Source of the DNA: Candidatus Cloacimonadota bacterium
GTDB taxonomy: Bacteria; Cloacimonadota; Cloacimonadia; Cloacimonadales; Cloacimonadaceae
Reading direction: 5' to 3'
Length of the DNA stretch: 64,000 nucleotides
Assembly: GCA_035363155.1 (NCBI GenBank)
Contig: DAOSEN010000002.1
Span: 209,700 to 273,699 of the forward strand
Positions 1 through 64,000 of this stretch are shown piece after piece (position 1 is the first letter of the stretch; every line of letters begins with the position of its first letter). Below the pieces are notes generated by a model, which saw nothing but the letters and a program-made list of their open reading frames with translations, was not told the DNA's origin and searched no databases. The translations under genes and the position numbers were made by a program.

Positions 1-1
1 G

Positions 2-844
2 CGCTGGATCTTTACTCCCCACAATCGCAAGCTCTGGCATGCAGCCTATCAATCTTTAGACCGCAAGAAATACTATGCTCTGGCCTGCAATGCGGTTTCC
101 AGCGCTCATATCCAGGATTGGCTCAGCGTGAAGATCATGAAAGAAAAGCGCATGATCCCTGCAGACGCCGTTTTTGTCCCCGGGCATTCAGCGGATTTTC
201 TGGAAGGCAGCCATTTACCTGAATCCTTTTTTAGAAGCCCCGAAATCTCCCAAGCCCAGCTCTACGAAGCCATCATCAGAAGGCATTACAGCCTCTGGAA
301 AGATCCCAGCTACCAGTATCAGGAGGGATATTTCCAGCGCATAGATTCCATCCTGAGCTCTCCTGACCAACTCAGCAACACCGAAGCAGCCAGCCTCTTT
401 GACCATTGGGATCATCGGGAACGGCAAGCGAAATTCATCATCAATTCTGTGCGTGCCTATGAGTTTTGGGATTTTTCCTGGCGCTTGCCGCTGTGGGATC
501 ATGAACTTGTGGATTTCTGGACGGGGATTCCCTTGTCCTACAAACACAAACGCAATCTCTGGCATAGCTATCAAACCTTGTATTTCCCCATGCAAATCCC
601 GGTATTCGATACTCCTCCATTGGTTCAGAGAGCAAGGGATAAATTCCTGCGCCCGGGCTGGGGCAATATCAACGACATCCGTTATGGCAGATTTGCCCCA
701 TTTCAGAATCCCATCCAATATGCCTCGGTCAAAGTGCAGAGTCTGCTGAATCAGGAGTTTGAATATCCAGCTTTTGTGAAGCCCGGCAAGCCTCTGCTCA
801 AATGCGACTTGAACGCCATTCAAGCCTTGATCTCGCTTTTGTAA
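2..844 (+). CDS. C-terminal part of an asparagine-synthase-like (AsnB-family) protein; the 5' end lies upstream of the window
   Basis: The frame of the listed 128..844 ORF stays open back to base 2 (RWIFTPHNRKLWHAAY...), so the listed Met is internal. The family call (VPGHSADFLEGSHLP, WDFSWRLPLWDHELVDFW) is from memory only. Confidence 0.4.
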   Translation, partial: RWIFTPHNRKLWHAAYQSLDRKKYYALACNAVSSAHIQDWLSVKIMKEKRMIPADAVFVPGHSADFLEGSHLPESFFRSPEISQAQLYEAIIRRHYSLWKDPSYQYQEGYFQRIDSILSSPDQLSNTEAASLFDHWDHRERQAKFIINSVRAYEFWDFSWRLPLWDHELVDFWTGIPLSYKHKRNLWHSYQTLYFPMQIPVFDTPPLVQRARDKFLRPGWGNINDIRYGRFAPFQNPIQYASVKVQSLLNQEFEYPAFVKPGKPLLKCDLNAIQALISLL

Positions 845-864
845 CCTGACCTGCACTACCACTG

Positions 865-911
865 CGCTATCAATACGGACAGGGTGCGTATTGGGTGCGT
901 ATTGATAGCGT
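865..911. repeat. REP-like palindrome, CGCTATCAATACG ... CGTATTGATAGCG, directly 3' of the preceding gene
   Basis: 13-bp perfect inverted arms at 865-877 and 899-911. A related palindrome built on the same GCTATCAATACG core is found at 47036-47098. Confidence 0.6.
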
Positions 912-1020
912 AATTGCAACAGGAGCGAAGCCGGGATTTCTCCGCCCGGTATGTACTATGTGGAAACCGTGCCTATGCCCCTGCTATCCCGTCAGCGCAC
1001 TATAACTCCTCAATGGTATA

Positions 1021-1049
1021 AGAAAAAAGCCACCCGTTTCCAGGTGGCT
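1021..1049 (-). terminator. Intrinsic terminator for the HU / small-peptide transcript
   Basis: On the minus strand the sequence reads AGCCACC-TGGAAAC(G)-GGTGGCT followed by TTTTTTCT. It lies 9 nt after the stop of the 30-aa ORF. Confidence 0.8.
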
Positions 1050-1057
1050 CACATCAA

Positions 1058-1150
1058 CTATTTATTCTTTTTATGACGATTCTTGCGCAGGCGTTTTTTC
1101 CGCTTGTGAGTAGCAATTTTATGGCGTTTTCTCTTCTTTCCACACGGCAT
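1058..1150 (-). CDS. 30-aa highly basic peptide (MPCGKKRKRHKIATHKRKKRLRKNRHKKNK), probably a small ribosome-associated protein
   Basis: ATG sits 9 nt after the HU stop codon and the ORF ends (TAG) just before a strong terminator. It is too short for the supplied ORF track. Its composition resembles the KRKRHK..THKRKKR peptides of the FCB group, which I recall being annotated as an AURKAIP1/COX24-domain or bS22-like family. Confidence 0.6.
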   Translation of the reverse strand: MPCGKKRKRHKIATHKRKKRLRKNRHKKNK

Positions 1151-1159
1151 AATGGGTTC

Positions 1160-1474
1160 CTACTTTTTGATCTTCAGATCTACAACGCTGGTCTTGAACT
1201 CGCGTGAAAATTTGAAGGTGGGAACTGTGCGTTCGGGAACTGGAACTTTCTCATCGGTTTTGGGATTGCGGCCAACGCGGGGTTTGCGGGTTTTGAGGCG
1301 GAATGTGCCAAAGCCACGGATTTCGATGTGGTTCCCTTCAGCGAGGATGTCTTTGATGCCCTGGAAGAGGGAATCTACTACTACTGCTACGTCTTTGCGA
1401 ATAATCCCGGTATTTTCCGAAATTACTTTTACCAGATCGGCTTTTGTCATTTGATACTCCTTGTTAAGATTCAT
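1160..1474 (-). CDS. hup: HU/IHF-family DNA-binding protein
   Basis: MTKADLVKVISENTG...IEIRGFGTF..KTRKPRVGRNPKTDEKVPVPERTVPTFKFS is a typical HU fold signature. The likely true start is the internal MTKADL at 1450. Confidence 0.9.
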   Translation of the reverse strand: MNLNKEYQMTKADLVKVISENTGIIRKDVAVVVDSLFQGIKDILAEGNHIEIRGFGTFRLKTRKPRVGRNPKTDEKVPVPERTVPTFKFSREFKTSVVDLKIKK

Positions 1475-1622
1475 GGATTTTATCTGAGTTATTTCAGTTC
1501 TAAACCAATAAGGTACTCAAAAATATGAGCTTAGTATTTATGTCAAGCGAAAACTCAGATTCTCTGTATTTTAGCTGCTCTGGAGGCTTTCGAACTGCCG
1601 GAGATTTTGTATTTGGCTGTCC

Positions 1623-1651
1623 TTGACAGAATTATGCCGATCAAATCCTTG
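1623..1651 (+). promoter_or_regulatory. Putative promoter: TTGACA, 20 nt, TTG (GATCAAATCCTTG)
   Basis: CCTTGACAGA...GATCAAATCCTTG lies 31 nt upstream of the MFS start. A nearly identical ~50-nt element sits upstream of rplU at the same distance. Confidence 0.4.
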
Positions 1652-1681
1652 ACTCTGTTCTTGATATGAGCGCAGATAAAT

Positions 1682-2950
1682 ATGAGATTCAAAAGCTTTA
1701 GCCCCGTCGAACGTCAAACCGCCAGCTTTCTACTGATTGCCGCCCTCTTCAATGGCATGGTACAAAGCCTGAGCCAAACGCAGGACATTATCGCCCGCAA
1801 GGCTTTGCACGCCCTGGATTGGCAATTGATGCTGATGACGATGATCTGGCCGATCTCAAATTTCTGCTCGATCTGGTTGGGACGAATCTTTGAAAAATCC
1901 TGCCACAAATCCCGCTACTTCCTGTTCGCAGGTATCTTTGGCCGGCTCACGCTGATCTATGCAGTCTGGCTGGGTACGATGAATGAATATCTGCTGCTCT
2001 TAACTCTGCTCTATTCTGCCAATTCCCTGCTGATCCCCGCTCAGAACAGCATCTACCAGAAGAACATCCATCAAAGCCGGCGCGCCAAGATCTATGGCTA
2101 TACCATCAGTCTGGGCATGCTGGTCTCGGTGAGTGTCACGTTTTTTGCTGGAAGGTTGCTGGATATTCATGAGCAGAGTTTTCGCTGGATCCTGGTGGCC
2201 ACAGGCTTTGCCGGATTCATCAGTTCTGCCATCCTCTCGCTGATCCGCATTCAGGAACCCCTCTCGGGCAGCGAATGTGTGAAGGAAAAGCTGGATTGGC
2301 GCAAGATCCTGCTCGATCCCATCCACCGCAGCCTGCATCTGCTCAAGGAAAATAAAGCCTTTGCCGCTTTTGAGCGCAGCTTCTCGATCTACGGGATGGG
2401 GTTTATCATGATGCAACCAATCATCCCTATCTATATGGTGGACAAACTCAATCTGAGCTATACAAACAATTTCCTCGCCAAAGGTGTGCTTTCCCAGATC
2501 GGACTGCTGCTGCTTTCCCCTATGATCGGAAAATTGCACGATCGTATGCACCCTTTCCGCTTTATCAGCGCCAGCTTTGCGCTTCTGATGGTATTCCCGA
2601 TTCTGTTTGTGATCTCCTCCCTATGGGCAGGCGAGCCTGTGGTCGCTGTCGTGATCGTATTTATCGCCTATACCATCTTTGGTGTGGCCATGGCCGGCAT
2701 CAATGTGGCGTGGAATATGTCCTCCATCTTCTTTGCCGGCAAGGACGACGCATCCATGTATCAAAGCGTACATGTCACCATGACCGGAATCCGTGGCATG
2801 ATCGCACCGGTATTGGGATTTGCGTTGCTCAAGCTGGTGGGACTTACTTCCGTATTTATAGTAGCGGCAGGATTTTTGGCCACTGCATCCCTGATCAGCC
2901 TCAGAGATTACAAGCGCCTGGGCAGGAAACAAGTAGAACTAATTCCTTGA
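1682..2950 (+). CDS. MFS-type transporter
   Basis: 422 aa with about 12 hydrophobic segments in two halves, separated by a charged loop (IRIQEPLSGSECVKEKLDWRK). Confidence 0.7.
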   Translation: MRFKSFSPVERQTASFLLIAALFNGMVQSLSQTQDIIARKALHALDWQLMLMTMIWPISNFCSIWLGRIFEKSCHKSRYFLFAGIFGRLTLIYAVWLGTMNEYLLLLTLLYSANSLLIPAQNSIYQKNIHQSRRAKIYGYTISLGMLVSVSVTFFAGRLLDIHEQSFRWILVATGFAGFISSAILSLIRIQEPLSGSECVKEKLDWRKILLDPIHRSLHLLKENKAFAAFERSFSIYGMGFIMMQPIIPIYMVDKLNLSYTNNFLAKGVLSQIGLLLLSPMIGKLHDRMHPFRFISASFALLMVFPILFVISSLWAGEPVVAVVIVFIAYTIFGVAMAGINVAWNMSSIFFAGKDDASMYQSVHVTMTGIRGMIAPVLGFALLKLVGLTSVFIVAAGFLATASLISLRDYKRLGRKQVELIP

Positions 2951-3003
2951 CAGCAAACATATCTACTCCCAATCTACACTCATTAGGATGAAAAGAGGGA
3001 TAG

Positions 3004-4101
3004 ATGAAGAAAAGACTGCTCATTGCCACCGGTGGAGGCGATTGCCCGGGCTTGAATGCCGTGATCCGGGCCATCGTAAAACGCGCCTCGCATGAACATA
3101 ATTGGGAGATTTTGGGTTCTATTGACGCTTTTGATGGGATCCTGCGCGACCCCATGCATCTGGTGGAACTTACTCCGGAAAAAGTATCTGGCATCCATGT
3201 AATGGGCGGCACCATCATCGGCACCACAAACAAAGGTGGTCCCTTCGCCTGGCCTGTGAAACAAGCCAATGGCACCTGGACTACCGTGGATCGCTCCCAG
3301 GACTTCATGGACCGCCTGCGCTACCAAAATATCGAAGCCGTGATCAATATCGGCGGAGACGGTTCTCAGCGCATCTCCCAAGCCCTGTATGAACTCGGCT
3401 GCCCCGTGATCGGGGTGCCCAAAACCATCGACAATGACCTCTCGGATACAGACTTCACCTTCGGGTTCCAGACCGCTGTGGATGTAGCCACCGATGCTGT
3501 GGACAAGCTGGTTACCACTGCCGCCAGCCATCATCGCGTCCTGATTCTGGAAGTGATGGGACGCTATGCAGGCTGGATTGCCCTTCATGCTGCCATTGCC
3601 GGAGGGGCGGAAGTATGCCTGATTCCGGAGATTCCTTACGACATCAATAAAGTGATGGAAGCCATCAATCAACGCATCGACAATGGCCGCGGCTTTGCCA
3701 ATATCGTCATCGCTGAAGGCGCTATGCCCATTGCCGGGGATATGGCTTACAGTGAAAATGATACTCCCGGAGCCATGAAAATCCGCCTGGGCGGAGCTGG
3801 CTTGAGGCTCTCTCAGGAGCTCAAGGATGCTGGCTGCACCATCGAAATCCGCGAGACCATCCTGGGGCATCTGCAACGTGGCGGCACTCCCAATGCCTTC
3901 GATCGCATCCTGGCTTCCATGTTTGGCGTGAAAGCCTTTGAACTGGTCTTGCAGGAGAAATGGGGGCACATGGTGGCCTACCGTCATCCCGATATTGTGG
4001 CTGTACCCATCAGCGAAGCCATCAAAGCATACAACCTTGTAAATCCCCAGGGCAATCTGATCCGTACCGCCCGGGGACTGGGAATTTCACTGGGAGATTA
4101 A
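3004..4101 (+). CDS. pfkA: 6-phosphofructokinase
   Basis: Motifs seen: GGGDCPGLNAVIRA, NIGGDGSQ, PKTIDNDL, MGRYAGWIAL. The Gly in GGDGS combined with Lys in PKTIDND is the mixed signature seen in the actinomycete-type ATP/PPi PFK clade. Confidence 0.85.
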   Translation: MKKRLLIATGGGDCPGLNAVIRAIVKRASHEHNWEILGSIDAFDGILRDPMHLVELTPEKVSGIHVMGGTIIGTTNKGGPFAWPVKQANGTWTTVDRSQDFMDRLRYQNIEAVINIGGDGSQRISQALYELGCPVIGVPKTIDNDLSDTDFTFGFQTAVDVATDAVDKLVTTAASHHRVLILEVMGRYAGWIALHAAIAGGAEVCLIPEIPYDINKVMEAINQRIDNGRGFANIVIAEGAMPIAGDMAYSENDTPGAMKIRLGGAGLRLSQELKDAGCTIEIRETILGHLQRGGTPNAFDRILASMFGVKAFELVLQEKWGHMVAYRHPDIVAVPISEAIKAYNLVNPQGNLIRTARGLGISLGD

Positions 4102-4111
4102 GGAGGAAAAA

Positions 4112-6448
4112 GTGAATAGAAAAGCGATCCTGGGTATCCTGATCCTGTTAATATGTATCAGCCCAGTCTTCGCAGCTCGCAGGGCACTGATCATCGGCAA
4201 TGCCGCATATTCCGACAAACCGCTTAGGAATCCGGTGAATGATGCCACATTGATGTACCAGACTCTGCAAAACGTAGGCTTCAACGCCACTCTGAAGACC
4301 AATGTCAACGTGGTGGAATTTGAACGTGCCATCATCGACTTTGCTCAGGGGATCAATTCCAATGATGAGATTTTCTTTTATTACAGCGGTCATGGCATCC
4401 AGATCGAGGGAGAAAACTATCTCCTGCCCGTGGGTGAGGATTTCATCGATATCACCTCAGCCCGACGCCGCAGTATTGCACTTTCCAGTGACGTAATGAA
4501 ACGCCTGGAGCGTGCCAAAATGCAGATCATCGTATTGGACGCCTGTCGGGACAACCCTTTCACGGCTTACAAATCGGCCGCCCGGGGTTTGGCTCAACCC
4601 CCTTCCAGCGAGAACAAGGATTTTTTTGTGATCTATGCCACCGATGCCAATAACGTGGCAGAGGACGGGATCGGTAAAAACAGCGATTTCACCCGCATCC
4701 TGAGCGAGAAGATTCTGACTCCGGGATTGGAACTTACCGCCATTGCCCGCAACGTCTATCGTGAAGTAAACAGCTTGAACAGCAACCAACGCCCGGACTG
4801 GAAATCCCGATATGGGGATGAGTTCTATTTTCAAGCGCCAAAACCGGTGGCTCCCTCAGTTCTGACCCCAATTCCACAGGCTCCGGTGCTCCAGGAAACC
4901 CCTCCACAGATAATGCAAACACCTGAGCCGGTGGTAGTGCCAAGCCCGCCTCCTGTTACTCAACAACAGACTCCACCTGCTCCTGTTGCGCAGCCTCAAA
5001 CTCCTCCAGTGCAGATGCAGCAGCCGGTGACTCCAGTCAATCCTTCTGCACAAACTACACAATCCCCTGCTCCAATTGTGACTCAGGAAGTGGCGCCGCA
5101 GCAATTGGCATTGCTTCCTGATTCCAAACCCCCGCTCATTGATCCCATCCAGCCCCTGCCTGCTAGCCCCTATGTCCCGCTGGCTCAGGAAAAGCAAACG
5201 CACAGGATCAGGATGCTTTACGGCTCTAAAGTGGAATATAGTTCGCTGTTTATCAATCACAAAGATTCCATGGCCTACGATCTGTATGAAAAGGGCAGTA
5301 ACAACCTGGCCTATTCAGAGAACTACGTAGCGGCAAAATACCGGCAGCTATATCTGAAGGCTATGTTTGACAATCAGATACATGGGGGCAGCAAGTTTAC
5401 TGATAATTACATCATTGGCATGGAGATGCAACTCCCCTTGTACATTTTAAATCTGAAGGGAGCATACAATGTAGTACTTGATAGTGATTACAGGCAGTTT
5501 TACATTGGATTGAATAAGAGGTTCTCCCTCTGGGGCATTCACAATAGCTTGAGTGTTAATACTGGGGGAAGCACATCTAATGAATACAAATATGTACGGG
5601 ATTTTGTACATCAGGAACCGCCTGGTTCGTACAACATGAATTCATATCTTTATGAAAAAGAATCAATGTATACATACGCTTCAACTAATGATGGATGGGG
5701 TCTATCATTTTCGGCAGAGTTTAGCAACAGGAAATCAGCAAATTTTACCCATGGTTACATGCATAATGGAATACCGCAGGCTCTGTTAAAGGATTTTGAT
5801 GCTGGTTCATTCTATCTGAGGTTAAGCAGAATAGAAGCATACTCGAGCCTAGATAGACGGGACGTCTCGGTAACCTATCATGGTAATGCAGCATACAAAG
5901 GGCTTGAGTATAGCGATTATAAATATAGCTTCAAAGGTCTGCTCTGCATCAAACCTATGCCTAAAATGGAATGTCAGTTTAGCTATAGCTCAGGTAAAGA
6001 TGATGTGTACAATATCGTTACAATGCGGAATGCTGTTGAATATGCGCTTTTTGATATCCAAGGGACAGACTTAGACTCAAGACCCAAAGTTTTTGATCTA
6101 TCCGCAAGTTACTGCATCCCGATATCCAACAAAATCACTCTGATACCCGATTTAGGCATTGAGCACACTACAGATAAATATCGGAAAAGCACGCTAATTC
6201 CTATTTACTACTACGGCTATGTCAGTCATAATTGGAGTTATCGTTACGAAGGGAAATTCAAAACTCTGGCTCTGCCTTTCAACCTCTTGATTGAATACCG
6301 CCCCATCCCTCAGCTTGCCATTCATGCCAAAGCCAGGGGGGTACACGTTGCCAAGGAGTTTGATGCTACAGGGGATAGCAATGTCGAATCATTTAAACGC
6401 TCTGACACCTTGTTTGGAGCCTCCGTAGGGCTGTGTTTCGAATATTGA
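4112..6448 (+). CDS. Secreted caspase-family (peptidase C14) protein with a Pro/Gln-rich linker and a C-terminal beta-barrel-like domain
   Basis: GTG start preceded by AAGGAGG, followed by a signal peptide. The caspase His and Cys contexts are YYSGHGIQ and IIVLDACRDNPF. A roughly 100-aa P/Q-rich linker follows. The ~400-aa Tyr/Ser/Asn-rich C-terminal part ends in an aromatic residue (..GLCFEY). Confidence 0.75.
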   Translation: MNRKAILGILILLICISPVFAARRALIIGNAAYSDKPLRNPVNDATLMYQTLQNVGFNATLKTNVNVVEFERAIIDFAQGINSNDEIFFYYSGHGIQIEGENYLLPVGEDFIDITSARRRSIALSSDVMKRLERAKMQIIVLDACRDNPFTAYKSAARGLAQPPSSENKDFFVIYATDANNVAEDGIGKNSDFTRILSEKILTPGLELTAIARNVYREVNSLNSNQRPDWKSRYGDEFYFQAPKPVAPSVLTPIPQAPVLQETPPQIMQTPEPVVVPSPPPVTQQQTPPAPVAQPQTPPVQMQQPVTPVNPSAQTTQSPAPIVTQEVAPQQLALLPDSKPPLIDPIQPLPASPYVPLAQEKQTHRIRMLYGSKVEYSSLFINHKDSMAYDLYEKGSNNLAYSENYVAAKYRQLYLKAMFDNQIHGGSKFTDNYIIGMEMQLPLYILNLKGAYNVVLDSDYRQFYIGLNKRFSLWGIHNSLSVNTGGSTSNEYKYVRDFVHQEPPGSYNMNSYLYEKESMYTYASTNDGWGLSFSAEFSNRKSANFTHGYMHNGIPQALLKDFDAGSFYLRLSRIEAYSSLDRRDVSVTYHGNAAYKGLEYSDYKYSFKGLLCIKPMPKMECQFSYSSGKDDVYNIVTMRNAVEYALFDIQGTDLDSRPKVFDLSASYCIPISNKITLIPDLGIEHTTDKYRKSTLIPIYYYGYVSHNWSYRYEGKFKTLALPFNLLIEYRPIPQLAIHAKARGVHVAKEFDATGDSNVESFKRSDTLFGASVGLCFEY

Positions 6449-6481
6449 GAAAGTGTGAACCATACAACCCACTGCTCCCAG

Positions 6482-6593
6482 GTGGAGCACCTGCCGGTGC
6501 TGTGGGAAGCAAAAGCTTCCCACCCCTGGCGTTGGGGAACACTGAGGTCAGGGACGGCAAGCTTCCGCTTGCCGTGGCGAACGCAGTTCGCAG
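6482..6593. repeat. REP cluster upstream of the RAYT gene
   Basis: Four hairpins in a row: AGCACC-tgcc-GGTGCT, GGGAAGC-aaaa-GCTTCCC, ACGGCAAGC-ttcc-GCTTGCCGT and GCGAAC-gca-GTTCGC. The same first and last modules recur at 7241-7508. Confidence 0.8.
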
Positions 6594-6623
6594 TATCACG
6601 TATAAACCAACAGGGATGATCTT

Positions 6624-7220
6624 GTGAGCGAAGCTGACTACATTGTAGAAAATCATCGCAATCTTCTGCCGCATAAACAGGAGAAAAGCAGCATCACGTT
6701 TATTACCTGGCGGTTGGCATTCACGGTTCCGGCTGAAATCAGAAGTCATCTGAAAGAGCACAATGGTGAACCAGATGGATACTACCTGAAGTATCTGGAG
6801 AAAGATTCCGAGCTTGGCAGCATTCCGGCCCCGGATTTTTCCCTGAATGATCCAGATATCTCCAAGATTATTACTGGGAGTCTGCTGCATGGCAGTGACC
6901 GATTCTACGAATTGCATGCCTATTGTATCATGTCAAATCATGTGCATATTCTCATCCGTGCTCTGAACAATGCCGATGGAAAACGTTTCCAGATCAGCAA
7001 GATAATGCAAAGGATAAAAGGGTTTACAGGTATGCAGATCAACAAAATGAGAGGAACGCAGGGACAAGTGTGGGATCATGTGTACTTTGACCGTAATATC
7101 CGCAACTATGATGACTATTGCCGTGTCGTGGAATACATTCTGAACAACCCCGTAAAGGCGGGGTTGGTTAGTCATCACTCGCAGTGGAAAGATAGCTACT
7201 ATCACGACTATGAGGTATGA
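6624..7220 (+). CDS. REP-associated tyrosine transposase (RAYT; IS200/IS605-like Y1 HUH transposase)
   Basis: NLLPHKQEK..ITFITWR, the HUH motif SNHVHILI, and C-terminal YDDYCRVVEYILNNPVKAGLV. The gene is bracketed by REP-type hairpin clusters. It uses a GTG start. Confidence 0.8.
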   Translation: MSEADYIVENHRNLLPHKQEKSSITFITWRLAFTVPAEIRSHLKEHNGEPDGYYLKYLEKDSELGSIPAPDFSLNDPDISKIITGSLLHGSDRFYELHAYCIMSNHVHILIRALNNADGKRFQISKIMQRIKGFTGMQINKMRGTQGQVWDHVYFDRNIRNYDDYCRVVEYILNNPVKAGLVSHHSQWKDSYYHDYEV

Positions 7221-7240
7221 TATAGAGCCCATATTGGGCT

Positions 7241-7508
7241 GTGGAGCACCTGCCGGTGCTGTGGGAAGCAGAAGCTTCCCACCCCTGGAGGCGGGTGCGT
7301 TAAAACCCATATGGGAAGCAGAAGCTTCCCATCCCTGGAGTTGGGTGCGATGAAACCCATATGGAAAGCAGAGGCTACCCATCCATGGAGTCAAGGGACA
7401 CCGGGAGTCAAGGTGCTGTGGGATGCAGAAGCTCCACACCTATGGAGGCATTGAGCATAGGATCAGGGACGGCAAGCTTCCGCTTGCCGTTGCGAACGCA
7501 GTTCGCAG
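7241..7508. repeat. REP cluster (BIME-like) downstream of the RAYT gene
   Basis: It begins and ends with the same modules as 6482-6593. In between are three or more ~43-bp units built on GGGAAGC-aga-GCTTCCC...CCTGGAG..GGGTGCG..AAACCCATA. Confidence 0.8.
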
Positions 7509-7616
7509 GAGAGAATAATCAGCAGATCACCGATGTCTCAGGAATACCTTTGCTTTTACCGATATGCTACTTATACTGTATTTAAGTGATTTAAAAATAA
7601 CACAGGGAGGCGAGAT

Positions 7617-8537
7617 ATGCCCAAAGTACTGATTGCCACAGAAAAACCATTTGCCAAAGAAGCGGCCGCCAAGATCAAGGCGGAGCTTGAAGCCGCAAAA
7701 TACGACTACAGCTTTTTGGAATCCTACACTGATGTGAAGGATTTTCATGCGGCTGCGGCTGATGCCGATGCCATCATCATCCGTAGTGATATTGTTGATG
7801 AAGCCGTATTGGAAGCTGCAAAAAAGCTCAAGCTCGTGGTTCGGGCTGGAGCCGGATATGACAATGTGGATCTCAAGGCAGCCACTGCTCACAACGTGAT
7901 TGTGATGAACACTCCGGGGCAAAACTCCAATGCCGTGGCGGAACTTGCCATCGGAATGATGATCTACATGGCCCGGGGAAAATTCAATGGTAAAAGCGGC
8001 AGTGAGCTGTCCGGCAAGAAGATGGTGCTCTATGGTTATGGCTTTGTAGCCCGTTATGTGGCCAAAATGGCCAGGGGAATCGGCATGGAAGTCTATGCCT
8101 ATGATCCTTACCTCACCAATGAAATCATGAGCAAAGACGGGGTGAAACCGCTGGCCAAGGTGGAAGACATCTTCAAAACAGGTGACTATGTATCCCTCCA
8201 CATTCCCGCCAATGCCGAGACTAAGAAATCAATCAATTGGAGCTTGCTCTCCCTGCTGCCGGAAGGTGCCACCATCGTGAATACCGCCCGCAAGGAAGTG
8301 ATCGATGAAGACGCTTTACTCAAGGCATTTGCCGAGAAGAAAGGCTTCCGCTATGTAAGCGATGTGGCTCCGGACAATCTGGCCGTAATCAATGAACAAT
8401 TTGCCGATCGCATCTATTGCACACCCAAGAAAATGGGCGCTCAGACCGAAGAAGCCAATACCAATGCCGGTGTGGCTGCGGCAAAGCAGATCATTGCCTT
8501 CTTTGAGAAAGGCGACAAAACCTACAAAGTGAACTAA
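7617..8537 (+). CDS. D-isomer-specific 2-hydroxyacid dehydrogenase, probably a short D-3-phosphoglycerate dehydrogenase
   Basis: Motifs seen: GAGYDNVDL, NAD-binding GYGFVARYVAKMA and SLHIPANAET. There is no ACT domain (306 aa). Confidence 0.7.
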   Translation: MPKVLIATEKPFAKEAAAKIKAELEAAKYDYSFLESYTDVKDFHAAAADADAIIIRSDIVDEAVLEAAKKLKLVVRAGAGYDNVDLKAATAHNVIVMNTPGQNSNAVAELAIGMMIYMARGKFNGKSGSELSGKKMVLYGYGFVARYVAKMARGIGMEVYAYDPYLTNEIMSKDGVKPLAKVEDIFKTGDYVSLHIPANAETKKSINWSLLSLLPEGATIVNTARKEVIDEDALLKAFAEKKGFRYVSDVAPDNLAVINEQFADRIYCTPKKMGAQTEEANTNAGVAAAKQIIAFFEKGDKTYKVN

Positions 8538-8561
8538 GTAATAGCCCTATTGATCAGTGAG

Positions 8562-8592
8562 CCCTGGGTGCTTTGCCCGGGGTTCTTTTTTT
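8562..8592 (+). terminator. Intrinsic terminator after the dehydrogenase gene
   Basis: CCCTGGG-tgctttg-CCCGGGG (one G-U pair) followed by TTCTTTTTTT. Confidence 0.65.
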
Positions 8593-8692
8593 CCTCAGGT
8601 TGATTGATGCTGTTTGGTCATTCGTATAATATTGCTTTAGTTCAAGCGGCTGCAAGCCGCTTCCACTATCTCGACCTCCTGACTTTTTGTCC

Positions 8693-8720
8693 TTGACAGA
8701 TATTCGGGATCAAAATCTTG
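8693..8720 (+). promoter_or_regulatory. Putative promoter: TTGACA, 19 nt, TTG (GATCAAAATCTTG)
   Basis: The CCTTGACAGA...GATCAAAATCTTG element has its TTG 31 nt upstream of the rplU ATG. This is the same geometry as at 1623-1651. Confidence 0.4.
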
Positions 8721-8750
8721 TGTCTATTCAAGATATAATCTTAAGGAGAA

Positions 8751-9068
8751 ATGATGTACGCCATCGTAGATATCAAAGGATTTCAGTTTAGGGCTGAGAA
8801 AAACGCAGTACTTCGCGTTCCCTTGCTGAATACGGCAGAGCCTGGTCAGGCAGTAGAGTTTGACCGCGTCCTCCTGGTCCGTAAGGATGAAGAGATCGTA
8901 GTGGGCACTCCCGTAGTCGAAGGCGCCGCAATCGTTGCAGAAGTAATCGAACACGGCAAAGGCAAGAAAAAGGTAATCTATCATCACAAACGCCGCAAAG
9001 GCTATCGGGTGAAAAAGGGTTACCGTGAGCAATACACCAATATCAAAGTCACCGAGATTCGGGCGTAA
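8751..9068 (+). CDS. rplU: 50S ribosomal protein L21
   Basis: [17 protein letters not shown]...[25 protein letters not shown], preceded by AAGGAG. Confidence 0.95.
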
Positions 9069-9079
9069 GGAAGGACACA

Positions 9080-9340
9080 ATGGCACATAAAAAAGGTGTT
9101 GGAAGTAGTCGTAACGGACGTGATAGCAATCCCAAATACCGCGGTGTAAAGAAGTATGGCAGTGAATTTGTTACCGCCGGAAACATCATCGTGCGCCAGA
9201 AAGGTACCAAGTTTCATGCCGGCGCCAATGTCGGTATCGGCAGAGATTTTACCATCTTCAGTTTGATTGATGGTTATGTGAAATTCACTACCAAAGCCGA
9301 AGGCAGAAAATACATCAGCGTTGAGCCGATCAGCGAATAA
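9080..9340 (+). CDS. rpmA: 50S ribosomal protein L27
   Basis: [27 protein letters not shown]...[13 protein letters not shown]. Confidence 0.95.
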
Positions 9341-9365
9341 GATTTGGTAAATGAATCAAGTTCAG

Positions 9366-9391
9366 GCGGGAGTATACTCCCGCTTTTTTTT
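9366..9391 (+). terminator. Intrinsic terminator after rpmA
   Basis: GCGGGAG-tata-CTCCCGC followed by TTTTTTTT. Confidence 0.85.
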
Positions 9392-9473
9392 GTATCACAC
9401 AATAGAGGATCACATGGCTTTTTTAAGCTTGACAAGATACTCAGGTAGATTTAGGTAAATTCAGGAGACAGAT

Positions 9474-10664
9474 ATGATCGAAGTAATTACTGAGAAATGT
9501 ATTGGATGCGGTGCCTGTATCAGGGCCTGTGCCTATGAAGCCATTACCATCGAAGCCAAACTGGCAGAAATAAATCCCGATAAATGCACCCTCTGCGGAG
9601 CCTGTGTGCAGGCTTGTCCCTTTGATGCCATCCTGATCCGCAAGAAAACCTCCGTAAGCGTGAACAAAGATGATTACCAGGGCATCTGGGTCTTTGCCGA
9701 GCAGCGGGAAGGGCAGATCGCCGGAGTCTCGTTCGAGCTCCTGGGCAAAGGCCGCGATCTTGCCGACCAGATGGGTTGTGAACTCTCAGCTATCCTTTTG
9801 GGAAGTGAACTGAATGGCATGGCCGAAGAACTTATCGCCTATGGTGCCGATCAGGTGATCCAGATTGACGATCCAGCCTTAAAGCATTTCCGGGACGAAC
9901 GCTATACCGAAGCGCTCAGCAAACTGGCAGAGAAGTACCATCCCGCCATCATTCTTGCCGGAGCCACTGTGATCGGCCGCAGCTTCATCCCCCGGGTAGC
10001 CATCAAGCTGCATACCGGCCTCACAGCAGACTGCACCGGCCTGGAGTATGATTCCGAAACAGGAAACCTCCTGCAGACCCGTCCTGCTTTTGGTGGCAAC
10101 ATCATGGCCACCATCATCACCGCCAATCACCGTCCTCAAATGGCCACAGTCCGCCATAAAGTAATGAACCCCATCCCTCGTGACGACTCCCGCAGTGGAA
10201 CCGTGATCAGGGAAGAATACCATTTTGAACTGGAAGAAGATGTAACCCAATACATAGGTTTTGAGAAAGAAAAGACCAATCTGATCAACATCACCGAAGC
10301 CAACGTCATCGTATCAGGCGGAAGAGGCATCAAGGATGCCAAAAACTTCACCCTGATCGAAGAACTGGCAGAGGCTCTGGATGGAGCCGTGGGTGCCTCC
10401 CGCGCCGCTGTGGATGCAGAGTGGATTGCCTACTCCCATCAAGTGGGGCAAACTGGCAAGACAGTGAAACCCAGCATCTACATCGCCGCAGGCATCTCCG
10501 GTGCGATCCAGCACCTGGCTGGCATGAGCTCCGCGGATTATATCGTTGCCATCAATAAAGACCCTGATGCACCTATCTTCAAAGTAGCTGATCTGGGTGT
10601 GGTAGGAGACCTGTTTGAGATAGTACCAAAGCTGGTAAAAAAGATAAAAGAAGTAAGAGCATGA
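9474..10664 (+). CDS. etfA: Electron-transfer flavoprotein alpha subunit (EtfA/FixB) with an N-terminal 2x[4Fe-4S] ferredoxin domain
   Basis: CIGCGACIRACAYEAI and CTLCGACVQACPFDAI at the N-terminus. The ETF-alpha core follows (VSGGRGI, SRAAVDAEW, QVGQTGKTVKP..YIAAGISGAIQHLAGM). Confidence 0.85.
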   Translation: MIEVITEKCIGCGACIRACAYEAITIEAKLAEINPDKCTLCGACVQACPFDAILIRKKTSVSVNKDDYQGIWVFAEQREGQIAGVSFELLGKGRDLADQMGCELSAILLGSELNGMAEELIAYGADQVIQIDDPALKHFRDERYTEALSKLAEKYHPAIILAGATVIGRSFIPRVAIKLHTGLTADCTGLEYDSETGNLLQTRPAFGGNIMATIITANHRPQMATVRHKVMNPIPRDDSRSGTVIREEYHFELEEDVTQYIGFEKEKTNLINITEANVIVSGGRGIKDAKNFTLIEELAEALDGAVGASRAAVDAEWIAYSHQVGQTGKTVKPSIYIAAGISGAIQHLAGMSSADYIVAINKDPDAPIFKVADLGVVGDLFEIVPKLVKKIKEVRA

Positions 10665-11860
10665 AAATCTCTGCTGAGATCGGCGTCATCACTCCGGACG
10701 AGGTTCGGGAAAATGTGGTGCTGACGCTGGGGCAGAGTGATGCTGGAGTAATGGAGATTCCTCACAGCATCGCCTACTGTCCGTTGATCAATTCCCATGA
10801 CCATCTGATTGGTAATTGGGTGCCCAAAGCCGGAGACAAGCGGCCTTATCCAAACTCCCATATCTGGGTGGAAGACATGAAGAATAGCTTCAGTTTCCAG
10901 GAGCGGAACAAGTATTGGATCAATGATGGCTCCTTCAGGCTGCATGAACCTCCAGCGCTGGATCTGGCCAAATTGGGTGCTTACAAGAGCCTGTTTTCAG
11001 GGTGTGGCATCGTGCATGACCACGCTCCCCTGCAAACCCAGGATTATTATGACGCCATGCCTATCAAGGTGCCAAACAACTATCGGCAATGTCATTCGAT
11101 CACACTGGGAAACTGGTGGGGCGGTGAGACTCCCGAAGAGGAAATGCGCCAGAGCGCTGGAAAAATGCCTTTCATCATCCATCTGGGCGAAGGAACCGAT
11201 AAGATTACGCGAGTGGAATTCAACGAACTCGACAAGTGGAACCTCCTGCAGCCCAATACACTGATGATCCACGGCATCGCCTTCAAGGATTATGAGATCA
11301 TGCAGATCGCCATGGTAAAAGCCAGCATCTGCTGGTGTCCTACCTCAAACTTCTTCCTGATCGGCGAGACCCTCAAGATCGATGCAGCCCTCAGGTGCCA
11401 TGCCAATGTGGTGATAGGGACTGATTCCACCATGAGCGGAGCTACAAACCTGATCGGAGAATTCACCCTGATCCGGGAGCATTTTCCCCATATCCCAATC
11501 CGGGAGCTGTATCGCATGGTTACCCAAAATGCCGTGAAAGCTCTGTATCTACCTCCTGTATATGGCAGTCTAAATCCTGAAAATACACAAAACTTACTCT
11601 TAACCGACGCCATCGAGAGCGATCCCTTTGAGAATCTCCTCGCTCTGGAACCCGCCCATATCAAACTCCTGGTCGTGGACGGCATTCCCCGCTATGGCGA
11701 AAGTGAATACTTCGAACTATTCGATGTGAAGGAAGGTGACTATTCCTTTTTCCGTACTGGCAACAAGGAGAAGTTCGTGATTGGTGATCCGATGGAGATC
11801 AATGAATCCATCGATGCTGCCTTGGGCTACCACAAAGACTTCCCGTATCTGCCATTTTGA
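10661..11860 (+). CDS. Metal-dependent amidohydrolase-superfamily protein
   Basis: The start overlaps the etfA stop (ATGA). It has the N-terminal INSHDHLIGNW metal-binding motif, then IHLGEG.. and VVIGTDS. Confidence 0.65.
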   Translation: MKISAEIGVITPDEVRENVVLTLGQSDAGVMEIPHSIAYCPLINSHDHLIGNWVPKAGDKRPYPNSHIWVEDMKNSFSFQERNKYWINDGSFRLHEPPALDLAKLGAYKSLFSGCGIVHDHAPLQTQDYYDAMPIKVPNNYRQCHSITLGNWWGGETPEEEMRQSAGKMPFIIHLGEGTDKITRVEFNELDKWNLLQPNTLMIHGIAFKDYEIMQIAMVKASICWCPTSNFFLIGETLKIDAALRCHANVVIGTDSTMSGATNLIGEFTLIREHFPHIPIRELYRMVTQNAVKALYLPPVYGSLNPENTQNLLLTDAIESDPFENLLALEPAHIKLLVVDGIPRYGESEYFELFDVKEGDYSFFRTGNKEKFVIGDPMEINESIDAALGYHKDFPYLPF

Positions 11861-11882
11861 TTTTGATTTTTGAGCACAAATC

Positions 11883-12506
11883 ATGATGATAGAAATCTGC
11901 GAGATCTTCTACAGCCTCCAGGGTGAATCCAGCTATAGCGGAAAACCCTGCATTTTCATCCGCCTGAGCGGTTGTAACCTGCGCTGCAGCTATTGTGACA
12001 CCCAGTATTCCTACGCCCCGGGAACTATGATGAGTATTGAATCCATCCTGCAAACCATCTCTGAGTTTCCGGCGCGCCTGGTGGAACTGACTGGAGGCGA
12101 ACCCCTCTGGCAGGAAGAATCCATAGCTCTGATGGAGGCTCTGCTACAGCGGGATTATACTGTGCTGCTGGAAACCAATGGTTCCCTTTGGATCGAAGAT
12201 GTACCTCAGGCAGTGGTCAAGATCCTTGATGTAAAAACTCCCGGCAGCGGCTGTGGTGATAGCTTCATGAAATGGAACCTGAAACAGCTAAGTGAACAGG
12301 ATGAACTGAAGTTTGTGCTCACCAGCCATGAAGACTACCGCTTCGCTCTGGATTTCATCAAGGAGCACAAGCTGGAAGGCCGGATCATTCACTTCTCACC
12401 TGTTACTTCTGTGCTTCCGGCGGAAACTCTGGCGCAATGGATGCTTGCTGATGCAGCCCCAGCCCGGCTGAGCCTGCAACTGCACAAAATCCTCAGCCTC
12501 CGCTGA
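11883..12506 (+). CDS. queE: 7-carboxy-7-deazaguanine synthase (radical SAM)
   Basis: EIFYSLQGESSYSGKPCIFIRLSGCNLRCSYCDT... and LTGGEPL, with a length of about 207 aa. Confidence 0.85.
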   Translation: MMIEICEIFYSLQGESSYSGKPCIFIRLSGCNLRCSYCDTQYSYAPGTMMSIESILQTISEFPARLVELTGGEPLWQEESIALMEALLQRDYTVLLETNGSLWIEDVPQAVVKILDVKTPGSGCGDSFMKWNLKQLSEQDELKFVLTSHEDYRFALDFIKEHKLEGRIIHFSPVTSVLPAETLAQWMLADAAPARLSLQLHKILSLR

Positions 12507-12699
12507 TCAGGTGGATCACTTTCACGTCTGCTCCATCGGGAATGGTGGTGCTAGCGTAATCCTTTTTGTGGACCAGATTGTCATCGATCTTCACCACCAG
12601 CATTTTGAAAGTGTAATTCATTAAGTTCAGCGCATCCTGTACCGTCATCCCCTCTTGCCAGGGCTTCTTGTGACCATTGATGGTAATCATATGTTTCAT
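12493..12699 (-). CDS. thiS: ThiS/MoaD-type sulfur-carrier protein
   Basis: 68 aa ending ...VKVIHLISGG (C-terminal Gly-Gly) with a beta-grasp-like pattern. Its 3' end overlaps the convergent queE by 14 nt. Confidence 0.7.
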   Translation of the reverse strand: MKHMITINGHKKPWQEGMTVQDALNLMNYTFKMLVVKIDDNLVHKKDYASTTIPDGADVKVIHLISGG

Positions 12700-13041
12700 T
12701 TCCTTAATATCTATATCACTGTCGCATGATTAGTTAACACCACAAATCATTAAGAAACATCCGCTATTTTTAGCATATAATAACTGGGTGCAGGATTAAT
12801 GTCCTAAGATGAGGCATAATCAGTCAAGTGAAACTTCTTTAGAGAGGTGAGATCCTCCCTCTTCCCTTGTGGGAGAGAGTTGTAGCAAGAGGCGCATCTC
12901 ACTATATTGCATATTTTAAAGTTTATTCTCTGTCTATCTGACTCATGCATCTTGGCAATGTTGTGTCACCCTCAGTGTCACCCTCAGCACCTCCACAGCA
13001 CCTTCAACCCCTGGGAAAGGGTTTCTCTCCTCTTTCTTACT

Positions 13042-13109
13042 CTTTATCTACTCTTAATCAAGCCTTAATCAAGTCTTAATAATTAAGGCTTGATTAAGGG
13101 TAGATAAAG
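13042..13109. repeat. Long near-perfect inverted repeat in a 640-bp AT-rich intergenic region
   Basis: CTTTATCTACTCTTAATCAAGCC (13042-13064) pairs with GGCTTGATTAAGGGTAGATAAAG (13087-13109) at 22 of 23 positions. TTAA/TTAA extends the stem. Confidence 0.7.
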
Positions 13110-13322
13110 GCTTGATCAACGCTCTGGAATAAGGAAGAAAAAATGGAGTTTCCTGATTTGAGTTGACATTCTAAGTCAGAAAAACAATTAAACTTATTGC
13201 AAGAAAAGCACTTAGCTATACGATTTCATTTAAACACTTAGTAATAAACAGGGTAATACATGTGGTAAGCCTTCAGTTGCGATAAACCAGGATATCAAAA
13301 ATGCCCCACTAGCATAATAGAA

Positions 13323-13352
13323 TTGACAAAAAAAACACAGTGCGATATCTTG
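13323..13352 (+). promoter_or_regulatory. Putative promoter: TTGACA, 21 nt, TTG (GCGATATCTTG)
   Basis: The TTG lies 33 nt upstream of the ATG at 13385, which has its own GGGGGA Shine-Dalgarno. Confidence 0.35.
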
Positions 13353-13384
13353 TGACAAAGTATATCAATCCCAAGGGGGATCCG

Positions 13385-14512
13385 ATGCAAGATGACGTAA
13401 TAAGCTATTTCTTACGCTTGGTTGCCATTGACAGTGAATCCGGTAATGAGCGGGGCATGATCGATGCCTTGAAATTGGATCTGGAAGATTTGGGGGCAGA
13501 TGTTCACGAAGACGACTGCAACCGCAAAACCGGAGGAAATGCCGGAAACCTCTATGCCTACATCCCAGGCAGAATCAACAAACCCCCGATTCTTTTCTGC
13601 GCCCATGTAGATACAGTTACGCCCGGAAAAGGCATCAAAGCCAGGATCAAAGGCGATAAGATCGTCTCGGATGGCACGACAGTCCTGGGTGGGGACGACA
13701 AATCGGGCATCGCTGAGATTATGATCGCCCTGAGAAGGATCAAACAGCGGATGAAAGACCATGCTCCGATCGAGATTCTCTTTACTGTGTCCGAAGAAAT
13801 TGGCTTATTGGGAGCAAAGGGTTTTGATAAAACCAAGCTCAAATCCGCCTTTGGCTATGCCCTGGATACACACAGAGTTGGCGAATTGGTCACTGGTGCT
13901 CCATCTCAATTAACCTGTGCCGTCACGTTCTTTGGCAAAGAGGCTCACGCTGGAGTAGAGCCGGAAAAAGGGCTCAACGCCATTCGCATCGCTGCTGAAG
14001 CGATCGCTGCCATGCCGATGGGACGCATCGATTTTGAGACCACATGCAATGTGGGCGTTATCAATGGTGGCAATTCCACCAATATCGTACCCAATACCGT
14101 CACCATCAAAGGCGAAGCCCGCAGCCACAATCCTCAGAAATTGGAACGGGTCAGCGGTGATATGAAAAAAGCGATTGATACCACTATTGCCCGCTATCAG
14201 GCAGAACATGCCCAGGCCAGAGCAGAATTCAACTGCAAACAAGAATATGCAGCTTTCAGCATCCAGGATTCGGCTGACGTGGTGCGTTGTGCCCAAACAG
14301 CCCTGCGCAAGCTTGATATACCTTTTACCACGGGCAAAGGTGGTGGTGGCAGCGATGCCAATATCCTCAATGAATTTGGCATTCCAACGATCATCACTGG
14401 CACGGGAATGGACAAGGTGCATACCGTGGATGAGTGCATAGAAATTGATCAACTTCGTCAGGGTACGGATTTTGTGGAAGAAGTGATCCGCACCTATTCC
14501 GAGGGCTTTTAG
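13385..14512 (+). CDS. M20-family metallopeptidase (PepT/DapE-like)
   Basis: Motifs seen: LFCAHVDTV, GGDDKSGIA and SEEIGLLGA. The start is moved from 13340 to the ATG at 13385, which has an SD and lies downstream of the putative promoter. The gene is immediately followed by dapB-dapF. Confidence 0.75.
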   Translation: MQDDVISYFLRLVAIDSESGNERGMIDALKLDLEDLGADVHEDDCNRKTGGNAGNLYAYIPGRINKPPILFCAHVDTVTPGKGIKARIKGDKIVSDGTTVLGGDDKSGIAEIMIALRRIKQRMKDHAPIEILFTVSEEIGLLGAKGFDKTKLKSAFGYALDTHRVGELVTGAPSQLTCAVTFFGKEAHAGVEPEKGLNAIRIAAEAIAAMPMGRIDFETTCNVGVINGGNSTNIVPNTVTIKGEARSHNPQKLERVSGDMKKAIDTTIARYQAEHAQARAEFNCKQEYAAFSIQDSADVVRCAQTALRKLDIPFTTGKGGGGSDANILNEFGIPTIITGTGMDKVHTVDECIEIDQLRQGTDFVEEVIRTYSEGF

Positions 14513-14513
14513 G

Positions 14514-15260
14514 ATGATCCGGATCTGTCTGGTGGGCTATGGCAAAATGGGCAGGATGCTGGCGCAAATGAGCCCTCAGAAGGCTTGCGAGGTAGTCAGC
14601 ATCATCGATCCCCTGGCCGAAGGCGCACATCGTGATATCACAGCAGCAGCGGTTGCTGAGGCGGATGTCTGCATAGATTTCAGCCATCCCTCGGCCGTCG
14701 TGCAAAACCTGAAAACTCTGATCAGTCTGAATAAAAACATCGTAGTGGGTACCACCGGATGGGGTGATGCCAAACAAGAGATCCTGGAAGCAGCCCGCAA
14801 AGCCGGGATTGGTATGATTTACGGGGCCAATTTCTCGCTGGGGATGAACCTCTTTTCCCGCATCCTGGAAGCGGCAGTTGAGATCGCTGACCACTTTGAT
14901 GAATATGATATTTACGGCTATGAAATGCATCATGCCCAAAAGGCTGACAGCCCTTCCGGTACCGCTATCGAACTGGCAAAACTGATCCTGGCTAACAGCA
15001 CCCGCAAGAAAACTGTGGTGTGGGATCGGCTGGATCGTAAACCTGAGCCTGAAGAGCTGCATTTTGCCAGCATCAGGGGTGGAAGCGTGCCCGGAACTCA
15101 CGGCGTAGGTTTTGATAGTGAAGCTGATACCATCGAGCTCATCCATAAGGTGCGTTCCCGCAGTACATTTGCCTCCGGTGCTCTGGTGGCAGCAAAATGG
15201 ATTGCCGGACGCCAGGGTGTATTCAGCATTCAGGAAGTAATTGCGGATATCCTATGCTGA
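14514..15260 (+). CDS. dapB: 4-hydroxy-tetrahydrodipicolinate reductase
   Basis: MIRICLVGYGKMGR..., VVGTTGW, ANFSLGMN, E.HH..K.DSPSGTA. Confidence 0.9.
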   Translation: MIRICLVGYGKMGRMLAQMSPQKACEVVSIIDPLAEGAHRDITAAAVAEADVCIDFSHPSAVVQNLKTLISLNKNIVVGTTGWGDAKQEILEAARKAGIGMIYGANFSLGMNLFSRILEAAVEIADHFDEYDIYGYEMHHAQKADSPSGTAIELAKLILANSTRKKTVVWDRLDRKPEPEELHFASIRGGSVPGTHGVGFDSEADTIELIHKVRSRSTFASGALVAAKWIAGRQGVFSIQEVIADILC

Positions 15261-16042
15261 TTCCCTTTATCAAGATGCAGGCCCAGGGCAATGACTTTGT
15301 GATCCTGAATGGATATGAATCCCCCGTACCCTCCCTGGCCATGTGCCATCTGGCGGAAAAGCTATGCTCCAGGCATTTCGGCGTGGGTGCAGATGGCTTG
15401 GTGATTCTTGAGCCTGGCGAAGGTGCCGATGCGCAAATGACAATATACAATTCTGATGGTTCCCGGGCTGCCATGTGCGGGAGCGCTCTGCGCTGCGTGT
15501 CTTTACTCGCCAGCCAGGCCACGGGACGTAAGAGCCTGACCATCAATACAGATTCTGGATTGAAGCGCGCCACTTGCGATCCTGAAACGCAGCATGTCTC
15601 TGTAAATCTTGGTACCCCCAGGATCCTCACAGAGACTATGTGTGTGGCTGGTTTTTGTGGTGATCTGGTGGATGTGGGAAACTTGCACTATGTGGTGTAT
15701 CGGGATCATTTGGACGATGATCCGCATCTGAAACATGGTAGCATGTTGGAGCATCACAAGGATTTTCCCACTACGGTGAACGTGCATTTTGCCCGCAGGA
15801 TGGCTGCTCAGGAGATTCAGATGAAGATCTGGGAAAACGCTTGCGGTGCTACTTTGGCATGTGGAACTGGTGCGGTGGCATCGGTTTGCAGCGGCATCCG
15901 CCAGGGTTTGTTAAGCTCTCCGGTAGTTGTGAATATGCCAGGTGGCAGAGTAGAAATCGAAGTTCTTGAGGGCACAGGTGCATACCTGCTGTCTGGAATA
16001 GTGGATATAGTCTTTTCCGGGGTTTATAAGTGGAAGATCTAG
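15254..16042 (+). CDS. dapF: Diaminopimelate epimerase
   Basis: MLIPFIKMQAQGNDFVIL, MTIYNSDGSRAAMCGSALRC and ACGTGAVAS (both catalytic Cys contexts). The start is taken at the internal ATG at 15254, overlapping the dapB stop by 7 nt. Confidence 0.9.
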   Translation: MLIPFIKMQAQGNDFVILNGYESPVPSLAMCHLAEKLCSRHFGVGADGLVILEPGEGADAQMTIYNSDGSRAAMCGSALRCVSLLASQATGRKSLTINTDSGLKRATCDPETQHVSVNLGTPRILTETMCVAGFCGDLVDVGNLHYVVYRDHLDDDPHLKHGSMLEHHKDFPTTVNVHFARRMAAQEIQMKIWENACGATLACGTGAVASVCSGIRQGLLSSPVVVNMPGGRVEIEVLEGTGAYLLSGIVDIVFSGVYKWKI

Positions 16043-16647
16043 GCAAATACCTGCTCTCGCGGCGGGAAGCTTTGGGGATTGATTACCAGCGAATCTGGGA
16101 CGACATCCGCATTCGGGAAGAACATATCCGGCTCCTGGAGACCAATCGCCTCTTTGAGATCGGTCCTTATGGCGTGGTAAAAGCCATTGTTTTCAATTAT
16201 GCCCGTTATCTTGAGGCTGATGTGAATGCGGTAATGGCAGAGCTGAAAGTAATGATGCCGGAGAATACCAAGAAAGAATTCATCCCGCAGCGCTTGGTGA
16301 AGGAAAAGAAGATCATGCTATCTACAAACTTCCTCTGGATGATCGGCATCATGATCTTTGTCGCCATTCTGGGCGGAATCCTTCTGCATTCCTATCGCCA
16401 GGGCTGGCTGAAAACCCCCAATTTCTTTGCCAAAGAAGCAGATAGCACCAAAGTGGAGACCCCTGTTGCCGAAGCAATGGAGCAAAAACCTGATAGCCTG
16501 CGGCTCAAGATGCGGATGCTGAGCGAGACCATACCCAAGACCAATACAGCTACCGATCTGGCAGGCAAGAAAGCAGTTCCTGCCGATACTACAGATTACA
16601 TCGGCAATATCATGGGCAATAGCCCTATGAATGTCCCCATCCACTGA
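16030..16647 (+). CDS. RodZ-like helix-turn-helix membrane protein
   Basis: An N-terminal HTH region (LGKYLLSRREALGIDYQRIWDDIRIREEHIRLLE) is followed by a single TM segment (FLWMIGIMIFVAILGGILL). It uses a GTG start overlapping dapF. Confidence 0.55.
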   Translation: MEDLGKYLLSRREALGIDYQRIWDDIRIREEHIRLLETNRLFEIGPYGVVKAIVFNYARYLEADVNAVMAELKVMMPENTKKEFIPQRLVKEKKIMLSTNFLWMIGIMIFVAILGGILLHSYRQGWLKTPNFFAKEADSTKVETPVAEAMEQKPDSLRLKMRMLSETIPKTNTATDLAGKKAVPADTTDYIGNIMGNSPMNVPIH

Positions 16648-16671
16648 TAAACAGGATTCATTGATATAAAT

Positions 16672-16699
16672 AAAAGCCGCATCGTGTGATGCGGCTTTG
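16672..16699. terminator. Bidirectional hairpin terminator between convergent genes
   Basis: AAGCCGCATC-gtgt-GATGCGGCTT, flanked by A-rich sequence on the left and T-rich sequence on the right. Confidence 0.75.
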
Positions 16700-16716
16700 T
16701 GGTATTTGGTCGTCTG

Positions 16717-17703
16717 TTAGAAAGGACCGACTACACCGTGCAGGGCAATCGATAGATTCTGTCCAACCCATTCGGATTTGAATGGAACCTTGTATTGGTA
16801 GGTTGACACCTTGGGAGTGTGATTGGCTTTGTAGGGGAATAACCCGAAGGAGGGATTACCACTATAGCCATGCAATTGCACGTTCAGGTGGCTTTCGGTC
16901 ATTTCGTAGGGATTATCCAGGTCGATCTGCACATACAGAAAACTTGCATCTTTCCATACTTGTGCTTCGCCCACGCGATAGTGTTGACCGGCATAGAAGT
17001 AGAAGGTTTGTGGCTGAGTGCTGGGAGCGTGCTTCACATAGGAAAACCAGGGATGGGTTCCCCAACGGTAGGAGAAATCATTGGGGACATCATTCATTCT
17101 CAGCATCGCCGTTTCGGTATTGAATACTGGGTCGTCATCTGATTGAGGTTGCACAATGGTGTATGTGGCATAGTACCACCAACGGTTACCTGGGCCGGCA
17201 ACATTTCCACCAAAGGCAGTTTCCTGTTGATAGGAGCCATCGGGCCGTTCTTTCAGCACTTCAGCATGAGCGGCTACTACGATGTTTTGACCAAAGCTCA
17301 AGCCCAGGCTTGAGAGTGGAATTTGGTATGTGTATTCGGTGATGTAGGGATTGTGGGAGGATGAAAAAGCAAATTTACCAGGTACAGGGACACCCTGTTT
17401 GTTTTTTGGAATACCGGCAAGGCTGGTGGCCACATGCATGTGGGTGGCTTTCAGCTTCCAGCCGTTTTCTGTTACATAGCTTACATAGAGGTTTTGAGCG
17501 TCATTGCTCACATAAAGATTGCCGGCATCAATGTTTTGTCCGGCCCAAAGAGGGTATTCAGAAGATTGATTTATATTTACGCTTTTGATATTCATTATCG
17601 ATTGCATGATTTCAGGTTCAGTGAAATTGGGTGAGGTCTCACATGCGGTCAAGACCAAGAGGCTTATTATAAGCAGGATGCTCAGTTTGACTATCGCTTT
17701 CAT
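16717..17703 (-). CDS. Hypothetical lipoprotein
   Basis: Lipobox LLVLTAC after a signal peptide. No recognisable family. Confidence 0.6.
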   Translation of the reverse strand: MKAIVKLSILLIISLLVLTACETSPNFTEPEIMQSIMNIKSVNINQSSEYPLWAGQNIDAGNLYVSNDAQNLYVSYVTENGWKLKATHMHVATSLAGIPKNKQGVPVPGKFAFSSSHNPYITEYTYQIPLSSLGLSFGQNIVVAAHAEVLKERPDGSYQQETAFGGNVAGPGNRWWYYATYTIVQPQSDDDPVFNTETAMLRMNDVPNDFSYRWGTHPWFSYVKHAPSTQPQTFYFYAGQHYRVGEAQVWKDASFLYVQIDLDNPYEMTESHLNVQLHGYSGNPSFGLFPYKANHTPKVSTYQYKVPFKSEWVGQNLSIALHGVVGPF

Positions 17704-17940
17704 TTTCCATTCTCCTTGCGAATGATTTTCATTACATACTATAACCAGCCAGCCAGATCACGCAAATCTTTTCTTCTATTCCATGAAAAAAGCTAGACTG
17801 ATCCTCAGATAATACAGCACGATAGAGATTTCAGTTGACAGCAATTCAAACGTGCATGCAATAGAGCCAATTCTTATAGAGTTCTATAGAATTCCTGTTT
17901 GTGCCAATAGTGTGCCAGTCTCTTTCTGAAAGGAGGAAAG

Positions 17941-19644
17941 ATGAGAATGAACCTAAGATCAACAATCCTGATTGTCTTCACCCTGCTTGTCCTACTAACC
18001 GTAACCGCATGTAAGGACAAGGACAAACCCACCATCCCCGGAGTGGATCAATTCGGAATCCTGACCGGGATCGTTTACTCCGATGCTAAGGTAGGTCTTG
18101 CCGACGTTACAGTATCGGTAGGCAACAAATCAACTACAACCGATCAATACGGCAATTTCATCCTCAGTGGCCTCAGTCCGGCGGCAAATGCGCTGGTGAA
18201 TTTTGCCAAAGTGGGCTATATCGGAAACCAGAAAACCGCCAAAATTGAAGCCGGTAAGACCACTTTTGTTCACAACGCTATGCTCACCGCCGGGATTAGC
18301 ACTAATTTCTCTTCTGATACCGAAACGGTGATTCAAGAGAACTGGATGTCTGAAGTGGCGATCCCAGCCAATGCTTTCAAAAAACCTGATGGTAGCGCTT
18401 TCACAGGAGTGGTGCGGGCTGAGGTGCGCTATTTTGATCCCACTCAGGAATCCTCTTTGGATGCCTTCCCAGGAACTTTTATGGGAACTCAGACCAATGG
18501 CACCGAAGTGATGTTTGAATCCTATGGCTTTATTTCTGCCAATTTCTATGATGCCAATGATCCTGCTACCAATCTGCAACTTGCTGAAGGGAAAACTGCC
18601 GAAATCAAAGGCTACATTCCCTGGAGCCTGCAAGCCAATGCTCCCGCTACCATCCCCATGTGGTATTACGACGACACTACGGGCAAATGGATGGAAGAGG
18701 GCGTGGCGACCAAAGTTGGAGATTACTATGTAGGCGAGGTTGGACACTTCTCCTATTGGAATTTCGACCATCCGATCGTGGTCGATGATCAATCCACGCT
18801 TACCGGCAAAGTAAAGTATTCGGACAATACCCCAGTCGTGGGAGCTCAAGTAGTGGCTCAAGGCGTGAATTATGCTGGCTATACAAGAGTATATTCCGAT
18901 GCACAGGGCAATTATTCGATATCCGTGAAAGCTTCCGCTCAAGCAAAGGTAAGAGCTTTCAGCGGGTCCTTGTATTCAAATTATTCAGCGGTTATCACTA
19001 CTCCGGCGGGAGGTGGATCTCTGTCTGTGAGTGATCTCATCATCACAGAACAGAATTTCACAATCATGGGACGGCTCGTGGATAGTTCCAACGCACCTAT
19101 TGCCAATGCCTCGGGTCAGTGCTTCCAGGTGAATCCTCCGGCAGATATTATGGAATTCTCTGCCTGGATTAATACTGATGCAGATGGATATTTCAGCGTA
19201 GTAACCTCCAATCCTGACAATCAAACCAATATCACAGTTCAATTCCGGACAAATCAATACAGATCTGATGTGCTGTATTCAAACTCCATGCCTTTGACGA
19301 TGCCTCAGCCTGGCCAGATCAAGGACTTTGGCAATGTTACCATGCGTCCTGGTGGAAAGCTGACCGGACGCTTAAAGACAAATACCGGCACATGGATTGC
19401 CAATGGATGGGTGAATTTCATGAAGGATGGCGCCACTGGTGAAGGTTCCATGCTGCATGCCGAAACCGATGAAAATGGCAATTTCACCGTCATAGGCCCT
19501 CCCGGAACCAGATTGACCAATATGCGCGCCTCAGTTTGGCAGGAAGGCAATGGATATCGCTCGGAACTGATGACTATGAATTTCCCAGCATCCAATGCCA
19601 CTTCTAACATGGGAACGATAACTGTCTCTCCTTACAATCCATAA
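17941..19644 (+). CDS. Lipoprotein with carboxypeptidase-regulatory-like (Ig-like beta-sandwich) domains
   Basis: Lipobox LLTVTAC. GIVYSD..GLADVTVSVGNKSTTTDQYGNFILSGL-type modules are repeated. SD is AAAGGAGGAAAG. Confidence 0.6.
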   Translation: MRMNLRSTILIVFTLLVLLTVTACKDKDKPTIPGVDQFGILTGIVYSDAKVGLADVTVSVGNKSTTTDQYGNFILSGLSPAANALVNFAKVGYIGNQKTAKIEAGKTTFVHNAMLTAGISTNFSSDTETVIQENWMSEVAIPANAFKKPDGSAFTGVVRAEVRYFDPTQESSLDAFPGTFMGTQTNGTEVMFESYGFISANFYDANDPATNLQLAEGKTAEIKGYIPWSLQANAPATIPMWYYDDTTGKWMEEGVATKVGDYYVGEVGHFSYWNFDHPIVVDDQSTLTGKVKYSDNTPVVGAQVVAQGVNYAGYTRVYSDAQGNYSISVKASAQAKVRAFSGSLYSNYSAVITTPAGGGSLSVSDLIITEQNFTIMGRLVDSSNAPIANASGQCFQVNPPADIMEFSAWINTDADGYFSVVTSNPDNQTNITVQFRTNQYRSDVLYSNSMPLTMPQPGQIKDFGNVTMRPGGKLTGRLKTNTGTWIANGWVNFMKDGATGEGSMLHAETDENGNFTVIGPPGTRLTNMRASVWQEGNGYRSELMTMNFPASNATSNMGTITVSPYNP

Positions 19645-19665
19645 ATCACATTACTGTTATTGCTT

Positions 19666-19698
19666 GAGATGGAGGCTCCGGCTTCCATCTCTTTTTTT
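19666..19698 (+). terminator. Intrinsic terminator
   Basis: GAGATGGA-ggctccggct-TCCATCTC followed by TTTTTTT. Confidence 0.75.
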
Positions 19699-19699
19699 G

Positions 19700-19775
19700 G
19701 GCTGTCGTCCCGACGGGACTCAAAAAGATTCGGCCTTCAGCCTCGTCGACACGGGGACGTGTCGAATCCAATCCC
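19700..19775. repeat. Hairpin repeat (GTCCC-gac-GGGAC ... TCGACACG-ggga-CGTGTCGAATCC), related to 28790-28872
   Basis: Shared core ..ACTCGT(C/G)GACACG(GGG/AG)ACGTGTC(G/C)AATCC occurs at 19745-19773 and 28850-28872. Confidence 0.6.
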
Positions 19776-19815
19776 TGATTGTCACAAACTCACATGATTT
19801 ACAGGTCTTAACGTC

Positions 19816-19867
19816 GTGATCACCTCGAGATGATCTCGAGTACTCGAGGTGATCTCGAGGTGATCAC
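19816..19867. repeat. 52-bp CTCGAG-rich perfect palindrome
   Basis: GTGATCACCTCGAGAT pairs with ATCTCGAGGTGATCAC (16-bp arms) around CTCGAGTACTCGAG. A second copy lies at 63297-63338. Confidence 0.75.
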
Positions 19868-20020
19868 GATGTAAACGCAAGTAAGAGAGGAGAGTATGGG
19901 GCAATGCAAAACCCAAGATCAAAGCATGGACAAGTTGCCAAGCCCTGGAGGGGCAACACCCCATAGCTTGGTGGCGTGAGCCCCAAGACATTGTGACGGC
20001 TATATCACATAACTTGTTGT

Positions 20021-20109
20021 CTCATATACCCCTCACTCCAGCCCTCTCCCGCATCCACCCCAAAACTTCGTAAACTCCGCTTTGGGGACCCCGGCAAGGG
20101 GAGAGGGAG
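20021..20109. repeat. Dispersed ~89-bp repeat with CCCTCTCCC...GGGAGAGGG stem
   Basis: The 68-bp core at 20042-20109 matches 63075-63142 at 67 of 68 positions. About 20 more upstream nt are also similar. Confidence 0.85.
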
Positions 20110-20153
20110 CTTGATCCCTGATCCAGGCATTGGGCTTATGAGCTCAGATAATA

Positions 20154-23100
20154 CTAATATTCAGGGATTGCAAGCACCCGGAAGAACCCACTTCCAGGTA
20201 ACACATCATCTTCCAGGGTATGTGATGTTTCTTCTGTGACCACCAGGGTAGTCCAATCCTCATCCGCGGCGTAGGGATCGCTGCTTGTCTCGATACGGTA
20301 TTGCATCGAGGCAAAAGGATTCAGGTTGTCATCCAGGGTAATAGGTTCCCAGAAAATCGTGAGTCCCTGGAGGTCGTGAGCCAATTGCGCTACCGGCTTT
20401 GCCAATCCAGGATATCTCCAGAGACCAAACAGCACCACATAGGGGTTTCCACTTTCCTCGTTGTCCCAGATATGGGCATCGATCGTATCGGTATCATCCC
20501 ACTGCCAGAAATTGCCAAGGGCATAGATGTTGCTGGATGTCTGGTTATAGACCTGATAGCCATCATTGTCGTTGTGCCGGATGAAGTTGAATCCATTCCC
20601 GAAGTTTTTGCCCAGATCAGGATTTCCATAGGCTATCATCACGCCATAGGCCTGATTGTTCATGATGTAGTTCCGGCGAAATTCCGGCTCTCCATTGCCT
20701 ACATACACGCCATGTGCAGTGCTATAGCGGATGTGGTTGTCATGTATGTAATTCGTCGAATGCAGAGATACGCCATTGCCGTAGGTGTACAGAACTTTGG
20801 AACGGCTGAGGGTGGAAGGGTTTTCTCCAGCGAATACCAGTCCTGATGAGTACAGGAAATCACAGTATTTGAGCTGTGAGCCCTGTCCTGATCCGGCAAT
20901 CTGCAAGGTTGCCCAATCCCCTGGGGCTGGCTGGCTGAGGTTACCATCTGCATTTGTATCTCCCCCAAAAGCATCATCCTTGAAGGAAGTAAAGACAATG
21001 CGGGAGCTGGCATTGCCTATCGCCAGGAGACGTCCATACACCGTCACCCCCCCAGGCATCAGTTTAATTATCGATGCAGGCTGGATCTCCAGTGTGGCAC
21101 CCTGATTTACTGATACATTATTGATCACCAGGGTGGAGCCAGTGCTTACTGACATGTCTCCTGTCACGTTGCAATATTCGTAACGAACGGCATTGTGTGC
21201 GTTGTTCAGATATTGGTTGCCCGCCAGAGTATAGATGTTGCTGTTACTGAATGCCAGAGGATACATACCGTTGCCAGAGAAGGTATTGTAACCCACCTGG
21301 TATGGTATAGCCGATACGACATTATGGAATACCAAGCCGTTTTGCAGGCAATGGGAAAACTCACTATACTCCACATCAAGGACAGCATTGATAATCATAA
21401 GGCCGTTGTTGCTGGAATAGGCAAATTTCGAGTGCCGCACATAAGCACCCTCGATGGGATAGAAATTGCTGCCATAGCTGTAATAGACATGGCAATACTC
21501 AAATTGGGGAGCTGATACTGTGGAGTAATAATGGATGCCTCCCCAGTTTCCCGGAGCAGGAAGGGTCTCATTGCCATCTGCATTGAGGTCGCCGCCAATG
21601 GAATCATCGTACCAGGAGGTAATATAGATGGGCTCGTCTGCTGTGCCATTGGTGATCAGGGTTCCCTGCACGTTCAGGGCTCCGGCAAGGCATTTCAGGA
21701 TGGTGCCTGGCAATAGTTCCAGACTGCTATCCTGAGGGATGGTCACTCCTTCGAATACGTAAGCTGGAGTATTGTCTATCACGTGCTCTCCCATCAGGTA
21801 GCTGTATGCCACCTTCACTGCATTGTAACGGTTATCATAGATGTTTATATCCTGAAGCGGGAAGAGATTGGTGTACCAGGCTGAAATGGCATATTCAGCA
21901 TTGTCATGAATAGTCAGACCGCTCATCTCAAATGGAGTAACCGGAGCTACATTGTAAAGCAAGATGCCACTGAGTTGATTGAAAGAAAACTCGCTATCCA
22001 GGACTTCATGGTGAGAATTGTAGAGCTCCAACCCGTGACCGCCGGAATAGCTGAAGGAGCTATTGTGCACATACCCAGGAGTACTGGATTGCAGTACCAG
22101 CCTGCCATATCTGAAGTTTGCGTATGTCACTTCTGGCATGCCAGCATCGGAAACATAGTAAACATATCCCCAATCTCCCGGGGCTGGAAGACTGTCATCC
22201 CCATCAGCATTGAGATCTCCCCCGATGCTGTCATCTTTCCAGGATGTGAAGTATATCGGTTCACTAGCTGTGCCCAGGATTTTCAGATCTCCATAGACGT
22301 TGAGATTGCTGCTTTCCATCTTCACGATACTACCCGGAGCAAGCTCCAACGCTGCTTCGGCAGCCACATTCAGGTTTGACACCACCACTGGATAATCCGC
22401 ACTCCACAGATGCTCTCCTTTGAGGCTGCTGCCATAGTAGCTGATGGCATTGTGGAGATTGTCTGTGAAGATGTTATCCTCCAGGGGATACACATCAGAA
22501 TAGTGAAACTGCATTGCAAAGCCATTGTTTTCTGAGAACAGATTTCCACTGATCTCGTATGCTTCATTTGCATATATTCCATGAGTGCCTAATCCAGATT
22601 GATTGCTATAGGCTATGTCATTGTCGATGATATCATGGGGATGATTATATATGAAAATCCCCTGGTAGTTGCTGTTGTAAATCTTGCAGTTGCGGATAAA
22701 ACCCTTTTCGGGGGAATTGATATACAAGCCTCCGCCATAGTAGATGTGGCAATATTCAAGCTGAGGCGCAGAAGTGGCAGAAGTGAGGTAAAAATATCCC
22801 CAATCACCATTTACCGGTGTGGTGGCATCTTCATCGGCATTCCAATCCCCACCCTGAGTATCATCCTTGAGGGAAGTGAAAATAATAGGATTTTCCTGGG
22901 TTCCAGTAGCCATCAGGGAGCCATTGATCAGCATATATCCCCCGATGAGCTTCACACAAGTCCCCGCTTCGATGGTAAGAGACTGTTCTGCTGGAACCAC
23001 GAGTTGATTGATCAACACAGGCTGGGAATTGTTCAGCACCATATCTCCCCACACTTCACAATAGTAATAGTAAATCAGGTCGTAGGTATTGCCGCTGAAT

Positions 23101-25010
23101 GTGTTTCCTGTAGTGTTGTAAACTTGGGAATTTGATAAGGCCATCGCATAACCGCTGTTGTCTTCAATCGTGTTGTTTGCTATCAGATAGGGGCTGGGGC
23201 TATATAGAGAATACACACTGATCCCATTGCCATTGCAGCCTGAGATCAGGTTTGAGCTAATCTCCTGAGGATAACTGCTTAGCATAATGCCTGCATCGGC
23301 TGCGTGTTCAATCCGGCAATTGCGCACATATCCCGGATTGGGAGTCTGGATGGTGATTCCTCTGCCATAGCGGATAATGCAGTACTGCATTTGTGGGGCA
23401 GTTCCGGACAAATTGATGCGGTCCCAGGCACCTGCTACAGGCGTGGTTTGATCCCCATCTGCATTCCAATCTCCCCCGTATGTGTCATCCGTAAAGGCTG
23501 TGAAAACTATGGGCTGAGAGGCTGTCCCGATGGCTGTGAGGCTTCCGTTTACAGTGATCGAGCCACCGATGAGCTTTATAATACTCCCGGCTGGGATACT
23601 AAGGCTTGTGGTGGCCGGAATACTGAGACTATTGATGAGGTAGCGGTATTGGGTATTGAAAGTGTGGCTGCCCTCTATCTCGCAGTTACCAAGGTATATG
23701 GCATTAATGGTATTGGCTGTAAAGGTATGGCCTGGCAGGGGGAAGATCTTGCACGAGAATAGTTCCACGGCATATCCGCCATTGTGGTGGATATTGTTAC
23801 CCGATACACTGAAACCTGATGTATCGGTTATATAGCGAAAGGATAAGCCTGTGTTGCCACTGTAGGCAATCTCCGTGTTTTGCACATCCACGGCCTTGTA
23901 ATTGAAAACCAGCCCTTCATAGCCTGAGTTCAGAATCCGGCAGTTTCTGACGTAGCCATTGGGACTGTCGTTGAACAAGACCCCCAATGCATAGCGGATA
24001 TCGCAATACTCAAGATATCCCGCTGAACTTGCTCCATTCATGGTGATGCGAGCCCAGTCATTGGCTGCGGGTTGGCTGGCATTGCCATCGGCATTGGTAT
24101 CTCCACCATAGCTATCATCCCGATAAGAAGTGAAGACTACCCGGTTCGAGGATGTGCCAATGGCACTAAGGCTGCCATACACATCGATACCGCTGGAAGC
24201 CAGCTTGCAGACTGTTCCCGGCTCCACCTCCAGCGTAGCATCTGCAGCAATGGTAAGCGAATAGATCACATGGGTCAGATTGCTCGTGAAGTGACTATCT
24301 CCATTTATGCTTGCAGCGTAATAGCTGATCGCATTGTTGTGATTCCGCACCGCCGTATTGGTACCAAGAGCTGGCACATTGCCATACTCCACGGCTATGG
24401 CAAAAGCCCCATTATCACGGATCAGATTATTCATTATCGTAGAAGATGCATCCTGTGAGATCAGGATGCCATGTCCACCGTTGTTGTGAATCACATTCTG
24501 GCTGATATTCACGCTGGATGACACGATTCTGATTCCGTTTCCGGTGGTTCCAGTAATCCTGCTTTGAGAGATCGAACCACCCTGAACCTCTTGCAAGGTA
24601 ATGGCATTATAGCCTGGTATGTAGCCCCGGATACTGCATCTTTGCAGGTTTGGGGTTGCGTCAGTTCCGATGAAGCTAAGCCCGGCCCAGGGAGCATTGG
24701 CAGGATTGCCATCCGAGCCATCAATCACCTCGCCGACGGTATTATCATTTTTGGAAGTGAAAACAATAGAATCCCCACTGCTCACGGCCACAAGGGAACC
24801 ATAACAAGTGAAAGAGTGCCAGGCATTAAACTTCACGATAGTACCTGGTTGCAGGATCAGGCTGGTGCCTGCCGTTACAGATATCGAGGCTTCCACATAG
24901 TAAGTTCCGGGACCCCAGGACTGGTTCGACACATCTCCACTTTTCACGATATAAGAAAAAAGCAGCATTGGCATTAATAACAGCAGTAGCAGAATCGAAA
25001 GTAATCTCAT
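20154..25010 (-). CDS. 1618-aa secreted protein of seven reiterated right-handed beta-helix modules plus a C-terminal Fn3-like domain
   Basis: Signal peptide present. The motif (I/V)(V/Y/I)FTS.(K/R)DD..GGD.NADG....PA.GDW recurs roughly every 190 aa. PbH1-like NN.G.GI repeats lie between the motif copies. Confidence 0.85.
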   Translation of the reverse strand: MRLLSILLLLLLMPMLLFSYIVKSGDVSNQSWGPGTYYVEASISVTAGTSLILQPGTIVKFNAWHSFTCYGSLVAVSSGDSIVFTSKNDNTVGEVIDGSDGNPANAPWAGLSFIGTDATPNLQRCSIRGYIPGYNAITLQEVQGGSISQSRITGTTGNGIRIVSSSVNISQNVIHNNGGHGILISQDASSTIMNNLIRDNGAFAIAVEYGNVPALGTNTAVRNHNNAISYYAASINGDSHFTSNLTHVIYSLTIAADATLEVEPGTVCKLASSGIDVYGSLSAIGTSSNRVVFTSYRDDSYGGDTNADGNASQPAANDWARITMNGASSAGYLEYCDIRYALGVLFNDSPNGYVRNCRILNSGYEGLVFNYKAVDVQNTEIAYSGNTGLSFRYITDTSGFSVSGNNIHHNGGYAVELFSCKIFPLPGHTFTANTINAIYLGNCEIEGSHTFNTQYRYLINSLSIPATTSLSIPAGSIIKLIGGSITVNGSLTAIGTASQPIVFTAFTDDTYGGDWNADGDQTTPVAGAWDRINLSGTAPQMQYCIIRYGRGITIQTPNPGYVRNCRIEHAADAGIMLSSYPQEISSNLISGCNGNGISVYSLYSPSPYLIANNTIEDNSGYAMALSNSQVYNTTGNTFSGNTYDLIYYYYCEVWGDMVLNNSQPVLINQLVVPAEQSLTIEAGTCVKLIGGYMLINGSLMATGTQENPIIFTSLKDDTQGGDWNADEDATTPVNGDWGYFYLTSATSAPQLEYCHIYYGGGLYINSPEKGFIRNCKIYNSNYQGIFIYNHPHDIIDNDIAYSNQSGLGTHGIYANEAYEISGNLFSENNGFAMQFHYSDVYPLEDNIFTDNLHNAISYYGSSLKGEHLWSADYPVVVSNLNVAAEAALELAPGSIVKMESSNLNVYGDLKILGTASEPIYFTSWKDDSIGGDLNADGDDSLPAPGDWGYVYYVSDAGMPEVTYANFRYGRLVLQSSTPGYVHNSSFSYSGGHGLELYNSHHEVLDSEFSFNQLSGILLYNVAPVTPFEMSGLTIHDNAEYAISAWYTNLFPLQDINIYDNRYNAVKVAYSYLMGEHVIDNTPAYVFEGVTIPQDSSLELLPGTILKCLAGALNVQGTLITNGTADEPIYITSWYDDSIGGDLNADGNETLPAPGNWGGIHYYSTVSAPQFEYCHVYYSYGSNFYPIEGAYVRHSKFAYSSNNGLMIINAVLDVEYSEFSHCLQNGLVFHNVVSAIPYQVGYNTFSGNGMYPLAFSNSNIYTLAGNQYLNNAHNAVRYEYCNVTGDMSVSTGSTLVINNVSVNQGATLEIQPASIIKLMPGGVTVYGRLLAIGNASSRIVFTSFKDDAFGGDTNADGNLSQPAPGDWATLQIAGSGQGSQLKYCDFLYSSGLVFAGENPSTLSRSKVLYTYGNGVSLHSTNYIHDNHIRYSTAHGVYVGNGEPEFRRNYIMNNQAYGVMIAYGNPDLGKNFGNGFNFIRHNDNDGYQVYNQTSSNIYALGNFWQWDDTDTIDAHIWDNEESGNPYVVLFGLWRYPGLAKPVAQLAHDLQGLTIFWEPITLDDNLNPFASMQYRIETSSDPYAADEDWTTLVVTEETSHTLEDDVLPGSGFFRVLAIPEY

Positions 25011-25301
25011 GTTTCATTCTCCCTTGTTGTAGTATTTCCACAGATCAGAACCAGGATTTAGCACTCCTGATGTGTTTGCTCTACCTATCTGATTATCAGA
25101 AAGATAGCGAGCATGCTCCGATTATCGGGAGCAAAAACCAGTTCGCAAAAACAGACCTGATTGCATCTCTCCCGCAGTTCCATACTATGTCAAGAATCTT
25201 CTCACAGAGACATCTTATTACTTTATGGCATGCTGGGATTTGATTAGCTCTGAGGCTGGGTGTTTAGGTTCAACATAATCAAAACTAATGAAAGAAATTC
25301 C

Positions 25302-25329
25302 TTGACACCCATTTTACTCCAGATTATTG
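25302..25329 (+). promoter_or_regulatory. Putative promoter: TTGACA, 19 nt, TTG
   Basis: CCTTGACACCC...CAGATTATTG lies in the divergent region between the two giant genes. Confidence 0.35.
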
Positions 25330-25412
25330 TATCAGAGTGTTGAAAGCATATAACCCTGATAGTTTGGTTGTATGACATAAATATATATAAAACAGTGATT
25401 TAGTGAATTCAT

Positions 25413-28319
25413 GTGGAGAACAATATGAAAGTAGATTCAATAAACAAATTCTTAGTAGGAGTCCTCTTCCTGACCCTGTCCTTTGCCTTGGCGGCTCAGA
25501 CTTCCGTCACCACGGTGGAGGACTTGTGGAATGTGAGAAACAACCTGACTGGAACGTACCAGCAGAGCGGGGATATAAATCTGGAAACCACGAATCCCAG
25601 TAAAATCAACGATTGGGATACAGGTACCCTGTACGTCGTTGGGAATATCATCAAATACACCGATGGCTTTGCCTACTATTGCAAGCAAAACATGAGCGAT
25701 AACACCGGTTCTCAAGATCCTGGTACTACCGCTTACTGGACCAAAATGTGGGAAGCCGCCAAAGGCTGGGAACCCATCGGCAGAACTTCCGGCACTGGTT
25801 CATTCCGGGGTGTGTATGATGGCAACAACAAGATCATTTACAACCTGTACATCAATCGTGGCGCTTCCGCTGTAGCGGACAACGTATATCCTACAGACGG
25901 TGAAGACAACAACGGCCTGTTTGGCTATGTCGAGAATACCTCCACTTATAACGTATTCATAAAAAACCTGGGGCTCATCAACCCTAACGTTACTGGACGC
26001 AGAGCGACTGGCTCTCTTGTAGGGCGCGTGCTACTCCCTTTGACAACCCCCGCCCGCTCCTACACGGTATACATTGAAAGATGCTATGCTATACAACAAG
26101 GAGAAGGTACAGCCACGGTAACAGGCTTTGGCGCTACTGGCGGCCTGGTAGGCGCAAACAACAGCAATGCGAAACAAAGGGTTCCCGTAATTCGTTTGTC
26201 TTACGCCAGAGTGACTGTCTCTGCCACGCATCCTACAAACTACACGCCAAACCCCAATGACAGGGTGGGTAATACCTCAGTTTACAATCCCTACAACATT
26301 AAATACGGTGGCTTGGTAGGTTGTAACGAAAACGGTGTGACCCAGGATAGTTTTGCCAGAGGCAATGTCTCTGGAGGCGACCGCGTTGGCGGTCTGGCAG
26401 GATGTACGATCGGTGGTGCGATCTTCCGCAGCTATTCCACTGGGACTGTGACCCGGAACATAGAACCAGGAGGATCGTTACCAAATTACGAAGGCGGTAT
26501 TGGAGGACTGGTGGGTAGAACGTCAGGTTCTCTGCCTCCTGGCTTGGGTGGCACCAACGCCACTGGCTCCTGTGAAAACTGCTTCTGGGATACAGAGACC
26601 TCTAGGATTGCAACCTCACCTGGTGGTACGGGTAAAACAACTACGCAGATGAAAACCCAATCCACTTTCACAAACTGGGATTTCACCAACATCTGGAATA
26701 TCACCAGCGGTATCAACGACGGCTATCCCTTCTTTATCGGTAGCCCGGTGGTGGAGTTCTACTATCGTTCCAAAGCCTCAGGAGACTGGAATAACAAAGA
26801 CAAATGGCAATATACCTCTACTCCTGCCACAGAAACATCATGGGTTGATGCTGTCGTTACCCCGGATGAGAGTAATTCCATCAGCATCCAGATCCGGGTG
26901 AACCATACCATGACCGTCACTCAGGATGTGCGCATCGATGCCACGATCATAGATGCTGGGGGCAGAGTTACTGTTGCCAGCGGTAAAACCCTTTATGTAG
27001 ATAATGGTGTAGGCCCTGATCTTACGGTCAATGGTGTCCTGGAGGTCACGGGAACCTTGGTCGCCGGAATCAATACTACCATACCATTCGGTATCGGTTC
27101 CGAACTGATCTACAATGGCAGTGCAGCGCAAACCACGGGAGACCATCTCTACAGCTCTATCGATACAAACTATGAACCCCCGATCAAAACCCTGCAAGTG
27201 AGCAGACTCACTCTCAATAACTCTGCCGGATTGACATTCACAAACCCAATCGAAATCCTCGAGATTTTCCAGGTACTAGGCGGCAGTTACGCTCTGGAGA
27301 GTGGGGTTCAAATCGATACCGATGGAGTGTATTCACCCACTGTAAAATACTTCAAATTCGACGATACTGGCTACAATATCCTGAACTATTCTGCAGAAGT
27401 ATCTCAACCCGATCTGTATCCAGACTTTGTGGATCGTCAATGGTCGATCACTGGAAACATCAATGATGCATCCTCTGGCAATCGCACCAAACAGATCACA
27501 TTCTATTGGACATCGGTAGATGATCAAGACTTTGACTGGGCAGGTTTAAGCGTAGCTCCTGCAGTATATGCAGGGATCACAAAGCTCACTACTGTTAGCT
27601 ACGATGTTAGCTCCTCTCCACGCAGCATCACAGTCGATTATACTTTCCCCAATAGCAAGGGCGGCAGCAAGGAAACCTTCAAAATCGGCCGGGATGACGA
27701 CCAAACCCTGCCCGTGCAGCTATCTTCCTTTACTGCTATGATCACCGCACAGATGAAAGTCAGGCTGAATTGGGTAACCCAGACCGAAACCAATGTAGCC
27801 GGATTCAGCATCTATCGTGGCACTACTGATGAATTGGGTAATGCAGAGCAGCTAAACGTATTCATTCCCGCCACCAATACTTCTCAGACCCAGTACTATA
27901 TGTTTACCGATGATGAGTTGTATAATAGCGGCACCTATTTTTACTGGCTTGAAAGCAGAGATTTCGATGGCAGCGGTGACCTCTTCGGCCCTGTTACGGT
28001 AGTACTGGAAGTTACAGAAGATAACACTCCGGGAATCCAGATCGTACGCGGCCTGGACAAGATCTATCCTAATCCCTTCAATCCCAGCACTACGATCAAA
28101 TTCGGAGTCACAAATGACTCTCCCACCCGCATCCAGATCTACAATATGCGGGGACAGCTAGTGCGTGACCTGATGGATAGACAGCTCAAAGCCGGGAACT
28201 ACAGCGTGGTGTGGGATGGCAAAGACAACTTGCAACGCAACCTTCCCAGCGGCAACTACTATCTGCGGATGCAGAGTGGTAAAGATGTATTCAATGGCAA
28301 ACTAACCCTGATGAAATAG
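25413..28319 (+). CDS. Secreted GLUG-motif protein with a T9SS C-terminal sorting domain
   Basis: Repeated GGLVG / GGLAG motifs, and TQMKTQSTFTNWDFTNIWNI. The C-terminus is IYPNPFNPSTTIKFGV...IQIYNMRGQLV...GNYYLRMQSG...KLTLMK. The start could instead be the MKVDS codon at 25425. Confidence 0.8.
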   Translation: MENNMKVDSINKFLVGVLFLTLSFALAAQTSVTTVEDLWNVRNNLTGTYQQSGDINLETTNPSKINDWDTGTLYVVGNIIKYTDGFAYYCKQNMSDNTGSQDPGTTAYWTKMWEAAKGWEPIGRTSGTGSFRGVYDGNNKIIYNLYINRGASAVADNVYPTDGEDNNGLFGYVENTSTYNVFIKNLGLINPNVTGRRATGSLVGRVLLPLTTPARSYTVYIERCYAIQQGEGTATVTGFGATGGLVGANNSNAKQRVPVIRLSYARVTVSATHPTNYTPNPNDRVGNTSVYNPYNIKYGGLVGCNENGVTQDSFARGNVSGGDRVGGLAGCTIGGAIFRSYSTGTVTRNIEPGGSLPNYEGGIGGLVGRTSGSLPPGLGGTNATGSCENCFWDTETSRIATSPGGTGKTTTQMKTQSTFTNWDFTNIWNITSGINDGYPFFIGSPVVEFYYRSKASGDWNNKDKWQYTSTPATETSWVDAVVTPDESNSISIQIRVNHTMTVTQDVRIDATIIDAGGRVTVASGKTLYVDNGVGPDLTVNGVLEVTGTLVAGINTTIPFGIGSELIYNGSAAQTTGDHLYSSIDTNYEPPIKTLQVSRLTLNNSAGLTFTNPIEILEIFQVLGGSYALESGVQIDTDGVYSPTVKYFKFDDTGYNILNYSAEVSQPDLYPDFVDRQWSITGNINDASSGNRTKQITFYWTSVDDQDFDWAGLSVAPAVYAGITKLTTVSYDVSSSPRSITVDYTFPNSKGGSKETFKIGRDDDQTLPVQLSSFTAMITAQMKVRLNWVTQTETNVAGFSIYRGTTDELGNAEQLNVFIPATNTSQTQYYMFTDDELYNSGTYFYWLESRDFDGSGDLFGPVTVVLEVTEDNTPGIQIVRGLDKIYPNPFNPSTTIKFGVTNDSPTRIQIYNMRGQLVRDLMDRQLKAGNYSVVWDGKDNLQRNLPSGNYYLRMQSGKDVFNGKLTLMK

Positions 28320-28340
28320 TCAAACTCAAGCTATATACCA

Positions 28341-28372
28341 AAACCCCGGGAGTTTATTCTCGGGGTTTTTTT
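28341..28372 (+). terminator. Intrinsic terminator
   Basis: AAACCCCG-ggagtttattct-CGGGGTTT followed by TTTTG. Confidence 0.8.
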
Positions 28373-28403
28373 GTTTGATCGCTTGATTTTATCATAGCGG
28401 TCT

Positions 28404-28776
28404 GTAACATAGGCTTTTAGCCTGTTGTGCTGTGGGGTTTTCTAACCCCGCGACAATGTAACATAGGCTTTTAGCCTGTTGTGCTGTGGGGTTTTCTAAC
28501 TCCGCGACAATGTAACATAGGCTTTTAGCCTGTTGTGCTGTGGGGTTTTCTAACTCCGCGACAATGTAACATAGGCTTTTAGCCTGTTGTGCTGTGGGGT
28601 TTTCTAACCCCGCGACAATGTAACATAGGCTTTTAGCCTGTTGTGCTGTGGGGTTTTCTAACCCCGCGACAATGTAACATAGGCTTTTAGCCTGTTGTGC
28701 TGTGGGGTTTTCTAACCCCGCGACAATGTAACATAGGCTTTTAGCCTGTTGTGCTGTGGGGTTTTCTAACCCCGCG
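28404..28776. repeat. Tandem array of 7 x 54 bp (last copy 49 bp); each unit carries two hairpins
   Basis: The unit is GTAACATAGGCTTTTAGCCTGTTGTGCTGTGGGGTTTTCTAACCCCGCGACAAT. Copies start at 28404, 28458, 28512, 28566, 28620, 28674 and 28728. Copies 2 and 3 carry C to T (AACTCC), which keeps a G-U pair in the second stem. Confidence 0.95.
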
Positions 28777-28789
28777 TTTTTGCTGGATC

Positions 28790-28872
28790 GCAAGCGTCCC
28801 CGTTTGCTACAGACCCGAAGGGGCACAAAAGACACGTCCTCCGGACTCGTGGACACGAGACGTGTCCAATCC
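28790..28872. repeat. Hairpin repeat related to 19700-19775
   Basis: GGACACG-aga-CGTGTCCAATCC and its upstream GC-rich hairpins share a core with 19745-19773. Confidence 0.55.
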
Positions 28873-28906
28873 TCAGAGGTTCCTCTGGTTGGAAAACCAG
28901 AGGATA

Positions 28907-28931
28907 CAACAGGCTAAAAAGCCTATGTTAC
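28907..28931. repeat. Inverted partial copy of the 54-bp unit
   Basis: CAACAGGCTAAAAAGCCTATGTTAC is the reverse complement of GTAACATAGGCTTTT(T)AGCCTGTTG. It overlaps the last codons of the antiporter gene. Confidence 0.85.
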
Positions 28932-30140
28932 GAGTTCCGGTGCTTTTTGTATGACTGCCGGGTCGTGGCGCACCAGCAAGCGCTGCCCGTAGCGCTTGAT
29001 CAGGATCAATCCCAATGGCGCACTCAGGCAGATGGACATCACCGCCAGGGCCAGGATCACTCCTCCTTCTGCCACACCCAGGGCCAGGGGAATGGAGCCC
29101 AGAGCAGCCTGCACCGTGGCTTTGGGCAAATATGAGATCACGCAGAAGAGCTTTTCCCGCCGGTTCAATCTGGAGAAAGCAGTAGCCAGCAGCACTCCTG
29201 CCGATCTCGCCATCAGGCCTATACAGATCACGAGCAAGCCTTTTAGTCCTGCTTCCTTCAAACTGGCAGGATTCAGAGACATCCCGATCAAGACAAACAG
29301 CACAATCTCCGCAAAGATCCAGATTTTTCCCAGCTTGGCGGAGATCTCTGCGGCAATCTTGTTTTGCCGTTCGAAGAGGATGTACCCGATCGTCATTGCC
29401 CCCAGAAACGAGGCAATCTGATAATGATCACCGATTTCGATCATCACCAGGCACAAACCCAGTAATACGATGATCTTTTCGGTAGCCCGGATTTGTTTGA
29501 TCTTGTGAAAAAACCACACGATAAAGAAGCCAAATCCCAAGCCCAGCAGGATGCCCATAATGATCGAAAAAGGGATTTGCAAAAGGTCGCTGGCGCCAAA
29601 ATTTCTGCCCCCGCTGTAGATCCGGGAAAACACCGAAAACATGGTGATTGCAAATACATCATCCAAGGATGCCCCTGCCAGCACAATCGTGGGCACTTGT
29701 TTATTCGTGCCATAGCCCATTTCTTTGAGGTTTAGCATGGAGGGTACGATCACGGCTGGTGACACTGCCGACAGCATAAATGCTGCCATACCGGATACCG
29801 CATAGGGGAAATGAAAGATGCCGCGAAAAGCAAAGAACAAGATGCTGCCTTCCGCCAGACACGGCAACGCCGCCATCAGCAAAGACGTGATCCCCGTTTG
29901 TTTGAGGATTTTGCGGTTGATTCCCAAGCCTGCCCGCAGCAGAATCACCAAGAGGGCAAAGGTCTTCAGGAAAGGCTCCACGCCTGCCAGGGAAGGGGGT
30001 AAACGCTGCTCCAGCAGCAATCCTAAAAGGATACCGGATGCCAACATTCCCAATACCTGGGGCAAGCCCAGGCGCCCCGCTAAGCGGCTGCCCAACCACC
30101 CCATCAGCAGGATGGCGGCAAAAACAGTGCTAAATGACAT
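28923..30140 (-). CDS. Cation:proton antiporter (CPA family Na+/H+ exchanger)
   Basis: 405 aa, 11-12 TM segments, typical sodium/hydrogen-exchanger-like composition. Confidence 0.7.
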   Translation of the reverse strand: MSFSTVFAAILLMGWLGSRLAGRLGLPQVLGMLASGILLGLLLEQRLPPSLAGVEPFLKTFALLVILLRAGLGINRKILKQTGITSLLMAALPCLAEGSILFFAFRGIFHFPYAVSGMAAFMLSAVSPAVIVPSMLNLKEMGYGTNKQVPTIVLAGASLDDVFAITMFSVFSRIYSGGRNFGASDLLQIPFSIIMGILLGLGFGFFIVWFFHKIKQIRATEKIIVLLGLCLVMIEIGDHYQIASFLGAMTIGYILFERQNKIAAEISAKLGKIWIFAEIVLFVLIGMSLNPASLKEAGLKGLLVICIGLMARSAGVLLATAFSRLNRREKLFCVISYLPKATVQAALGSIPLALGVAEGGVILALAVMSICLSAPLGLILIKRYGQRLLVRHDPAVIQKAPELVT

Positions 30141-30549
30141 GTAAATCTCCTTCGTATATTGTAGGAGTCATCAGCACTAGGCGGTTTTGGCGAACTCCAT
30201 CACCAGAATATTATAGATTCAAGTGGATCACCTATTTTAGCCTTGATTTTTGTCAAGAATTCCATTGTTGTACCACATTGTTGCTCCATTGCTTCCATTG
30301 TCAAGAATTTGTAAAACTATAAAGTGACAACGAAAACTGCAAATTGTGCAGCGAAATCTGCAAACTGCCGCATCGTAGGATATCCTTACTCATCCTTTCC
30401 CAGACCCTTTTAGGTAGTCTTTGACAGGATTTCTGCAAGTCACATCTCGGATTTCTACTTGAATAAGCACTATTGAATTGGGATTATCTGTAAATGGCTC
30501 TCTGCATTCTCTTGGTTCTGTACTTTCGGCGCTACGGCGAGCGCCGGTA

Positions 30550-32422
30550 GTGCGCCTGTGCGCATTGCAGATCAGATCGGTGGAAGTCCGATTCAGGGTA
30601 ACGTCAAGCCCTGTAGCTGAAGGTAACTGCGTCACCGTGAGGTGGGGTGGAGAGCAACCGGAAGCGAACGACCAGTCCGTAGGATAACGAACTCGATTCG
30701 GCATGATAAGCTGTCGAGCCTACTACCGGAAGGTGAAGACTAAGACCTGGAAAGAGCCAACGGGTGGAACTGAAACGCATTTCCAGGAAAACCTGATCGG
30801 TTGAATGACGTAAACGATAGAAACCAGATCAGGAGCTATCTTGTGGTTGGAGACGGAATGGTCAGTAAGGTATGCAGTGTAAAGCAGGGAGACCTGCCGA
30901 TGGACAAGAGAGATCGGCAGGAGTCAGAGTGCTCATAGTAGCGATGATCTTCGGGACAACATAACCCGAAAGGAGTCAAGGGGCACAGGAAAACAGATTT
31001 TGAAAGGAGTACAGATGGAAGACCAACGATCGTCAGTGCCAGAAAAGGCTAAACAAGAACGAGAGATCCCCGCCCAATGGGCATGGGTCGAACCATTGGT
31101 ATGGACTGACAAAATGCTGGCAGCTCTCGGCAAGGGAGTCAAAGGTGGAAAATGGTTCAGTCTGATCGACAAGGTGTGGTTTCTACCAAACCTGGAATCA
31201 GCCTGGAAGCAAGTGGCGGCAAACCGTGGTAGTGCAGGTATTGATAACATCAGTATCAAGCATTACAAACGGCACGCTGCAGAACGTCTGAACCGAACGT
31301 CTGAGCTGCTTAGGCAAGACAAATATCGTCCAGCCGGTGTAAAACGGGTATGGATAGATAAAGCCGGCAGCAAAGACAAACGTCCATTGGGGATACCAAC
31401 TGTCACTGACAGAGTGGTACAAACCGCACTACGCAATGTCATAGAACCAATCTTTGAGCAAGACTTCTGCGAATATAGCTATGGCTTCCGTCCCCGAAGA
31501 TCATGTAAAGACGCACTCAGAAGAGTCGATGGACTACTGAAGCAAGGATACAGATATGTGGTGGACGCCGATATCAAGGGGTATTTTGACAATATCCCCC
31601 AAGATAAGCTGATGCTATTAGTAGAGAAGAAGATCGCTGACAGCCGCATTCTGGCCTTGCTGAATCTTTATCTTTCACAGAAAGTAATAGATACAGCAGC
31701 AAGCTGGACACCGGAAGCAGGCACACCTCAAGGAGCGGTGATCAGCCCTCTATTGGCCAACATCTACCTTGATCCTCTGGATTGGCTGATGCTGAACAAA
31801 GGGTACCCAATGACACGCTATGCGGATGATTTTGTGATCCAATGCAAGACAGAAGAAGAAGCAACACAAGCCTTGGAAACAATCCGAATCTGGACACAGG
31901 AAGCAGGTCTAACCCTGCATCCAACGAAGACGAAGATCGTGGATACTGAAACTGATATCTTTGAGTTCCTGGGATACATGTTCAAGCAGGGGATGAAGTT
32001 CCCTTCAGACAAAAGTATCAAGAAGTTTAGAGATAACATCAGGAAACACACCAAACGCTGTAACGCACACAGCCTACAAACCATCATCGAGCGGATCAAA
32101 CCGATCCAAAGAGGATGGTTCGAGTACTTCAAACACGCTCACAAAAACAGTTTCCCCGGGGAAGACGGTTGGGTAAGGCGCAGGATTCGCAGCATCCTCA
32201 AGAAACACGAGAAACGCAGAGGAATAGCTACAATGCAAGATAACTTCCGCTATCCCAATGCCATCTTTGATAAACATGGGTTCTTCTCTATGGTCAGAGC
32301 CCATGCAGAATTATGCCAGTCTCTTAGATGAGATACCTGTTTTCTGGAGAGCCGTATGCGGGAGAACCGCACGTACGGTTCGGAGGGAGGGGAGCCAGTA
32401 ATGGGAACTCCCCTACCCCTAT
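30550..32422 (+). mobile_element. Group II intron (bacterial IIC-like), about 1.87 kb, with an internal RT/maturase ORF
   Basis: 5' GTGCG at 30550, 3 nt after a hairpin. Domain V GAGCCGTATGCGGGAGAACCGCACGTACGGTTC at 32349-32381. The domain VI stem has a bulged A at 32415, 7 nt before the ...CCCCTAT 3' end at 32422. Confidence 0.85.
31000..32331 (+). CDS. Group II intron reverse transcriptase/maturase (no endonuclease domain)
   Basis: RT blocks RPLGIPTVTDRVVQ, QGAVISPLLANIYL and YADDFVIQC. The X/maturase region is PIQRGWFEYFKHA. The protein ends without an HNH motif. Confidence 0.9.
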   Translation: MKGVQMEDQRSSVPEKAKQEREIPAQWAWVEPLVWTDKMLAALGKGVKGGKWFSLIDKVWFLPNLESAWKQVAANRGSAGIDNISIKHYKRHAAERLNRTSELLRQDKYRPAGVKRVWIDKAGSKDKRPLGIPTVTDRVVQTALRNVIEPIFEQDFCEYSYGFRPRRSCKDALRRVDGLLKQGYRYVVDADIKGYFDNIPQDKLMLLVEKKIADSRILALLNLYLSQKVIDTAASWTPEAGTPQGAVISPLLANIYLDPLDWLMLNKGYPMTRYADDFVIQCKTEEEATQALETIRIWTQEAGLTLHPTKTKIVDTETDIFEFLGYMFKQGMKFPSDKSIKKFRDNIRKHTKRCNAHSLQTIIERIKPIQRGWFEYFKHAHKNSFPGEDGWVRRRIRSILKKHEKRRGIATMQDNFRYPNAIFDKHGFFSMVRAHAELCQSLR

Positions 32423-32499
32423 CAACCCACAGCCCCATGTTTAGTCAAGATTTTGTCATTATTAAATGGATACTGTATTAATGTGTCTAAAATGTCAGG

Positions 32500-33111
32500 C
32501 TACTTCCCGTTTTTTACCATCAACTCCAGGCATAGATTCGCCTGCCAGGCAGCCACAAGTACCACACGTGGGGCAATAGGAGCTACCCCTGGGCTTAATT
32601 GAGTCTGTTGATCGCCAATTATATGGAGATTGCCGCAGGATTCCTGACGGATGAGATCACTATTGCCATATCCTGCCAGTCCAGATGCCACGATCAGGGG
32701 TTTATCAGGGTAGGATTGCAGCCAGGTATCCACCAGCATGGCTTTGGCCTCGTCTCTGTCCAAAGCTTCCAGCATGATGTCCACTCCGCCAAAGATTTGG
32801 GGGATATTCTGTGGATCCAGCCTGACCTGATGGATCTGCAAATCAATGAAGGGATTGAACTGCAGGATGTTATCCTTCAGGGCTTGGACCTTGCTGTGAC
32901 CCACCTGCGCCAGGCTAAACGCCTGACGATTGAGATTGGAGACACTCACCACATCAAAATCGGCAATGATGATGGTGCCGATCCCAGCCCGGGCCAGGAG
33001 GTTGGCGATATTGGAGCCCAAGCCTCCGGCTCCGGCGATGCCTACTACGGCTTTCTGCCAGATTGGAAATGCCTGGGGGTCTCTTTCTACAAAGTATTCT
33101 TCCGGCTTCAT
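32500..33111 (-). CDS. thiF: ThiF-family adenylyltransferase (short E1-like)
   Basis: VGIAGAGGLGSNIANLLARAGIGTIIIADFDVVSVSNLNRQ. 203 aa. Confidence 0.75.
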   Translation of the reverse strand: MKPEEYFVERDPQAFPIWQKAVVGIAGAGGLGSNIANLLARAGIGTIIIADFDVVSVSNLNRQAFSLAQVGHSKVQALKDNILQFNPFIDLQIHQVRLDPQNIPQIFGGVDIMLEALDRDEAKAMLVDTWLQSYPDKPLIVASGLAGYGNSDLIRQESCGNLHIIGDQQTQLSPGVAPIAPRVVLVAAWQANLCLELMVKNGK

Positions 33112-33857
33112 GGTTTGAGGGTGAGATTTATCTCAGCGCTGGGATCAACGCCCTTGAGGTTCTTTACCAAAGCTTGCAGCACGTCCCGCAGGAGTTCCTG
33201 CACAAAGGGTACGATCACGATCTCCTTGCCATTGGCGGTGAGGATTACCTTTTTATCGGCATCGAGAGTGCAGTCCTGCCTGGTTTTACGTCCCTGGACG
33301 ATCTCCCCTGCCATCTGATTGCAAGTGATGCCGCAAGCGCAGCAACACTCAGGATCAGCCATGGGCAGGATCTCGAAAGTGGATGCCAGTACGTGGTTTA
33401 CCAGGTCATCCAGATCATCTTGCAAGCAATACACTTTCAGGTCCTTATAGCTCTTTGCTGTAGCAGCTATCAGTCCTGATATCCCGATGCATGTATCATC
33501 AACAAGCTCATCGAGCTGGCTCATGGATTCTGCACATACCAGCTTGGGCACAGCAGCATTTTTCATGCCTTCGATGATCAGGTAGTCAGCTTCTATCAGG
33601 CGTAGCATTTCCGGTAGATCCAGAGGCTTGGGAAAGATCATGGCAGTATCATGCAGCCCACGGGCAAAGGTGGATACAGCTCCGGCTTCGATATGCAGGG
33701 CTGAGTTCTTTCCGGGAGTATCGGCACGGAAAGCCTCGCTGTGGATGTCCTTGATCGTGGCACAACTAAAACCCCTGGCCGTGAGAGCTTTCACCAAAGC
33801 TGTTACCAGGGTAGTCTTTCCCGTGTGGTGATATCCGATTACCGCCAGAGCTTTCAT
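33108..33857 (-). CDS. MobB-like P-loop NTPase with a Cys-rich C-terminal extension
   Basis: N-terminus MKALAVIGYHHTGKTTLVTALVKAL. The extra ~80-aa C-terminal region contains PECCCACGITC. There are 4-nt overlaps with both neighbours. Confidence 0.55.
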   Translation of the reverse strand: MKALAVIGYHHTGKTTLVTALVKALTARGFSCATIKDIHSEAFRADTPGKNSALHIEAGAVSTFARGLHDTAMIFPKPLDLPEMLRLIEADYLIIEGMKNAAVPKLVCAESMSQLDELVDDTCIGISGLIAATAKSYKDLKVYCLQDDLDDLVNHVLASTFEILPMADPECCCACGITCNQMAGEIVQGRKTRQDCTLDADKKVILTANGKEIVIVPFVQELLRDVLQALVKNLKGVDPSAEINLTLKP

Positions 33858-34336
33858 GCCTGGGGATCCTTATCGATCAGAAGTATCGCCGTGGCACTGA
33901 TCCCCTGGCCTTCCCCTGATACGCCAAGACCCTCTTCGGTAGTGGCTTTTACGGAGATTTGAGACAGCTCGCAGCCCAGATCCTCAGCAATCCTCACGCG
34001 CATCAGATCTATATATGGTCTCAGCTTGGGCGCAGCGGCACAGATTGTGGCATCAAGGTTCACGATGTGGTAGCCATTCTGTAGCAGGATTGCACCACAA
34101 TCTCTAAGCAGGATGCGGGAATCGATATCCTTGAAGGCAGGATCCTGATCGCTATACCGGGCTCCGATATCTCCCATAGCCATTGCCCCCAGGATGGCAT
34201 CACAAATGCTATGGATCAGCACATCAGCATCGGAATGCCCCAAAAGCCCCTGATCAAAAGGGATCTCCACTCCACCCAGGATCAGCTTCCGGCCTGGGGC
34301 CAGACGATGCACGTCGTAACCATGCCCGATCCGCAT
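33854..34336 (-). CDS. ispF: 2-C-methyl-D-erythritol 2,4-cyclodiphosphate synthase
   Basis: MRIGHGYDVHRL...GHSDADVLIHSICDAILGA...DIG. Confidence 0.92.
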   Translation of the reverse strand: MRIGHGYDVHRLAPGRKLILGGVEIPFDQGLLGHSDADVLIHSICDAILGAMAMGDIGARYSDQDPAFKDIDSRILLRDCGAILLQNGYHIVNLDATICAAAPKLRPYIDLMRVRIAEDLGCELSQISVKATTEEGLGVSGEGQGISATAILLIDKDPQA

Positions 34337-34339
34337 ACG

Positions 34340-37063
34340 CTAATCCACCGTTATGGATTTGGATACGTTTTTGGGCACATCAGGATGCACACCGTGGTCG
34401 ATTACGCCCAGCATATCCAGCTTGTTCATCTTACGGATACTCATCCTGAGCGCCAGATATTGCAGCACGATGGTGGCAGAGAAACAGGTCATGAGACTAT
34501 CCCCGGTCTTGGGCAGCATGATGTAGGCCCAGCCATAATAACCACCCTCATTGGGATTTGCCGAGGCATTTTTCAGGAGTTTATCGTCTTCCTCAGCGAT
34601 CACGTAAGTATTGGCACCCCTGATCTTGTGAGTATTGATCTGGGAAATGGTCAGGTTTACATCCCGGGCATCCGGCCCAGTCACATAGATGAGAGGATAA
34701 TTTCTATACAGCGGTTCAAAGAAATCCTGGTTTTCCACCAGTTTTTTGAAGAGTTCCGTGCCTTTGGCAGAGAGGTTGAAAGGCATATTATGGGTAAAGA
34801 TATAATTGGTCAGAGCTTTGAGGATTTCCTTGGTATCCTGGCGGGAGAGTCCTAATGCCATGGCCTCATCGTCGATAACATCGATGATCGAAGTAAAAGC
34901 CCGGGCAAAGCTGCGCACGTGTTTCACGCCAAAGACAGTGTTTTTACCCAGGATCGTATTGGGGCCATGCTTGAACTCGCTGGCTTCCCTGCCCTCAGCA
35001 TGGTTGAGCACCGTTTCCCTGATCTTCAGAGCGCCTTCCATGGCCACGCCACTGATCTTGGTAGCCAGGATGTGCAGGGAGGGCTCCATATACATTTTGC
35101 CAGCCATACTATCGATCATATCACTGGTTTTATCCAGGGTCTCTTTGAGCAGTGAAGGGATATCGCCCAGGGATTTGTAGCGCCAGGCCAGCTTATCTTC
35201 CCGCTGTTGTTTCAGTTCCGGATCGATCCCGTTATCCAGTTCATGCAGCTTCATATCGGCTATGCGGATCGCCAGATAGTATAAGAGGGTGATCTGGTTC
35301 ATAAAGCTCTTCGTGGCAGGCACGGCAATCTCGGGACCGCAGAGGATGGGGATCGCCACATCGCTCTTCTCCTGACCCAAAGTGCTGTTCATATTGTTTA
35401 CCAGCACTACCTTACGGACATTGAGATCGGAGGCATCGATATCATTGAAGATATCGATCAGGTCTTTGGTTTCTCCGCTTTGGGATACGCCGATGATCAA
35501 GTCGTTGTCTTTTATACAATTCGAGTATTCACCCCGGAAATCCCCAGGCAGGATAGGGATCAGCTCGATTTGAGCAATCTCGTTGAAGAACAGCGCTGCT
35601 ACCTTGGTGGCATGAAAGGAGGTTCCACAAGCGATGGAATAGGCATTGCGGTTGTTTTGCACGGTGTTTTTGATCAGGCTCAGGAAATCCTGTACACTAT
35701 GCTCAAATTCTGCTACCGCTTGTTGTTCAGAGATCGAATCGAAGGCTTTGGCAATGCTGATACGCTTCAGATCAAAATCCTGTCCGATAAGATCGATAAA
35801 GACGTTCTTCTCGCTGGAAAAGAAGTATTTCTTGTCAAAATCCTCCTTCACCGCTACATCAAAGATAGCCCTATATTCCTGCTGGGCTGCCTGGTAGAAA
35901 TTCTCCACTGCCGCTGAATTACACAGGTCATCAAACAAGCTCTGTTTATCCTCGATATGAGGACACGCCATGATCTGGGCAAGGGAATCGCTCAGGTGTG
36001 TCAGCATATCTTGTTTGCGCATCAGCTCCAGCATTCTTTTGCCTGTATTGGAGCCACCCTGGAAGAGCTTGATCAGCTTGCCGGTTGATTCGCTTTGGGC
36101 AAAGATTTCCTGTTCCATGAAATGCTCGAATTCAGGCAGGAGCTCCACATCTTCGGCCCTGAGCTTTGAATATACAGCCCGGGTGTTGATCATCTCGCCA
36201 GTATTGTAGGTCTCATCGGGTTGATTCAGGCGTTTGAACTTCAGATCCTTTTGCGCATAGAGCTGATACGAATCCGCTGTGTATTCCACAAACTCACCTT
36301 CACGCAGATTGACCAGCATCTTGGTAAAACGTAACACTGCGGTAAGATCACTGGAAGTAAGGCAGAAAGGCATCCCTTCCACTTCACCGACTCCAAAATA
36401 GAGGCTGGAGCCAGCTTTGATCGCCCAGGAAGTCTCTGTAACTGGATCCACGATCACGGCAGCATAGGAGCCGATCATCTTGGCTGCAGTCTGGATAATC
36501 GCCCGGCGCATGCAGGCTTTTCTCTGTAATGGATCAGTCGGGTTTCCGGCTCTATCCATCTCAATATCAAAGTAATGCTCCACACTGTGCACCAGCATCT
36601 CACCATCGTTATCGGAGAGCACGGTGTGCCCTTCCTGAGTAAGGAAAGCTTTGAGTTCCCGGGTATTGGTAATATTGCCATTATGCGCCCCATAGAGGTG
36701 GCGTTTGCATTTTACTTCGTGAGGTTGGGCATTGACCTTGTTTACATATCCAAACGTAGCCCAGCGTACCTGACCGCAAAAGATCTTGCCACTTTGCTTC
36801 TCGATCCCCAGGGTTTTCACCAGAGTGGAAGGTGCTCCTACATCCTTGAGCAAAACTATGTCTTCCGTATCTCCCTGAAAAGCAGCACCGGTACTGTCGT
36901 AACCCCTGTATTCCAGGGCTTTTAAAAGCTGGGAGGCATACTTGCCCAGATTCACTGAGACCCGTGGCAGGGCCATACCCAATACTCCACAGCCCAAACC
37001 GGGCAGAGGCAGACGAAATGTAATCTTTAGTTCAGTAAGCCGGGATAAAAAATTCTGTAGCAT
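34340..37063 (-). CDS. Long (907 aa) GlmS-like glutamine amidotransferase with two SIS domains
   Basis: The class-II amidotransferase Cys context ..GLGCGVLGM is preceded by about 24 residues, with AHNGNITN further on. SIS motifs are GVSQSGETKD and EGALKIRE..HAEG..ASEFKHGP. The C-terminal end is ..SITVD. The protein is about 300 aa longer than canonical GlmS. Confidence 0.65.
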   Translation of the reverse strand: MLQNFLSRLTELKITFRLPLPGLGCGVLGMALPRVSVNLGKYASQLLKALEYRGYDSTGAAFQGDTEDIVLLKDVGAPSTLVKTLGIEKQSGKIFCGQVRWATFGYVNKVNAQPHEVKCKRHLYGAHNGNITNTRELKAFLTQEGHTVLSDNDGEMLVHSVEHYFDIEMDRAGNPTDPLQRKACMRRAIIQTAAKMIGSYAAVIVDPVTETSWAIKAGSSLYFGVGEVEGMPFCLTSSDLTAVLRFTKMLVNLREGEFVEYTADSYQLYAQKDLKFKRLNQPDETYNTGEMINTRAVYSKLRAEDVELLPEFEHFMEQEIFAQSESTGKLIKLFQGGSNTGKRMLELMRKQDMLTHLSDSLAQIMACPHIEDKQSLFDDLCNSAAVENFYQAAQQEYRAIFDVAVKEDFDKKYFFSSEKNVFIDLIGQDFDLKRISIAKAFDSISEQQAVAEFEHSVQDFLSLIKNTVQNNRNAYSIACGTSFHATKVAALFFNEIAQIELIPILPGDFRGEYSNCIKDNDLIIGVSQSGETKDLIDIFNDIDASDLNVRKVVLVNNMNSTLGQEKSDVAIPILCGPEIAVPATKSFMNQITLLYYLAIRIADMKLHELDNGIDPELKQQREDKLAWRYKSLGDIPSLLKETLDKTSDMIDSMAGKMYMEPSLHILATKISGVAMEGALKIRETVLNHAEGREASEFKHGPNTILGKNTVFGVKHVRSFARAFTSIIDVIDDEAMALGLSRQDTKEILKALTNYIFTHNMPFNLSAKGTELFKKLVENQDFFEPLYRNYPLIYVTGPDARDVNLTISQINTHKIRGANTYVIAEEDDKLLKNASANPNEGGYYGWAYIMLPKTGDSLMTCFSATIVLQYLALRMSIRKMNKLDMLGVIDHGVHPDVPKNVSKSITVD

Positions 37064-37074
37064 GATAGTCCTTG

Positions 37075-37782
37075 TTATATGATGATATTGCGTTCCAGTA
37101 ATACCTGAGCCAGAGCCAGATCCTGGGCATCGGTAATCTTGATGTTCAAATCGCCAGTCAAATGATATCTTACTTTATGACCGTAATATTCCACCAGAGC
37201 GGAGTCGTCGGTACTGATAAAACCGTCGTTGTAGGCCTTCAGGTAGGCATTCATAATCACCTTGTATTTGAAGACTTGAGGAGTAAAAACCTGAATCAGG
37301 CGATCCCGTACCAGGGTGCCTTCGATGAATTCGCCCTCGACTGATTTGATCGTATGCTTGAGCCGGGCAGCAGGAACCACTGCACCTGCTTCAGTAGCGA
37401 TATCATACAATTCCTCGATCAGATCATGATCGATAAAGGGGCGTACTGCGTCATGGATAAAGACAATACCCGTATCAGGAGGGCATTGCTGCAGGGCTCC
37501 AAATACAGAATCCTGCCGTTCCAAACCTCCGGCAAGCACCAGAAATGGCTTTGGCACCGGCTCAAAGAATTGCAGGATGAGGTTGTTGCAGTATTCCACA
37601 TCCTCTTCAGGGGCAGTTACGATAATGCTTGAGATCACTTCTGAAGTAAAGAATGGTGATAGGGTCCGGATCAGTACAGGGATCCCATCCAGCAACCGAA
37701 ACTGCTTTTTGATATCACCCTTGAGCCTCAGGCCACTGCCTGCTGCCGTAATGATCGCTGTGCACGGGTTCAGGATTTCCAT
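37075..37782 (-). CDS. ispD: 2-C-methyl-D-erythritol 4-phosphate cytidylyltransferase
   Basis: AIITAAGSGLRLKGDIKKQF, VFIHDAVRPF. 235 aa. Confidence 0.88.
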   Translation of the reverse strand: MEILNPCTAIITAAGSGLRLKGDIKKQFRLLDGIPVLIRTLSPFFTSEVISSIIVTAPEEDVEYCNNLILQFFEPVPKPFLVLAGGLERQDSVFGALQQCPPDTGIVFIHDAVRPFIDHDLIEELYDIATEAGAVVPAARLKHTIKSVEGEFIEGTLVRDRLIQVFTPQVFKYKVIMNAYLKAYNDGFISTDDSALVEYYGHKVRYHLTGDLNIKITDAQDLALAQVLLERNIII

Positions 37783-38717
37783 AGATAAAAAACTCCTCGT
37801 TCTCCTCTTTGGGCTTCGATCTTGCCCTCGTTTACCAATTCCCGCAGGATTTTGGAGACTTCATTGATATGCACATCCAGCATGGCGGATATATCCTCAG
37901 CGGTAGAGGGACGACGCAGCAGAGTGCTATGTATCTGATGCAGCAAATCCTCATCCGAAATCACGTCGGCTTTGTCATACTTGATCTTGGCAATGATTTC
38001 TACGGGCATGCTGAGCCGGGCGGACATAAAGGCTTTGATTTCTTTGAGGCGTTTAGGGGAGGTTGCTTCCACCCAATCTTCGGCGCCAGGGCGATCCAGT
38101 GAATTCAATTGGACTATATTGGGTGAGATTCTGGTGATTGCCTCCGCCAGCAAGGTCAGCTCATTCTCAGTATCCGTGATGCCTGGCACGATAAACACTT
38201 CCAGCCAGATTTTGCCAGGATATGAAACCCGCAGATTGATCAGTCCATCGATCAAATCCGTGATCAGTAAGCCCGGCTTGGGACGGTTTACTTTCTCATA
38301 TACTTCCTGACTGGCTGCATCCAAAGACGGCAGGATCAGATCACAAGGCAGGATCTCACTCAAAACCTGAGGATCATTCAGCAATACACCATTGGTTAAG
38401 AGTGCCAGGCGGTAGCTTGGATAATGCATCTTGATATGCTGGATGATCTGTCCAATGCCGCTATTCAGGGTCGGCTCCCCAGCTCCGGAAAAAGTGATGT
38501 AATCCAGATGTGGATTGCCTTGCATGAAGCTATCCAGCTCTGTGATGATTTCCGCCACGGGAAAAAACTCCTGACGCTCGGTTATCAAATGAGTGGTCTT
38601 TTGCACCTCACAATACACACAGGACAAAGGGCAGTATTTGTATGGCACCAGATCCACGCCGAGGGATACTCCCAACCGGCGTGACATTACTGGCCCAAAG
38701 AGGTGCTTGTATTTCAT
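37770..38717 (-). CDS. Radical SAM protein with a C-terminal winged-helix-like tail
   Basis: CPLSCVYCEV cluster after GPVMSRRLGVSLGVDL. The C-terminal segment is HINEVSKILRELVNEGKIE. It overlaps ispD by 13 nt. Confidence 0.7.
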   Translation of the reverse strand: MKYKHLFGPVMSRRLGVSLGVDLVPYKYCPLSCVYCEVQKTTHLITERQEFFPVAEIITELDSFMQGNPHLDYITFSGAGEPTLNSGIGQIIQHIKMHYPSYRLALLTNGVLLNDPQVLSEILPCDLILPSLDAASQEVYEKVNRPKPGLLITDLIDGLINLRVSYPGKIWLEVFIVPGITDTENELTLLAEAITRISPNIVQLNSLDRPGAEDWVEATSPKRLKEIKAFMSARLSMPVEIIAKIKYDKADVISDEDLLHQIHSTLLRRPSTAEDISAMLDVHINEVSKILRELVNEGKIEAQRGERGVFYLWKS

Positions 38718-38720
38718 GCT

Positions 38721-40994
38721 TTAGAAGGTAGTGCCAAACTGCAGATGTGGTTCCCAACCGCCTTCATCGAGATTGTAGGCATAATCAAAACCGATCAGGC
38801 CAAAGGGACTGCGAATCCGGATGCCGGCACCCACCCCTTTCTTAAGATTAAGGAAATTGAAATCACGCAGCTTGTTGTAGCTATCTCCAGCATCGAAGAA
38901 TCCCACTCCGATGATCTGATCTCCAGCTATGGGATAACCCAGCTCCGTAGAGAATATGATCGCTCTGGTGCCACCACCCACAGGGCCAATGGAACGATCT
39001 GGATATCCCCGGATCCCATCAGCACCAGTACCGCCCAAATAGAACTTTTCATCCGGTGGAGCGTCATCTGATGAGCCATAAGGCGTGATATAAGAGAATC
39101 TCCACTTGGTGCGGATGGTCAGCTTCTTCCAGGCTTCGGAATACCAGTTTACCTGGGCTATCTGCTTGAAATAATCAAAGTCTCCAGCCAGAGGACCACC
39201 TGCAAGTTCTGTATAGAGCGTCATCTGTGAACCCCGGGTGGGGAAAAACACATTGTCGCGGGTATCACGTGAGAGAGTGAAATTGGCTGCCGAGGTGTAT
39301 CTCCAGCCCAGTTTATCCAGCTCGATCAGGGTGGCATTTGCCACTGAATCTGCCATAACAGCATTCAGACTGGTGATATTGTATTTCTTGGAGTAGAAGG
39401 CATAGCCCAATACCCCACGGGTGCGATCCACCCAGGGAATCGATTGACCCAGGCGCAAGGCCGCACCACGGGTATAGATCTCATAATTGAATGAGCTCCA
39501 GCTCTTCTTGGTATAGTAGATATTGGTGCCCAGAAGGATGTCACTGTCATATAGATTGGGATTGGTGAAATTGAATTCGAAGTTTTGGGTACTGCCCCCA
39601 AACTCCCACGTCAGCCCACTGCTCCAGTTGTTTCCAAAGAGATTGTTTTGCGATACCGAGAGCTGACCCACGAATTTATCCTGGGAATTGTACCCGATTC
39701 CGCCATTGGCCACTCCGCTGGATTTATCCACCACATCTACTTGCAGATCGATATCACCATTGTTGTTGATGCGATTGTAATCCAGCCTGATATCCGGCTC
39801 GAAAAAGCCCAGATTGTAGATATTCTGCTGGCTGCGGATCACCTGGCTCTGGCGGTAGTAATCACCAGGAGCGATTTCAAGCTGCCGGCGCAGTACCTTT
39901 TCTTTGGTTCTGCGGTTGCCGGTGAAATGAATCTGCCTGATCCTGGCACGGGTATTCTCTTTGATCTTCAGGGCTACGTTCAGTTTATCACTTTCTTTCT
40001 TGTATTCAGGCTGAATCTCAGTATAGATATAGCCTTCGTCAAAATACAGCGAATACACTTGGGCAAGCTGGCGGTCAAACCGTTCCTGATCAAATACTTC
40101 ACCGCTCTTCAGGGTAAAGATCTGCTCGATCGTCTCTTTGGTAAAATTGTCGTTGCCACTGATATCCAGAGTGCCGAACTGATACTGGATGCCTTCATTG
40201 ATCGTGATGACCAGTTCCGAATAGCGGTCGGATACGGTTTGCAATTCATAAGGCCCCACCCGTACATCTATAAAGCCATTCTTCTTGTAGAAATTCGCCA
40301 GGGATACCAGATCAGCATCGAATTTTACTTGCTCAAATCGGCCTGAGCGCAGGAAATTGGCAGGCTTGGTCTTCATCCGGCGCAAAAGTTGTTTATCGTC
40401 GTAGCTCTCATTGCCAAGGAAAGTAACTGTCTTGATCGCCACTCTTTTGCCTTCATCCACCCGCACCGTGATGGCAACCTTGTTCTCCGGCAGTGTTTGC
40501 TCGAGGATCTCCAGGCTGGCATTGCTGAATCCTTTGGTGGAGTATTCTGCTTTTAGTTTGCGTTCCAATTGGTTTCTCAGGTTGCCGCTCCAATACGAGC
40601 CTACTCTGAGAGTCACGAGTTCATCGATTCTCTCTTTTTTTACTACTTTGAACCCTTGATAGGTAACCGAGGAAACCACCGGATTTTCCACCACCCGAAC
40701 GATCAGGTTGATCCCATTACGATAGGGCTCGCTATGAAACTGAATATCAGCAAACACACCCATCCGATAGAGGTTTTTGATGCTTCGGGATACATCCTCA
40801 GGATCGAGGGCATCTCCCACCCGCATGCTTATGGCTGAAGTCACCAGTTCCGGAGCTATATTCTGAGCTCCTTCCACCTGCACTTCATATATGGTTTCAC
40901 CTGCGCCCCACAGCCCGGCTGTGAGGACAAGTAACATCATTATCAGGACATTATACTTCAGAAATCTTGGCATATTTCCTCCACTGTAGTACAA
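38721..40994 (-). CDS. bamA: Outer-membrane protein assembly factor BamA (POTRA repeats plus Omp85 barrel)
   Basis: Signal peptide and repeated POTRA-like segments (I..I.F.GN....). The C-terminal barrel ends ..HLQFGTTF. Confidence 0.85.
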   Translation of the reverse strand: MYYSGGNMPRFLKYNVLIMMLLVLTAGLWGAGETIYEVQVEGAQNIAPELVTSAISMRVGDALDPEDVSRSIKNLYRMGVFADIQFHSEPYRNGINLIVRVVENPVVSSVTYQGFKVVKKERIDELVTLRVGSYWSGNLRNQLERKLKAEYSTKGFSNASLEILEQTLPENKVAITVRVDEGKRVAIKTVTFLGNESYDDKQLLRRMKTKPANFLRSGRFEQVKFDADLVSLANFYKKNGFIDVRVGPYELQTVSDRYSELVITINEGIQYQFGTLDISGNDNFTKETIEQIFTLKSGEVFDQERFDRQLAQVYSLYFDEGYIYTEIQPEYKKESDKLNVALKIKENTRARIRQIHFTGNRRTKEKVLRRQLEIAPGDYYRQSQVIRSQQNIYNLGFFEPDIRLDYNRINNNGDIDLQVDVVDKSSGVANGGIGYNSQDKFVGQLSVSQNNLFGNNWSSGLTWEFGGSTQNFEFNFTNPNLYDSDILLGTNIYYTKKSWSSFNYEIYTRGAALRLGQSIPWVDRTRGVLGYAFYSKKYNITSLNAVMADSVANATLIELDKLGWRYTSAANFTLSRDTRDNVFFPTRGSQMTLYTELAGGPLAGDFDYFKQIAQVNWYSEAWKKLTIRTKWRFSYITPYGSSDDAPPDEKFYLGGTGADGIRGYPDRSIGPVGGGTRAIIFSTELGYPIAGDQIIGVGFFDAGDSYNKLRDFNFLNLKKGVGAGIRIRSPFGLIGFDYAYNLDEGGWEPHLQFGTTF

Positions 40995-41182
40995 GCAAGC
41001 TATCTTTGGGAAAGCCCCTTTTTCGTAAAGTCTTTTTTGTTAGGTATAATAATAAGATGATGTCAAGCGTTTTCTAATGAGCAACATCAGGAAGGGCTAT
41101 TGTAAAAATACTTTCGGTCATATCAATAGCTATCCATCCAGAATGAGTTTATGCTTGACACATAATAAGCGAAATAGGCAGG

Positions 41183-42457
41183 GTGATTTTAAGTACTGTC
41201 CAGGAGGTGGATGTGTTTAAAAAAGTCAAGATTAAAAATTTTAAAGGCATTGTGGACTTGACATTAGATCTTGATAGATTTAACATTTTAATCGGTGCCA
41301 ACTCATCAGGTAAAACAACAATCCTTCAAGCACTTGATTTATTAATAGGCTGTGTGTCCAGAGATGTTCAGGAGTATCTTCGAGACAGAAAGTGGACAGT
41401 ATCTGACATAAGGTCACAGTTAACAAAAAGTCGTACCATCTCATTTGAGGCTATAATTGAGCTTCCCCTTGATGAAGCTGTGGAAGCATTCTTATGGTGT
41501 ATTGATTTTCAGGTAGTCATAAAAACAAATACGATCCTACTTGAGTCAGAAACCCTTTCCAGAATAGATCCTGTTTGGTTTGTGAACCTGGGCTATGAAG
41601 CTGCCTACAAAGCTGAAAACGGGAACGATAATTTACTATACCATTATACTGATGGCAAGGTCTTTTATGGGACTCCTCTGCTTAACAGACACGTTGACAT
41701 TCAGAGTGATAATCTGCAATTCAAGTTATCATCATCAGTTCTGAAGATATTCGAGTTCAGTGATGATGATGTTGTCTTTGGTGCTATAAATAGGTTGAAG
41801 GCTTTTCTGACTAATTCAAATTACTTCGAAACCCTGGCTGCAGAAAATATGAGAGTCTCCAGTAGAGGAAAAACAGACAATATTGGAAAAGGTGGAAAGC
41901 GTTTAGCAGCGTTCATTAAGCAGTTCAACTACGATCAAAGGAAGCATTATCTAGACACTCTCAACGGGATTTTGAAAAACATCAGAAGCATTGAAGCAGT
42001 TACAAAGGGAGTTCCCGGTTGGGTTGAATTGTATGTTGGCGAGTCATATCTAGAGAATCAGATCAAGGTCAAGCCCTCGCATATCAGTGATGGCACTTTG
42101 AGAATTATGGCACTTATTGCATTACTTCAAACCGTGAATAATCCAGGATTAATCATGCTCGATGAGATTGAGAATGGCCTAAATCCCTTCATTACAGCCA
42201 AAATTGCTGAATTGTTAAATACCAAGTCACTTGAAACTTATCAACAAATGATCTTCACTACCCATAGCTCACTCATGCTGGACGATTTCAAACCAGACGA
42301 CATTATCTATGTTTATCGTTCAGAAAATGGACATATTAACGCCAAAAAAATCTTTCATACTAAAAAACTCCGAGAATATCTTGAGTATATGAATCCTGGA
42401 GAAATCTGGATTAATTCGACTGAAGCAGAATTACTTGGAGAGAATGATCAATTATGA
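41183..42457 (+). CDS. ABC/SMC-type ATPase (AAA_15/AAA_21-like), first gene of a two-gene islet
   Basis: IKNFKGI...FNILIGANSSGKTTILQAL (Walker A), LIMLDEIENGLNP (Walker B/D-loop) and IFTTHSSLMLD (H-loop). The likely true start is the GTG at 41213, 5 nt after AGGAGG. The gene is AT-rich by eye compared with bamA. Confidence 0.8.
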   Translation: MILSTVQEVDVFKKVKIKNFKGIVDLTLDLDRFNILIGANSSGKTTILQALDLLIGCVSRDVQEYLRDRKWTVSDIRSQLTKSRTISFEAIIELPLDEAVEAFLWCIDFQVVIKTNTILLESETLSRIDPVWFVNLGYEAAYKAENGNDNLLYHYTDGKVFYGTPLLNRHVDIQSDNLQFKLSSSVLKIFEFSDDDVVFGAINRLKAFLTNSNYFETLAAENMRVSSRGKTDNIGKGGKRLAAFIKQFNYDQRKHYLDTLNGILKNIRSIEAVTKGVPGWVELYVGESYLENQIKVKPSHISDGTLRIMALIALLQTVNNPGLIMLDEIENGLNPFITAKIAELLNTKSLETYQQMIFTTHSSLMLDDFKPDDIIYVYRSENGHINAKKIFHTKKLREYLEYMNPGEIWINSTEAELLGENDQL

Positions 42458-43134
42458 GTATGATCAAAGTAATGATTTGTGGTGAAGGGCCAAGTGATGT
42501 AGGTAAAACAGATTACGAATCTCAAAAATGGATTCCTGGTCCAGCCGTTGCCTTTGTCGAAAAAGCCTTCGCACATGATACCACAATTATAGCAATTAGT
42601 AGACAAGACTTATTACACAATCATAAGCACCGACTTGGAAGGATTAGAAGCAAAAAAGGGCATGCAGTTAAAGCCGAAAGACTAGCAAAACTGGCTCGCA
42701 GACAAAACTGTAATATAGCAATATGCTATATTGATTGTGATAGAAATGAATTTGACAGTCTTTATAACGATGTTATATTGGGTTTTGATAGATCTGAGAC
42801 TAAAATAGTTGGAATCCCCATGCTACCAAAACCAATGATTGAAGCGTGGCTCATGGGGGACAAGAACGCATATCTTCAGGTGTTAGGTAAAATACCTTCT
42901 AAACCATCTCTGCCCCGCAAACCCGAAGAACTGCGCGGCGACAAAAGCAACCCATCTAGCAATTATGCCAAAAATGTCTTAAGTAGGGTTATCAGTCAGT
43001 TTAGCATAAAAGACGATCATTGGCGTTATGAGATAGCTATTCAAAGCGATCCAGATACAATGAGCAGGATTTGCCCAATTAGTTACGGCAGGTTCTTGAA
43101 CGATGCATTGACCTCGCTTTCTCTTGTTTTATAG
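42454..43134 (+). CDS. Toprim-like partner protein (DUF4276/RloB/AriB-like by motif order)
   Basis: ATGA overlap with the ATPase stop. Motifs in order: VMICGEGPSD (Glu11), YIDCDRNEF (Asp94/Asp96) and PMIEAWLMGD. Family assignment is from memory, not from a search. Confidence 0.55.
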   Translation: MSMIKVMICGEGPSDVGKTDYESQKWIPGPAVAFVEKAFAHDTTIIAISRQDLLHNHKHRLGRIRSKKGHAVKAERLAKLARRQNCNIAICYIDCDRNEFDSLYNDVILGFDRSETKIVGIPMLPKPMIEAWLMGDKNAYLQVLGKIPSKPSLPRKPEELRGDKSNPSSNYAKNVLSRVISQFSIKDDHWRYEIAIQSDPDTMSRICPISYGRFLNDALTSLSLVL

Positions 43135-43170
43135 AGCATTTCATTTATATTTCCCAGATCGTAACTCCCC

Positions 43171-43905
43171 CTAATTCTCCAGGATTTTACCCAAGCCTGT
43201 ATCCAATTGCTTATCCCGGATTTGTGAGCTTCGCAGAACGATATCCCCCAAGCCCGTATCCGCTGCCAGAAAACCTATCTGGCTGTTTGCCACGGTGATG
43301 GCACCATTACCGGTGTTCACTTCTACCCGATCAGCCTGGCACGAATTCAGCAGGATAGCTCCATTCCCACTATCCAATACCAGTTTCTTTGCACTGCAAT
43401 TATCTGCTTCCATAGCCCCATTGCCTGTATCGATGCTGATTTCCTGACTGCCTTGCATGGCACTGATTTGGACTTCTCCATTCCCGGATGAGGCTTTGAG
43501 GGATAGAGCTTTGGGAATGCTGCCGTCCACACTGGTGATCAGGACTGGCTTCCCGGACTGGGTATGGCTTATCAGCCTCGAACCATCAATTCTGAAACTG
43601 GCATCACCAGGTTTGTACTCCCGATATCCGATCAGCAGTTCAGCAGTATCTGAATCGCTGCCAGTCAGGCTGATAGTGGCAGATTCCAGATCCAATTGCA
43701 GAAGGTCTCCAATCACAGCCTGAGACACTGTAATGGAGCCATTGTGCCTTAGCTTTACGCCATTTACAGATGAAAAGCTGCCCAGATTGTCTTCCACGGT
43801 ATCCTGGATCTTTACTGTCTGTTTGGAAAACCAGGCGCTGATGTCTTTTTGAAAAAACAGAATTGTAACGAGCAGAATGAGTAGGATAGCGATTAAGGCT
43901 CTCAT
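43171..43905 (-). CDS. DUF4097-like beta-repeat (putative adhesin) protein with an N-terminal TM anchor
   Basis: Repeated (D/N)(T/S)GNGA(I/M) motifs: IDTGNGAMEAD, LDSGNGAILLN, VNTGNGAITVA and ADTGLGDIVL. Confidence 0.6.
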   Translation of the reverse strand: MRALIAILLILLVTILFFQKDISAWFSKQTVKIQDTVEDNLGSFSSVNGVKLRHNGSITVSQAVIGDLLQLDLESATISLTGSDSDTAELLIGYREYKPGDASFRIDGSRLISHTQSGKPVLITSVDGSIPKALSLKASSGNGEVQISAMQGSQEISIDTGNGAMEADNCSAKKLVLDSGNGAILLNSCQADRVEVNTGNGAITVANSQIGFLAADTGLGDIVLRSSQIRDKQLDTGLGKILEN

Positions 43906-44097
43906 TTGTACTCCCTGGGAGTGTATTTACTACCGAACCCGTTATTTTCAATCCTGCTACTGTCAAGTGAATTCATGATCCAGCCTTGCTCTGGAACAAA
44001 AAGTGCATCCAAACTGCGCAGGTATTGCTGCTTACTACCCCGGCAGAGGTGTATCCGCTGCTTGCATTCCTTTAGGGCGATACCACAGGAGATTGTC

Positions 44098-46971
44098 ATG
44101 AAAGCAAGATTAATCTGGATTTGTCTGATTCTGTTGTCACTGAGCATTGTTTATGCAAATACCGGCTGGGAAGCCCCCCAGAGGAAAACCAGTCACCCGA
44201 TGCCCAGTGCGGATTTTTACCGCTGGAGCCAAGCCCGAGCCGATAGTGCTCATGGTTTTGACGTGCAAAAATACGTGATTGACCTCACGATCAATACCAG
44301 TAGCCAGCACATTAGCGGCAATGTCCTCGCTACTGTGGAAGCTACAGACGTCCTTCCCTTCATCAGTTATGAACTTGTCGGGCTTACCGTTAGTTCTGTG
44401 AAAGTAAATGGCATCATCAGCACTTTCACCCATACCAATGGCATCATCCAGATCCCTGTGAATGCCATTGCCGGACAGATCTTCACCACCCAGGTCTATT
44501 ACAGCGGCAATCCCCAGCTCAGTGCCAATCTCTACAGTATCGGCATGCATTTTGTCACAAATTCTGTCTTCACTATCTCCGATCCTGATGCCGGACGCCA
44601 ATGGTGGCCGTGTTATGACCACCCCTGGGATAAAGCCGTCGTGGATCTGCATATCACCATGCGCAACGATTGGAAAGTAGCCGCCAACGGACTGCGGCAC
44701 AGCATTACCGACAATGGTAATGGAACTGCCACCACCATCTGGCTGGGTGAACATCCCATGACCACCTATCTGGTTTGCATTACTGCCGGGCCTTATGTGG
44801 AGATCGCTCAGAGCGCTCTTGAAGGTGAACTGCCTATCCTCAGTTTCGTTACCCAGGCGCAGTACAACAATGCTATGATAGATTTTGCCCCGGTACCCGC
44901 CATGATCGATTATTTCTCTCAGATCTTTGGCCCCTATCCCTTTGAAAAATACGGGCATGCCACGGTAAGCATGAATACCTATGGTGCTATGGAACACCAG
45001 ACGATGACCACTCTGGGCAGCTATATCATCACCGGAAATCACACCCACGAGCTCACTATTGCTCACGAACTGGCACATCAATGGTATGGCAATGCGGTCA
45101 GTTTCTTGGATTTCAAAGATGTCTGGCTCTCGGAAGGTTTTGCTACCTATTCGGAACATTTATGGACAGACAAGGCCCTGGGCTGGGCTTCTGCCTGCGC
45201 CTATGTCCTGAGCAGTTACCACACTTACTACATGAACTGGGAAAATGCCAATGGAGCCGCAACAATCTACAATCCCAGCTTTTACAACTATTTCTCTCCG
45301 CCTTCCTATGAAAAAGGTGCCAGCGTCCTCCACATGCTGCGGCTCAAGATCGGCAATGCCAATTTCTTCCAACTCCTCTCCCAGTGGTTTGAGACCTACA
45401 AACACGGCAATGCCATCACCAGTGAGTTTCAAGCTCTGGCAGAATCCATCAGCGGTATGGACCTCACCCAATTTTTCCATCAGTGGATCTATGGCAATGG
45501 CATCCCCTCAGTGCAATACAGCGTCCTGAGCAAATCCACCCCGGAACCGCAGGTGAAAATCCTGGCTAAAAGCGCATCTCCCACGGCTACAGACTTCCAC
45601 CTGGAAGTTCCCTTCCGGATCGTGCACAGCACAGGTACAGACAGCCTCCTGGTGCACGCCACTCCCAATGGTGCCATAAACATCTTCACAGGCATCCCCA
45701 GCCCCGATGAGGTGATTGCGAATTACAACAATTGGACTCTGCTCCGGGGAATCACATCCGTAGCCCCCGTAATCACTGAATGCCTGGCTTCCAACGCCTC
45801 GGTGCTCTTGTCCTGGCCGGAATTTGGCTTTGGTGAGGGTTACCGGTATCTGCTCTGGCGCAAAACCACTACAGAGCAGACCTGGCAGCAGATTACACCC
45901 ATCCCTCTAACCCAGACCACATATACCGATACAAACGTGCAAAACGGCATCACCTACCAGTACCTCCTGCGCGCCATAGATTTGGATGATTTTGTCAGCC
46001 AGCCCTCAGCCCTTGCAAGCGCTACTCCGGTAGTCTTCAGCTTTGCCAGCTATCTCCTTGTCGTGGATGAATCCCGGGATGGCAATGGCACCAATATCAA
46101 TCCCAACGACCAGATGGTGGATGATTTTTATGCCGCTGCTCTGGCCCCAATCCCCTATTCCACCTGGGATATCGCCAGCCAGGGAGCCCCACCCCTCAGT
46201 ACCCTGGGAAACTACAAGATCCTCTTCTGGCACGATGATGACTTTTCGGAGAATCTCCTGCTCAGCCACCAGGGCCTGCTGTCCAGCTATCTGCTGGGAG
46301 GCGGCAAGGTCATCATTTCCGGCTGGAAAACCGCCTCGGTACTCATGCAGGAGTTTATCAACCGCTTCTCCCCCGGGCTGGAAATTTACTATGACAACGG
46401 AGCCAGCCTCATCAGCGCTGAGAGCCAGAACTATCCCACCCTGCTGGTGGATCCAAACAAACTGGTAGCCCCCTGGAATGGCATGCTGCCCATGATCTAC
46501 ACCTTTGGGGGTGATCTCCCCAGCCTCTATACAGCCAATATGCTTCCCAGCGCCAATGGCCAGGGACGCAGCCTCGCCTTTCATCAGGGCAATCTCTGCT
46601 TCTTTGGCTTCCCCCTCTACTTCATGCAAGCCGAAGGGGTGCGCAGCCTGATGCAACAGCTCCTGCCCGAGCTCCATCCTGTCTCCAGTGAGGATCCTCT
46701 CGCCAGCCCCAATGCCATGCACCTGAGCGCCTATCCCAATCCCTTCAATCCCAGCACCACCATCTCTTTCAGCCTGCCCCGTTCCGGAACCGCCACGCTG
46801 AATCTCTACAATCCCAAAGGCCAGAAAGTCCTCTGCCTTGCCACCGGAGATTTCCAGAAGGGTACCCACAGCGTGCAGCTCGATGCCAGCAGCCTGGCCA
46901 GCGGGGTTTACCTGCTCCGGCTCGATACCGCTGGACACCGCTTCACCCGGAAAATCACTCTGATGAAGTAG
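44098..46971 (+). CDS. M1-family aminopeptidase with Fn3-like and T9SS C-terminal sorting domains
   Basis: HELAHQWYGN and WLSEGFATY zinc motifs. The C-terminus is AYPNPFNPSTTISFSLP...LNLYNPKGQKV...GVYLLRLD...KITLMK. The start is taken at MKARLIWICLILL (44098) rather than the ORF-track 43906. Confidence 0.85.
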   Translation: MKARLIWICLILLSLSIVYANTGWEAPQRKTSHPMPSADFYRWSQARADSAHGFDVQKYVIDLTINTSSQHISGNVLATVEATDVLPFISYELVGLTVSSVKVNGIISTFTHTNGIIQIPVNAIAGQIFTTQVYYSGNPQLSANLYSIGMHFVTNSVFTISDPDAGRQWWPCYDHPWDKAVVDLHITMRNDWKVAANGLRHSITDNGNGTATTIWLGEHPMTTYLVCITAGPYVEIAQSALEGELPILSFVTQAQYNNAMIDFAPVPAMIDYFSQIFGPYPFEKYGHATVSMNTYGAMEHQTMTTLGSYIITGNHTHELTIAHELAHQWYGNAVSFLDFKDVWLSEGFATYSEHLWTDKALGWASACAYVLSSYHTYYMNWENANGAATIYNPSFYNYFSPPSYEKGASVLHMLRLKIGNANFFQLLSQWFETYKHGNAITSEFQALAESISGMDLTQFFHQWIYGNGIPSVQYSVLSKSTPEPQVKILAKSASPTATDFHLEVPFRIVHSTGTDSLLVHATPNGAINIFTGIPSPDEVIANYNNWTLLRGITSVAPVITECLASNASVLLSWPEFGFGEGYRYLLWRKTTTEQTWQQITPIPLTQTTYTDTNVQNGITYQYLLRAIDLDDFVSQPSALASATPVVFSFASYLLVVDESRDGNGTNINPNDQMVDDFYAAALAPIPYSTWDIASQGAPPLSTLGNYKILFWHDDDFSENLLLSHQGLLSSYLLGGGKVIISGWKTASVLMQEFINRFSPGLEIYYDNGASLISAESQNYPTLLVDPNKLVAPWNGMLPMIYTFGGDLPSLYTANMLPSANGQGRSLAFHQGNLCFFGFPLYFMQAEGVRSLMQQLLPELHPVSSEDPLASPNAMHLSAYPNPFNPSTTISFSLPRSGTATLNLYNPKGQKVLCLATGDFQKGTHSVQLDASSLASGVYLLRLDTAGHRFTRKITLMK

Positions 46972-47035
46972 GGAACTGAGTTCACACATCGTCTGCAAGA
47001 TCGGTTTGAGCCTATTCGGCTGGCTCTTGTTTGAA

Positions 47036-47098
47036 TTACGCTATCAATACGCTATCATTACGCATCGCATACGTATTGATGGCGTAATCATAGCGCAG
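47036..47098. repeat. REP-like palindrome of the GCTATCAATACG family
   Basis: ATTACGCTATCAATACG / GCTATCATTACGC pair with CGTATTGATGGC / GCGTAATCATAGC. The core is shared with 865-911. It lies directly 3' of a gene. Confidence 0.55.
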
Positions 47099-47129
47099 CA
47101 GGATGTTGGGCCATGGAGCAGGAAAGTAG

Positions 47130-47290
47130 TATAAAGTATCACCCAAACCTGCAAATGGGTATCACCTGTCACAGTGGTCGTAAAGGTTTATGGTGTGGCG
47201 AGATAGATAGGACTTGTTTTAGACTGTGTCACAGTGGTCTTTGGACGAAGTTGGACGTTTTTGTATCAGGGATTCTGCAAATTTGGACTG
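47130..47290. repeat. Transposase-proximal transposon end with spaced CTGCAAAT..GTATCA sites
   Basis: Sites at 47130-47141 (terminal), 47141-47165 and 47261-47285. Confidence 0.7.
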
Positions 47291-47921
47291 TTTTCAGGGT
47301 ATTTTCAGACCATCGAATTTGTAAAAACTATTAGCTCATTGTTTCCGCTGCGCCGTTGGTGCGTTTTCCCGTATCAGTAAATTACTCCCGGTCTGAATAG
47401 TGTCCATATGACTGGTTCACAAGTCTGATCCGGTGAAAACATGCTTATCTCACTCAGCAGCAAACATATGAGCTGCTTTTTAGGGCGTTTTGCCTCAGAG
47501 CATTTTCTATTTACGGGTTGTTGTCTTCCTGGCATTATTATGTGAAATATGGGGGAAGCAGATTTATGCTAAAAATCTCCCGAAATCTCCATTTGTTGGC
47601 GGAAAGGACTTCCCAAGTTATTGCCATGCAGCAGAGTAGCACCCAGCAATAACATGATGGAGGCGCTTATGAAAGCGACCAGTTACGAGTTAAAACAGAG
47701 GGCGTTCGGGTCAGACCACTGTGACACGTCGACCACTGTGACAGGTGTCACAGTGGTCCCGGAAAGGCGAAAAAACCCGGAGATGACGACCAATACTGGG
47801 TTTGAGCACTGTGACAGATGTCAAGGTGGTCCGAAATCAGGGAAATATGCCTCAAATGCAGATCAGTAATGAATTCAAGCACTGTGACACACAGAATAGC
47901 AGTTTTAATGTCGCAGTGGTG
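47167..47921. promoter_or_regulatory. Nine copies of TGTCACAGTGGTC (half-sites and palindromes) in the non-coding leader of the transposase gene
   Basis: - Forward copies at 47167, 47227, 47746, 47819 (2 mismatches) and 47909 (2 mismatches).
- Reverse copies at 47714, 47731, 47804 and 47877.
- 47731-47758 is a perfect 28-bp palindrome, GACCACTGTGACA-GG-TGTCACAGTGGTC. Confidence 0.75.
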
Positions 47922-47954
47922 CCAAAACCCGCTTATGTCCCGAGGAGGTTTAGG

Positions 47955-49898
47955 ATGAGCAAGCTCAAAGTAGAGGAGGTGAGAAAATCATCTCACATAC
48001 AAGAGCTCCCTGATGAATCCAAGCACTCCGAATTCATCGACTTTACACCTCGTGATAAGTTACCACTCAAATACGACCGAGAAGCCAGATTAATTGGACA
48101 TTTCTGCAACCTCGTCATCCGCAGGTTAGCCATATGCGGATCTAAGGTGGATGAGTGGCAACGGATCGTGCAGGAATACAACAGCGGCCAGTTAGTGCCA
48201 GAGTTGTATCAGATCAGAGGAGAACGCAAGGAACGGGCACTGAGGGTCTGGATCGACCAGTATGCCAAGTCTGACCGGGATATGTTCGCCTTGCTGCATA
48301 AGAGCAAGAACCTTACTCACAGCCGCAGGGTAACCGAGACCGAGACTAAGGTGCTACTCAGCATTCTGCTGCATCCCAACCAAATCACCATTGGAAGCGC
48401 CATCAACATGCTCAAGACCCAAGCCCGGCTGGGCTATTACGAGTCTCCAACCAGTAAACCAACGCTGAGACGCTGGTGCACTGAATGGATGCAAGACAAT
48501 CTAGCGACCTGGGAGCTAACCAGAAAGGGCAGCAAGTACGTGGCAGAGCACATAATCAAGACTATTCACCGAGATTCCAGACTACTGAGAGTGGGACAGG
48601 TATGGGTGGCTGATGGACATACTCTGGCCTTCGATATCCTCAATCCTCAGACCGGGAAAGCCCAACGCATGACCATGATCATGGTCTTCGACTGGGCGAG
48701 CCGCTATCCGGTAGGAGCCACGCTTGCCTTCTCTGAGGACAGCCATCACATCCAAGTAGCCTTCCGTAACGGCTTCCTTAACTGGGGCGCCTTGCCGGAG
48801 GCGGTGTATCTCGATAATGGCAAGGCATTCAGATCTAAGCTATTCCATGAGCATTGGGATGGGCACGATCTGGAAGTGGAGTTAGGTGGCATTTTCCCGA
48901 AGTTAGGCATCGAAGCCCACTTCGCTGAGAGCTATAATGCCAAGGCCAAGGTGATCGAGCGGTTCTTCAGGACCTTCCAGGAGCAGTTCGAACGCTTCAT
49001 CTCTTCCTTCAGAGGTTCCAACATCGCTAATAAACCATCAACACTGATGCGTAACGAGAAGTGGGCAAAGGCCTTGTTCAAATCACAGCCACCTACTATA
49101 GATGAGGCGATTCAGATGATCGGCTTCTATATCAGACACGTTTATGGCGAAAACGTGCACAGCAGCCTGAACGGCCAGACTCCCTGGCAGGTATTCAGTT
49201 CGGCTCCTCTGCCACAGGATAGGTTAGTACAGCCCGATAGGCTCAACTTCATGATGCTGGCTACCGAGCGCAAGGCGATCCGCAGTGAGGGCATTGTGTT
49301 CAATAAGCTACTCTACTGGCACGAAGCCCTTATCGATAACATCGGAAAACCGGCGATCATCCGCTACGACTTTGCTGATGCCAGGTGGATACTCGTCTAC
49401 GATACCAAAGACAACTATATCTGCCAGGCTGAACTCCGCAGAAGCCAGCATCCCTTTATTCATATCGATAAGAGCAACCCTGTAGCCCATCGGGAGCTCA
49501 ATAAAGAATACACCCACATCAAGAAGCTGCAACGACTGACCGAGCAACATGCCAGAGACTTCGTGATCAGTAATCAGGAAGCGGTGGATAGGCTGCTCGA
49601 ACCCTACCTGCAGGCAGCAATCGCATCCGATAACCCGACCTTCAAACAAGGCTCCATGATAGCACCTCCGGAACCGGGAGCCGAGCAGTTCATGGAGAAC
49701 CTGGAGCAGGAACTGGTCAAGGACCTGCCTGAACTTGAATTTGTACCCCCCGAGCAGCAGAACTATGGATCGGATGAGCAAGTCCCGGTCCAGGATGATA
49801 ACCCGGCTGAGGAACCCAAACTACAGCCGGAAGAGATTGAAGACGATGATGACGATAGTTTCTACTCAATGCTGAAGACAGTCGGCATCATAGATTAA
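47955..49898 (+). CDS. DDE transposase of the Mu/TnsB/TniA type
   Basis: Catalytic contexts VWVADGH, YLDNGKAF and AKVIERFF give D-67-D-48-E spacing (MuA is D-67-D-56-E, from memory). The C-terminal tail is acidic. The start is moved to the ATG at 47955, which has a GGAGG SD. Confidence 0.8.
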   Translation: MSKLKVEEVRKSSHIQELPDESKHSEFIDFTPRDKLPLKYDREARLIGHFCNLVIRRLAICGSKVDEWQRIVQEYNSGQLVPELYQIRGERKERALRVWIDQYAKSDRDMFALLHKSKNLTHSRRVTETETKVLLSILLHPNQITIGSAINMLKTQARLGYYESPTSKPTLRRWCTEWMQDNLATWELTRKGSKYVAEHIIKTIHRDSRLLRVGQVWVADGHTLAFDILNPQTGKAQRMTMIMVFDWASRYPVGATLAFSEDSHHIQVAFRNGFLNWGALPEAVYLDNGKAFRSKLFHEHWDGHDLEVELGGIFPKLGIEAHFAESYNAKAKVIERFFRTFQEQFERFISSFRGSNIANKPSTLMRNEKWAKALFKSQPPTIDEAIQMIGFYIRHVYGENVHSSLNGQTPWQVFSSAPLPQDRLVQPDRLNFMMLATERKAIRSEGIVFNKLLYWHEALIDNIGKPAIIRYDFADARWILVYDTKDNYICQAELRRSQHPFIHIDKSNPVAHRELNKEYTHIKKLQRLTEQHARDFVISNQEAVDRLLEPYLQAAIASDNPTFKQGSMIAPPEPGAEQFMENLEQELVKDLPELEFVPPEQQNYGSDEQVPVQDDNPAEEPKLQPEEIEDDDDDSFYSMLKTVGIID

Positions 49899-49907
49899 GG
49901 AGGATCA

Positions 49908-50624
49908 ATGAAACCAAACAAGCTCGTGCAAATCAAGAACGTGATCAAGACTGATGCCTGCATTCAGTTTCTGATGAACCGCCCCAAGACCGAGATGGTG
50001 GGACTGGGACTGATCTATGGCAAGCCCGGATTGGGCAAGACCACCTATGCCAGCCGGATCGCCTTTATGAGAGGCTACATCTATATGCGGCTGGAGGCTA
50101 CCAGCACTCCCAAGTCCTTCGCCAGCGACCTCTTAACCGCATTATACCGCCGGTTCAAACTGGGAGAGTACATCCCCAGTGGCACAACCAACAACCTGTT
50201 CAAATACTGCCTGAAGATCTTGGAAGACAATCCAGAGACGGTGATCGTGATCGATGAGATCGACTATGCCTTCAAACATGAAAAGCTGTTGGGAGCGATC
50301 CGGGACATCGTGGATGAGACCTTGACCATAGTCCTTTTAGTAGGTATGCAGGATGCCAAGACCAAGTTGGCCGGGATCAACAAGCACTACTTCGACCGCT
50401 GCAACTACTTCTATGAGTTCAAATCCGTAGGCAAGGACGATATCCGCAAGATAGCCAGGGAAGTAATGGACATCCCGGTCGACGAGGCAGTGGTTACCAA
50501 GATTGATGCACACTGTAGCGGTAACCTGCGCAGAGCCATGAAGATCATGTACATCCTCGAAGGTGCCAAGCTGAAGAATCCCAACCTCGACATCGCTTCC
50601 ATAGATCTGGGTAGGGACTTATGA
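49908..50624 (+). CDS. AAA+ transposition ATPase (TniB/MuB/TnsC-like)
   Basis: Walker A GKPGLGKTT and Walker B VIVIDEIDY. The SD is TAAGGAGG, and the gene starts 9 nt after the transposase stop. Confidence 0.75.
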   Translation: MKPNKLVQIKNVIKTDACIQFLMNRPKTEMVGLGLIYGKPGLGKTTYASRIAFMRGYIYMRLEATSTPKSFASDLLTALYRRFKLGEYIPSGTTNNLFKYCLKILEDNPETVIVIDEIDYAFKHEKLLGAIRDIVDETLTIVLLVGMQDAKTKLAGINKHYFDRCNYFYEFKSVGKDDIRKIAREVMDIPVDEAVVTKIDAHCSGNLRRAMKIMYILEGAKLKNPNLDIASIDLGRDL

Positions 50625-51277
50625 CCAGTAAGGAACTCGTACTCAACTTCGTCAATCAATACCGCAAGCCCTTTGATGCCAATCTGATCGCCGAGATGAC
50701 CGGCCTTGGTGTGAACGATGTTGAGCCCATCATCAGCGATCTGGTTGCCGATGGCACCATTAAACGGATCAGTGACCGGGAAGAGATCTATGCCCGTAGC
50801 AACCGCTTCATCACCAAGACGGCCAATCAAATGCGTCCCAACTGGTACTTCGATCCCCAGGCAGCCCTGGCTCTACTCAATCTGATCGAGCAGGGCAGCT
50901 ACACATCGATCAGAGGCATAGCCGCTGACTTTGGTAAGAGCCGCCAGTGGGTGTTCGTCTATCTGGAAGCCCTAGCATCCATGGGCGTAATCGGACTCAA
51001 TGAACATGGCTACTGTGTGCTCACCAAAAAGGACGTAAATAAGGTCGGCATCAAGATCAATCCAAGCATCCTCCGGCAGTTAAGATCTCATTGCTCTGAA
51101 CTGCGTAAACAGCAAAATCTACAGGAAAAGCTCGCAGCCTGGCAGCTCAAGTTAGAAGGCAAGGAACCCCTCGAAAAGGAGATAGAAGCCTTTGATAGCT
51201 TTAATCAGGTAACCATGCAAGCACTGAAGATTCTGCAACGCAAAATGACACTTGATGTTGATATTGCGATAGAATAG
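50621..51277 (+). CDS. 218-aa protein with two winged-helix-like segments and a coiled-coil tail; third gene of the transposition operon
   Basis: ATGA overlap with the ATPase gene. LIAEMTGLGVNDVEPIISDLVADGTIKRI and IRGIAADFGKSRQWVFVYLEALASMGVIGL both resemble wHTH. No zinc-finger (TniQ) motifs are present. Confidence 0.5.
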   Translation: MTSKELVLNFVNQYRKPFDANLIAEMTGLGVNDVEPIISDLVADGTIKRISDREEIYARSNRFITKTANQMRPNWYFDPQAALALLNLIEQGSYTSIRGIAADFGKSRQWVFVYLEALASMGVIGLNEHGYCVLTKKDVNKVGIKINPSILRQLRSHCSELRKQQNLQEKLAAWQLKLEGKEPLEKEIEAFDSFNQVTMQALKILQRKMTLDVDIAIE

Positions 51278-51591
51278 TATGGGTTTTTGCATGACAAGAT
51301 ACCTGGCTGTGCTGAGTTAACAGATTTTTCTCCTTTACAGAATTACTCTTGAAGACAAAGTGGACTTTATGTATGGAATACCTAAGCTCAGCCAAGTTAT
51401 CAACAAGGATTATGGATGTATGACTTCGAATAATACCCTTGGTTCTATTGCAGATTCGGTTAAGGAAACCGATAGCTATATCCTGTTGCCTGAAATAGAG
51501 CAGCAAGGAAAAAACATGTTTGCACAGAAGTCAGTAGTCGAAGCAATAAACAAGGCTTTTATGAAAATCTGTTTAACGGCAGGAGAAATTG

Positions 51592-51960
51592 TGACCCTGT
51601 CCCATTTTTTACACCACGTGTAAGTTGACACGTTTGCTATCGACATTGTTTTCATAGTTTTCTCTGAATTTCGCTGGAGGCATGTAGTTCAGGGCACTGT
51701 GGGGTCGATTCATGTTGTAATCCAACCGCCAATTCATGATCACATCTCTTGCTTCCAGTAAATCTCCAAAACAATTAAGGTCAAGACATTCTTTTCTGAA
51801 CTTGCCATTGAAGCTCTCGACAAAGGCATTCTGTTGTGGCTTCCCGGGAGCGATGAAGCTGAGATCAACCTTGTTATCCTGTGACCATTTGAACATGACT
51901 GAGCTACGGAATTCGGGGCGGGGAGACCGTAAAAAACAAAATGCTGCTGATGAAGTAGTA
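51592..51960 (-). pseudogene. 3' remnant of an IS3-family insertion sequence (C-terminal rve fragment plus one terminal IR)
   Basis: The minus-strand fragment ..IAPGKPQQNAFVESFNGKFRKECL...NMNRPHSALNYMPP is the end of an IS3-type OrfB. On the plus strand TGACCCTGTCCCATTTTTT starting at 51592 is the complement of the element's terminal inverted repeat, so on the gene strand the IS would end in ...CA, as IS3-family ends do. The N-terminal two-thirds of the transposase is absent. Confidence 0.7.
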
Positions 51961-52021
51961 TAACCATTAAGTGCGGAGCGGCGCTTGTCGCCGCTCCATA
52001 CCCATTAAACAGGAAGTCCAT

Positions 52022-53653
52022 ATGAAGAAGTATATACTGATGTCAATGCTCCTGATACCCTTGCTGGTATTTGGGATTACCAGACATGTGTCCCTGGATG
52101 GAACTCAGGACTATACGTCCATTCAAGCAGCTATCAATGATGCCCAAAGCGGAGATGTGGTATTGGTGCATCCAGGCCGCTATATTGAAAACATCGATCT
52201 CTCTAATAAACAGAATATTACTCTGACATCTATGGAATACACCACCGGAGATTCTACCTTCGTTAGCTCAACAATCATCGACGGCTCCGCAAACGCCAAT
52301 TCCACAGTTCTATTCTATGAAAACGCCGTGAATATCACTCTCAGAGGGTTTTCGATTACGGGTGGCAGAGGATATGATTACTTTAATGGAGCTTCACCTC
52401 GTCAGATATTCGGAGGTGGTATATTCTTCCACGCCAACTGTAGCGGTATTCTTCTTAACCTGCATGTGTATGGAAACAAGGCATCTATGGGGGGAGGGGT
52501 AGCTATTCTTCAGACCAATAGCGTTTCGCTTTCGAATGTCAACATCTACAACAATATGGCTCGTTATATTGGAGGCGGGCTTGATATCGGCAGTTCACCT
52601 CAGGGTGGTTCGCCTACTATAATCTTTTCCCAAACCGACAGATGCAGCATATACAACAATTTCGCCCAGTGGGGCATGGATATTCATTGGCATTATATTC
52701 ATTATGGCACGGTTTCAGTCTATCTGAAGAAGTTCACTGTGCCCAGTTATGAGCGATATTATGCCGATCATTATGATGCTGGATACGACGCATCTCCTTA
52801 TGTGGTGTTTGATGTTCAGGAAGCCTATCTGCAGCCGGTTGATGCGGACATCTATGTAAGCCCCCAGGGAAGTGATAGTAATGATGGGCTGAGCCCTAGC
52901 ACCGCCCTAAAAACTCCCTCGCTGGGCATACAGAGAATTGCCAGCAATCCAGCTCAACCCCAGACTGTCCACCTTATGGCTGGAACCCATCACAACGTCT
53001 TTATGGATGAGTATATCCCCATTGCCATTAAGGATTATACAATTCTGCAGGGTGTATCCGAATCTCAAACAAGGCTTTACGCCGCAAATCTGATCCGGGG
53101 CACAGGTGTAGTCACCATGGGAATCCAGCGGTATGGGATGCGGATGAAAAATGTGTCCATCTCCACAAGCATGGCATCTGCACTCTTCAGTTGGGAGATT
53201 TTTGATTGCCATTATGAAAACATTACTCTCTACACAGAATCTAAAAACAACAACATTCCTGAGAGATATTACTCGTCTGCGTCATTAGACATAGGTAATA
53301 TAGTTATGGATAATGGTAAGCACTTGTTCTCCGTTGTAAGTCTTGGTGGAGGACAAGAAAGCGAAACAATCGTTACCCCGGTCATGTCAGCAATGATCTA
53401 TCCCAATCCAATGCGCGGTAATACCAATATTGAAGTTAATACCACTGCCAAAAGTGTTGTTGACATCAGTATATATAATCTTAAGGGGCAGTTAGTTAGA
53501 AAAATCGATTCCGCTGAAATCTTAAAAGGCAATACATCCTTTATCTGGAATGGTTTAGCTGATGATGGCAAGCCTGTTGCACAAGGAATATACTTCTGTA
53601 GGATAAAGTCCCAAAACTATCTATTGACAAAGAAGCTGATTGTCTTAGATTAA
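52022..53653 (+). CDS. Secreted right-handed beta-helix protein with a T9SS C-terminal domain (transposon cargo)
   Basis: Signal peptide MKKYILMSMLLIPLLVFG. Beta-helix context ITLRGFSITGGRG..GGGIFF. The C-terminus is IYPNPMRGNTNIEV..ISIYNLKGQLV..GIYFCRIK..KKLIVLD. Confidence 0.8.
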   Translation: MKKYILMSMLLIPLLVFGITRHVSLDGTQDYTSIQAAINDAQSGDVVLVHPGRYIENIDLSNKQNITLTSMEYTTGDSTFVSSTIIDGSANANSTVLFYENAVNITLRGFSITGGRGYDYFNGASPRQIFGGGIFFHANCSGILLNLHVYGNKASMGGGVAILQTNSVSLSNVNIYNNMARYIGGGLDIGSSPQGGSPTIIFSQTDRCSIYNNFAQWGMDIHWHYIHYGTVSVYLKKFTVPSYERYYADHYDAGYDASPYVVFDVQEAYLQPVDADIYVSPQGSDSNDGLSPSTALKTPSLGIQRIASNPAQPQTVHLMAGTHHNVFMDEYIPIAIKDYTILQGVSESQTRLYAANLIRGTGVVTMGIQRYGMRMKNVSISTSMASALFSWEIFDCHYENITLYTESKNNNIPERYYSSASLDIGNIVMDNGKHLFSVVSLGGGQESETIVTPVMSAMIYPNPMRGNTNIEVNTTAKSVVDISIYNLKGQLVRKIDSAEILKGNTSFIWNGLADDGKPVAQGIYFCRIKSQNYLLTKKLIVLD

Positions 53654-53783
53654 CCAAACCAGCTTGTTGAAGCTATTAGGCGGGGGTTCGTCCCCGCCTG
53701 ATAGTGACAATCAATGGCTATGAAAACGACATGACGTTCAACAAGCAATCATACCATAGAATTATTATGGATAGGACTATATT

Positions 53784-56117
53784 ATGAATAAATATTCAGT
53801 GATAATACTGATGTGGATAGCACTGGGGGCTTGTTCAATAAAGGCAGGGATAATCGTAGTCGCGTCCGATGGCTCGGGTCAAGTTTCATCAATTCAATCG
53901 GGGATAAATATGGCTGCAGTTGGTGATACTGTGCTACTCTCACATGGAGTATGGTCTGGAGTTGCGGTTATCGACAATAAACCCATAACAATTGGAAGTT
54001 ACTACATTATTGATGGCGATACTACTCATATTACTCAAACTATCATAGATGGGGAAGACACACGAACTGGCATTATCATCAAAAACTGTGGTGGGGCTGT
54101 CGATACTCTAAGTGTAATTGGCTTAACAATAAGAAATTGCAGGAGTAATTGGTACCCCCATACATCTGATTACTCCATTGGGGGTGGCATTGGCATTGGA
54201 TTATCTGTAGTTAACGTGACAAGATGCGTGATTTATCATAATAGAGCCTATTTTGGAGGAGGGATAGGAGTTTCTCGATCATTTGTATATCTATATGGCA
54301 ATGAGATATACTCTAACAATGCCATTACATCGGGTGGAGGATTAAGTGGGCTTGGTTATAACAACATGTACATCTACTTCGATACCGAACGCCGTAACAG
54401 TATATATCTTAATAATGCCTCAAGAGGTTGTGATATCAGTTATGCATACGACAACATTCCTACCTCAGTTTATCTCAATAGAGGATCAGTTGACTATTTA
54501 AACCAGTATTTCTATTTTCTCCCCGATCAAACACCCGTATTCATCAATCAGCCTATGATTGTACAGGTTAACCAGGATCTTTGGGTCAGTCCCGATGGAG
54601 ATAATGATAATGACGGAGCATCTCCCCAAACGCCTTTACAAAATATCTCTTATGCTTTATCTAAGATACAGACATCCAGTAACACTACCCGCACAATTAA
54701 TGTGATGCCGGGGGTGTATTCTTGGAGTCAAACCGGTGAAGCTTTGCCTCTGCAACTGAAGAGTTACGTAAATTTGATTGGCTCAGCAATGGATGATGTC
54801 ATACTTGATGCTGAGCAATACGGAACATTTATCAGCGGAAGAGATGCTCAGGACTATATGAGTATTAAAAACATGACTTTGACTAACGGACACTCAACAC
54901 ATTATTATTTATTCTATCTGGACGTTGTTGTGAGTGGCAACACCAATGATATAACCGTGGAGAACATCCATATAAGAGACTCATGGGCTAAATCCGCAGC
55001 TTTAGTAATCGCATCCTGTTATAATATTACAGTAAACAATCTCATCATAGAGGATTCGCAGGTGGGGATTGGATTCTTTATATCTTGTTATGAGACTGGA
55101 TACTTTTCGAATTTCAGGGTGCAACGGCTAAGCCCCACAAACATAGACGCATACAATACATTCTGCCAGAGTGGAGGTATACAAAAGCCGTTAAGCGCTT
55201 CATCGCTTTATACTATCATCAATATATCTAACTTCTTGATAACGGATAACGTTGATACTTCTCAATTTTGGGAGAATATGACAAGTGGTTTGGCAATCAG
55301 TGTAGAGGGCGGAAACTGCGACTTGAATGTTAACAACTGCACCATAGCCAACAATAGCACTACAACCGAAGGTGCAGGATTCGGAATAAACTTGGAGAAT
55401 TGTAATGCGCAAGTGACTAATACTATAATCTCGGGAAACACTCCCTACGAAGTGGCAATGTTCTCTTATGACGAATCCACCTTTGCTGATGTTTCATTTA
55501 ACAATTGCCTCGTAACTGGCGGTAGCGATAGCTTCTTTGTCTTGGGTGGGGACATTACCCATACTTGGGCAGATGGCAATATGTTTGGATCTCCGTCTTT
55601 TCTGGGTGGAGATACTGACGATCCATTGTATTACAGCCTTGCAACAAATTCACCTTGTATAGACACTGGCACACCAGACACAACAGGGCTTGATCTCCCC
55701 CTCTACGATCTTGCGGGTAACTGGCGAATATGGAATGGTAGGATAGATATGGGCTGCTATGAATACGGTTCTGAGCCGTGGGTAAGCAATGATGATCCGG
55801 TAGTACCGGAGATACCGGCCATAAAACTGGTCGCATATCCCAATCCCTTCCAGACGTTTTCTAACATCAAAATATCTATACCGATTGAATACAGCAACAA
55901 AATGACTGGCATAAGTGAAGCGAGCATTGATATTTATAACATCAAAGGCCAGAAAGTGAAGGCGTTTTCCTTTGACCCAAGAAGTTCCCTCGAACAGGTC
56001 ATAACGTGGGATGGTAAGGATCAAAATGGAAACAACTGCCCCAGTGGTCTATACATTATAAATCTCACAATAGCCGGTGAACATGTAGCAAACAGAAAAG
56101 TAACTCTAGTTAAGTAG
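53784..56117 (+). CDS. Secreted right-handed beta-helix protein with a T9SS C-terminal domain (transposon cargo)
   Basis: Signal peptide present. Beta-helix context LTIRNC..GGGIGI..GGGIGV. The C-terminus is AYPNPFQTFSNIKISIP..IDIYNIKGQKV..GLYIINLT..RKVTLVK. Confidence 0.8.
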   Translation: MNKYSVIILMWIALGACSIKAGIIVVASDGSGQVSSIQSGINMAAVGDTVLLSHGVWSGVAVIDNKPITIGSYYIIDGDTTHITQTIIDGEDTRTGIIIKNCGGAVDTLSVIGLTIRNCRSNWYPHTSDYSIGGGIGIGLSVVNVTRCVIYHNRAYFGGGIGVSRSFVYLYGNEIYSNNAITSGGGLSGLGYNNMYIYFDTERRNSIYLNNASRGCDISYAYDNIPTSVYLNRGSVDYLNQYFYFLPDQTPVFINQPMIVQVNQDLWVSPDGDNDNDGASPQTPLQNISYALSKIQTSSNTTRTINVMPGVYSWSQTGEALPLQLKSYVNLIGSAMDDVILDAEQYGTFISGRDAQDYMSIKNMTLTNGHSTHYYLFYLDVVVSGNTNDITVENIHIRDSWAKSAALVIASCYNITVNNLIIEDSQVGIGFFISCYETGYFSNFRVQRLSPTNIDAYNTFCQSGGIQKPLSASSLYTIINISNFLITDNVDTSQFWENMTSGLAISVEGGNCDLNVNNCTIANNSTTTEGAGFGINLENCNAQVTNTIISGNTPYEVAMFSYDESTFADVSFNNCLVTGGSDSFFVLGGDITHTWADGNMFGSPSFLGGDTDDPLYYSLATNSPCIDTGTPDTTGLDLPLYDLAGNWRIWNGRIDMGCYEYGSEPWVSNDDPVVPEIPAIKLVAYPNPFQTFSNIKISIPIEYSNKMTGISEASIDIYNIKGQKVKAFSFDPRSSLEQVITWDGKDQNGNNCPSGLYIINLTIAGEHVANRKVTLVK

Positions 56118-56532
56118 TAAAATTGCCGTTTATATCGCCATTTCATAGAAGAGGCTGAGTGGCTGAGAAAACAGCACTGCAGTTTCATCTTATCTGCCCC
56201 ATACTTGTACAAAGGGTGAAACTGGATTCGCACAAACGGTGATAACAGATTTGCATAAAGGTTGAAACTCTGTCCGACCAAAAAACCAATCCGAAGGTAT
56301 TAGACCGATTGCTGTTGGCGAAGTTGTTCTCCGGCATATACTCCACTATTATAGTGATTCCTTTGCAGAATTTTAGTACTATCTCTTCATTAAGCCACTC
56401 GAACATATTTTCACGTATGGTCAGGGCAGCAATTTTGGTCTGAAATCATAATATCCAAAAATAAACCCCCAAAAGTCGGCACCAAGTCTTAGAATCTCCG
56501 TCTAACATATAAACGCTTTAAAAGGAGTTCGT

Positions 56533-56748
56533 ATGTTAAAGAGATCGGTGCTTGTTCTGGCAGTGCTGTTCGTCATCACGTTTTTGGCGGCTTCAGAGAT
56601 TGATTACTCAGCGATAGACCCATTCACGCTACCTGAGTATCTGGGTTCGCTAAACGACCCAGGAGTTGAGATCAGGTATGAGGATTCCGAAGGTGAGTAC
56701 ATCATAATCGAAATTGGCGACATCATTTATGTATTCTATGCCCTGTAA
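56533..56748 (+). CDS. Small (71 aa) secreted or membrane-anchored hypothetical protein
   Basis: Strong SD (AAAGGAG, 6 nt upstream) and an N-terminal hydrophobic signal, MLKRSVLVLAVLFVITFLAAS. Confidence 0.5.
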   Translation: MLKRSVLVLAVLFVITFLAASEIDYSAIDPFTLPEYLGSLNDPGVEIRYEDSEGEYIIIEIGDIIYVFYAL

Positions 56749-56898
56749 AGTCTTGGGGCATATCTCAAATATTGATTCTGCCACAAAACCTCAATAGAGT
56801 GATAGAAAAGAGTACAATTAGATGTTCTTGGTTAATGTGGGAAAGAGTCAAAAGAAATCATTACCAAAACTAATATCCAACTCACAAATGGAGGAAAA

Positions 56899-57090
56899 AT
56901 GAAAAGCTACATACCCCTTAGGTCATTGCTCGTTATGGTCATGCTAATTGCAGGAACACTGTTATCTGCGACAACAGTTTACGTAGTAGTAAACGGAGTG
57001 TATCACGATAAAGGTATAATCACCATAGATGTAGTTGCCAATGATATGATGGGCATCATCTGGAATATATTTTATCCGCCTGCAGGCTGA
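56899..57090 (+). CDS. Small (63 aa) secreted or membrane-anchored hypothetical protein
   Basis: SD is TGGAGGAAAAATG. The N-terminal hydrophobic segment is LRSLLVMVMLIAGTLLSA. Confidence 0.45.
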   Translation: MKSYIPLRSLLVMVMLIAGTLLSATTVYVVVNGVYHDKGIITIDVVANDMMGIIWNIFYPPAG

Positions 57091-57164
57091 AGGGATATCC
57101 TTAACTCATAAAGTGCTATTGATGAAATAGGTACATTGCCAGTCCGGGGATTTCAGATAACTTG

Positions 57165-57305
57165 ATACTGGATTTGCAGAAACCCTGATACTGGATTTGC
57201 AAAAACCCTGATACCAATTTGCAGAAATCCTGATACTGGGGTCTCACTAAAAACAGCGATTTGCAGCTAAAGTGATACTATTTGCAGATTTACTTGATAC
57301 TCTAT
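57165..57305. repeat. Distal transposon end with closely packed GATAC..ATTTGCAG sites
   Basis: Three head-to-tail 23-bp units, (C)CTGATAC(TGG/CAA)ATTTGCA(G/A)AAA(C/T), at about 57170, 57193 and 57216. Further copies lie at 57238 (partial), 57281 and the terminal 57292-57305. Confidence 0.75.
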
Positions 57306-57444
57306 AAGTAGATTGTTGGCTGCATGGCTGGAGGAAAGCCTTCGGCTGTTTTTTACTTGACAATCCTGCATAACGATCAAATCTGTAAAATAGTATAACA
57401 GGCTTTCAATAGTAAGAAAAATCGATCCTCGCCAAGGAGAATAT

Positions 57445-58524
57445 ATGAAACAAGCTGCATTCTTCCTGCTTATGCTTATGCTCTGCTCGATAGCCCCTGC
57501 GCAGTCCGCACTTCAGGATTATACTTTTGCTTATTCGGTCGGTACCTATGAAGAGATCACCGGAGGCTTGCTCTTGGGGACAGAATCCAATGATGAACAG
57601 AGGTTTTTGGATTCCTTATCGTTGGATGGAAGTCAAATCATGGTTCGAGGACCTGGTTTCCCTATCGGATTTGAGTTCAGTTATGCTGGCAGTACTTTTG
57701 ATCGTCTGGCAATCAACACCAATGGCTGGATTTGCCTCGGGCAAAGTTCTTTGGGGCAATTCGCTGTTGTCATGACATCCAGTAGTTACATTAATACACC
57801 ATTAAGCACGATATCCACTACAAATTTCGGCGAAAACGTCCAGCTTGTTGCCAGAATTGCATCTTTTGCACGAGATCTGGAAGGACAACCAGGATCTTCC
57901 ATCATGATCAAGACTATAGGAACATCTCCCAATCGGATTTGTGTAGTTCAATGGAAGAATTACAGACGAAGAACTACCTCTGGAGATAGCTTCAATTTCC
58001 AGATCAGGCTGCATGAATCTAACTCCATGATTGAGCTATCTTATGGAACTATGACTGCAGCATCTTTGTTCTCCCTACAAGTGGGATTACGAGCAGCACC
58101 AATTGATCCTGTTAGTAACTTTTCCGTGAGGACTACAACAGATTCATCTGGTCACAATTGGGATCAATCTATACCGGGAATCACTGCTGGAGCAATAATG
58201 AGGATTTCACCTACCGTCTACCCCCTTCCCGGCACCAGGTTCACGTGGACTCCTCCCAGCGCATCCTCAATTCCTCTGGCTCCGCAGAATCTCAGGATCG
58301 AAATCATCGCAGCGGACGTGCATCTTAGCTGGGATGCGGTAGTTCAGGATTGCGAGGGAAATCCCATCCTTGTAGATGCTTATACCATATATTACAGTGA
58401 GAGCGCTGATCCCGAGGCTCAGTATGAGCTCCTGGGCAGCAGTGACACCACTTCCTACGTCCACGAAGGCATTGGTACTACCCAGCCCCGGGGCTTCTAT
58501 AAGGTATATGCCGTAACTTTTTGA
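57445..58524 (+). CDS. Secreted hypothetical protein with a C-terminal Fn3-like domain
   Basis: Signal peptide ..SIAPAQS and SD AAGGAG. The C-terminus is APQNLRIEII..VHLSWDAV...GFYKVYAVTF. Confidence 0.6.
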   Translation: MKQAAFFLLMLMLCSIAPAQSALQDYTFAYSVGTYEEITGGLLLGTESNDEQRFLDSLSLDGSQIMVRGPGFPIGFEFSYAGSTFDRLAINTNGWICLGQSSLGQFAVVMTSSSYINTPLSTISTTNFGENVQLVARIASFARDLEGQPGSSIMIKTIGTSPNRICVVQWKNYRRRTTSGDSFNFQIRLHESNSMIELSYGTMTAASLFSLQVGLRAAPIDPVSNFSVRTTTDSSGHNWDQSIPGITAGAIMRISPTVYPLPGTRFTWTPPSASSIPLAPQNLRIEIIAADVHLSWDAVVQDCEGNPILVDAYTIYYSESADPEAQYELLGSSDTTSYVHEGIGTTQPRGFYKVYAVTF

Positions 58525-58599
58525 TCCCAGGCGCAGCCCCTAGCGCTTCTGTTCAATCTTGGATGTGAGTCAGGATCGCATCTGAACACGTGAAAGTTC

Positions 58600-58627
58600 T
58601 TGACAGGCATTTCGACTGCGGGTATTG
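58600..58627 (+). promoter_or_regulatory. Putative promoter: TTGACA, 19 nt, TTG
   Basis: TCTTGACAGGC...GGGTATTGG lies 31 nt upstream of the ATG at 58658. Confidence 0.35.
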
Positions 58628-58657
58628 GTAAAAGTAAAGAATATTCTGGAGGAACCC

Positions 58658-61600
58658 ATGCGCAAGGTATTACTTACAGCTATATTGCTGGCATGTATGG
58701 CGGCCATATATGGGCAGCCGGTTTTTACCGATGAGACACATCCTATCCCTGGAGTGTACAAGGGTTCAGTAGCCTGGGGAGATTATGATGGGGATGGTGA
58801 TCTGGATCTTTTGATCGCCGGTCAGATCTCCGCTGAAGCATCTATCATGCGGATTTACCGCAATGATGCAGGGAGTTTTGTGGATATCGGAGCTGGGTTT
58901 CCAGGCTTTTCCTCTGCCTCTGTAGCATGGGGGGATTATGATAATGACGGGGATTTGGATTTTGCCGTTTTAGGTCTATCCGGTGGGCTGCCAGTTACCC
59001 GGATTTACAATAACTCCGGAGGTGAGTTTTCACCTCATGTCTCGGCAGCATTGATCGGCCTTGATAGTGGTGCTCTTGCCTGGGGCGATGCAGACAGTGA
59101 TGGGGATTTGGATCTTATGATCACTGGCAAGGACGTCTCGGGAACTCCACGCACATATATCTACATCAATGTCTTGGGAGCTTTCTCCACTTTTACCACA
59201 ATTGCCTCGGGAGTGTGGAATTCCAGCGTCGCCTGGGGTGATTTTGACAATGATGGGGATCTGGATTTTGTGATCAGCGGAGCCACAGCTTCAGGAGAGA
59301 TCACGGAAATCTGGCGCAATACCAATGGTGTTTTTGCCAAGCTGACTACTGGCACTACCGCAATCCTGGGTGTTTCGCTTTCCAGTCTTGCCTGGGCGGA
59401 TTTTGATAATGATGGGGATCTGGATCTGATCGTAGCGGGAAAGCGGATTACCAGCTATTTCACCAAAATCTACCGCAACGATCTGGTGGGGACTACCTCC
59501 ACTTTCGTGGATCTGGGGGTGGATTTGCCAGGCGTCCAAAATGCCTCGCTGGCCATGGGTGATTATGACAACGATGGGGATCTGGACCTCCTGCTTACAG
59601 GCGAGTACACTGATGGCACGATCAATACCAATATCAGTCGGATCTATAGAAACAACAATTTTATCTTCTTTCATGATACTACCAACAGCATCCCCGGTGT
59701 AAGGCTATCCAATGTGGCTTGGGGCGATTACGACGGGGATGGGGATCTGGACATTGCGATGTGTGGATTGGACAATTCCGGAGTGCCAATCACAAAGATC
59801 TACAAAAATGGCAGTGCGGTGGTGAATGCTGCACCCTCGGCTCCCACAGGACTGAGTATGGTAAAGGTAGGCAGTGGAGCTACTGCATACCTGATGTTTT
59901 CCTGGAACCCCGGCACCGATGCCATTACTCCCCAGGCAGGCTTGTCTTATGTACTCCGGATTGGTTATACTTCAGGGGGCATCCAGATCGTAGCCCCTCA
60001 TGCCAATAGCGCTGGAACCCGCTTGAGACCGGGACGGGGATTTGCCAATAGCACCTGTTTCTGGTATGTGAAAGCCAGCGCCATGCCCTATGGAGATTTC
60101 TACTGGAGTGTGCAAGCCATAGATGGCGCTTTCAGGGGATCCGAGTGGGCTACACAGCAATCCTTCAATGGAGGCCGGGTCATCGCTCCCAATGGTGGAG
60201 AAAACTGGCGTACCAATACCAACCGCCATGTGTACTGGTATTCCCTTTCCGATGTGACAAATTCCAACATCTATCTTTCTACAAACAACGGCGTAAGCTG
60301 GACCCTGCAAACTCCCACGCCTGTGGTTAGCGATCTGGGACGTTATCAGATCACTCTGCCCGGCACCCCTTCCACCCAATGCCTGGTCAAGATCGAAGAT
60401 GCTGCCAATCCCGCTCTGAAAGATATCAGCGATGCTGTGTTTACGATCAGTACCACTGCTCCTTTTGTATCCCTGACCTCTCAAAACGAACTGGCTGGCA
60501 AGCTGCAGGTAGGCAAACAATACTATGTAACCTGGCAGTACAGCGGCATCACAAATCTGAGGCTGGAACTCAGCACAGATGAAGGCCAAAGCTGGACACA
60601 ACTGGCTGGCCCGCTCAATGCTGCCTTGGGATATTATATCCTCACTGTTCCAGATAATGTGGCACCTTTGTGTTATCTGCGGATCTCAGATTTTGCCGAT
60701 CCCCAGAATTACGATTGGAACGACAATCCCTTCTCGATCGTGAAATTGGAGCTGCTCTTCCCGAATCAAGGAGACCATGTACAGACCAATCCGCCATCGA
60801 CCAACAAACTGAGCGTAAGCTGGCTGGTGGTTCCCAATAACAATATCACCAAGCTCAAGATTGAACTGAGCCTGGATAATGGCGATACCTGGCTTTCATT
60901 GACTTCATCTACGGATTACATCAATGGTACCTATGCCGGCACCATTCCTTCCGGCACGATCAGCAATCAATGCCTGGTAAGGATATCTGATATTGCCGTG
61001 GCTGATCTGGGCATCATGGATCAATCCGATGGACCCTTTGTGATTGCATCCCTGGTTGTCACTTCCCCCAATACCAGTGTAAGATTGCAGATGGGAAAGC
61101 AGTACCCCATTACCTGGAATCAGGCCGGCATAAGCTCCTCACTCAGCATCCAGTACACACCTGCCTATTCAGCTTCGGGTAGTGCCTGGATCACCATTGC
61201 CGACAATGTGGATCCTGCTGCCCTACAGTATCTTTGGACTGTGCCGACCCTGGAAGCAGCTACCACCGCTTGCCGGATCAGGATCATCCGCATGGGGCAG
61301 GAAAGTTTCAATGACATCAGCGATGCCAATTTCTCTATCGTGCATATCAAGCTCCTGGCTCCCAATGGCGGTGAGGAGTGGTATTATCCGCCTACCCGGC
61401 TCATCGAGTGGGAAGCTTTGGGTATTGCTACTACCAGAATCGAGATCAGCATGGATTTGGGAGAGACTTGGTCTGTGATTGCCAGCTCTGTTACTACCGT
61501 TAATGGACTTAATAGCTACAATTGGACGGCTGATCAGTATAATGGCCAGGCTCTGATCCGGGTGAAAGATACCAGTTCTACTGCAATAGATGTATTTGAC

Positions 61601-62893
61601 ATCAGTGACAATCCCTTCACAATGCTGCAACGCATTCAGGTGCTGAGACCCAATGGCGGTGAAACCATCATCCGGGGAACGGTTTACAATATTACCTGGC
61701 GAGTTGTCGATGATCCAGGTATCCAAACTGTGTCCATTCACTACACCTCAAACGCCACCGCTTCTCCTGTCACCTGGACCCAGATTGTGCTCAGCACGCC
61801 TGCAAGTTCTGGCTCTTATGCCTGGAACGTACCAGCAGGAGCTACGCTCAGTACCAGATACAAAATCCGAATCCGCAGATACCCCAGTGCCTCACCATCT
61901 ATAGAAGATACTTCAGACAATATGTTTACTGTGGCTACAGCAATCCCGCCTGTTGATTTCAGTGGTGTACCCACCAGTGGTTTTATGCCTCTGGCAGTGC
62001 AGTTTACCGATCTCACGCCCATGCTTTCAGCCCCCATTACGAGCTGGCAGTGGAATTTTGGTGATGGCGGTACCTCTACTGAGCAAAATCCGCTCTATAC
62101 CTACCAGAATCCTGGAACCTTCAGTGTGAGCCTTACTGTGGACAACGATCTCGATGCACCGCGTAGCCTGACCAAGACCAACTACATCGAAGTATGGCCA
62201 AATTACGCTCAGATCTCCCTACTCAGTGAGCCACCCCTGAAGTTTTATGCCAATGTGGGGCAAACCACGGGCTGGAAAGAAGTGAGGATCAAAAACACCG
62301 GCACAGCAAACCTCCTGATTTCATCGATCCAAAGCTCTCAACCCGTATTCCAATGGCAATTTGCCAATCTGAATACTCCGATTCCACCCGAGACTGAACA
62401 GGTGATTCTGGTAAGGTTTGCACCCAATTCTACTACACCAGTTCAGGCAAATCTGACCATCAATAGCAATGCTCAGGAAACCCCTGCTCTGCAAGTGAGC
62501 CTGATCGGCAATGATGTGCCGGAGGTGGTACCGGATTTGAGCGTGGAGATCATCGATGAAAGCGCTGTACTCACCTGGAGTCCGGTAACCTTATCTGTCC
62601 TGGGGAATCAAGTTGCCCCGGATCTTTATGTGATCGAATACAATGAAATGCCGGATGAAAACAGCCAGTATTATTACTATCTGGGGGCCACTCCGCAGAC
62701 CACCTTTACACACTATCTGGTAGCCCGGTTTGCAGACCAGATGTTTTACCGGGTCAAAGCCGTGATGAATCTCACCCGGGATCAAATCGATTACCTGGTG
62801 GCGGGGACGGAAAGAATTGAAAGGATCACCTGGGAGGAGATGAAGACCAGACTGGATGGACTCAAAACAGATCACCCGAGAGATAAAGATTGA
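58658..62893 (+). CDS. Giant secreted FG-GAP/VCBS-repeat protein with Ig-like, PKD and Fn3-like domains
   Basis: At least 8 repeats of ..(V/L)AWGD(Y/F)D(N/G)DGDLD(L/F).. are present. The PKD module is PLAVQFTDLT..WQWNFGDGGTSTEQNPLYTYQNPGTFSVSLTV. The start is taken at MRKVLL (58658), which has a GGAGG SD. Confidence 0.85.
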   Translation: MRKVLLTAILLACMAAIYGQPVFTDETHPIPGVYKGSVAWGDYDGDGDLDLLIAGQISAEASIMRIYRNDAGSFVDIGAGFPGFSSASVAWGDYDNDGDLDFAVLGLSGGLPVTRIYNNSGGEFSPHVSAALIGLDSGALAWGDADSDGDLDLMITGKDVSGTPRTYIYINVLGAFSTFTTIASGVWNSSVAWGDFDNDGDLDFVISGATASGEITEIWRNTNGVFAKLTTGTTAILGVSLSSLAWADFDNDGDLDLIVAGKRITSYFTKIYRNDLVGTTSTFVDLGVDLPGVQNASLAMGDYDNDGDLDLLLTGEYTDGTINTNISRIYRNNNFIFFHDTTNSIPGVRLSNVAWGDYDGDGDLDIAMCGLDNSGVPITKIYKNGSAVVNAAPSAPTGLSMVKVGSGATAYLMFSWNPGTDAITPQAGLSYVLRIGYTSGGIQIVAPHANSAGTRLRPGRGFANSTCFWYVKASAMPYGDFYWSVQAIDGAFRGSEWATQQSFNGGRVIAPNGGENWRTNTNRHVYWYSLSDVTNSNIYLSTNNGVSWTLQTPTPVVSDLGRYQITLPGTPSTQCLVKIEDAANPALKDISDAVFTISTTAPFVSLTSQNELAGKLQVGKQYYVTWQYSGITNLRLELSTDEGQSWTQLAGPLNAALGYYILTVPDNVAPLCYLRISDFADPQNYDWNDNPFSIVKLELLFPNQGDHVQTNPPSTNKLSVSWLVVPNNNITKLKIELSLDNGDTWLSLTSSTDYINGTYAGTIPSGTISNQCLVRISDIAVADLGIMDQSDGPFVIASLVVTSPNTSVRLQMGKQYPITWNQAGISSSLSIQYTPAYSASGSAWITIADNVDPAALQYLWTVPTLEAATTACRIRIIRMGQESFNDISDANFSIVHIKLLAPNGGEEWYYPPTRLIEWEALGIATTRIEISMDLGETWSVIASSVTTVNGLNSYNWTADQYNGQALIRVKDTSSTAIDVFDISDNPFTMLQRIQVLRPNGGETIIRGTVYNITWRVVDDPGIQTVSIHYTSNATASPVTWTQIVLSTPASSGSYAWNVPAGATLSTRYKIRIRRYPSASPSIEDTSDNMFTVATAIPPVDFSGVPTSGFMPLAVQFTDLTPMLSAPITSWQWNFGDGGTSTEQNPLYTYQNPGTFSVSLTVDNDLDAPRSLTKTNYIEVWPNYAQISLLSEPPLKFYANVGQTTGWKEVRIKNTGTANLLISSIQSSQPVFQWQFANLNTPIPPETEQVILVRFAPNSTTPVQANLTINSNAQETPALQVSLIGNDVPEVVPDLSVEIIDESAVLTWSPVTLSVLGNQVAPDLYVIEYNEMPDENSQYYYYLGATPQTTFTHYLVARFADQMFYRVKAVMNLTRDQIDYLVAGTERIERITWEEMKTRLDGLKTDHPRDKD

Positions 62894-63053
62894 TTCCTGC
62901 GGGATTCTTGACTGAACTCATATTGATCAAAGTGATGAAGAGCCTCTCCTTAGGGGGAGGCTCTTTCCGATGGCATCAAATATTCTGAGCTGTGTCAACA
63001 CCTGTTCCGGAGGATAAATCCCCTGGACATGGCAGTATTACTGAATGGGCGTT

Positions 63054-63142
63054 TTGATCTACCCATCACCCCAACCCTCTCCCGCATCCACCCCAAAACT
63101 TCGTAAACTCCGCTTTGGAGACCCCGGCAAGGGGAGAGGGAG
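63054..63142. repeat. Second copy of the CCCTCTCCC...GGGAGAGGG dispersed repeat
   Basis: The 63075-63142 core matches 20042-20109 at 67 of 68 positions. Confidence 0.85.
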
Positions 63143-63296
63143 TTGCAAAACTCATGTCGAAGGGATTACATTCTTCAAGGAAACAAGGCACATTGATACC
63201 CTCTCGGGTATATGCACATTGAAACATGCTCTCCAAAAATCGATTGTTTTATAACTCTTTCTCCATCAACAGGCTCTATCGTGTTCAACTCAGGTT

Positions 63297-63338
63297 CACC
63301 TCGAGATCACCTCGAGTACTCGAGGTGATCTCGAGATG
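63297..63338. repeat. Second copy of the CTCGAG-rich palindrome
   Basis: CACCTCGAGATCACCTCGAG-TA-CTCGAGGTGATCTCGAGATG, related to 19816-19867. Confidence 0.75.
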
Positions 63339-63392
63339 AAGACGACTTAAACGCGTATCAAAATAGTTACTTAGTTACTGGCTGTGTGTTGC

Positions 63393-64000
63393 TTAGTTAT
63401 TGGCTTTGATAGGTCTTTGATAAATGCGGAACCTTTTGTAGATTCTGCCTTGAGCCCGTTCCATTTCGGCGCGGATCTGGGTATTAGTCTCCAGTTCGTG
63501 GTGGCTGTCCATATTGATCATCCCGGCTTCAGAGCAGGATTTGAGCAGGCTGTAGCCCAAGAGCACGTCTATGCCCTTGCCTCTGTATGTATCTTTGATG
63601 GCGCCCATATACAGATCCAGGGTTTTGGATTTGCGGCTGGCAGCGAGGATTTTCAGGAAACCAAAGGGGAACATCCGGCCTTTGGCTTTGCGGATGCCTT
63701 CCGCCATATTGGGGATGGCCACGATAAAGCCCACCACTTCTCCGTCCTTATTGAGTACGGATTTGATAAAGCGAGGGTTTACCACTGGAAGATAGCGATT
63801 GGCGAGATCTTGCATTTCATGCTCGTCGAAGGTGGAATAGCCATAAAGATGAGTGAAGGATTCGTTCATCAATCTGAAAATCGGCAGGATATAGGGTTTT
63901 AGTTCGCGGGTTTTGGTGAATTCATTCACTTTAAGATCAGGATTGCGGCTCAATACCCGCTCGTAGATTCTGCGGTAGAGATCGGTCATGGCAGTCTGTA
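63393..64000 (-). CDS. GNAT-like acetyltransferase, C-terminal part (the N-terminus probably lies beyond the window)
   Basis: YRGKGIDVLLGYSLL...ELETNTQIRAEMER resembles a GNAT core. The frame remains open upstream of the listed Met to the window edge. Confidence 0.45.
   Translation of the reverse strand, partial: QTAMTDLYRRIYERVLSRNPDLKVNEFTKTRELKPYILPIFRLMNESFTHLYGYSTFDEHEMQDLANRYLPVVNPRFIKSVLNKDGEVVGFIVAIPNMAEGIRKAKGRMFPFGFLKILAASRKSKTLDLYMGAIKDTYRGKGIDVLLGYSLLKSCSEAGMINMDSHHELETNTQIRAEMERAQGRIYKRFRIYQRPIKANN

Follow-up and report, generated by a model that had tools for sequence, protein, structure and literature searches.

A Mu-like element and its probable early control region

Within the window, by which we mean the whole 64,000-nucleotide stretch of DNA that was analysed, positions 47130-57305 are occupied by a 10.2-kb Mu-like transposon, and the 825-nt stretch at 47130-47954 is probably its early control region. 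The element is bounded by imperfect terminal inverted repeats of 27 nt (right partner at 57280-57306), carries end sites of 22-23 bp with the form GTATCA-N8-TGCAAAT at both ends, and is flanked by a 5-bp target duplication, AGTAG, located at 47125-47129 on the left and directly past 57305 on the right. The features of the control region and of the core genes behind it are as follows.

47130-47340, plus strand: left end (attL), with end sites at 47136-47156 and 47263-47283, two motif copies between them, and TTGGAC repeats
47341-47598, no strand: non-conserved filler of 258 bp, carrying the "terminator-like" hairpin at 47456-47481
47599-47679, plus strand: near-invariant block GCRGAAAGGACTTCCCAAGTTATTGC...GTAGCA...GGAGGCGCTTATGAAAGCGAC, with a Shine-Dalgarno sequence (SD) at 47659-47663 and a start codon at 47669
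47669-47869, plus strand: remnant of the array frame, 66 codons (MKATSYELKQ...)
47714-47921, both strands: seven-copy motif array, with copies at 47714, 47731, 47804 and 47877 on the minus strand and at 47746, 47819 and 47909 on the plus strand
47804-47816, minus strand: merged motif copy at a deletion, a single copy where the related loci L011 and L012 have GAGCACTGTGACA-43 nt-GAGCACTGTGACA
47942-47957, plus strand: internal SD GAGGAGG with the ATG at 47955, a conserved second start, which in the nearest relatives, where the gene is intact, shares the frame of the upstream ATG
47955-49898, plus strand: MuA/TnsB-type DDE transposase, short form of 647 aa (Pfam Mu-transpos_C, PF09299, 1.5e-14, and rve; phrog_310, 4e-76)
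49908-50624, plus strand: MuB-like AAA+ ATPase, 238 aa (AAA_22, TniB; phrog_296 "DNA transposition protein", 2e-23)
50621-51277, plus strand: third core protein, 218 aa, its start overlapping the ATPase stop, modelled as two winged helices and a coiled-coil hairpin

The element was classed as Mu-like on a DDE transposase with the Mu C-terminal barrel, a MuB-like partner whose gene adjoins the transposase gene, and a 5-bp duplication with subterminal sites. No structural genes of a phage body were found in the 10.2-kb element, the cargo of which consists of genes for T9SS-type surface proteins. Relatives lie on viral contigs of 30-42 kb (IMG/VR), with the transposase near one end in many, and the related locus L019 encodes a CI-like repressor and has a weak match to a terminase small subunit; one small L019 ORF also gave a weak match to phrog_66, "excisionase and transcriptional regulator". 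The attL block is 80-85% identical to that of L019 and of the paralogues E2 and E8, and the genome around the window, a Cloacimonadota MAG, contains about nine related transposase genes. A literature search for Mu-like elements of Cloacimonadota, a phylum known almost solely through metagenomes, found none described, and the control region is delineated here for a new family in that phylum, made up of Mu-like transposable phages and derived transposons. About 0.9 kb inside the right end, at 56225-56269, there are two end-site-like 22-bp repeats which may be an older or alternative right end.

Copies of a 13-base motif at the left end

The motif TGTCACAGTGGTC, 13 bases in length, occurs with at most two mismatches in nine copies, starting at 47167, 47227, 47714, 47731, 47746, 47804, 47819, 47877 and 47909. 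Over the whole window there are 10 matches against 1.26 expected (about eight times chance), a count reached in none of 100 shuffles. An earlier note on this DNA, made by reading the letters, had listed nine copies, and we recovered all of them where it had placed them, between 47167 and 47921, together with the perfect 28-bp palindrome at 47731-47758, the extra copy at 47714, both other inverted pairs, and distances of 73 and about 81 bp between pair centres. Its observation that the motif is absent from the distal end also stands, the sole further match (56037, with two mismatches) lying inside a gene, as does the transposase ATG at 47955, which is preceded by GAGGAGG at 47942-47948. Two of the copies are direct and lie in attL, at 47167-47179 and 47227-47239, 60 bp apart; the seven-copy array is 585-792 bp from the left end.

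A third short repeat, TTGGAC (TTTGGACG, GTTGGACG and TTTGGACT), occupies 47240-47292 in attL, past the motif copies and before the second end site, and is kept at the same place in the E4-E7 subfamily, the array motif of which (CTTGGACA) resembles it. Elsewhere, a solo left-end fragment with motif copies and no transposase nearby was seen at G000 C16:8354-8509, and an isolated ATATCACCGCTGTCACAGTGGTC lies inside a gene at G000 C16:4858, similar to the hybrid of end site and motif at 47160-47179.

Conservation of the motif and its subfamily variants

The earlier note had made its reading depend on conservation of the motif in related elements, and such conservation was found: motif and layout are common to about 55 related elements, with occurrences in 54 loci of other genomes and 80 IMG/VR viral loci, and the motif changes with subfamily. 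The motif and layout of the window are repeated in the paralogues E2 (76% identical) and E8 (63%): adjacent to the first end site is a pair of direct copies at 60-bp spacing, and about 490 bp further on come inverted copies whose starts are 32 bp apart, in units spaced by 90 bp. Paired attL copies at the 60-bp spacing are present in L011-L019, L035, L044 and L061 as well as in these two paralogues.

The subfamily-specific variants are TGTCACAGTG, TGTCAAAGTG, TGTCACACCG, TGTCCAAG(C/T)G, and TGTCAGTGG or TGTCCAGTTT, and in most subfamilies the attL copies are of the same variant as the array. Three variants occur within the single genome of the window, one in E1/E2/E8, one in E3 and one in E4-E7, which makes a host factor unlikely as the reader of the motif and an element-encoded one likely. 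Between relatives, divergence within the array is 10.9% in the motif cores versus 37.2% in the spacers, and the positions of the copies relative to the ATG (nt 46, 63, 78 and 136) are constant across subfamilies. The number and orientation of copies differ widely between subfamilies, and those of E5, L058 and L063 have direct copies only; as a result, neither a palindrome nor an RNA hairpin can be a requirement.

At one locus, L014 (CAZVXH010000087.1), all array copies are TGTCAAAGTG while both attL copies are still TGTCACAGTG. This mismatch may reflect a recombinant left end or a reader accepting either base; it makes the co-variation imperfect, and part of that co-variation could have arisen through recombination homogenising the repeats. 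Several viral contigs of about 31 kb from IMG/VR (L068, L070 and L073) end roughly 200 nt upstream of the transposase match, inside the array, and the motif repeats may be what breaks the assemblies of such contigs.

A reading frame that stays open across the array

Alignment of 21 loci, with transposases sharing 48-96% identity, shows the block at 47599-47679 to be conserved, and the 21-mer GGAGGCGCTTATGAAAGCGAC at its end (47659-47679, with the SD and the ATG at 47669) is almost invariant. The preceding stretch of about 70 nt, 47599-47667 (GCRGAAAGGACTTCCCAAGTTATTGC...GTAGCA), is near-invariant even across subfamilies with proteins only 48-60% identical, and is probably an early promoter with its 5' UTR, or else a host-factor site. 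No match to the sigma-70 consensus was found in this stretch, a promoter consensus scan returned matches no more often than chance, and RNAalifold detected no covariation in the invariant block upstream of the ATG (covariation term -0.14).

When the frame is read from the equivalent of the ATG at 47669, no stop codon is met in the first 95 codons in 54 of 55 distinct loci, i.e., in 30 of 31 genome loci and in all 24 distinct viral loci, with the window as the single exception. The other two frames contain 248 and 181 stops in the genome loci and 213 and 125 in the viral loci. The earlier note had seen no credible ORF here and had called the leader non-coding, which is wrong for its last third (about 290 nt). 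It had also named a conserved leader ORF in homologous elements as a finding that would speak against its reading; such an ORF exists, and the array, read as translated, belongs to the first gene.

The product of this frame differs among relatives. In the viral or phage-type loci the frame forms the N-terminal ~95 codons of a protein of ~200 aa, the C-terminal half of which is an HTH_17/HTH_23-like domain. In E2-type elements it is a 122-codon ORF ending 8-10 nt beyond the transposase ATG, and in some relatives it is fused to the transposase to give 686-785 aa. The nearest relatives, L011 (96%) and L012 (95%), have a frame continuous with the transposase, yielding 761 aa, and a junction RRLRM-SK equivalent to the internal start is seen in relatives.

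Substitutions in the array frame are distributed over the three codon positions as 731:818:941, versus 1372:809:4989 in the transposase core; in upstream non-coding DNA they are distributed as 1090:1073:1060. For the spacers alone, the ratio is 116:121:152 (p = 0.053, from 12 separate pairs chosen within subfamilies). An open frame combined with nearly even changes over codon positions indicates that the array stretch is translated and that its amino-acid sequence is hardly constrained. Constraint thus appears to act on the DNA motif and on the openness of the frame, with the array-frame protein evolving almost neutrally. The arrangement is an unusual one, an operator/enhancer-like array within a frame that is kept open while its protein drifts.

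A 56-bp deletion in the copy in the window

DNA alignment showed that the copy in the window lacks 56 bp that are present in L011 and L012, and that the missing segment is flanked by direct copies of GAGCACTGTGACA. The deletion shifts the frame, leaving the 66-codon ORF at 47669-47869 and a transposase that can be started only at the internal GAGGAGG/ATG of 47942-47957. As judged from these alignments, the copy in the window is a deletion derivative, and the first gene of the intact element begins at the equivalent of 47669. The annotation is corrected accordingly, in that the transposase here is without its upstream start, lost via a deletion between repeats.

The filler, the hairpin and the repressor module

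The L019 leader aligns to 47130-47340 and 47599-47817 only, 47341-47598 being unrelated. This filler occupies the place of a minus-strand gene for a CI/LexA-type repressor in phage-type relatives. In L019, E3 and E4-E7, a repressor gene of this kind (XRE HTH plus S24 peptidase) separates attL from the array; in L019, E3 and E5 the array sits between the repressor gene and the HTH domain. The phage-type order is attL, repressor, promoter block, site array, HTH, A, B and third protein. No remnants of the repressor gene were found in the window leader beyond the shared promoter block. Presence of the repressor/HTH module is mixed within one transposase clade (L018 and L019 versus E2 and L015-L017), and with both kinds of element nested in a single clade, the module must have been lost or gained recently and repeatedly.

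In the middle of the leader the earlier note had pointed to an intrinsic-terminator-like hairpin, AGCAGC-10 nt-GCTGCT followed by a T run, at 47456-47481. The sequence is there, but its role as a terminator did not hold up: the stem is 6 bp with a 10-nt loop, its z is -0.74, and 44 of 200 shuffles fold as well. A terminator scan found none, and the hairpin is no more stable than expected by chance. It is not kept in the paralogue E8, and E2 keeps only the 3' arm and the T run. The short RNA that had been suggested to end at this hairpin likewise found no support, the hairpin being non-significant and situated in non-homologous filler.

Candidate readers of the motif

Both the winged-helix protein of 218 aa and the transposase remain candidate readers of the motif. 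The gene for the former is present in 50 of the 64 loci examined. Its model (pLDDT 84.6) has two winged helices and a coiled-coil hairpin, a predicted fold that would suit a dimeric DNA binder, and a Foldseek search of it against the PDB returned only generic tandem winged-helix matches (such as SelB and ScpB) with TM-scores of 0.2-0.27. In the model of the transposase N-terminus, residues 1-33 are disordered and are followed by helical DNA-binding domains at 38-119 and 128-203. A third domain resembling the enhancer-binding I-alpha domain is not in this model, and the two modelled domains would be enough for a bipartite end site.

Changes of motif variant were mapped on trees of the core proteins, requiring four (the minimum) on the transposase and ATPase trees and six on the third-protein tree, the discordant nodes of which are weakly supported. 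Of the substitutions private to the TGTCAAAGTG subfamily, the transposase has 21, with 10 in its DNA-binding region, the ATPase four and the third protein one. This pattern leans toward the transposase as the reader; the attL copies of L014, however, are unchanged. In phage-type relatives the repressor is a further candidate. Its recognition helix reads S-x-N-S with TGTCAC variants and mostly S-x-A-S with TGTCCA, a correspondence that is confounded by phylogeny.

Comparison with known transposable elements

In Mu, the enhancer is found about 1 kb in from the left end, where it overlaps the operators O1-O3 and is built of two MuA site clusters (PMC3145075). The array described here is placed similarly: upstream of A and B and 0.5-1 kb inward from the left end, its short sites are specific to the element and form two clusters. 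The Mu order of attL, c, O1-O3/enhancer, ner, A and B is paralleled by the phage-type relatives, in which the array has a repressor gene pointing leftward on one side and an HTH gene pointing rightward on the other. As in Mu, the clustered sites are located between the left end and A, at what corresponds to the repressor-ner junction. A MuA/MuB-type pair of transposase and ATPase and the 5-bp duplication are further points in common.

There are also differences from Mu. The sites lie inside a translated frame, and two further copies are in attL between the end sites. The repressor of the relatives is CI/LexA-like (XRE HTH plus S24 peptidase) and not like Mu c, and the transposase model has no third, I-alpha-like domain; a separate transposase domain akin to the DNA-binding domain of the repressor, as expected of a Mu enhancer, was not found in that model, the relatives' repressor being of the XRE type. 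The copy in the window has neither a repressor gene nor a gene at the ner position. Of the analogy to the Mu operator/enhancer drawn by the earlier note, the context fits, with phrog_310 and phrog_296 matches, the 5-bp duplication, viral contigs and the repressor and HTH flanks of relatives; the untranslated leader and the terminator that came with it do not.

At the right end of Tn7, TnsB-binding sites overlap the tnsAB promoter. As in Tn7, putative sites near the transposase promoter could autoregulate, and the ends of the element are asymmetric. Unlike Tn7, the promoter-proximal motif here differs from the end sites GTATCA-N8-TGCAAAT, and no TnsA or TniQ is present. The Tnp and Inh proteins of Tn5/IS50 are made from two in-frame starts, and the two conserved in-frame SD/ATG starts of the present family (the equivalents of 47669 and 47955) could similarly give a long and a short product. 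In contrast to Tn5/IS50, the N-terminal extension is nearly neutral and not a DNA-binding domain.

Interpretation and alternatives

We consider the array to be, probably, a set of putative sites resembling the Mu operator/enhancer, placed in a translated frame that is broken in this copy by the 56-bp deletion. What we observed comprises conservation and co-variation of the motif, a frame kept open, near-neutral change across its codon positions, the deletion itself and a context of Mu type; binding by a protein, the identity of that protein and a regulatory or enhancer role are the parts that we infer. The control region would then be made up of four parts, namely attL with two motif copies, the 258-bp filler, the promoter and ribosome-binding block, and the translated array of about 290 nt. 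The motif would act as DNA, bound by a protein that the element itself encodes, much like the operator/enhancer of Mu, and its copies may connect the left end with the early promoter region to serve repression, transpososome assembly, or both. Since the element in the window has no repressor gene, an operator role would call for a different binder or for a repressor provided in trans. The frame through the array would stay open with its amino-acid sequence nearly free, the array serving as the N-terminal half of the ~200-aa HTH-ending protein in phage-type relatives and being fused to the transposase in the nearest relatives. In this copy, recombination between two direct motif copies would have removed the 56 bp and broken the frame, the outcome being a 66-codon upstream ORF and a transposase starting only at 47955.

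An array inside an open frame raises the testable question of whether translation is coupled to occupancy of the sites. A dual-use module, with the sites placed deliberately inside a translated frame whose protein sequence would be of no consequence, is unlikely but deserves mention. Ribosome traffic set off at the invariant start and site occupancy might then interplay, for example if coupled ribosomes helped RNA polymerase through bound protein, or recombination between copies might switch the first gene, toggling it among long, short and broken forms.

A version of the earlier note's reading, in which all 825 nt are untranslated, a dimeric repressor uses the palindromes as classical operators and the hairpin marks the end of a short RNA, seems improbable. 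The inverted pairs do exist, and the frame in the window is just 66 codons long and consists largely of repeats. However, the homologous frame is open in 54 of 55 loci behind an invariant SD and ATG, and the window is exceptional because of its 56-bp deletion; arrays of direct copies (E5, L058, L063) make a palindrome unnecessary, and the hairpin is non-significant and within non-conserved filler.

Could the motif instead be a by-product of a protein repeat, in which a functional (D/E/K)HCD...VTVV domain, such as a metal-binding one, is what selection maintains? The frame stays open, the copies read HCD and VTVV in it, and the spacers show a slight third-position excess (116:121:152, p = 0.053). 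Yet substitutions are spread nearly evenly over codon positions, unlike in the transposase core, the 13-mer is present on either strand and in two different phases of reading, the pair in attL is outside any frame, and the encoded residues vary freely (HCD, HFD, RCD, QCD). We regard this as very unlikely, and we judge just as poorly the proposal that the inverted copies form RNA hairpins in the early transcript that control translation or attenuation. The pairs fold at -32.7, -15.0 and -16.2 kcal/mol, with z of -3.5, -2.0 and -2.7, but such folding is common to any inverted DNA repeat. Moreover, the left halves are systematically GCAC and the right halves GTGG, which leaves a G.G mismatch; subfamilies with direct copies only are unable to form hairpins; the attL copies are upstream of the conserved promoter block; and no Rfam match at the E-value threshold was found over 46900-57600.

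Site I of a serine-resolvase res site is 28 bp with inverted half-sites, and the three inverted pairs, the first of them also 28 bp, could be taken for the three subsites of a res-like resolution site used by a site-specific recombinase. This is extremely unlikely: no Pfam recombinase match, such as an adjacent resolvase gene would give, was found among the three core proteins, two large cargo proteins and two leader ORFs that were scanned, nor any recombinase match among the scanned L019 proteins, and copy number and orientation vary widely between subfamilies.

Palindromic sequences outside the left end

Just outside the left end of the element, at 47035-47095, there is a strong REP-like palindrome (-25.4 kcal/mol, z = -4.5). 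At L013, a related tandem palindromic array of GTAGCGTAGCATTCCGATGCTACG units occurs at about 1026-1575, roughly 0.4 kb outside the left end of that element.
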